From Macrostomum lignano (lineage: Eukaryota): a stretch of DNA of 37,345 bases. Position numbers and translations under genes: made by a program. The notes under the pieces were generated by a model. The model saw only the letters and a program-made list of their open reading frames with translations, was not told the origin of the DNA and made no database searches. Of the stretch, positions 1 through 37,345 are shown in pieces; positions within the stretch are counted from its first letter, which is position 1, and each line of letters opens with the position of its first letter. The DNA is taken from positions 1 through 37,345 of the forward strand of contig NIVC01000777.1 of the NCBI GenBank assembly GCA_002269645.1, read 5' to 3'.

Positions 1-593
1 TCAAAAGCAGCTTCAGTTCAAATATTTTAATTTAAATAACCAATCAATAATCGGGGCCAACCTCCTCTGGCCTATAATAAACTATGAAAAGTCTGTTATA
101 CTGTTGATTAGAAGAAGCAAAGCACTATATTTCGGTAAAAATGCATATTGTCCGCAAGTTAAAATTGTTCAAAGAGTCTAATGAAAGAAAAAATAAACTG
201 TGTTGGTTAAAAATATTGATAAATATTTCAATAAAACAGTTTTTAAATTTCTTTATTTGACATTTAAAGAAAAGATTAACTCTCTTTGCGCTAGTAAAAT
301 GTTTTCTTTGTTATTTTAATTAGACATTTAATGCCGTATACAACCCCAGGGAAAATTGCACTTACAGCGTGTATGTACGTCGGCCGCAGCTACACAGCAG
401 CCTGAATTCTACTTAATTGAGTTCACTTTCACTTTCACTATGCCCTCTACTACATGTAATGCTAATTTTAGTCAGCAACGTGTATCTATGTAATGTAGTT
501 AATCATAAGGCCTAAAAAGATTTTATAAGCAAAATCAGTAATTTCTAGGACTGTGCATTTAATTCAAATAAATCTAACGCTAGTTTAGTCATA

Positions 594-853
594 GGGCCTT
601 TTCATATTACCAATTCCAGAACCAGAATCGGTTCGGAATTCCAAGAAAAACAGCAGTATAACTATTAAACTCTGTTAATATTTGACTGCCTTAACAGCCT
701 CACTTTGCACGATTTTTCACTTTCTTTTTGGCGATTGTCATTCAATAATAAAAACTTTATAGCACGTATCTCCCTCTAGTTATGGAGACAAAAAGTTATA
801 CCTCACAAATTGGTTCTGGTTCTGGAACCAGAACAAGCAATATGAAAAGGCCC
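594..853. mobile_element. MITE with 15-bp TIRs and 3-bp TSD (PIF/Harbinger-like)
   Basis: GGGCCTTTTCATATT (594-608) and AATATGAAAAGGCCC (839-853) are exact reverse complements. ATA flanks both sides (591-593, 854-856). Subterminal CCAGAACCAGAA / TTCTGGTTCTGG are also inverted. The superfamily is inferred only from the GGGCC end and 3-bp TSD. Confidence 0.7.
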
Positions 854-2896
854 ATAGTGTCTCTGTCTCAAATTGAATAACAACAGTCAACACTCAACAG
901 TTAGATGCCTACAAGTAGTTGGAAATGCCAGTGGGCATGTATATTAATATACTAATAGGCCTACCTTCTAGTGCTATTTTGCTAGACATAGGCCTATTCA
1001 ATATGCTTTTGTTTTGGTTTATTATATTTCAATTAATTTATTGTTGCTATTTTGTATTTAATGTCCACTTATATAAGTTATAATTATATCTTGAGCAAGA
1101 GAAGTTAAAAATGTATAAGCCTATAATTAATGCAATTAATTATAAGCCATGACTTTAGAAGTTAGGCCCCTACTTGAATTCAATGACAATCAAATTTAAA
1201 TTTTAGTTAAGTTTTCTTTGTAAAATTTGTTTATTAGGCCTAGGCCTACTATTATACATAGGCCTAACTATATTTAAGTGGGTAGGTAGGTAGGCATGGC
1301 AGCCAGAAAGACTATCCCTTCCCTTTATGGCTACTTGGCTGGCAATGATGCCAATGTCAATGATAGGGCCAGATAGGCCTATTACCCCCTTTCCTTTGGG
1401 TTAATAGTCCCATCCCATGGTCCTACAAATTATTATCAATTTTCTAAACTATAATACTTAGAATCTATAGACAATGATTAAATCCAAAACAGAAAATAGA
1501 AAAGTGCTAGAAGTTGCTTAACTAACTTAAAAAGGCCTAAGCTTAGGTCTTTATCAAAAAAGGTTTGCCCTCAATTTGTTTAGTATAGTACCTATGCATA
1601 TGTATTCCCCTGATTTACATTGGCTGTGCAACTTACTTTTTCACCAAAAAATGCAACTTACTTATGAAAGAAACCCTAAAACAAAATTAACACAATTTTG
1701 GATAAATAGTAAGAGTAGCTGATTGTCTTATTAAGGCTAAATGGCTCATTCCATATAAGCACAGTTGTAACATGACAGGCTATTTTTACTTATAAAATGA
1801 AAAATAATAATAGAATATACTAAACCAATATTTTAAATGAAAGATAATTTTGTCAAGAATATTTTTATAGTCTAGAGTTTCATGTAGATATCATCATTAG
1901 TATAGATGCTATTAAACCTTGAATGGCACTTATAGTCGTAACAACAGGATTTTTGACATATAGAAACTAAAAGGTAAAAGTCTTATAACATTTTTTGTTT
2001 TTAATATTTTGCAATACATTTTTTTTAAATTTGACTAAGAATATCTTCAGTAATAATCATACTCTTTTTGTAGAATATATAAACTCAAAAAGGCAACAAA
2101 GATACAAAAGAAAAGGCAGCCTTATGGTCGTAACATTATGGTTGTAACATATTTTTTGCTGTCAATTCAATAACTTTGAGGTACTAATATATTAAAAATA
2201 TAATAGAATATTTGGTCACCAATGCTTTTATCTGATGATGCAAGTACTATACTTTTATCTATAGTTTGTTTCAACCTTCCAAAGCTTTCTATTTGTTTTT
2301 AAAAGGTACACAAACTTAATAATGTCTTTTGCTTAGAAAAATGTCCAAATTTTTACAAAATGACTTTTTGCGACTTGATAACATACTAATCCAACATTTT
2401 ATCATTAATTCATTTATTCTTAGATTGTAGATATTACATATAAAAAACATTTGGTAAAAAATTGGCTGATTAGGCAATGGCAAGCAAAAATATTGACTTT
2501 TTTCTATTTTCCAAAAATGTTTATCTTATATAGAATGAGCCAAATGGCTTATTATCTAATTTGTAGGCCTACTATATCTGTATTTAGGGTGGCCATTTTT
2601 GCAACTTATCTTATTTCCTAGTTAACCATAATTTATAGTGGCCAGGTTAGCCAACAGTTGTGCATATATGATAGTACCTTTCTAATATATTTATAGTGTT
2701 CTAGTTTATTTTAGTATCTAGTATATATTATAGGGCCCTCCAATGTATAATATAGTTATAGTGCCCCTACTCTTATGGTTAAGATTTATCCCCTTATTTT
2801 GTGCCAATGAAAAAAATAAAAAGGGTAGATAAATAATAAATGTAATAGAATGTTTATGATATAAAAAATATAAATGGGATACATTTCTAGAGTAAA

Positions 2897-3170
2897 GGGA
2901 TTGGTGGTTTGATTCCTAATTCCACTGAAGCAAATTGTATCCTTGAGCAAGACATTTAAGTTTGCATTGCTTTATTTATCAGTTCACCTAGCTGTAGAAT
3001 AGAATGGGTGCCAGAATTAGCTAAGGTATTGAGAATGTGTGGCAACCCTCAGTCCTTTGACTGAGCAGCCAAATGCAGTCTTCAGATGCATTGTGCAATA
3101 GCTGTATACCTGAGCTGTTTGTTGCACATTTGCCCATTAAGGCAAGTGTAATCAATTATTGTTATTATTA
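2897..3170 (+). mobile_element. Degenerate CORE-type SINE copy
   Basis: Aligns by eye along its length with 28951-29232: TCCTTGAGCAAGACA, CAGTTCACC.AGCTGTA, AATGGGTGCCAG, GTTGCACA, GGCA.GTGTAATCAATTATT and an (ATT)n tail. Degraded B box GGTTTGATTCC at 2906-2916. Confidence 0.75.
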
Positions 3171-3480
3171 TAGTATCTCTGCACTTGTTTTAGTAGAAAA
3201 AGTCAATAGAATAGGTAGAATTGCCTAAGTGGTGGTTGTAGAACAATGTTGCCAAATACATTGATTGCACCAGGGTGCCTACAACTCTCTTGCTATTATT
3301 AGTATATTTTTATCATCCTGGTCATGTTTGATTTTCTATACTTTTATTGCAAACATTTCCAGTACCAAGTATATGTACCTATAGAGGGTAGTTAGGCTGC
3401 TGCAGCCTGGCTATTTTTGTATTTGCAGCCAAACAGCACAACAGAAACTGCTCTGATTATTAAAATTGCAATAACTTCAG

Positions 3481-4394
3481 GACTCGAGCCTGGACCCGCA
3501 GTCGCCTGGTGGAGAGAACCGCCCTGTGGGCCAGCACTCCCCCATCCGTGACCAGGACCGCTTCCTGCCCATCGCCAACATATCGAAGATCATGAAGCGG
3601 ACCATCCCGGAGACTGGCAAGATCACCAAGGAGGCCAAAGAGTGCGTGCAGGAGTGCGTCTCCGAGTTCATCTCCTTCATCACCTCGGAGGCCTCCGACC
3701 GGTGCCAGGATGACAAGCGCAAGACTATGAACGGGGAGGACATCCTCACCGCTATGCAGGTGCGGCTGCGGATTTCACTGTGTTGGCTGTGCCGTCTTTT
3801 AAACGCTGCAGTCCATATCAGGGCTTTGGAATCTGGGAACTTGGAACACTCGACAGACGCGACCCTTCGTAGGTTCGGGCTTTGTTTCATAGAAGAGAGG
3901 CCTGACTAGCCAGCACCATCCGTCCCGTAGCAACAAAAGTTTCTGATTTCCGGTCTTCAGTTCAAACCAGCCACTTTCGATCTATTTAGGGATCGAGTCT
4001 GCATTGATTTCTTGAGCATCATCAGCTCAACCTGCTGCAACAATATTTGCTCAAAATTCTTTTATTACTACTAGTTAGCATTTAGCAAGCATAAATCGAT
4101 TTTATCCATGCACTTCAGGCCGTGGGCCTTGACAACTACATTGAGCCGCTGAAGCTCTACCTGCTGAAATACCGCGAGGCCAACAAGCTGGAGGCGGCTA
4201 ATGAGAGAGCTGGCAGCGCTGGCGCTTCCGCCTCGGCTTCCGGTGGCGTCAATCAGGACACGCCGTCCGCTGCCAGCTCTGCTGACGCCAGCGGTGCCGC
4301 TCCTCCGCCTTCCGTTGTTTCGGCGCCGACTGCCGTGACGCTGGCCGGCCTGGAGAATAGCAACGGCCAGGTGGTGTACCGGGTGATCATGTGA
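3481..4394 (+). CDS. NFYB: Nuclear transcription factor Y subunit B (histone-fold), 5'-incomplete; exons 3481-3759 and 4119-4394
   Basis: Translation contains [18 protein letters not shown]...[38 protein letters not shown]|[20 protein letters not shown], the NF-YB core. Phase-0 intron 3760-4118 (GTGCGG...TTCAG). The exon starts after the acceptor TTCAG at 3480 with no ATG before the conserved core. Confidence 0.95.
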
Positions 4395-4750
4395 GCCTGT
4401 TGCCAGGTGGTTGCCGGGTGATCATGAGACCCTGTTGCCAGGTGGTTGCCGGGTGATCATGAGACCCTGTTGCCAGGTGGTTGCCGGGTGATCATGAGAC
4501 CCTGTTGCCAGGTGGTTGCCGGGTGATCATGAGACCCTGTTGCCAGGTGGTTGCCGGGTGATCATGAGACCCTGTTGCCAGGTGGTTGCCGGGTGATCAT
4601 GAGACCCTGTTGCCAGGTGGTTGCCGGGTGATCATCAGACCCTGTTGCCAGGTGGTTGCCGGGTGATCATGAGACCCTGTTGCCAGGTGGTTGCCGTGAT
4701 CATGAGACCCTGCTGCCAGGTGGTTGCCGTGATCATGTGACCCTGTTGCC
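4367..4750 (+). repeat. 35-bp minisatellite, about 11 copies, overlapping the NF-YB stop codon
   Basis: Unit GAGACCCTGTTGCCAGGTGGTTGCCGGGTGATCAT. ATCAT recurs every 35 bp from 4386 to 4666, then at 33 bp. The first copy includes the last codons and the TGA. Confidence 0.95.
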
Positions 4751-5131
4751 TGTTTAATTCTATGCTTATTCTAATGTTTATATTCCCCCATCAAACCTGT
4801 TATGGACAGGGTTGTTTGTACCTGTTATTTATTGTTTTAATCTAATTTGTTATGTCAATAATTTATTATTTGCGTGGTCTGCCAATGTCCAATTGTTTCA
4901 TACTGTTTTGTTTTTTTCTACAAGCAGCTGTATTTTTTTTAATGGCGCATTTAACCGCTTAACCAAATTTTGTAGTCTGCTAAGTCAAATTATTTATGCA
5001 TTTTTTCGGTTCTCAATAACTCTTTACAGTGGCTCAGCTTGCAACTCTTAATAGTTGTATTTGTGCGAAATAAACGACACGAAAATTCAAAATCTACTGT
5101 TTGTGTTCTACTATTAGTAGTTCGATATTAT

Positions 5132-5145
5132 AATAAACATTTATT
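5132..5145. terminator. Back-to-back polyadenylation signals between convergent NF-YB and cyclophilin
   Basis: AATAAA-CA-TTTATT gives one hexamer on each strand. A second plus-strand AATAAA lies at 5069-5074. Confidence 0.45.
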
Positions 5146-5356
5146 CCAGCTGAGAATCTTGTCCCAGTTATTTTTATAATTAATCATTCGACAAGTTTTG
5201 CACTAGAACCGTAACTGTTTTATAATATTAATGTGTTATGTTTGATTCAGTTTCTTATTACTAATAGGCATTCGAGAATGTTCTAAATCGCTGATTATAT
5301 TTAATTGCATTATTAAACACTGAAGATGCTTCATTTAAAGTTCGAAAGTTTTTTGT

Positions 5357-6896
5357 TCACAGCTCAGTCCGCTTCACGTCGTCTGTGCTGTCCAGCTCGC
5401 TCGGCTTCAGCTCGTAGCGCTCCTTGATGCCCACCACGCCGCAGTCCTCAATCATGATGCGCTTGCGCGGCACCGCCGTGTCTGGGTCGGAGGGCACTTC
5501 GCCGACTGTCTTGACCACGTCCTGGTTTGGTTAGGTGGGAAAAGATGGCTGTTTAGTTCGGTTGAACTTGTTACTAAACCGATAATTGCTTGGAATCAAC
5601 AGATTAACAGACGGAGAGGCGACTGCAGTTTGCAGCTTGCAGTTTCGTCGTTTTAGAGTCGTAGTCGTCTAGAATGAGTTCCTATTTCACACGTTTTACC
5701 TGCAACGACTCTGAAAGACGCAAGTGGCTCTGGGACGCTTTTTGTCCTAGTAGGTTCCGTTTTCATGGGGAAGTGTTCTATTTGTGCATTGCAGCGGCAG
5801 TCTTCCGGAAGACTATTTTTGCAATTGAGCGAGAGGACACCAAAAACAAAGAAACGTCTTAAATCATGGATTTTTCGAGTTCGATTCCGCTGAATGTGAA
5901 AGGAGTTAAACGGAGCCGAGATGTTCAACATCTGCTCGTCTGATTTGAAAATCCGACTAATACGAGGTCGAGACCCCGGGGCTTAAAATTCCGATAATCC
6001 TTAAGAAAAGAAACCTTAAACGATCTGGTTTGCTCTGGTGTCTTCAGTGCCCCAATTCTTCCAGATGCACTTACGAATCCCTTGATGACCTTGCCGAACA
6101 CGACGTGCTTATTGTCCAGCCAGCGGGCCTTGGTGAGCAGGATGTAGAACTGGGAACCGTTGGTGTCCGGGCCGTGGTTGGCCATGGCGATCCAGCCGGG
6201 CGACCGGTGGGACAGGATGAAGGGCTCGTCGTTGAATCGCGGACCGTAGATGCTGGTGCCGCCGGTGCCGTCCCCGGTGGTGATGTCGCCCATCTGGACG
6301 ACGAAGTCGGGCACCACGCGGTGCACTGGCGTGTTCTTGTAGTGCAGATTCTCGCCGCGGAACTTGTAGCCCCGGGCAAGCGACACGAAGTTCATTGTGG
6401 TCATCGGCGCGGCCTCGCCGAATACGGCTACGGTGAACCTTCGGGTGCACGGCAAAGGTCAAATTTATTTATTCTTATGCTTATGAGCAGCGTGTTGCAG
6501 TGAAAGGGACTTCTAAACTGAAGTAGCTCGTACGCATCACACGGAAACATTCGTCTCCAGAAGTCCAGTTCTCTTAGCGAGAATTGTGATTACGCTTTGT
6601 AGCTTCTAGAGAGGAAAGACTTCTGAGGAACTCCTTTTCTAAACGGCAGCGAATCCTAACTGAAAGTCCCATAATTTGGAAAGCGATAAATATTTAGAAG
6701 TTCTTTCTCGAATTTCTAATTTAACCTGGGGTACTCACTTTCCAGTGAAGTCTTCGCCGGGGCCGTCCATGTCCTTGACGCGGACCTCGAACCAGACCTC
6801 CTCGGTGACCGTGTAGTTTGAATTCATCGCACTGGCCTGCGAGGCCGCCCACAGGCAGGCGCAGCAGAAGACAGACAGGGCTAGCTGCAGTTTCAT
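5357..6896 (-). CDS. Secretory-pathway cyclophilin (PPIB/PPIC-like peptidyl-prolyl isomerase), 228 aa; exons 6896-6739, 6438-6075, 5521-5357
   Basis: Spliced protein MKLQLALSVFCCACLWAASQASA (signal peptide-like)...VTEEVWFEVRV...HRVVPDFVVQMGD...GGTSIYG.RFNDE...MANHGPDTNGSQFYI...WLDNKHVVFGKVIKGF|DVVK...IMIEDCG...VKRTEL*. Intron phases 2 and 0 keep the frame. Confidence 0.93.
5653..5810 (+). repeat. Dispersed repeat copy A (cyclophilin intron 2)
   Basis: GACGCAAGTGGCTCTGGGACGCTT (5717-5740) matches 20040-20063 at 23/24. Colinear flanking blocks TTAGAGTC, CCTATTT, TTACCTG, CCGTTTT(T)CAT and GTCTTCCG are also shared. Confidence 0.55.
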
Positions 6897-7028
6897 TGCG
6901 ACTGTAGATTCCAGGAAATAGTTGAAGGAAATGCAACTGACTGAGCAAAGTTGAGCTCCTGGTTGGTTTGAAGTGAGCCTCGGCTCGGCTTCGGGCTGCT
7001 TCCTTTTATGCTTTTTCTGTCGGGCTGT

Positions 7029-7454
7029 GCCACGTTTGACACGGCAGCAACCCCAGCCCGCGGACTCGCGGCGCTGATAGGAACCTTCTAGGGTTGAGCA
7101 GTTGCCACGTGGACTGGCTTGTTGAGTCCTAGGGTGATCCGTGGGAGCGGCATCTGCGCGTTCCCCCGTGCCACGTGGCTCCCTGACTGTTCAAGTCGGT
7201 CTGAAAATAAGTTGAAAGTTGCGGAGAAAATTTCCTGCGTCAAGTGCAAGACGAAGTTGACTGGCCTGCCCGCCAGGACGCAAACCGTTTTTTTTGCCAT
7301 GGCATCGAGCGGGCCTGAAACTGCCGCTTTCAGGAAACCCAACACTGTCTTCGCGGCCTACCCCGCTTAAAGAAGAGAAATGCAATACACCGAGGAGCGC
7401 TGTAGACGTGGCGTGGCGCTCCCCTCCATTCTCTCCCCGCTTTGCCGACGTGGC
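7029..7454. promoter_or_regulatory. Cluster of GCCACGT (XBP1/ATF6/CREB3-type) motifs upstream of the cyclophilin
   Basis: GCCACGT at 7029 and 7104, palindromic GCCACGTGGC at 7170-7179, and GACGTGGC at 7405 and 7447. The cluster begins about 130 bp upstream of the ATG. Confidence 0.5.
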
Positions 7455-7699
7455 CAGCAGTGACCGATCGGAGACGTCAGCTGGTACAAAGGGGCCTCGG
7501 GGAAACTGCTGCAAGTGAAAGCGATTTCTTTTACCACTCTTTTTCGCATTTGAATGTGAAACTGTGCTACCAAAATGTATTTGTTAGATTAAACCGAGAA
7601 TTGTTTGGTAATACTTGTGAAGTTGAAACGCATCTTTAAATTGTAATGATACTAAGCCCCACTATGATTGCAAGAATTCACCCAGCACCAAGTGCCGAA

Positions 7700-8149
7700 T
7701 GAAGCATCAGGGTGTGGGGTGACGGTGTGCCTGAAGCATCAGGGTGTGGGGTGACGGTGTGCCTGAAGCATCAGGGTGTGGGGTGACAGTGTGCCTGAAG
7801 CATCAGGGTGTGGGGTGACAGTGTGCCTGAAGCATCAGGGTGTGGGGTGACAGTGTGCCTGAAGCATCAGGGTGTGGGGTGACAGTGTGCCTGAAGCATC
7901 AGGGTGTGTGGTGATAGTGTGCCTGAAGCATCAGGGTGTAGGATGACAGTGTGCCTGAAGCATCAGGGTGTGGGGTGACAGTGTGCCTGAAGCATCAGGG
8001 TGTAGGATGACAGTGTGCCTGAAGCATCAGGGTGTGGGGTGACAGTGTGCCTGAAGCATCAGGGTGTAGGATGACAGTGTGCCTGAAGCATCAGGGTGTG
8101 GGGTGACAGTGTGCCTGAAGCATCAGGGTGTAGGATGACAGTGTGCCTG
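7700..8149. repeat. 32-bp minisatellite, 14 copies
   Basis: Unit GTGTGCCTGAAGCATCAGGGTGTGGGGTGACA. CATCAG recurs every 32 bp from 7705 to 8121. Confidence 0.95.
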
Positions 8150-8436
8150 TGCAGAGGAAAGAAGCTTCAATAACAAAAACAAAAGGCGCACTGAAGCTGT
8201 CAAACAGGCGCCAAACGCAGCGTCATACTGCAGGCAAGGTTTTATGGTCTGTACTCTGCAGCTCTTGAACATGGACTTAAGTTTTTTAATAAACAGAGAT
8301 TCATTTAATCGAAGAAGAGGCTGTCCGCAAAATATAATATTCGCAGTTGTACGTGTTGAGTAAATATAGTTACGACTCGTAAATCGTATGTACATGTAGC
8401 TCAGTGTAAATAGCTCGTATTTATAGTTTGCTCGAA

Positions 8437-9036
8437 TTAAACGCTCCGATAACTGGGGGGAGGCGACTGCAGGGGCATCCGATCGCCAGTATCGACGCGT
8501 CGCGAGCCGAAATCGGCCAGGAAACCCACGCAGAAGCACGTGACGCTGAAATAAACGCACAGGATGATCGTCCGGATTACGGACATAGCCTTGGCGAAGC
8601 TGTACACCTCCTTCTGGCAGAAATTCGCCTCCGTTCTGTTGTTGAACTGCGGCTGCGTTCCGTAGGTCCACACCAGGCCGCAGATGACCCACAGCAGGGC
8701 GAACACCGCCAGCAGGTGGGTCAGCAGCTTCCACAGCCGCCTCGAGCTCAGCGTCTCCGTCGTCCTCTGGATCAGCGGGGTCGAGCTCGAGACCTCCACT
8801 TCCTGCACATGCTGCCGCCGGCTGTCCTCCTGCATCTGCATCGACCGGACGCTGTTAGCCACCGACCTGGAGACTCCCACGATGCCAGCCACCAGCAGGT
8901 AGATGGGGATTCGAACCTGGGCGGGGCAGTTGCGCATGTGAATGCAGCCCATGACAATCTCTGAGATACCGAACACAAATTCCATCAGGGAATGAGTGTT
9001 CAGAGCCAATCTGGTGAAGGCCTCGTCTGCTGTCAT
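8437..9036 (-). CDS. TMEM272-like multi-pass membrane protein, 199 aa, single coding exon
   Basis: Hydrophobic helices with family-like motifs EIVMGCIHMRNCPAQVRIPIYLLVAGIV and LLWVICGLVWTYG...FCQKEVYSFA. The family assignment is from recalled motif resemblance only. Confidence 0.7.
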   Translation of the reverse strand: MTADEAFTRLALNTHSLMEFVFGISEIVMGCIHMRNCPAQVRIPIYLLVAGIVGVSRSVANSVRSMQMQEDSRRQHVQEVEVSSSTPLIQRTTETLSSRRLWKLLTHLLAVFALLWVICGLVWTYGTQPQFNNRTEANFCQKEVYSFAKAMSVIRTIILCVYFSVTCFCVGFLADFGSRRVDTGDRMPLQSPPPSYRSV

Positions 9037-9459
9037 TGCTGTTGACTGCTAAACTGCACACAAGACCGCAAGGCATAAAATGTTTATTAAAGTCTCGCAT
9101 AAGTTTTAAATATTTAAGGCTCATTCACGCTGCAATCAAATGAGAGACCAAATCACACGACTCGTTTGACCACAAAAATTTATAAATTTTTCTGTGATCA
9201 CTTTAAATCTCAACTAACTTAAGAAAATTTTCAAATTCAGCAACAAAATTTAACAACGCAAGGGCCAGTTGATCAACTAAAACGCTGTACATTGGTCGCT
9301 TGCCTCTTACACAGCACCCCAAGTTGCGCAACACACAAAACTCAACTCAAGCCTCTTTATTTTAACAACTCTCCGTCTAGTCTGACTGTCGCTTCAAAAT
9401 TGATTGGTCATCACGCCAGTCAGGTTATTAACTATTTTATTATTTTCCATCACATGAGC

Positions 9460-9996
9460 CAGGGGTCGGCAACTCCGGCCTGCAAAGCCTCTTCATCCGG
9501 CCCTCGCGGTCCTTTTAAACTGCACAATAGCAATCCGGCCCGCTCGATGTTTGTCTCTTCTCAGCGCTATTTTCTCCTCTCTTCTTCTCTCCTCTCTCCT
9601 CTCCTCTCTCCTCTCCTCTCTCCTCTCCTCTCTTCTCTCCTCTCTCCTCTCCTCTCTCCTCTCCTCTCTCCTCTCCTCTCTCCTCTCCTCTCTCCTCTCC
9701 TCTCTTCTCTCCTCTCTCCTCTCCTCTCTCCTCTCCTCTCTCCTCTCCTCTCTCCTCTCCTCTCTCCTCTCCTCTCTCCTCTTCTCTCTTCTTCCTACTC
9801 TCCCTCTCTCTTCTCTTTTCTACTCTCCTAGCCTAATTCATCTTCTCTCCTATCGTCTCCTCTTTGCTCCTTCCCTAACCTCTCCCTTTTCCTATATCCT
9901 TTCTTTTTTATTCCCTCTCATCTCCTTCCTCCGAACCGCAGTCATGCTCAAGGTTCTCTATCTGGCCCTTGGGGTAAAAAAGTTTGCCGACCCCTA
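9460..9996. mobile_element. Non-autonomous hAT-type DNA transposon (MITE)
   Basis: TIRs CAGGGGTCGGCAAC (9460-9473) and GTTTGCCGACCCCTA (9982-9996). 8-bp TSD ACATGAGC / ACATAAGC (7/8). Subterminal GGCC motifs. Confidence 0.85.
9572..9830. repeat. Pure C/T low-complexity tract (about 12-bp CTCCTCTCTCCT period) inside the hAT MITE
   Basis: Near-uninterrupted polypyrimidine run. It produces the spurious LLSP and SSLL ORFs. Confidence 0.9.
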
Positions 9997-10279
9997 ACAT
10001 AAGCGAAATGAGCAAGCGTGAAAAAACAGCGCCTGTTGGTTGCCGCTGGAACCCCTGGTAAACAAGGTCCAAGAAAATCCTGTTCTATACGCGACCTTCA
10101 GCACCCTGACAATTGAAGTACCAGGAAAAAGACGATCAAAAAGTGTAATTAATATGCTAGGTTTTTTGTTAGCTCGCACCAGTTATATCAACAAGAGCGC
10201 TTGCCTTTGTACTCTGATACAGACTGTACACTGGTTTTGAATTCAGAGCACAAAATAGTTTTCTCAAACGTGCTTGTTC

Positions 10280-10533
10280 GTTGCTCGTTCACACCGCCAT
10301 CAAATGAGGCCATAATTTTCGAGTGATCACAAAATTTCAGTTATGATGAACGAATCTTTGACAATCATCTCAGTTTTTCACGACATCAACTACTGACTTT
10401 TACGAGTGATCGCAAGCGTTTAAACTGCAATCAACTGACATATACTGAGAAGAATGACTGGGCTGGGGTTTAGAGGAGTGTGATGCAAGTTTTCCAATTT
10501 GTTGCTCGTTCACACCGCCATCAAATGAGGCCA
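10280..10533. repeat. Exact 33-bp direct repeat, 221 bp apart
   Basis: GTTGCTCGTTCACACCGCCATCAAATGAGGCCA at 10280-10312 and 10501-10533. Confidence 0.8.
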
Positions 10534-10929
10534 GACTGTGAAAACTCTATATTCTCTACTGAACTGAGTAGCTGAGCAGAAACACATGGCTCTGTATTTT
10601 TTGTTTTAAAAATGGAGCTTTCGATCCGAGTTCCCAAAGATTCCTTTGAATATTATTTTTTTCGTAACAGCTTTCATAAACAAGTCATCAAAGGTAGATC
10701 ATAGTGTTACAAACAAACAATACAATATTGACCTTAGTATAACAAGTCTGTCTAAACCAGTCAATTTTAAATTTGACCGCCAAGTTTCACTTCGAAGCGG
10801 CAGGCCAAACGGCAGCACAGAAATCTACAGACAAAAAAACAGACGGAAATGTCGCGCAAAAAATAGAAAACAAAGCAGGGAGCAGTTGCAGGACACGGTT
10901 GCGCAATCAGCCAGTCGGACGCCGCCTGC

Positions 10930-13900
10930 TCAGTCGTCCTCCTCCTCGTCCTCCTCCTCCTCGCCCGCGCCCTCCTCGGCGCCCTCCTCGGCCTCGGCCA
11001 GGGCCGCCTTCAGCGCCGCCTCCTCCTCGGGCGTCGGGTCCTCCGTCTCGGTGATCTCCGGCCCGCTGGGGAACTCCAGCAGCACTGGCGGCGGCGGCGG
11101 TGGGCTGTAGTTCTCGGTGGCGTACTTGTGGCCCCAGCCGATGTACACGTTCTCGAATAGACTGCGGGCATGGGCGGGACTGGGCTGCGACTTCTCCGGC
11201 TCACTTCTCAGCTCCTGTGCCTTTCCGGTTCCTTTCTCTTCTCTCCCTTTTCCCTGCCTCCCTTTCTTCTCTCTCTTATTTTCCCTTTCTGCGATCGCTT
11301 TTTATTTAGTCACAGAGGCTACTTGGTTCTGCTGCAAAAATAATGCCTCTCATGTTCCTAATTCTCCCCTCTCATGTTCCTAATTCTACCCTCTCCTGTT
11401 CCTAATTCTCCCCTCACCTGTCCCTAATTCTCCCCTCTCCTGTTCCTAATTCTCCCCTCTCATGTTCCTAATTCTCTCCTCTCCTGTTCCTAATTCTCCC
11501 CTTTCATGTCCCTAATTCACCACTCTCCTGTTCCTAATTCTCCCCTCTCATGTTCCTAATTCTCCCCTCTCATGTTCCTAATTCTCCCCTCTCCTGTTCC
11601 TAATTCTCCCTCTCCTGTTCCTAATTCTCCCCTCTCCTGTTCCTAATTCTCCCCTCTCCTGTTCCTAATTCTACCCTCTCCTGTTCCTAATTCTCCCCTC
11701 ACCTGTCCCTAATTCTCCCCTCTCCTGTTCCTAATTCTCCCCTCTCATGTTCCTAATTCTCCCCTCTCCTGTTCCTAATTCTCCCCTTTCATGTCCCTAA
11801 TTCACCACTCTCCTGTTCCTAATTCTCCCCTTTCATGTCCCTAATTCACCACTCTCCTGTTCCTAATTCTCCCCTCTCATGTTCCTAATTCTCCCCTCTC
11901 CTGTTCCTAATTCTCCCCTCTCCTGTTCCTAATTCTCCCCTCTCCTGTTCCTAATTCTCCCCTCTCCTGTTCCTAATTCTCCCCTCTCCTGTTCCTAATT
12001 CTCCCCTCTCCTGTCCCTAATTCTCCCCTCTCCTGTCCCTAATTCTCCCCTCTCCTGTCGCTAATTCGCCACTCTCCTGTCCCTAATTCTCCCCTCACCT
12101 GTCCCTAATTCTCCCCTCTCCTGTCCCTAATTCTTCCCTCTCCTGTCCCTAATTCTCCCCTCACCTGTCCCTAATTCTCCCCTCTCCTGTCCCTAATTCT
12201 TCCCTCTCCTGTCCCTAATTCGCCACTCTCCTGTTCCTAATTCTCCCCTCTCCTGTTCCTAATTCTCCCCTCTCCTGTTCCTAATTCTCCCCTCTCATGT
12301 GCCTAATTCTCCCCTCTCCTGTTCCTAATTCTCCCCTCTCCTGTTCCTAATTCTCCCCTCTCATGTCCCTAATTCTCCCCTCTCCTGTCCCTAGCCTCTC
12401 ATGTCCCTTATTCTCCCCTCTCATGTCCCTAATTCTCCCGTCTCATGTCCCTAATTCTCCCCTCTCCTGTCCCTCGCCTTTCATGTCCCTAATTCTCCCC
12501 TCTCCTGTCCCTAGCCTCTCATGTCCCTAATTCTCCCCTCTCATGTCCCTAATTCTCCCGTCTCATGTCCCTAATTCTCCCCTCTCATGTGCCTAATTCT
12601 CCCCTCTCCTGTTCCTAATTCTCCCCTCTCCTGTTCCTAATTCTCCCCTCTCATGTCCCTAATTCTCCCCTCTCCTGTCCCTAGCCTCTCATGTCCCTTA
12701 TTCTCCCCTCTCATGTCCCTAATTCTCCCGTCTCATGTCCCTAATTCTCCCCTCTCCTGTCCCTCGCCTTTCATGTCCCTAATTCTCCCCTCTCCTGTCC
12801 CTAGCCTCTCATGTCCCTAATTCTCCCCTCTCATGTCCCTAATTCTCCCGTCTCATGTCCCTAATTCTCCCCTCTCCTGTCCCTCGCCTTTCATGTCCCT
12901 AATTCTCCCCTCTCCTGTCCCTAGCCTCTCATGTCCCTAATTCTCCCCTCTCCTGTCTCTCGCCTCTCATGTCCCTCGCCTCTCATGCCCCTAATTCTCC
13001 CCTCTCATGTCCCTAATTCTCCCCTCTCCTGTCCCTCCCCTCTCATGTCCCTAATTCTCCCCTCTCATGTCCCTAATTCTCCCCTCTCATGTCCCTAATT
13101 CTCCCCTCTCCTGTCCCTCCCCTCTCATGTCCCTAATTCTCCCCTCTCATGTCCCTAATTCTCCCCTCTCATGTCCCTAATTCTCCCCTCTCCTGTTCCT
13201 AATTCTCCCCTTTCTCTCTTCTCCCCAGTCATCTCTCGCCGCGACTCGCACCTGCCTTGGGCCACCGCGTACGCGCCCGGCCACAGGTTGGAGGACAGGA
13301 CGGCAACCGAGAACTGCGGCAGCAGCTGCGACGAGAGCCGCGCCGTCCACGGCTGGTTGCCGTCAACCTCCGCGTCCTCGGACAGCGGCGTCAGCAGCGG
13401 TGGGCCCTCCTCCGGCTGCGGCTCGTCCATCTCCTCCTTCTCCTCTTCATCCTCGTCGTCAACGGAATCGTCGTCCCGCTTCTGCGCCGGATTCCACCAG
13501 CGGGTGCGGCCCTGCGGCAGGACGTGCTGCACATGGTGCACCCAGCTGGACAGGCTGGGGTCGATGAGCTCCCGCACCGGCATCGGCTCGAACTCCGGGT
13601 TCTCCACGAAGTTGTCGCGGCCGCCGCCCTCCTCATCCTCTTCCTCCTCTTCGTCGAACATGTAAAAGCCCTGCAGTTTCGGTGAGGGTAAGCATTTGGG
13701 AAGGGTAGTCCAGACCAGGTAAGCCTGATTACCTGAAGTAAACATTTCTGAGCTCCTAGCCCGCTGTCAGCTGGTCTTCTGAGCCAGGACCCGCCGGGAA
13801 ACAGTTAATGTTCTATTAAACTGCCCGGTGCCCAACAGTTTTTCTTACATCAGCTGGCTATAAGGGAATCGCTTAATTCTCTTTCCTCGCTACTCGTCAG

Positions 13901-15298
13901 TAGACGCTCTCTTATGGTTTTACAACTTTGAGATTTAACTTTGACCACAGCATTGACTCGTTCCAAATTTTGCTAGCACAACATTGCACTCACCTGCGGC
14001 GAGATGATGGTGCCGGCTGAGATCCGGCAGACCTGAGCGCGCAGGTAGTTGGCCTCGTTGCCGGGAAACGGCGGGTAGGTGACCACAGGGGCGTCAAGGC
14101 GGCCGGTGAAGAACTTCTTCACCTTGCGGGCAGCCTGGATCTGCGCCGGGGTCACGCTGGGCAGGCGGGTCCAGGGCCGGCCGGGCTCCGAGCAGACAAA
14201 GTACACAAACCGGTTGACGCCGGAGCCGGCGTCTTCGCGTGGCACCACCGGCGGCGTCTTGAAGTCCGGCTTGGGGATCGGGTCCTCCGGCGGCTCCTCG
14301 TCGGCGTCGCCAGCGGCTTCAGCGTCAGCGGCGGAGTCGGCCCCGGCTTGTTCCGGCTTGCTGCCGTCGGCACTGCTGGCGGTGGCTGCCGCGGCCTTCG
14401 CCTCCTCCTCGACGATGGCGTCTATCTCATCCTGCTTGAGCAGACCCTCAGCGATGTAATAGCCACCCTCAGTGCCGAGGATTTTGCCCCAGAAGCGCAG
14501 CTGCTCGAAGCTGTGCTGCTTCTCCAGCTCTTTGAGAGCCAGCCACAGGCGGTAGGTCTCCTCAGCGTCCAGGCCTGAGTTTGGGAGTTTGCAGGAGAGC
14601 ATTGAATTGTCAAAAGCTCCAGCGGTTGCTATGGAAGATCTAAAACCCATAATTTATCTCCTGAGAGCTTCCTTCGCTTACCGACTCCTCCCTGCTCGAA
14701 CAGATAGGCGGTCTGCCACAGGTTGGGCAGCGCCGAATCCATCTCTTCCTCATCTTCATCGCCCTGGGTTGGCTGAAGATGCATTGGTTTGGAATTCAAT
14801 GCTTTTTAATTTCCTTCTGGCTAGAAAGTACACCGATAGGCAACTGTATGCTACAGTGCTCACCTCAAACAGATGCCGCTGCACTTCGGCCTTGGCCACC
14901 TCGGTAGTTCGCTCGTACTGGTTCTGCACCGTGTCCACGTTGGAGGCGAACCTCGCCCGTTTGCCCTCCTTGCTGATGTCTTCGAAGATGTCCACTACAT
15001 TGCTGGGTTTCTCCTCGAGGATCTTTTTCAGGCAGACGATGAGATGGTCGTACCTTGAATTCGGGCAGGTCGAGTTGTTGGTTAATTAGAGTCGGAGCAT
15101 TAAATTGTCTTTAGAAATTTCGAAACCCGGTAAAAAAACTTACAAGTTCATGCCACTCTGGCTGCTAGCGGTGAGCAGGTAGGCCTTGTTATCCGTGAAG
15201 TCGGACTCTCGCGGCACCAGGTCCTGCTGTTTGTCGCCAGCCCCTGTTGCGGGCGTCTGTGGCTTCGACGAGCCTTTCTGACTCTGCGCCTCGGACAT
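10930..15298 (-). CDS. RSPH4A: Radial spoke head protein 4/6 family (RSPH4A/RSPH6A-like), 555 aa; exons 15298-15144, 15053-14864, 14772-14682, 14574-13994, 13670-13252, 11161-10930
   Basis: Motifs KAYLL...NLYDHL...KILEEKP, LPNL...[95 protein letters not shown] and [13 protein letters not shown]. All five introns are GT-AG and preserve frame. The 4A versus 6A paralog label cannot be resolved. Confidence 0.93.
11345..13210. repeat. About 22-bp satellite (roughly 85 units) filling RSPH intron 5
   Basis: Unit CTAATTCTCCCCTCTCCTGTTC with variants. It occupies most of the 2090-bp intron 11162-13251. Confidence 0.95.
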
Positions 15299-17911
15299 TG
15301 CATGAAAGTTGGTAGGATTCTTTGTCTCTCAAATAAATATAATATTGTAGACAACTTATCGAGACTTGTTACACATTTTGTTACCCGTTTAGAAATGAAC
15401 TTACTAAACACTTTCTAAAGTTACTAAACATTTTCTGTGAGATTATTCCTGCCTCTGCCAGAAAAACTACCACTAAAGGAGAGAGTTGTGCATTTCAGAA
15501 AATAAGAATCTGAACCTAAAGGGGAAAATCAGGCGGAAACCTTAGAAAAGTTAGGAATCAGCATCACCAGTTATCAATAGTGGCAGCAATAATTTTAGAA
15601 ATCAAAATAATGGTATTCAGAAATAAGAGACATGTGACAAAAATAGTTTGTAAGTTTATTATTCTTTTTTCCTAGTCAGTTTGTTACGACTACTTAGTTT
15701 TCCTTAGTGAAACTGATTATACTGAATAATAATTAAATATTTTAACTAAATAGTATAAATAATACCAGATAATCAAGGTACAAAGGCTCATATTCCAGTT
15801 GATAATAAAATAACAATTGAGCTTTACTCAAAATAATGTTTCAAATTATTCCTAAAGTTCAAGCACAATAAAATTCAGGATTTAAAAGCTTCGATATTTA
15901 GTATTGCTTCGTATCAAAGCTTCGTATATAGTATTATCCTTTCAATTTAACGGTCTTTCAAAGTTAAAGCTTTAGCTAAATATAGCTGTATGCAACTGTA
16001 CGAATGTCCATTATCTGATGGTGAAACTAAAATATGCTGATGGAAATGATGGACGCCATATTTACATAAGAATCATACAAGTCCAAAAAGCTCTATGAAA
16101 AATTTCTGAAACTCCTGCAAGTTGTATTAGAAAAACAACTAATACAGCGAACAACTTTGAAAAGTCTAAAATCGACCAGATAAGAAAAATTATATATTTC
16201 ATATTTTTGCGTATCTATGGATACAGTACATTCTCAGGAGCAGAAAACCACGGCTACATAAATAACATAACTAATAACTCATTTTCATTTTATGTCACAT
16301 TTGTTGTTTTCACTTAGTTACTTAGATGTTTACTAAGCATACAAAACGTTTGTTAATTTTACTCAAGATTTTTTAATTTTTTTATTTAATTTTTTCTGCA
16401 AAAAAGCTCCTGCCTGCATGCATGCATGTGCATGCGCACGCATATTAAAGCTCTAAGCTCAGCTCCACTTATCAATATCAATATCAGTAAGATATTATTA
16501 TTTAAGTGTGATACCTTGATTTAATTTTTGATATACAATCCTCTGCAAACAAATTTTTTACTTGGGGGATAGTATTACGAAATTGATAAAAAGCCCAAGT
16601 TTTGTTATCCGATCCCTTTGCATACATTTCCTCCATTTAAATGATCATATAACAAAAGTGAATATAGATACATCCCTCTCTTGCCAAGAATCTTGTCGTG
16701 TCTTTGTTTGATTGCCTTGTTTTGGTTGAACTCCACTTCAAATAGACATCAATTGAAACTGCCTTAATGTAGTGCCTTTGACTCATGGATACTGTTTTAT
16801 CTGGTTTCTATTCTTTGACTGCATCTTTTACATGGGGATTGTATAACAAAAGTGCCTAGGAATAGAGATTGTAAAATGAAAGAATGCCCAAATATTATCA
16901 CTTAGCAGCAGTTTGTCAGTCTATTTATTTAAGTAGCATGAACATCGTGCTTTGGATCATATATGCACAACCTCTGAAATTAATCTAGCAATATAAATGC
17001 AGTTTCTTGCAATAATTTTTTTTCTAAAATCATTTGATATTTTAAACATATTGCAGAAAAGTATTGTAGATTGTTAAGTATCACAAAGGTAACAAATCTA
17101 TTATACATTTTTAGCTATCAAAGATCATTTTTGTTATTGGTGCAAGTGGATGCCCAGCCATTATATTGCAGCTGAAATGAGTGCAAATTTAAATGAAAAA
17201 TAATTTTATATAGAAAACTATGGCATCCACTAAAATATAAGAGTGGATATAGAATGTTTGCTAAAATGTGGAAAATGGAATATTTTCCTATATTATCGAA
17301 GTAGATGCAGATGTTAATTTAAATTGTGCAGGTGGCTGTCAGACAAGCTCACAAGCAATGATTTATGATCCCACAATGGCACAAGTAGCAAAAACCATAC
17401 CTATATTATTATGACTACAAGTATAGCAAAATCATCTACAAAAATGCTAGGGGTGACTTGAAAGAGATGACAGAGCTAGCCAGTGATAATGCAAAGGGTC
17501 TAGTTCTAGTTCTATGCAAGTTTTAGTTTAATCATGGCCATGTCAGTAAGCAACGATTAAAAATCAATTGTCTTTGAGTAAAAATCAATGTTGTTATTAA
17601 ATATATAGGCATTGTTATTAAATGTGTTGTTTTTAGACTAAACACTTGTACCTAATGAGAACTTGAGTGCATATGTCTTGTCAATAGAAACAATCAGATG
17701 ATTTCAACACTTGCCCATGAAAATTCATGTGTAAGTCTGATAAGGCAAAGGTGAAAAAATTTTTTTGAGAATGCCTGCTAAAACTGCACTGTTTGTATTG
17801 AATAATATTGAGGAATACGCATTTTGCCAAGCAGTCCTGTACCGATTTGTTATTACTAAACCTTAACCTAAATTGTATTTCACTCATGTCCATCCAAGAC
17901 TTCGCGTTTCC

Positions 17912-19488
<1,577 letters not shown>

Positions 19489-19984
19489 CAGTTGCGAGCG
19501 CAGCTCTCTGTTTGCGAGAAAAATTTTCCCTAAAGCAGCTGTCCGCCCCGGATCGATTGAGATTCAAATTCGATGGGTTCCCATTGCGTGTTAGCTCGTT
19601 ATATGTGTTTGATTTAAGATGTTTTTGATGATTGTGATTGAAATTGAAATGCAGTTTTTGCGCTGATCTGTTGTTCATTCGCTTATCCAATCCAACGTCC
19701 CGTTGAAAACGTTACCGTTACGGAAATCGCTGGAGTCATTGCCAACACGCGAAAGATTTGTTCAATAGTCGGTTTGTTAGCGCTTAGCTTACTACTATCT
19801 TGAGTACACTAATAAGAGTTTTTATAAATGCGAAATGCAATTCTGACTCAAGCAAGCAACGCCTGAGATACGATTCTACGGCCCCGGAGTCATTCTAGAA
19901 GCGCCCCAGACTCACGCCTCAAATAGGCTCTTAGGCGACTCTTTTACGACTTTTTTGGCGTCCTTCACCGTGACTTCTCGTCCT

Positions 19985-20130
19985 TTTAGAGTCCTCTAGA
20001 GTCGCTTCTGTCCTATTTTACCTGTGTTGTTACCTGGGCGACGCAAGTGACTCTGGGACGCTTCCTGGCCTTGGGGTACCGTTTTTCATCGGAACGCTTG
20101 TCCGTTTATTTGTTGTGCCCGTCTTCCGCT
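19985..20130 (+). repeat. Dispersed repeat copy B, with an inverted partner at 19899-19915
   Basis: 23/24 match to 5717-5740. AAGCGCCCCAGACTCAC (19899-19915) is a 15/17 reverse complement of 20047-20063. Confidence 0.55.
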
Positions 20131-20701
20131 ATAAAGTGTTTCTGCTTGCTGCTTTCCTGTATTGGTGTGTGGGAGTTCCCGCTGATTTGCAATGTTATAT
20201 TCACCTCCCTTGCTATTATGGTCAATCTGGTCAGTGTTAATCCGTTTGCTATTTATCAGCTAATAATACATCATATTACACGCGCCGTCGCATTATATAT
20301 TATTTTACCTAGCTGAGTATAACTCTGTCCCGCCCTGTCCGACATTCCCCATGCATTGGAATCCACAGTCAGTGCTTAGCGACCTGCTTGACTGGTTCAC
20401 TTTCTTTCAATTAGTTTCTGTTGCGCTTGCTCGCTGAAAAGATAAAAAAATAGTAAAACAGTGACGAATTTCTTTTGCTTCGGGATGATTTGGTTTTTTT
20501 GTTTCCTTACTTTTTTATAATGCATAAATGCCATAAATATCAAAGCGGTGCAGGGGTTTTGTGGTGTACAATATGTGTCCGAACACTGATTGCACACTGA
20601 TTGTTGAAGTAGAGCTTCGAGCGTGTGCGTGTCACAGGTGACGACACAGGTAGAATCTCGCAAAAAGAATTTTAAAATTATCATCAATTTCCCATCTGCA
20701 G

Positions 20702-23592
20702 TCGCGCATCGAGTTCCCGCCAGTGGAAGAAATCCAACGGCAATGCCACGAGCTGGAGGCTCTGCTGGACGGCGAAGACGACGGCGACGAGTCCGGATCT
20801 GCGAAGCGGCGCGACCGGCCCTGCCCGCTGTGCGGCCGGCAGTTCCGCCTCTTGGCCAACCTGCGCCGGCACCTCCGCCTGCGGCACGCGCTGCTGCACC
20901 GGCAGGAGTCTCCCGAGCAGCCGCCCAGGAAGCGGAGCCGCCCGACCGGCCCAGCAAAGAAGCCGGGATGGGCCGGCGCCAGCGGCGAGTGGCGCAGCGC
21001 CGAGGTGGCCAGCCACGCCGAGCTGACAGCCTGGCGCCTCAGCCACGAGGCCAGCGTCGGCTGCCGGTACTATGTCAGCAGCCTGCGGCGGGAGGGCGGC
21101 GGCGGCGAGCCCGGGGCGGTTCGCTACTGCGTGCACAGCTGCAGCGCTGGCTGGCGGACCCGCCTGGCCTGCCCGGCCCGCATCATCGCCTCCAGGCGGC
21201 CGGGCGGCCTGGCCGGCTACCGGATTCGCTACTCCCTGCTGCACCGCCACCACCCAGAGCACCGGCCGCCCGCCCGCACCCGCTTCAGCGCTGGCGAAGC
21301 CAGTCACGTGCCAGACGTGCGCGCCCGCGCGCTGCGCTCGGCGCTGCTGTCTACTGAGGAGCCCGACCGGCTGTGCGACCCCCGGCTGGCCCGGCGCCTG
21401 ACGCGCGAGGCCCTACGCGGCCATGCCCTGGGCGGCCAGCAGCCGTGGCAGGCGGTCGAGGATCGGCTGCTGGCCGAACTGGCGGCCGGGCCGGCCAGCC
21501 CGCTGCTGCTGTGCCAGTTCCGGCGCTCCTGGTGCTTCAGAAACCGCGTCCGGCTTGGCGCCGGCTTTCGCCCGTCTGACGGCGCGCTCGGCTGCGCGCT
21601 GACGCTGCAGGCGCCGTCAGAGCGGCAGCTGCTGGCGCAGCGTCTTTCCAGCGCCGAAGCTCTGGTCATCGACTGCGTCTACGAGAGCTCCGACCCCGAG
21701 GAGATCAGCGTGCTCTGCCTGCTGCTGCTGGATGCTGAGGGTGAGGCAGTCGGCAACTGTATGCAGTTTTGAATGAGAAAAATAGCCCTATCGACTTTAT
21801 TGATTGCTGCTTGGCATTTCAGGGCGGCCACAGACAGGCGGCTGGCTGCTGACTGACCGAGTCACCGAGACTCGCGTTGAGGACTGGCTGCGCTGCTGCG
21901 TCACCGCGGCGGCCGATTCGCCTCGCTCCGACTCCGGCTGCGCCTTCACCGGCTGGCTGCTGCTGCCGCCCGGACTGCTGGGCGCCACTGCCGGGGCCCG
22001 CGTGTTCCCCAGGGCTGCCGGCTGTTTTGCCGAGCGGCTGCAGCTGCTGAGGAGCTGGCGGCGCTGCCTGCAGGTGAGCGTCTGCCATCTGATTGTCTCT
22101 TCAGTCCACTCCCCTGTTTTTAGACCTCTCCATTGTGTCAGTCGTCCCAATTGTGTCCTCAGTCCACCGCATTGTGTCCTCAGTCCACCGCATTGCGTCT
22201 TCAGTCCACCTCATTGCGTCCTCAGTCCACCGCATTGCGTCCTCAGTTCTCCCTATTTTCCTCAGTTCTCCCTATTGTGTCCTCAGTTCTCCCTATTTTC
22301 CTCAGTTCTCCCTATTTTCCTCAGTTCTCCCTATTTTCCTCAGTTCTCCCTATTTTCCTCAGTTCTCCCTATTTTCCTCAGTTCTCCCTATTTTCCTCAG
22401 TTCTCCCTATTTTCCTCAGTTCTCCCTATTTTCCTCAGTTCTCCCTATTTTCCTCAGTCCACTCCACTGTCACTCAACCGCAGGCCCGCCCGGACCAGTG
22501 GGACGTGGCCGCCCTGCTGCTGCTGGAGCTCCACGCCGCGGCAGTGCAGCCGCAGCTCGGCCGGGCCTCCGCCGCCCTGTCAGAATTCGCCAGAAAATTC
22601 CGCCGCGTCTCGCCGGAGCTGGCGGCTCGCGCCGACCGCCTTGCCCGCTGGCCGCAGCTGTGGGCGGACGCGGCCAAGCCGGCCCGCCTTCGCTGGGTGG
22701 AGATGCGGCTGCACTCGAACCCGGGACTGCTCGGTCTGCTACCCCTGCACTTCGCCGGACGGACGCGCCGGCCCGACCGCCTGCTGGCGCTGGTGCTGGA
22801 GGCGGCTGACTGGCGCCGCAGCTGCTGCGAGCTGGACGACGACCTCGATAGCCACCGGGAGTCCCTGGCCGGCGACACCGCCACCGCCCCGGTGACGGCG
22901 GCTTTTCGGACAGACGCGCCGGCCATTCACAGCGGGCCCGCCTGGCCGGATTTGGCCGATCAGTTCTGTCCGAGGGAGATCCAGGTGAGCGGGTGTCCAT
23001 GAATATGCGGGTGTCCATGAATATGCATTCTGAATTCAGCTCGCAATGCTGTACATGCACTGCTGTCGCACTCTTGCAGGCGCAGCTGGCCGGGCAGCCC
23101 TGCCTCGTGGCCGGCAGCCAGCTGGTCCGCCGGGTTCGCTCCGTCTGTCCGGAGCGGCTCTGCTTCCGACTCTGCCCGTCCGCCGCCTGTGCCGGCCTGT
23201 GCCCGCACCTGTACCGCTGCGACTGCCGGCCGGCGGGCCAGACCGGCTTCTGCCGCCACGTGCACCGGGCGCACGCCGATCTGACAGCCCGCCTGCTGCA
23301 CACGCCGGCTGCCGAGGCGGTGCGCAGAGCCACTGTGGCCGAACAGCCACTGCTGCTGCCGGCCAGGCCGTCCGACCAGCTGCTGGTTGAAGCGGAGCTC
23401 GGCCTGTCAGCGGAGCCGCATCAGCAGCCGCATCAGCTCGCCGCGGCTGCCAGTTCCGCGACAGTCCCGACGCATTCGGCAGAGCTGCAAGTCTGGCTGC
23501 CGGACGCACCGCTGCCGCCGCAACCGCTGATATCCTCGGACCTCAGCCCACGGGCTCAGCAGCTGATTAGCCTGCTGCTGGACGATGATTGA
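20702..23592 (+). CDS. C2H2 zinc finger + MULE transposase-derived + SWIM domain protein (about 767 aa, no in-window ATG); exons 20702-21740, 21823-22073, 22484-22984, 23080-23592
   Basis: CPLCGRQFRLLANLRRHLRLRH (C2H2). CVHSC...CPARI...YSLLHRHH (WRKY/GCM1-like). LVIDCVYE...LLLLDAEG|RPQTGGWLL (MULE RNase H-like core). RPDRLLALV. CPHLYRCDC-x8-CRHVH (SWIM). Three GT-AG introns preserve frame. Confidence 0.75.
22150..22460 (+). repeat. Adjacent 21-bp and 19-bp minisatellites in intron 2 of the MULE-derived gene
   Basis: CCTCAGTCCACCGCATTGTGT (about 4 copies) grades into CTCAGTTCTCCCTATTTTC (about 11 copies; CTCAG every 19 bp from 22282 to 22453). Confidence 0.9.
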
Positions 23593-24763
23593 CAGGCATT
23601 TATTTGCGGCTGCTGTCCGAATACCTTAATTACACTTGTGCATTTGCTGCTGCTGTTTATTGTTTATATTCGATCTTGTTCGGCATTCTGAATGCAACTT
23701 GAACTTCTCAAATAATTCAAATAAAGTAAAAAAATCGAAGACCGGGCAGAATCCAATTGGCTTTACCGATCAGATAGAGAGGAGACCTGAAATTCTGGGG
23801 CTGCCTATCAGCAATGGCGGCGTGTCAAAACATGATTTATTATTTAACAATGCCTGATGAGATCGATCAATGGTTAGCGGCACAACAGCGGGGACAGCAA
23901 CTGGAGTCGCTGGGCGGGCAAGTATAAAACACACACACACACTTAACGCATCTCTCAAAAAGGAGAATTTTCAGTCATATTGTTGGAATAAACAAACAAA
24001 CATACAAAACCGGCAGCGCCTAAACAATTGTAAAACGAACCGAAGCTAAGAAAGTAAAAAACGGGAATCACGCAATGCGGATTAATAATGAGGCTTTGTA
24101 CAGGGACTATGACAGAATTGAGCCTGGGAATTCTTTCCTAATAGAAAAGATTATAAATATGCTACGAAAATTGAACTATTGAATCGGTGCCAAGTTGTGA
24201 AAGCAATTTTAACAAAAAGTATTACAACGCCCACAGTGGAATTGAGTTGCAGAAACTGAAGCAGCGGCAACAACAGAGACAAAGGTATAACAGAAGCCAG
24301 GCAGGAAAGCGAGATTAGGCGGGGCGGACAGGAGGATTAAGCCATGACTTGCTGGGGCTGCCGTACTACTGAGGAAAAACAACTGGTCAAATTTTAGCAC
24401 CAGGACGTTGCCTGCCGATAATTAATTTAAAAAAAGCTATTTTATTGTTAGTTTTTACCTGAACGCGCAGTATAGCAGAAAAACTACATGTACAGCAGCG
24501 AGTGTACACAGCGGTTATTTCCATACAGTAACCAAACATACTACTAGTCTGTTAGTAGCGCAAGTTCTAGGATAAGATAAAACTGTTGTCTTGGTTTAGT
24601 GATATGCAACGACGTAAATATTTCTGTCATTTTAGCTAAGCTTGCAGACCTGGGGACTGACTGACAGCTGAACCCTGACCGGCGCACCAATTTCATGATA
24701 CGAAGAAATAAAAATCAAAAGTTAATCCGGCTCCAGTCCCAATTGCCATGGCAACCGGGTCAG

Positions 24764-28768
<4,005 letters not shown>

Positions 28769-28950
28769 CTAAACAGAAAGGTGGTGAGAATGGGTGAGAT
28801 TAAAAGAACCCAGTGGCTCCTGCGGATCTATTAAAAGTCCAAAGTACAAAACAGTCTAAAAGAAAAAATTTCGTAGACTAGACTAAATTTTGCTTTAGGA
28901 GTCATCTCATTGTCACAATCGGATTAGTAATAAAGAGATAAAGCCACTAA

Positions 28951-29232
28951 GGGGACTGTAGCCTAGTGGTTAGTGTCAGGGGTTCGATCCTCGACCCACT
29001 TGGAACAATTTGTGTCCTTGAGCAAGACACTTGACTCTGCATTGCTTCAGTTCACCCAGCTGTAAAATGGGTGCCAGCACTAGCTGGGGTAATTGAGGGT
29101 GTGACGACCCCCCAGTCTTTGGACTGAACAGCCGTATGCAGCTTTCAGATTCACCACACAATACGAGTAGCTTGGCTGAGCCGTCAGTTGCACAACTGCC
29201 TATTAGGGCAGGTGTAATCAATTATTATTATT
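28951..29232 (+). mobile_element. tRNA-derived CORE-type SINE
   Basis: A box TAGCCTAGTGG (28959-28969) and B box GGTTCGATCC (28981-28990). Central TGTGTCCTTGAGCAAGACACTT...CAGTTCACCCAGCTGTAAAATGGG resembles the MIR/CORE domain. (ATT)n tail. A second copy lies at 2897-3170. Confidence 0.8.
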
Positions 29233-29611
29233 TTAAAAAGTTGACATTTTGGACAATTTCTAAATCCATAATCTATATTGTTTTTTAATTCAAACATTAA
29301 TAATTTTATAAAATATCTGAAAATTGTTTTCAAACAATCTAGAATTAAGTTTAGTGAGCCGCTAGTTTATGGTTAGGCGTCGCCCTTGTCAGCCGTTCCC
29401 TTGCCCTCCCTTTGGGTTGCTGTCTGCCGCTGGTCAGCTTCCCGCCCCCCTTTCGTTTGCCTGTTGCCCCCGGGGCCCCTTCCGCCCTGCTGCGTCTCCG
29501 TTCTCAGCCCTCAGTCTCTCGACTGTGGGCTGTCTCTGTTTCGCTTCCGTCCTGTTTTCCTCTGTCATGCGAGCAAGTCACATGACAGTTCTTGCGTTCT
29601 TTGAGTCTTAA

Positions 29612-29637
29612 AGTGCAGTAAACATGTTTACTGCACT
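29612..29637. other. Perfect 26-bp palindrome with two head-to-head forkhead-type sites
   Basis: AGTGCAGTAAACA-TGTTTACTGCACT. It contains GTAAACA/TGTTTAC, and a further TGTTTAC lies at about 29647. Confidence 0.8.
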
Positions 29638-29708
29638 CGCTGCCCCTGTTTACCGGGTGAGTCACGTGCTTTCGAACCCCTCCCTTCTCTAAGGAGAGGA
29701 GTGACTTA

Positions 29709-30353
29709 TGTTGCTAAAAATAGCAACTGAGTCACAGCCGCGTGTACTCTGGCCGGGGACCTCAAGTGACGTCAGTTGTAAAAATAGAACAAGTCACGAG
29801 GTCTTCCGCGCGCTTGTACCCTGCCCAAGACTCTCGAGTGACGTCAGTTCTAAAAATAGAACGAGTCACGAGGTCTTCTGCGTGGGTGTTTCCCGGCTAT
29901 AAATAGGAGCCCTCTCCCCCTTGCTTCCGTCAAGGAGTTCTTGATTCCCGAGTTTTAAGACCTGTGTGCGGTAGCGTCTGAACTGAGCGCCCGACTACGT
30001 TCATTGAATCTGTTCTTATTGATCTGACTGAGACCCTACTAAAGCACGCCCCAAGCCTACGAGAGGCTAACTCAGCCCTCCCTCTACCATCCAAGCCCGG
30101 CAGGTGCTGCTGACGAGACGCCTTATACGTTGAACTGCAAACCTGCACGTCGTGCTGTGTTCGTTGACTTCCTTATTTCGTTCCGACGGGAAGCTCACCT
30201 CACCGAAGGCCGAGACCTAAAGGAACTGGTGGCAGCACTACCTACGCTACTGAGAGAGTTAAGAAGGCTTCCGAGTGAGAAGACGGAGAGCCCAGATCAC
30301 CGTGCTAGACAGCAGGAGAAGCACAGGTACAACACTGGTGGCAGCGGTGGGAT
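29709..30353 (+). mobile_element. LTR (TGTTG...CAACA, 29709-30334) followed by a tRNA-Leu primer-binding site (30336-30353)
   Basis: 5-bp terminal inverted repeats. TATAAATA at 29898-29905, with 72-bp-period duplicated enhancer-like blocks upstream. TGGTGGCAGCGGTGGGAT is complementary to the 3' end of metazoan tRNA-Leu(AAG/TAG) plus CCA, as recalled. No gag/pol follows. Confidence 0.75.
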
Positions 30354-31529
30354 ACAAAGACCTACCGGGCCACCCCGAAAAACCATAAGCACTTCATAAG
30401 CTAGACTAGAACTATACTTATTAATTATTAAAACTGTAGAAACATATTTGTTTCAATTCATATTTTGTATAATTGTCTTCTTACTAAGGCCGTTTGCATC
30501 TGTTTTTTGGTATCTTGAATTTAGACCTAAGAATCTAAATGGTATAAAGATATGTCAAGATGTCACCTAGCTGGGTCTTGGTGGCAGTGGTGGACAGCTA
30601 CATGAAAAGGACATGCATCCTCAAAACTGCAGAGTAGATGGCAAGAAGTTTTTCAAGGAAGCAGCCAAGTTGAACAGCAGGCTGCTGTTTTTTCCCACCC
30701 TGAACTGCTAGCTGAGCTTCAAAATGCAAGCAAAAATTTTGTTGATGGTACATTCTGAGTTATGCCTGGCCTATTTTTCAATTAGTGACCATCGGAATCA
30801 TGAAGCAAAGTTTCTTTATTTGCTTCTTTGCTTGCACTACTTACAGGTTAGACAAAGGGCATCTATCATTTAGTGTAGGTCAAAGGTAAAATTGCTGCTT
30901 CCTGCATTCAAGCCAATGAATGTCGTGATGGACTACAAGATTGTGCTGAGATTCTCTGCTGGAAACATTTCCGACAATTGCTCATGAATGTTGGTTGGTT
31001 TCACTACACACAAGCTGTCCTCACAAAGCTAAAAAAGCTTGGAGTATGGAATGAAGTGTGTTACAACTTATTTGAAAACATTTGAAGCTATGTGAGATTG
31101 CTTTTGTGCTTCCACACATACATCTAGACCTACTGGCTTAAGAGGGTTGGTATAGCCATTCCTCTCCATACACAACTGCTAACACAGGACTAATAGTAAG
31201 CAGGAATCCTACCATAGTCAATTGGACCTTTGCAGAGACATTTTATCCCAATATATAGGATTCTATCGCTTTATTCCTTAACAAAATTCCTTTTTTCAAC
31301 CTGTGCAGCTAGTCTAAATAGACTAAAATGTGGTGCTGCAATCTGCCAAGATTGAGGAAATGCAATGTGCTTAAAAGTATCCAAATTTGGCAACAGTATA
31401 ACCTATTAAGCAATGGACAAACAACTTCTCTGAAGGTTCTATGCAAGTTGAGTGTATCAGCTGGTCTCCCTCTGAATAACCCTACATGATGCTGCTCAAT
31501 TGTCAACTGGCTGTAGTTCAGTTGCCAGA

Positions 31530-31790
31530 TGTTGTCTAGCTAAGTCCTTGGCAGCAGTGGAAGACAGCCACAAGACATTGTCTAGCTGGATCTTGGTGGT
31601 GATAGTGACAAGCCAACATCACCTAGTCAGGTCTTGGTGGTGCCAGTGGGCAGTTGCAAGACAACATTCGCTAGCCAGGTCTGAGCAGCACCAGTGGATA
31701 GCCAAAAGCCAATGTTGCTTAGCTAGGTCTTGGTGGCAATGGTGGAGAGCCTAAAGACAATTTCACCTAGCTAGTAGACAGCCACAAGAT
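31530..31790. repeat. Degenerate tandem repeat of about 45-50 bp, with a solo copy at about 30555-30600
   Basis: Recurring CTAGC..GGTCTTGGTGG..A(G/T)TGG..AGC...AAGAC core, about 5-6 units. Confidence 0.55.
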
Positions 31791-32822
31791 AACAATGTTG
31801 GCCAGTGCCTTGGCAGCAGTAAATGACAACGCCCCATATATCTGGAAATCTTTGGCTCTACTCACATCATATATTTCTATGGTCCCATTGTTTGTAATCA
31901 TCTGTTTTGAAAATATCAAGATTAGACTATAGCAAGTCCCTGTGTGTCAATGCAATTGCATTGCATGATTGTTATTCTGTTTTTCTAATAATTACTTTTC
32001 ATAATTCAGGTCCTTTCTCAAGAACATAGCCAAGGAAAATAACAATTTGAAGTTTGTTAACAAATATTATTATAGTATTTAATTGGTAAGACTAAAAAAC
32101 TGTTTTCCATTCCTTTGAAAAACCCATTTGCTATTACTCATGTTCTTCGTTTATTTGAAAACCCATTGTATTATACATTTTTTTCAATTCAAACATTTAT
32201 ATCCTGCACTGGGGGCAAATCTCAGTGGGCAAATCTTTTGTGGCTAAATCTTAGCAGGCAATTCTCATTCTCATGGGCCTGTTGCAAAAATATCTGCAAG
32301 TTTTCTATGGCTTAAAGTGGGTGCATTGATTAAATGACAAGTGGGAAGATTACAAAAAGCATTTTTACTAACTATAATTGTTCTAAAGCATAGAAGCATT
32401 CTAAAGTATATTTTATAGCAATTTTCAAGTTCCATTAGTTAACTTTTTGACTCCTAGAAATTAATCTATGAGCTATTTTAAGTAAAAAATTACATAAGGG
32501 ACTTCAAACCTGAGTAACACTATTTCTATGCTTCAAAACTTGTTATAATGCTATCTAATACTAGAAAGCTACTAAGTCAATGGCCAAAACATTTATTTTA
32601 ATGAGTAAGTAAATATAATATAGTAGCAAGTCTTATTGTAAATAAATCATAAACTTCATATATTATAATAGTAGGAAATCCAGTATATAGAAGATGTTCC
32701 TAAATTTTTTCTTTTAGCAAATTTATCAAGCAACAATACTTGTTGAAATTTAATATATTGCCATAAGTCTTTGCATAATTAATACATTGCCATAAAAAAG
32801 GCAATTTTGTTTTAATTATGTC

Positions 32823-32940
32823 AAGCCAGCAGATAGCATGGCAAAGTCAGAAGGCAACTTAGCAAAGCTAGCAGGTGGTGTTGCAAAGCCAGCAAGAGAC
32901 TTGGCAAAGCCAGCAGGTAGCACAGCAAAGCCAGCAAGTT
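32823..32940. repeat. Degenerate 21-bp tandem repeat, about 6 copies
   Basis: Recurring GCAAAGCCAGCA core with a 21-bp period. Confidence 0.6.
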
Positions 32941-33515
32941 TTTCAAAAAGATTGTTAACTTTTGTAGCAGCCATAGCAATAGGCTCTTCTTGGATTGCAA
33001 GAGAGACATGGGCAGTAACAGCAATAGGTATTTGAGTGATATATATAGAAATAACTGACTAGAATTACATTTTATATATTGCTGCTTGTGGCATATATCA
33101 CAGTCAACGGTAGCAACATCATTGGTAACTATTTTTGCACATAATACAGTGGTCTATTATTGTCATAATTAAAATTGAACATTGAGAATTATCTGAATGC
33201 AACTTTAATTTCTAATATTCTGCAGTGCATTAAGCTAATATCCATTTCTATACCATTAGACAGAAAACTCAATCAATTGAATCAAAATTATAACATACAT
33301 GCTAGATTACACACTCATTTGGTGATAAAAAACAACCATTAGCACAAGTTATACGCTGCTACGTGTTTAGTTGTTTTAGAATTCATAAGCAACTATGTGA
33401 AAAATATAGAACTAGAAGTTTGATACAGATTGCTTTTTGCAAATTTGTTCAAATCTTTTATGGTTCAAAAGTTACAAGTGCTTAAAGTTAAAAAAACATG
33501 ATGGAACCTTTATTT

Positions 33516-33707
33516 CAGGGGTTCAACCTTTTTTAGGCAACCCTAATTTATTAACTTGCATAATTTTTTCATGTTTGTGACCCCTTTAATAATCAATATA
33601 ATGCATCATTAAGTATGACGTACTCAAACATTTCTTAGTGTTGCAACCCCCCAAAAATGGTCACGCAACCTCACTGGGGGTTGCAACCCACAGGCTGAGA
33701 ACCATTG
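33516..33707. mobile_element. Old hAT-type MITE
   Basis: Starts CAGGGGTTCAACCTTTTT and ends GGGTTGCAACCCACAGGCTGAGAACCATTG, typical of Charlie-like ends. Degenerate 8-bp TSD CTTTATTT / CCTTATTG (6/8). Confidence 0.6.
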
Positions 33708-34949
33708 CCTTATTGTAGAATGACCCTTATGATACTTATATTCAATTGATTACTTGTCTCAATTTTTTATATGATACCCAATGGAGAATAGTAAGAATTG
33801 AAACAGATAGCCAATTACAAAAATCTTACTTGTAGCTTACTAAAACACAATTCTTATATTTAGTTTTGTTTTACAATATCCTTAATGGTTAATAATTATT
33901 AATAATATATTATAAAATGTAAGTGAGGGGAATGCCAACTTGTGTTTTTATATGATAATGCATAGTTCATTTACTATTAAATTTTGCATCAATTTCTTTG
34001 CTGCTTTCTACAATTGGAACTATATTCTGGGAACTACAATTGCAATACACTAATAACTTCACCTATTTGTTCTGATGACTATCTGATGACTATCTTTTTG
34101 ACAATGATTGGGACAACATCTAGATAGGAAACTAAAATAGTTTTGTTCAACTTGTTGGACTTAACATTTCTGTCCTTACTTTTATAATATAATATCGTTA
34201 ATGACTGGAATGAGTTAAGAAAAAGGCATATATACCACATATTTCTGGGGTTTGTTGTTTATTGTTTTTTTATACAAAAGTTATACAAATGCAATCATTA
34301 ATTTTTACTTTTCAAAATTTCAAAATTGACAATTTGAAGCTGTGTAAGATAATGTATTTGGTGTATATCAGCATATACCTAAAAAATTGATCATTTTTCT
34401 ACATATAGAGTATTCCAAACTATGGAATGAATATCTCTAATTACAGGCATTGTAAAATGAAAGTAAATATAAGAATCTTGTTCTACAAACTTGGTTTTTG
34501 ATTGTCAAGATTTCTATTTCTTTAATTTTTTTACTTACTATTTTCAATTGGGTATTGTATAACAAATTTAATGCAAAATGCTAGTATTATAAAACAAAAG
34601 AATGCCTAAGTAATCACTAATTTTGAATCAAAAGTCCTGTTTAAATTCTTGTTTTTTAAGGTGAGTATTTGCAACTTTGGGCTTATGAAAAAAAGTGAAA
34701 GCAATATGAAAATGAAAACTTCACTACACAGCTATATGAAAATATAATAGAGTAACATGTTGTGCATGTTAAATTAAAATAATAGTAGTCTTCACTGCCC
34801 CAGATCAAATACAATCACAGATTTTGTGACGAAAAACTGATTTTTTCCTATCTTTGCAGTGTATTTTTCCAGGAAATTCTGGCCTCCAAAAAAATTCATG
34901 ATCTTTGAGTTTTACATCCTGTTAGTCTAGAAGTCCTTGGGTCAAATAC

Positions 34950-36478
34950 CTTAATGTGACACTAACGCATGACCTGCAATGGACGAAGCACCTTGATAAT
35001 GTCATTGGTCAGGCAAAATGCTGTTTTGCCCAGCTGCACAGAGCCATCAGGCTGACTTGGGGTCTTTCACCAAGAATGGTTGATTGGATTTATACCCAAA
35101 TTATCCGGCCTAGCATCACATATGTGAGCCTCATCTGGACTAGCATACTAGAGCAGAAGAACACCTGTCAGCGCCTGTACTAGCTGCAGGGCACCATTTG
35201 TTGTGCCATCACAGGTGCGTACTCATCTAACCCTTATAAGGGGCTGAACACTATCCTTAATTTTCCTCCACTTCACCTATTTATTAGGGCGGAGGCTATG
35301 AAGTCCTATCAGAAGGCTATCAGAGATAAAACATTAAATAACACACCCTCTGGCTTTATGCCAATGAAAACCCTGATCCTACATATGGATTTTGTCCGCC
35401 GCAACCTCAACAACATCCACATGGACCTGGACAATGTAGATAGTTGCCTCCCCACTCTCAATATCAGGAGGGGCTTTTAGACTGTCATTCCTGGCTGAGA
35501 CAGCATTCTACTGGATGCTGGTGTGAACTGGCTTAACCAGGGCATTCATTGCTTCACCAATGGCTTGCTGTTCAGTGGCCACGCTGGAGTGGGTATTGTC
35601 ATTTTCCACAAGGGTAAGATGCTTTTCTAGGAAAGTCTGCACCTTGGTGAGAACACCTTGGTTTTCCAAGCTGAAATTTGTGCCATTGAGCAGTACGCCC
35701 AGTACCTGCCTTAGGTGAATATTAATAACTTCAATATTAACTTTTACACTGATAGCCAAGCCACTATTAAGGCTTTAACCACTGAGAATATCTCTGCTAC
35801 TACAGTATATCAATGCCACCGCAGTGTGCAACCCCTTTCAGTCTTTAACAAGATTAGAATTATCTAGATACCTGGTCATAGTAACATCCTAGGCAATGAA
35901 CTCGCGGACTCTTGCCAAGGAGGGCAGCAACCTAGATGGCAACTACTATCTGATGAGGCTACCCACTCCCAGGTTGCAAGTCACCTGCCATATCAACAGG
36001 TGGCTCCATCAGCAACACCAGCTCTACTGGAACAGCTGCACCGAGTACAGGCAAACCCGCTTTGCCATGCCTAACCTAAACAGGAAAGTCTCTGATTATC
36101 TGATTTTGCTTTATAGAACCAACCTCAGGGAGATATGCATGGCCCTAACTGGCCATAGATTCTTCCAGAGACATATCCAGAGACATTCACTTTCTGCCCT
36201 TACTTCAACAAGGCGCGGCACAAATACCTCGGCCACCCCTAGCAGATGGACAAGCTGACTACCCCAGACAATATCCGTGACCTTAGCACCTTCGTCCTGG
36301 ACTCTGACTGGATAAGGGTTGCTGATGCCTCCACTGTGAACCTGCCAACTACTGGCGGGGACTGGGCACACCCCCAAGGTTAATCCATGTGCTATTTTAC
36401 CTTGGGGTTGCAATAGAGGCCTTGCGGCCTATTCGCGGTGCCTGCGCCCCCTGTCAATAATAAGTGAGTAAGTAAATA
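34950..36478 (+). mobile_element. 5'-truncated, decayed non-LTR retrotransposon (LOA/R1/I-group-like) with RT C-terminus and RNase H
   Basis: LQWTKH...[22 protein letters not shown] (post-RT). [28 protein letters not shown] and [14 protein letters not shown] (RNase H). ALTGH-containing C-terminal region. Several in-frame stops. Short A-rich simple-repeat tail. Confidence 0.85.
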
Positions 36479-36667
36479 AGGTCATAATCTAGATTCTAAT
36501 AGGAATCCAATTTTCCTTAGGATCTTACTTTAGGATCAGGATCTATTAGATCATATTTGACCTTTACTTATATTCCTAAAAGTAAGAAAAATTACTTAAT
36601 AAAGTTGTTAGTTTAGCTAAATTTAAGTGAAAAGTACTTTGTGAATAAATTGAAATTGTATTAGTAT

Positions 36668-37003
36668 ATACAGAGAGCTTGCATGCATAGCAGCTATCCA
36701 CCTAGTGTTTAAATTGCATGCATGACAACTGCATCTTTAACTTATTATACAGTATGTCATTAACTATTTAAATTATTGGAAATTAATATCTGAATTAACA
36801 AAAATTAGCTATAAATTGAAGTTACATTTTACATAGGATGAAACAAATAATAAATTAATAAATAAGTTCTATGAGTAGCAAAGCAATGTGCAAATTTGAA
36901 GAAAAGGGTCCAATTTGGTATTTGCTATATTGCCTGTCTGCTGGCTACCATGCATGCAATTAAATACTAGGTGGATAGCTACCATGCACGCAAGCTCTCT
37001 ATA
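36668..37003. mobile_element. Foldback element/MITE with about 55-bp imperfect TIRs
   Basis: AGAGAGCTTGCATGCATAGCAGCTATCCACCTAGTGTTTAAATTGCATGCATG is inverted at 36950-37000 as CATGCATGCAATTAAATACTAGGTGGATAGCTACCATGCACGCAAGCTCTCT. The superfamily is not assignable. Confidence 0.7.
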
Positions 37004-37199
37004 CTATAGCTATAGTTAGGATCATAGCATGCCTGTGCCAGAATGAATCCTATAAAAAAGTTTGATTGTGCCATGTGCTAGAACAAATCCTATCAAAAAA
37101 GTTAGCTTGCGCTATGTGCCAAAACTATTCTGGCATTCTTTTGTTTTATGATCCCTGAGCAGGTCAAGTTTTGTCTTATGATCCTCATCATACATGCAT

Positions 37200-37344
37200 A
37201 ACTTGGAATCACCCAGCCGTTTCTATTGGCAACACACACATATAAGTCACTATTGCTGAGAGCAGTCACGTGACTACTATTTTGTCCAATAGCGACTTAC
37301 ATGTGTGTGTTGCCAATAGAAATGGCCGAGTGAATCCCAAGGTT
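37200..37344. repeat. Long imperfect inverted repeat (about 56-bp arms, 31-bp spacer)
   Basis: Arms at 37200-37255 and 37287-37344. The spacer holds the palindrome AGTCACGTGACT (37264-37275). It may continue past the window end. Confidence 0.8.
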
Positions 37345-37345
37345 G

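What the first reader, a model, noticed from the sequence alone, without database searches (positions are those of the whole stretch)
20690..21740. A 346-codon first exon with no methionine: candidate start codon donated by a spliced leader
Seen: CATCTGCAG|TCG CGC ATC opens a phase-0 frame with no ATG through exons 1 and 2, and the first Met is in exon 3. Nearby upstream ATG and donor combinations (20520, 20528, 20573; donors 20638, 20650) give the wrong phase, a stop or a poor donor. Established: the flatworm SL ends in AUG usable for initiation. Inference: translation would depend on trans-splicing, giving MSRIEFPP. This is the strongest of three such cases in the window.
Basis: partly seen in the sequence, partly recalled or inferred. 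Interest (0 to 1): 0.75.

Follow-up and report, generated by a model that had tools for sequence, protein, structure and literature searches.

The report
Flatworm gene borrowing spliced-leader start codon
This is a real Macrostomum lignano gene for a transposase-derived zinc-finger protein that has no start codon of its own for its first 503 codons and most likely takes its AUG from the trans-spliced leader, a mechanism known in flatworms since 2006.

Summary
The window is Macrostomum lignano contig NIVC01000777.1. A four-exon, 767-codon frame (20702-23592, + strand) opens directly after CTGCAG|TCG. It has no ATG in exons 1 and 2, and its only Met is codon 504 in exon 3. GenBank annotates the gene as "partial".

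The frame is under purifying selection. Variable codons among three intact copies are 19 synonymous to 10 non-synonymous, against 1:28 and 6:22 in the other two frames.

The acceptor is the only match to the published M. lignano trans-splice motif [T/C]TNCAG in the 1.2 kb downstream of the upstream gene UBA5. No GT[G/A]AG donor lies upstream of it. The published 35-nt spliced leader ends in ATG and would join in phase, giving M-SRIEFPP. Three RNA-seq-based gene models begin 0, 6 and 9 nt after this AG. Two copies share a transcription-unit name with UBA5, which suggests a two-gene operon.

I could not see leader-containing reads, so trans-splicing at 20702 is inferred, not shown.

The mechanism is textbook for flatworms and has been noted for Macrostomum. 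This is a new, unusually clear-cut example, not a new phenomenon. The protein is a diverged MULE/ZSWIM-like domesticated transposase.

The parts
17912..19488 (+). Upstream cistron: UBA5 (ubiquitin-like modifier-activating enzyme 5). Exons 17912-18334 and 18688-19488, with its own ATG at 17912 and its stop ending at 19488.
   Evidence: Translation. PDB human UBA5 match, E 7e-132. GenBank names BOX15_Mlig033309g3/g5.
19489..20701 (+). Intercistronic region or outron, 1213 nt and AT-rich. It contains no GT[G/A]AG donor and no AATAAA or ATTAAA. It holds several out-of-frame or stop-terminated ATGs, and TATAAA at 19823 and 20130.
20651..20653 (+). In-frame TAG that closes the reading frame upstream of the acceptor.
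20682..20701 (+). Pyrimidine-rich tract (70% C+T) ending in CTGCAG. This is the predicted spliced-leader trans-splice acceptor and an exact match to [T/C]TNCAG.
   Evidence: motif taken from PMC8629364.
20702..21740 (+). Exon 1, 346 codons plus 1 nt, with no ATG in frame. It begins SRIEFPP.
   Evidence: The GenBank coding sequence of paralogue g4 starts exactly at the equivalent position.
20822..20887 (+). C2H2 zinc finger, residues 41-62 (CPLCGRQFRLLANLRRHLRLRH).
   Evidence: Pfam zf-C2H2 E 0.0015, below the curated cut-off. phmmer hits to multi-C2H2 proteins over residues 26-72.
21596..22028 (+). Diverged MULE / ZSWIM1-3 RNaseH-like region, residues about 299-415. It spans exons 1 and 2 and includes the intron 21741-21822.
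   Evidence: BLASTP against P0025, E 5e-11. P0025 carries PF10551 and PF21056 in the aligned stretch. hhalign probability 97.5%.
21823..22073 (+). Exon 2, with no ATG in frame.
22484..22984 (+). Exon 3. It contains the only in-frame ATG, at 22703-22705 (codon 504).
23080..23592 (+). Exon 4 with a SWIM-like zinc finger (residues 612-665, nt 23122-23283; YRCDCRPAGQTGFCRHVH) and the stop TGA at 23590-23592.
   Evidence: UniRef names the 264-aa copy 'SWIM-type domain-containing protein'.
23720..23725 (+). AATAAA, the likely poly(A) signal of the gene.

Best explanation
The locus is a real, expressed M. lignano gene (GenBank PAA76948.1, BOX15_Mlig023565g1). It encodes a roughly 768-aa diverged, domesticated MULE/ZSWIM-type transposase relative with an N-terminal C2H2 finger, an RNaseH-like core and a C-terminal SWIM-like finger.

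The gene lies 1.2 kb downstream of UBA5 on the same strand. It is probably transcribed at least partly as a UBA5-to-gene precursor. The 5' end of the mature mRNA is made by spliced-leader trans-splicing at the AG at 20700-20701. The 35-nt leader ends in AUG, which lands in phase 0 with TCG at 20702. Translation then starts on the leader's AUG and yields M-SRIEFPPVEE....

Without the leader, the first AUG in the mRNA (20743) is out of frame. The first in-frame AUG (codon 504) would give only the C-terminal 264-aa SWIM fragment.

Shown here: the frame, its splice sites, its selection as coding, the absence of a genomic ATG, the motif match, the absence of upstream donors, and the 5' ends of the annotations.

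Inferred: that the leader is actually joined at 20702, that its AUG is used, and the operon arrangement.
For: 1. Organism and leader. The window is M. lignano contig NIVC01000777.1. The leader ends in ATG, and about 30% of M. lignano genes are trans-spliced (PMC8629364).
2. Acceptor. CTGCAG|T at 20696-20702 is the only [T/C]TNCAG in 19489-20760. It has the highest pyrimidine content of the 15 AG sites nearby. G+C jumps from 0.42 to 0.63 to 0.78 across it.
3. Donors. There is no GT[G/A]AG anywhere in 19300-20701. None of the 15 phase-compatible ATG-to-GT combinations has a canonical donor.
4. Annotation. The GenBank models are built from RNA-seq with transcript boundaries cut at sites where leader-bearing reads map (PMC5730564). 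They start at the equivalents of 20702, 20708 and 20711 in three copies. None extends into the open frame 20654-20701 and none carries an upstream exon.
5. Shared transcription unit. UBA5 copies are Mlig033309g3 and g5, and the candidate copies are g2, g4 and g6. Two unrelated genes can share this prefix only if they were assembled in one transcriptional unit.
6. Coding frame. Three copies keep the intact 767-codon frame and all splice sites. Variable codons are 19 synonymous to 10 non-synonymous (P = 2e-5 against neutrality). The other frames give 1:28 and 6:22. Twenty of 29 variable sites are third codon positions.
7. N-terminus. Homologues begin with M and a C2H2 finger within about 10 residues, so no N-terminal domain is missing.
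8. Precedent. Use of the leader's AUG as initiator is established in flatworms and is noted for Macrostomum.
Against: - No leader-containing read, 5' RACE product or peptide could be inspected.
- The three annotated 5' ends differ by 0, 6 and 9 nt instead of all sitting at the AG. I cannot explain that.
- The motif alone is not significant. By my own rough estimate, not a tool result, about two YTNCAG matches would be expected by chance in 1.2 kb. Its weight comes from where it sits.
- The four copies are 97-99% identical throughout, intergenic DNA included, so conservation of the acceptor carries no information.
- The context of the leader's AUG (UUGCAUGU) is not a strong Kozak context.
- A UniProt model joins UBA5 in frame to the same acceptor.
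- No orthologue outside M. lignano was found to check the N-terminus.
Confidence: 0.75

Rival explanations
1. A cis-spliced upstream exon supplies the ATG. One version is a UBA5-transposase fusion: a donor GCA|GTGCAG at 19431|19432 inside the last UBA5 exon joins acceptor 20702, as in UniProt A0A1I8GZ54. The other is a mini-exon, ATG 20218 ... CTG|GTCAGT 20230, giving MVNL-SRIEF.
For: P0002 (UniProt A0A1I8GZ54) reads ...AAAPAAA|SRIEFPP, an in-frame join to the same acceptor. A phase-0 ATG-to-GT pair exists at 20218/20230. Flatworm acceptors are often shared between cis- and trans-splicing (PMC12582326).
Against: - Neither donor matches GT[G/A]AG, the motif found at about 65% of M. lignano donors. 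All three donors of this gene are GTGAG.
- P0002 comes from the older, error-prone ML2 assembly. It has other anomalies (frameshifted and skipped UBA5 segments, truncated end), as expected from an ab initio model forced to find a start.
- The RNA-seq-based GenBank models end UBA5 at its normal stop and give the candidate no upstream exon in any of three copies.
- From my own knowledge of human UBA5, the fusion would remove the conserved C-terminal tail ...[12 protein letters not shown], which is the UFC1-binding segment.
- Homologues have no long N-terminal extension.
Confidence: 0.07
2. No leader AUG is used. Translation starts at a near-cognate codon (for example GUG 20723) or at the only genomic AUG (codon 504), which would give just the 264-aa SWIM-containing C-terminal protein. 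GenBank annotates the L003 copy that way.
For: GenBank PAA64934.1 (P0005) is annotated from Met504. GTG 20723 has G at +4.
Against: - Codons 1-503 are under purifying selection in this frame. They hold the C2H2 finger and the RNaseH-like core.
- The L003 model starts at Met504 only because that copy has 1-bp homopolymer indels in exon 1.
- An mRNA starting at 20702 has an out-of-frame AUG at 20743 opening a 200-codon frame before any in-frame AUG.
- GUG 20723 has C at -3.
Confidence: 0.08
3. The locus is not translated as a full-length protein. It would be a decaying transposase relic, or a read-through tail of UBA5 transcripts, whose long open frames are a by-product of 73% G+C.
For: - Other frames of exon 1 also carry 200-244-codon open frames.
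- Pfam finds no domain above its cut-offs.
- No orthologue was found in 1.84 billion representative proteins.
- One copy is frameshifted.
- The conserved C..H of the MULE core appears lost in the BLASTP alignment.
Against: - The frame stays open across four exons with consistent phases in three copies.
- Synonymous to non-synonymous changes are 19:10, against 1:28 and 6:22 in the other frames.
- GC3 is 86% against 73% overall.
- All zinc-ligand residues of the SWIM-like finger are kept.
- The gene passed the annotators' filter that removed repeat-overlapping transcripts.
- There are no terminal inverted repeats, and all copies are syntenic.
Confidence: 0.07

Closest known systems
[quoted passage not shown]
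   Same: The leader ends in AUG, the acceptor sits directly before the first sense codon in phase 0, and there is no genomic initiator. PMC3510090 reports 35 S. japonicum genes known to use the leader's AUG and 143 of 187 E. granulosus leader-bearing clusters predicted full-length from it.
   Different: This case is in a free-living macrostomorphan. In many published cases another AUG lies within a few codons. Here the next in-frame AUG is 503 codons away, so dependence on the leader would be absolute. Trans-splicing at this site is inferred here, not observed.
M. lignano operons and transcriptional units resolved by spliced-leader trans-splicing (Wudarski et al. 2017, PMC5730564; Ustyantsev and Berezikov 2021, PMC8629364)
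   Same: Same-strand neighbours, a shared transcriptional-unit name (Mlig033309 g3/g4 and g5/g6), a [T/C]TNCAG acceptor on the downstream gene, and no canonical poly(A) hexamer in the spacer.
   Different: The stop-to-acceptor distance is 1213 nt. The commonest spacing in that study is about 100 bp and its operon cut-off is 1 kb measured between transcript ends. The 3' end of UBA5 is unknown to me, and an own promoter (TATAAA at 20130) is not excluded.
Animal MULE / ZSWIM1-3-like transposase-derived proteins (Pfam PF10551 MULE, PF21056 ZSWIM1-3_RNaseH-like)
   Same: Same domain order of C2H2 finger, RNaseH-like core and Cys/His SWIM-like finger. hhalign gives 97.5% probability over residues 256-670 against five such proteins.
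   Different: About 20% identity. The candidate itself does not reach any Pfam cut-off. The C..H motif of the core seems lost. It occupies a fixed syntenic position with no terminal inverted repeats, so it looks domesticated rather than mobile.
slORFs: open reading frames created by start codons inside spliced leaders (slORFfinder, PMC9851317)
   Same: The leader supplies the start codon of the translated frame.
   Different: That work tested nematodes, ascidians and euglena with ribosome footprints. No flatworm data were used, and no such data exist for this gene.

Membership tests
Leader-AUG-initiated trans-spliced flatworm mRNA | The organism's spliced leader ends in AUG | tested here: met
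   The window is M. lignano. The published leader is ...TTATTGCATG (PMC8629364). The ATG is noted as a start codon in Macrostomum (PMC10468722). The leader gene itself is not in the window.
Leader-AUG-initiated trans-spliced flatworm mRNA | [quoted passage not shown] | tested here: met
   There is a single [T/C]TNCAG, at 20696-20701, and no GT[G/A]AG in 19300-20701.
Leader-AUG-initiated trans-spliced flatworm mRNA | The leader's AUG is in frame with the main open reading frame with no intervening stop | tested here: met
   ATG|TCG CGC ATC continues for 767 codons over four exons.
Leader-AUG-initiated trans-spliced flatworm mRNA | No genomic in-frame AUG at or near the N-terminus | tested here: met
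   The first in-frame ATG is codon 504. An upstream in-frame TAG lies at 20651.
Leader-AUG-initiated trans-spliced flatworm mRNA | Leader-containing transcripts joined at this acceptor | not testable with these tools
   Only indirect evidence. The annotated 5' ends lie 0-9 nt after the AG in three copies, and the annotation pipeline cuts transcripts at leader-read peaks. No gene-level table naming this gene was found.
Leader-AUG-initiated trans-spliced flatworm mRNA | Translation actually initiates on the leader's AUG | not testable with these tools
   This needs ribosome profiling, N-terminomics or a reporter.
M. lignano operon (polycistronic transcriptional unit) | Adjacent same-strand genes assembled in one transcriptional unit | tested here: met
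   UBA5 is Mlig033309g3 and g5, and the candidate is g2, g4 and g6. The naming rule is in PMC5730564. This is an inference from names. In the window itself the candidate has its own prefix, Mlig023565.
M. lignano operon (polycistronic transcriptional unit) | Distance between transcripts below 1 kb after subtracting repeats | tested here: inconclusive
   1213 nt from the UBA5 stop to the acceptor. The UBA5 poly(A) site is unknown, and the spacer has no AATAAA or ATTAAA.
MULE / ZSWIM1-3-like transposase-derived protein | RNaseH-like MULE core | tested here: inconclusive
   No Pfam hit for the candidate even at E = 10. However, BLASTP gives E 5e-11 and hhalign 97.5% to proteins that carry PF10551 and PF21056 in the aligned stretch.
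MULE / ZSWIM1-3-like transposase-derived protein | SWIM-type CxCxnCxH zinc finger | tested here: met
   YRCDCRPAGQTGFCRHVH aligns column for column with the invariant C/H columns of the family. There are phmmer hits over residues 610-690. UniRef names the short copy a SWIM-type domain protein.
Active MULE transposon | Terminal inverted repeats and copies at unrelated genomic sites | tested here: not met
   No flanking inverted repeats. All four copies lie between UBA5 and a DOT1-domain gene.

The most novel reading that the evidence does not exclude
The acceptor at 20702 is shared between trans-splicing and a weak in-frame donor inside the last UBA5 exon (19431|19432). The locus would then also produce a host-transposase fusion protein: the UBA5 E1 adenylation domain, minus its C-terminal tail, joined to a C2H2/MULE/SWIM DNA-binding module. 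On this reading the balance between leader trans-splicing and cis-splicing decides whether the cell makes free transposase-derived protein or the chimera.
Probability: 0.05. Interest if true: 0.55.

Novelty: new member of a known kind. Interest (0 to 1): 0.22.

Why it matters
Biologically it adds little, because start-codon donation by the leader has been established in flatworms since 2006.

Its practical value is for annotation. GenBank labels this protein and its paralogues "partial", and labels one copy as a 264-aa fragment. UniProt carries a chimeric UBA5 fusion. All three are likely artefacts of ignoring the leader's ATG, and the same fix (prepend Met at the trans-splice site) probably applies to many M. 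lignano "partial" models.

The gene is also a clean test case. The next in-frame AUG is 503 codons away, so full-length protein output should depend absolutely on trans-splicing. M. lignano has transgenesis, so this can be tested directly.

Tried and rejected
- Direct RNA evidence. Exact-sequence contig look-ups for P0001, P0003, P0004 and P0005 returned only the GenBank genome contigs and no transcript assemblies. The full-length homology search found no transcript-derived fragment.
- Gene-level tables. Searches for Mlig033309 and Mlig023565 in the paper library and in the supplements of PMC5730564, PMC5816591 and PMC8629364 found nothing.
- Cheng et al. 2006 is not held in the library, so it is cited only through papers that cite it.
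- Conservation of the acceptor. The four loci are 97-99% identical in intergenic DNA too, so the comparison has no power.
- Orthologues to fix the N-terminus. None were found. Only the C2H2 and SWIM-like segments hit anything among 1.84 billion representatives.
- Pfam on the whole protein and on three pieces gave nothing above cut-off.
- An N-terminal FAR1/WRKY-like domain seemed visible by eye (LACPARI......YSLLHRHH). hhalign aligned only the C2H2 finger at 8% probability, so I do not claim it.
- The leader gene was searched for in the window and is absent.
- Terminal inverted repeats were searched for around the gene and none were found.
Full report
**What the window is.** A homology search with the spliced translation returned a 100% match to GenBank PAA76948.1, [quoted passage not shown]. 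It lies on a contig of exactly the window's length. The contig look-up identified it as NIVC01000777.1 of assembly GCA_002269645.1 (Mlig_3_7), with the annotated coding sequence spanning 20708-23592.

**The observation.** The sequence at the site is tttcccatctgcag|TCGCGCATC. The frame is closed by TAG at 20651-20653 and open from 20654. I rebuilt the gene as four exons: 20702-21740, 21823-22073, 22484-22984 and 23080-23592. All acceptors are CAG| and all donors are |GTGAG. The spliced frame has 767 sense codons, 73% G+C and 86% GC3. It has one Met, codon 504 (ATG 22703-22705 in exon 3).

From the position-specific composition of the coding sequence, 7.3 ATG codons are expected. The probability of none is 0.036 for exon 1 and 0.008 for the first 503 codons. 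The absence is real and unusual, but part of it comes from the extreme G+C bias.

**Is the frame really coding?** The assembly holds four copies of the locus: the window, L001, L002 and L003. All lie in the same neighbourhood: radial-spoke gene (- strand), UBA5 (+), candidate (+), DOT1-domain gene (-). Three copies keep the whole 767-codon frame and every splice site, with Met only at 504. Among these three:
- 29 nucleotide sites vary, and 20 of them are third codon positions (P = 9e-5);
- variable codons are 19 synonymous to 10 non-synonymous (P = 2e-5 against the neutral 73% non-synonymous);
- the same sites read in the other two frames give 1:28 and 6:22.

That singles out this frame, and not the 200-244-codon open frames that the G+C richness creates in the other frames. 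The fourth copy (L003) has 1-bp indels in G/C homopolymers of exon 1. This explains why GenBank annotates it only from Met504 as a 264-aa protein.

**What the protein is.** An exhaustive phmmer scan of 1.84 billion representative proteins found no full-length relative. It found hits only to residues 26-72 (C2H2 finger) and about 610-690 (Cys/His SWIM-like finger). The proteins hit by the second segment are animal proteins with C2H2 fingers, Pfam MULE (PF10551) and ZSWIM1-3 RNaseH-like (PF21056) domains, and the same C-terminal finger.

BLASTP of the candidate against one of them aligns residues 299-728 (E 5e-11). A profile comparison with five of them gives 97.5% probability over residues 256-670. 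The candidate itself reaches no Pfam cut-off. It has no flanking inverted repeats and sits at one syntenic position. I therefore read it as a diverged, domesticated MULE/ZSWIM-type transposase relative.

The relatives begin with Met followed by a C2H2 finger within about 10 residues. A candidate N-terminus 40 residues before its finger is therefore not missing a domain. An N-terminal FAR1/WRKY-like resemblance that I thought I saw was not supported.

**The acceptor and the leader.** Ustyantsev and Berezikov 2021 (PMC8629364) report four things for M. lignano:
- the 35-nt leader is CGGTCTCTTACTGCGAAGACTCAATTTATTGCATG;
- the cis donor motif is GT[G/A]AG;
- the trans-acceptor motif is [T/C]TNCAG, placed exactly at the junction;
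- about 30% of genes are trans-spliced.

In the window, CTGCAG at 20696-20701 is the only [T/C]TNCAG between the UBA5 stop and 20760. No GT[G/A]AG occurs anywhere in 19300-20701. Of the 15 AG dinucleotides in 20600-20780, this one has the most pyrimidine-rich upstream tract. G+C rises from 0.42 to 0.63 to 0.78 across it.

Joining the leader gives ...TTGC ATG TCG CGC ATC, that is M-S-R-I, in phase. I listed all 15 upstream ATG-to-GT pairs that would join in frame, and none has a canonical donor. The least bad is ATG 20218 ... CTG|GTCAGT.

The motif by itself is not statistically remarkable in 1.2 kb. What counts is that it coincides with the start of the selected frame and the composition step.

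**Transcript evidence, at second hand.** The GenBank annotation derives from the Mlig_RNA_3_7_DV1 assembly. In that assembly, RNA-seq-assembled "transcriptional units" were cut into genes at peaks of leader-trimmed reads and at poly(A) sites. Open reading frames were then called with TransDecoder, and repeat-overlapping transcripts were removed (PMC5730564).

The three full-length copies are all "partial". They begin SRIEFPP (g4, exactly at the AG), IEFPP (the window) and EFPP (g6). These are the equivalents of 20702, 20708 and 20711. None extends into the 48 nt of open frame upstream of the AG, and none has an upstream exon. So the annotated mRNAs end at or just inside the acceptor. I cannot explain the 6- and 9-nt offsets.

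The UBA5 copies carry the names Mlig033309g3 and g5, and the candidate copies carry g2, g4 and g6. Prefixes were given per transcriptional-unit cluster and the two genes are unrelated. The shared prefix therefore implies that RNA-seq linked them in one unit, that is, a polycistronic precursor.

The spacer is 1213 nt and lacks AATAAA and ATTAAA. Whether it meets the published 1-kb operon criterion depends on the unknown 3' end of UBA5.

**The rival fusion model.** UniProt A0A1I8GZ54 (P0002) fuses UBA5 to the candidate, reading ...AAAPAAA|SRIEFPP. It uses GCA|GTGCAG at 19431|19432 and the same acceptor, in frame. The model comes from the older assembly, contains frameshifted and skipped UBA5 segments, and uses a non-consensus donor. 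It would also delete the C-terminal tail of UBA5 (the UFC1-binding segment, from my own knowledge of human UBA5). UBA5 itself is an unambiguous orthologue (E 7e-132 to human UBA5 structures). I regard the fusion as a gene-finder's way of giving the frame a start codon, but low-level use of that junction is not excluded.

**Comparison with what is known.** All reported flatworm leaders end in AUG, and this AUG can serve as initiator (Cheng et al. 2006, cited). PMC3510090 counts 143 of 187 leader-bearing E. granulosus clusters as full-length from the leader's ATG. It also refers to 35 S. japonicum genes known to use it. [quoted passage not shown] Those authors left it untrimmed to avoid annotation problems.

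The mechanism is therefore established, and this gene is a new member of a known kind. The one distinguishing point is degree: the next in-frame AUG is 503 codons downstream and the first AUG in the mRNA (20743) is out of frame. Full-length protein should therefore depend entirely on the leader.

**Verdict.** Novelty is low. The decisive check, counting reads with the junction CAATTTATTGCATG|TCGCGCATCGAGTTCC in public RNA-seq, could not be run here.

Noticed in passing
window 19431-19432 joined to 20702; protein P0002: UniProt A0A1I8GZ54 is a chimeric model that fuses UBA5 in frame to the transposase-derived gene through a weak GTGCAG donor inside the last UBA5 exon. It is probably an ab initio artefact. 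If real, it would be a host-transposase fusion.
   Followed up: partly
L003 5754-6791 (NIVC01001698.1), equivalent to window 21090, 21324 and 21423: This copy is otherwise 99.6-100% identical to the window. It has 1-bp indels in G/C homopolymers of exon 1 that break the frame, so GenBank annotates only a 264-aa protein from Met504. This is either an assembly error or a recent pseudogene.
   Followed up: partly
window 18358-18648: The single UBA5 intron is almost entirely a (CTGT)n microsatellite of about 74 copies.
   Followed up: no
window 22240-22458: Intron 2 of the candidate gene holds a 19-nt minisatellite (TCCTCAGTTCTCCCTATTT, 11 copies, 98% matches). It is preceded by related degenerate units from about 22150.
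   Followed up: no
window 25140-25792 and 26654-26923: 34-nt (19 copies) and 26-nt (10 copies) minisatellites sit between G+C-rich minus-strand exons of the downstream DOT1-domain gene. Introns in this contig are repeatedly filled by private tandem repeats.
   Followed up: no
window 11346-13211, 9573-9816, 4366-4750 and 7700-8149: A 1.9-kb array of a 22/44-nt CT-rich unit (87 copies) explains the strong negative GC and AT skew at 11-13 kb; a 12-nt TC-rich array at 9573-9816 lies in the similarly skewed 9-10 kb bin. It lies within the span of the radial-spoke gene (10930-15298, - strand). There are further 12-, 35- and 32-nt arrays upstream.
   Followed up: no
window 17891-17911: The GenBank UBA5 protein is also labelled 'partial' and starts HPRLRVS before its obvious Met (ATG 17912). 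The cause is that the frame is open to the transcript's 5' end. So 'partial' in this annotation does not by itself mean that a start codon is missing.
   Followed up: yes
window 19489-20701: There is no AATAAA or ATTAAA hexamer anywhere between the UBA5 stop and the candidate's acceptor; only TATAAA (19823, 20130), AATAAG (19811) and AGTAAA (20452) occur. This fits read-through transcription, but the UBA5 poly(A) site is unknown.
   Followed up: partly

Follow-up and report, generated by a model that had tools for sequence, protein, structure and literature searches.

MULE transposases have been domesticated as transcription factors in plants, where they gave rise to FHY3/FAR1 and MUSTANG. The locus described here raises the question of whether a flatworm carries a gene of comparable origin, or whether its MULE-like features belong to a transposon that is still active or has decayed. 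It lies in a stretch of Macrostomum lignano DNA of 37,345 nucleotides (hereafter, the window), where a four-exon frame on the forward strand encodes a product that NCBI names “hypothetical protein BOX15_Mlig023565g1, partial.” A sequence-only reading had proposed an apparently domesticated Mutator-like transposase with a degenerate catalytic triad. Our analysis suggests that this is probably right: the locus is likely an immobile M. lignano host gene descended from a Mutator-like (MULE) transposase, domesticated and catalytically dead. We found no mention of the gene identifiers in the literature.

Gene Structure and the Start of the Reading Frame

The frame (window positions 20702–23592) comprises 2304 nt, or 767 codons plus TGA, with AG/GT at every internal junction, so that the intact four-exon frame of about 767 codons seen by the sequence-only reading was borne out. 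The parts of the gene, all on the forward strand, are as follows.

20696–20701, forward strand: splice acceptor CTGCAG, directly 5′ of exon 1; proposed spliced-leader trans-splice site
20702–21740, forward strand: exon 1, 346 codons plus 1 nt, without ATG; the NCBI products are 5′-partial
21741–21822, forward strand: intron 1, inside the first half of the RNase H-like core
21823–22073, forward strand: exon 2, AG/GT junctions, unbroken frame
22132–22458, forward strand: minisatellites in intron 2, with 21/42-bp and 19-bp units
22484–22984, forward strand: exon 3, AG/GT junctions, unbroken frame
23080–23592, forward strand: exon 4, with the stop codon TGA at 23590–23592
23720–23725, forward strand: poly(A) signal AATAAA, 128 nt past the stop codon

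The protein has an extreme composition, with L, A, R, and P making up 49% of its residues, and other frames of the same GC-rich DNA contain ORFs of up to 363 aa. Despite these long ORFs, the GC3 of the annotated frame (0.86, with a GC2 of 0.57), set against the lower GC of the introns (0.43–0.50) and flanks (0.41–0.43), indicates that the annotated frame is the coding one. The length of intron 2 varies among the copies of the gene. An Rfam scan of the window matched nothing.

ATG is absent from the first 500 codons of the frame, the sole Met of the frame lying in the motif VEMRLHSN. This lack of an ATG had not been remarked on in the sequence-only reading. The acceptor CTGCAG, identical in all four copies of the gene, fits the trans-splice acceptor motif of M. 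lignano, [T/C]TNCAG (PMC8629364), and in copy L002 the annotated gene starts at the first base past it. The M. lignano spliced leader terminates in ATG (...TTGCATG) (PMC8629364), and this ATG is in frame with exon 1; flatworms are known to use the leader AUG as an initiator (Cheng et al. 2006, as cited in PMC9851317). We presume that the initiator codon of exon 1 is supplied by the spliced leader. The mRNA would probably begin by trans-splicing at 20701/20702, with the terminal AUG of the leader as the in-frame start, and the gene may be co-transcribed with the upstream UBA5 gene, whose stop codon lies 1211 nt from the acceptor (a figure not adjusted for repeats). We also considered whether a cis exon farther upstream could supply an in-frame ATG and rejected this by hand analysis; from the ATG at 20573, each of the two nearby donors is reached in a phase that does not fit.

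Copy Number, Position, and Selection

M. lignano has four copies of the gene, every one in the context RSP / UBA5 / gene / DOT1L. Because all four lie between UBA5 and DOT1L, we regard them as homeologs or duplicate contigs and not as transpositions. The position is thus fixed within M. lignano, with common neighbors in 4/4 contigs, and we did not find multiple dispersed copies. Between 19400 and 24600 the gene is not flanked by any pair of inverted repeats, and there are no TIRs at any copy. The sequence-only reading had noticed no TIRs and had named UBA5 and DOT1L as the neighbors to follow; both observations held across the copies, none of which is dispersed and TIR-bearing.

One copy, L003, differs from the window by 0–1 mismatches and is effectively the same sequence. 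It carries frameshifting indels in exon 1; as indels are the only differences, this is the pattern expected of long-read consensus errors. The other two copies diverge from the window by 1–3%, with indels in their flanks and none in exons 1–3; in L002, exon 4 has a single in-frame indel of 3 bp at its 3′ end. Thus, the exons of three copies are without frame-breaking indels, while the flanks contain 2–5 gap blocks each.

The coding sequence is under purifying selection. Among the copies, dN/dS is 0.13–0.24, in agreement with the non-neutral ratio anticipated for a domesticated gene, and the changes number 19 synonymous and 10 non-synonymous (binomial p = 2e-5; with a conservative null, 8e-4), a small sample of only 29 substitutions between recent homeologs. 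The Cys/His ligands described below are untouched by all 29 substitutions.

Amino-terminal Zinc Modules

The amino-terminal part of the protein contains two zinc modules separated by a basic patch, all present as the sequence-only reading had described them.

20822–20887, forward strand: single C2H2 finger CPLCGRQFRLLANLRRHLRLRH, CX2CX12HX4H; Pfam zf-C2H2, E = 0.0015
20921–20968, forward strand: basic patch PPRKRSRPTGPAKKPG, a candidate nuclear localization signal read from the sequence
21020–21253, forward strand: WRKY/GCM1- or FAR1-like block, W...C...CPARI...HRH, from alignment with relatives

The C2H2 finger scored 19.3 bits, under the Pfam cut-off of 25.2, with a pattern that is itself canonical; it lines up with the last amino-terminal C2H2 finger of related animal proteins (see below) and has “NL+xH” in common with them. 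From its sequence, the basic patch may serve as a nuclear localization signal. In the WRKY/GCM1- or FAR1-like block, the CPARI motif and the ligand pattern could be aligned with the relatives; the W and the C,C,H,H positions are retained, and a 24-residue loop is deleted. Altogether, 8/8 amino-terminal zinc ligands are retained. By BLASTP, residues 34–181 match the Penaeus protein P0016 (E = 0.001). PF03101 (FAR1) does not match the candidate, and it matches 2/11 relatives weakly (E = 0.004).

Carboxy-terminal Cys/His Module

A further zinc module lies at the other end of the protein.

23125–23274, forward strand: zinc module with 12 invariant Cys/His (phmmer and BLASTP)
23218–23259, forward strand: SWIM signature CDCx8CRH (CxCx8CxH), within the 12-Cys/His module
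23542–23589, forward strand: carboxy-terminal motif LSPRAQQLISLLLDDD, aligned with LQSRLQHLVNLL of the relatives

Residues 607–690 gave matches at E values of 6e-10 to 1e-3 by exhaustive phmmer, and by BLASTP the module matched relatives at E values of 6e-14 to 5e-11 with 32–47% identity. All 12 of its 12 zinc ligands are retained. The SWIM signature is present as the sequence-only reading had it, and one source names a carboxy-terminal fragment “SWIM-type domain-containing protein”; Pfam SWIM (PF04434) matched neither the candidate nor any of 11 relatives. The candidate terminates about 35 residues before its relatives do.

Relationship to MULE Proteins

Direct searches did not place the protein in the MULE superfamily. 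Pfam MULE, SWIM, and FAR1 gave no match in the candidate even at E≤10, the weak C2H2 finger alone being seen, and a PDB sequence search with the protein returned only weak C2H2 matches. The lack of Pfam MULE, SWIM, and FAR1 matches is absent from the sequence-only reading.

Exhaustive phmmer linked the carboxy-terminal domain to animal proteins with Pfam MULE, ZSWIM1-3_RNaseH-like, and amino-terminal C2H2 domains. The relatives include Amphiura filiformis P0046, Penaeus chinensis XP_047498736, and P. indicus XP_063608197, with further members from ENA, Logan, and JGI (P0010, P0019, P0021, P0023, P0024, and P0047–P0049). When the candidate was compared with this family by hhalign, residues 254–667 aligned in one piece with a probability of 97.9% and an E value of 3.8e-13; 9/11 members of the family match PF10551 (MULE). 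The full-length alignment is collinear, and domain order is identical from the amino to the carboxy terminus. The link to MULE proteins, negative in direct Pfam searches, thus runs through the family, and the collinear architecture together with the significant family alignment argues that the gene stems from a MULE transposase and has kept its zinc-finger modules.

These relatives are uncharacterized animal C2H2/FAR1-like/MULE/Cys-His proteins, with the same end-to-end domain order as the candidate. In the brittle star and the shrimps, several have decayed triads and resemble host genes present singly: the first Asp is missing in both species of the Penaeus pair, and in the Amphiura group Asn occupies the Glu position, the gene being multi-exon and 9.3 kb long. 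TIR searches around relatives at L005 and L006 turned up nothing but microsatellites and unrelated pairs. No genes are called within 8–10 kb of the Amphiura and Penaeus genes, so their neighborhoods are uninformative. The relatives are K/N/I-rich and match Pfam MULE directly; the candidate, which is A/R/L/P-rich (GC3 0.86), fails to match it. In contrast to them, it has lost more catalytic positions and is without the 24-residue basic loop and the last ~35 residues. Relatives also match PF21056 (ZSWIM1-3_RNaseH-like), with E values down to 1e-11, and the candidate itself does not.

Word-indexed and exhaustive searches found no ortholog outside M. lignano and no other full-length relative. The word-indexed search with either the whole protein or alignment A1, which contains the candidate, returned M. 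lignano copies only; in the A1 search, the candidate list was probably filled by low-complexity words. With the trimmed family alignment it returned only 7 proteins, not enough to build a deep profile.

The Probable RNase H-like Core and Its Catalytic Positions

Alignment with the MULE domain of the relatives located the core and the positions at which catalytic residues would be expected.

21593–22073, forward strand: first half of the RNase H-like (MULE) core, by hhalign in register with the relatives' MULE domain
21671–21673, forward strand: first catalytic Asp, retained (VIDCV), aligned with the D of VDTTH/GDATH
21966–21968, forward strand: second catalytic Asp position, now Pro (LLLPPG versus MTDED in relatives)
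22026–22043, forward strand: CxxH position, now FAERLQ, with E for C and Q for H; RSW, which follows, is conserved
22697–22720, forward strand: catalytic Glu region VEMRLHSN; Met in the Glu column, with a Glu 1 residue upstream

The alignments do not show a complete DDE triad with CxxH. As the sequence-only reading had held, the first Asp (in VID) is kept, and the second Asp and the His of the CxxH are replaced; so is the Cys of the CxxH. Its claim that the Glu is also lost is less secure: because a Glu sits one residue before the aligned column, this is the least certain of the catalytic calls. The Glu region is less clear in a local-pair alignment. Since the DDE triad has two or all three of its residues replaced, along with the CxxH, DNA cutting and joining should be impossible, and the protein is, as judged from these positions, catalytically dead.

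Taken by itself, the core gave marginal results. Core-only hhalign against the family yielded E values of about 0.03–0.08. The core scored 24.6 in the correct register, a score reached by 0/300 shuffles (maximum 22.8); the reversed-sequence control scored 21.9. A core profile of 5 sequences gave 2.4 bits by hmmsearch and ranked third among 2001 sequences, and global BLOSUM62 alignment of the core with four relatives gave nothing above shuffles. The predicted secondary structure of the core, beta-beta-beta-alpha-beta-alpha, follows the RNase H order.

Structure-based comparison, to which the sequence-only reading had pointed, gave no significant match. Searching PDB with the family profile gave nothing relevant. 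AlphaFold2 with a 6-row family alignment produced a model with pLDDT 42, and the five best Foldseek matches to this MSA-based model were of the ISCth4 transposase of the IS256 family (PDB 6XG8/6XGX/6XGW). In prokaryotes, the IS256 family corresponds to Mutator. The matches were non-significant (E = 0.013–0.5; TM-score 0.12–0.21), and the model depends on the family MSA; a single-sequence AlphaFold2 model of residues 285–670 (pLDDT 38) gave only noise in Foldseek. The modeled resemblance of the core to ISCth4 is therefore no more than suggestive.

Alternative Explanations

Loss of catalytic residues would also be found in a fixed, decaying MULE relic, older than the genome duplication and without host function, whose frame has stayed open owing to a GC-richness that makes stop codons rare and to the youth of the copies. 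No ortholog was detected elsewhere, composition is extreme, other frames yield ORFs of up to 363 aa, and the L003 copy is frameshifted, all of which could be read in this way. However, the synonymous excess, the absence of frame-breaking indels from exons whose flanks are interrupted by gaps, and the retention of every one of the 12 carboxy-terminal and 8 amino-terminal zinc ligands are at odds with decay, as are the strong codon periodicity (GC3 versus GC2), the three canonical introns, and the poly(A) signal; the L003 differences, being indels only, fit long-read consensus errors. We consider a relic unlikely. An explanation in which the protein is no transposase derivative at all, and is instead an ordinary zinc-finger protein with nothing in common with MULE proteins beyond a Cys/His-rich carboxy-terminal module and C2H2 fingers, appears to us distinctly improbable. 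It draws on the negative Pfam MULE result, on the marginal E values of the core alone, and on the fact that statistically strong similarity is limited to residues 607–690 and the C2H2 finger, but it does not account for four separately found blocks (the C2H2 finger with the WRKY-like block, the D1 region, the RSW/W region, and the carboxy-terminal module with the tail motif) occurring in MULE-family order and spacing, nor for a core that outscores all shuffles in the correct register with secondary structure predicted in RNase H order. That the locus encodes a still-active transposase with unconventional catalytic residues is hardly credible: the first Asp is retained and a Glu adjoins the Glu column, but the second Asp and the CxxH are gone, there are no TIRs, and the copies occupy one conserved locus only.

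A different kind of alternative concerns the 5′ end: the frame might be no separate gene but an alternative 3′ part of UBA5, with a donor in the last UBA5 exon (GT at 19432) cis-spliced to the acceptor at 20701 in a SETMAR-like exon-capture fusion. Exactly such an in-frame join is present in a UniProt/MetaClust model, P0002 (871 aa), the two genes are adjacent on the same strand in all copies, and no AATAAA/ATTAAA occurs between the UBA5 stop and the acceptor. P0002, however, was predicted on an older assembly; in the newer one, the NCBI annotation separates UBA5 (414 aa) from the gene and starts the latter at the acceptor, the donor GTGCAG is weak relative to the species motif GT[G/A]AG, and the acceptor fits the trans-splice motif. 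A fusion therefore seems to us improbable, and we favor a separate, domesticated MULE-derived gene with a leader-supplied start.

Comparison with Known MULE-Derived Genes and a Proposed Role

The candidate resembles plant FHY3/FAR1/FRS and MUSTANG in combining a putative amino-terminal WRKY/GCM1-class zinc domain, a central MULE-derived core probably devoid of transposase activity, and a putative carboxy-terminal SWIM-type finger (PMC13306707, PMC6446971), and in being an immobile gene under selection. In contrast to these similarities of organization, no direct sequence similarity to FHY3/FAR1/MUSTANG was detected (Pfam FAR1 and SWIM were negative), and the candidate differs as a separate animal-lineage event with an additional C2H2 finger and an extended 12-ligand carboxy-terminal module. 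Among animal genes, vertebrate ZSWIM1/ZSWIM3 are MULE-derived and have a SWIM finger. “FHY3-like” transposon-derived factors have been described across metazoans in a study that does not mention flatworms (PMC10027918). Animal MULE clades are known as Phantom, Curupira, Ghost, Spectre, and Muta1; some pair C2H2 or SWIM with the transposase, and some animal MULEs are without TIRs (PMC6446971). Active animal MULE clades have an intact DDE, mostly TIRs and TSDs, and multiple copies, whereas the candidate, a member of the same superfamily, has a degenerate triad, no TIRs, and one conserved locus.

We propose that the ancestral protein would have had one or more C2H2 fingers, a WRKY/GCM1- or FAR1-like zinc module, an RNase H-like core with a helical insertion, and a SWIM-containing Cys/His module. 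By analogy with plant FHY3/FAR1, the most likely role of the present protein would be that of a sequence-specific DNA-binding factor, acting as a transcriptional or chromatin regulator, in which the amino-terminal zinc modules would provide DNA binding and a scaffold for multimerization or interaction would be formed by the dead core together with the SWIM module. The sequence-only reading had called the regulator “lineage-specific.” That label is not established; a brittle star and shrimps have proteins of the same architecture, several with decayed triads.

Domesticated transposases are a recurrent origin of new DNA-binding regulators. MULE-derived regulators are well studied in plants and poorly documented in animals, and for flatworms we came across no description of one. 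Since the gene encodes a single hypothetical protein and represents a known kind of transposon domestication, it is of moderate importance. It presents an evolutionary catalytic knockout with intact zinc modules and a start codon apparently supplied by the leader, and it points to uncharacterized animal proteins of like architecture with a conserved 12-Cys/His module that current Pfam SWIM models overlook. M. lignano is a transgenic, RNAi-tractable regeneration model, which makes the locus testable. We speculate, as a rather doubtful possibility, that the flatworm gene and its single-copy, triad-degenerate relatives in echinoderms (Amphiura) and crustaceans (Penaeus) stem from one ancient domestication. 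If so, they would constitute an undescribed, bilaterian-wide family of regulators combining C2H2, WRKY-like, dead MULE core, and 12-Cys/His modules, whose Macrostomum member would have been driven to extreme GC-richness and become dependent on a spliced-leader AUG for its translation.

Gene model and start codon

The window comprises an entire contig (37,345 bp) from assembly GCA_002269645.1 of the flatworm Macrostomum lignano. The intact four-exon frame of about 767 codons described in the sequence-only reading was borne out: the candidate exons make up 2304 nt (767 codons plus TGA) with AG/GT at all internal junctions, and the protein matches NCBI PAA76948.1 ("hypothetical protein BOX15_Mlig023565g1, partial") at every residue.

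Mapped features of the window
17912-19490, + strand, UBA5 exons
20702-21740, + strand, candidate exon 1 (AG/GT internal junctions)
21823-22073, + strand, candidate exon 2 (AG/GT junctions)
22484-22984, + strand, candidate exon 3 (AG/GT junctions)
23080-23592, + strand, candidate exon 4 (AG/GT junction; ends with TGA)
~27100-28770, - strand, DOT1 motifs

Because the DNA of the locus is very GC-rich, several other frames are open for 200–360 codons. Codon periodicity in the candidate frame is clear (GC1 0.76, GC2 0.57, GC3 0.86), GC content is 0.43–0.50 in the introns and 0.41–0.43 in the flanks, and an AATAAA lies 128 nt downstream of the stop codon.

No ATG was found in frame within the first 500 codons, and NCBI labels the gene's products partial. 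Immediately 5′ of exon 1 lies CTGCAG (20696-20701), which matches the motif [T/C]TNCAG enriched at M. lignano trans-splice acceptors (PMC8629364). Joining the M. lignano spliced leader, CGGTCTCTTACTGCGAAGACTCAATTTATTGCATG (PMC8629364), to exon 1 yields ATG TCG CGC ATC GAG, in frame. The acceptor context is the same in all four genomic copies, and the annotated gene start in one of them (L002) is the base directly after the acceptor. In Schistosoma, the 3′-terminal AUG of the flatworm leader is an established initiator (Cheng et al. 2006, as related in PMC9851317). Given the acceptor motif, the in-frame leader ATG and the identical context among copies, the best reading is that the mRNA would be trans-spliced, its start codon supplied by the leader.

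Alternatively, UniProt model A0A1I8GZ54 (P0002, older assembly) joins a GT at 19432, within the final exon of UBA5, in frame to the acceptor at 20701/20702. Its donor (19431/19432) is a weak GTGCAG. Neither AATAAA nor ATTAAA was found in the 1211 nt from the UBA5 stop codon to the acceptor. This spacer and the in-frame join also suggest that UBA5 and the candidate gene are transcribed together, by read-through or polycistronically.

Probable descent from a Mutator-like transposase

Pfam searches of the candidate protein returned one C2H2 finger, below threshold at E 0.0015, and did not match MULE, SWIM, FAR1 or ZSWIM families at E≤10; C2H2 fingers were the sole matches in a PDB sequence search. 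Among 1.84 billion representatives, an exhaustive phmmer search matched nothing at full length besides the candidate itself. Its local matches fell into two classes, C2H2 arrays and 20-odd proteins at residues 607–690 (E 6e-10 to 1e-3). When ten of the latter were scanned, five carried Pfam MULE upstream of the matched domain; four of these five also carried ZSWIM1-3_RNaseH-like, and three N-terminal C2H2 fingers. The named relatives are "uncharacterized protein" entries from the shrimps Penaeus chinensis and P. indicus and the brittle star Amphiura filiformis. Candidate and relatives were collinear end to end in a MAFFT alignment.

Blocks shared in the MAFFT alignment, N- to C-terminal
1, C2H2 finger
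2, W...C...CPARI...HxH, of the WRKY/GCM1-FAR1 kind
3, L..L...P.NP
4, first-Asp strand
5, ..D..G strand after the first-Asp strand
6, second-Asp / CxxH region, RSW conserved
7, two conserved Trp residues
8, HSN region
9, 12-Cys/His module
10, LQ..L..LL tail motif

Aligned whole by hhalign against an 11-member family (PF10551 matched in 9/11, PF21056 in 8/11), the candidate gave a single alignment of residues 254–667 to 278–666 of P0023, an animal relative (probability 97.9%, E 3.8e-13), a score to which the C-terminal module contributes much. Pfam does not itself recognize the MULE-like core and SWIM finger named in the sequence-only reading. Without either zinc-finger end, the core aligned in the correct register every time, at no better than E 0.03–0.08; its score of 24.6 was above that of every one of 300 shuffles that preserved composition (mean 15.2, sd 2.5, maximum 22.8), although the reversed sequence reached 21.9. 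The N-terminal block matched the Penaeus protein at E 0.001, and global BLOSUM62 scoring of the core against the relatives gave no signal. The signal is weak because the candidate's composition is extreme (Leu+Ala+Arg+Pro 49%, Lys 0.8%, Asn 0.4%), whereas the relatives abound in Lys, Asn and Ile.

AlphaFold2 with the family alignment (pLDDT 42) placed strand, strand, strand, helix, strand, helix at residues 318–405, the RNase H order, and Foldseek against the PDB put the IS256-family ISCth4 transposase in each of the top five places (E 0.013–0.5, TM-score ~0.2). This model is not independent evidence because the MULE relatives' information is built in, and the single-sequence model (pLDDT 38) returned nothing above noise, ISCth4 appearing at ranks 9, 10 and 26. 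The predicted structure therefore agrees with a transposase origin without deciding it.

Catalytic residues and the animal family

Catalytic positions of the candidate, by alignment
First Asp, codon 21671-21673, + strand, kept (VIDCV)
Second Asp, 21966-21968, + strand, replaced by Pro (LLLPPG; relatives MTDED, SDDD)
CxxH, Cys to Glu and His to Gln (FAERLQ; relatives CHWH, SKWH)
Catalytic Glu column, Met (VEMRLHSN; relative P0021 reads LLESLHN)

The degenerate triad proposed earlier therefore stands for the second Asp and CxxH; the Met at the Glu column depends on the alignment, because a Glu sits one residue upstream. P0021 alone among the relatives is complete, with D, D, CxWH and E. In the Amphiura group the triad reads D, D, N, in P0024 and P0049 it reads D, D, D, and neither Penaeus species has the first Asp. 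The gene is multi-exon and 9.3 kb long in Amphiura, and in Penaeus it consists of one ORF without introns. From these incomplete triads and gene structures, the family seems to include, besides elements that may be active, several host genes.

Two ENA contig proteins have further arrangements. P0010 (1762 aa) holds two tandem C2H2 / FAR1-like / MULE-core / Cys-His units, and P0014 joins the same C-terminal Cys/His module to a PHD finger and a Ulp1 (C48) protease domain, a combination reminiscent of plant MULEs that carry a protease. The 12-Cys/His module contains CxCxnCxH, yet Pfam SWIM (PF04434) matches 0/11 family members; it may deserve its own profile.

Copies, neighborhood and selection

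The gene has four sequences in a 90% cluster, none dispersed: on all four contigs the order is radial-spoke gene (-), UBA5/ThiF (+), candidate (+), DOT1 (-). No inverted-repeat pair brackets the gene, in agreement with the lack of TIRs noted earlier. Judged from its 0–1 mismatches and few single-base indels relative to the window, the copy L003 (NIVC01001698.1) is a duplicate contig or allele. Its exon 1 (5754-6791) has a single base mismatch to the window, yet three single-base indel blocks break the frame, which is why NCBI annotates only a 264-aa C-terminal product; these "frameshifts" are probably long-read consensus error rather than a pseudogene. The other copies, L001 and L002, diverge from the window by 2.6–3.0% in the upstream spacer, with 2–5 gap blocks in the flanks, and by 0.2–1.25% in exons, with no frame-breaking indel; L002 has a single in-frame 3-bp indel at the extreme 3′ end of the last exon. 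Hidden polyploidy has been described for M. lignano (PMC10468722), and this pattern fits it, not transposition.

Pairwise dN/dS among copies is 0.13–0.24. The three distinct copies differ by 19 synonymous and 10 non-synonymous substitutions (binomial p 2e-5 with the neutral synonymous fraction set at 0.274; p 8e-4 at 0.35), and none of the 10 replacements hits a Cys/His ligand.

Minisatellites occupy introns 2 and 3 (22132-22458, 22989-23026), with repeat numbers that vary from one homeologous copy to another. Of the 18-bp unit GCGGGTGTCCATGAATAT, the window contains 2.1 copies and L001 ~28, in a ~500-bp run (12128-12650); intron 2 is longest in the window (410 nt) and shorter in L001 (216 nt) and L002 (145 nt). 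Further long arrays lie at 11346-13211, 4366-4750, 7700-8149, 25140-25792 and 26654-26923, the last two inside the minus-strand DOT1L gene span. The largest has a 22/44-bp unit, the 22-bp unit recurring ~87 times, and a strong C/T richness on the + strand that accounts for the extreme skew in GC and AT at 9–13 kb. A (CTGT)n microsatellite of ~74 copies (18358-18648) lies between the UBA5 coding blocks 17912-18313 and 18724-19392.

Proposed function

The candidate is a MULE derivative, fixed, under selection and catalytically dead, with every zinc ligand kept. Other explanations fit the data less well. The broken L003 frame would accord with a non-functional relic, which sits less well with the synonymous excess; an active transposase would keep its first Asp, as here, and fits poorly with the replaced residues and undispersed copies. 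The Pfam and PDB matches alone would allow a zinc-finger protein unrelated to transposases, a reading less compatible with the collinear MULE-bearing relatives. A UBA5 fusion isoform draws on the P0002 join and the signal-free spacer, and fits less well than a separate gene with a leader-supplied start.

By analogy with FHY3/FAR1, the C2H2 and WRKY-like modules would most likely bind DNA, and the dead core and SWIM-type module would most likely serve self-association or partner binding, with transcriptional or chromatin regulation as the possible outcome. A basic patch, PPRKRSRPTGPAKKPG, and acidic ends are further features of the protein. Domestication of MULEs is well known from plants; the cases reported in animals are ZSWIM1/3 and FHY3-like factors, the latter in a paper that makes no mention of flatworms (PMC10027918). 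The candidate gains some added interest from its apparent dependence on the leader's AUG, from an extreme GC-driven divergence that conceals its domain from Pfam, and from an uncharacterized animal family that shares its architecture.
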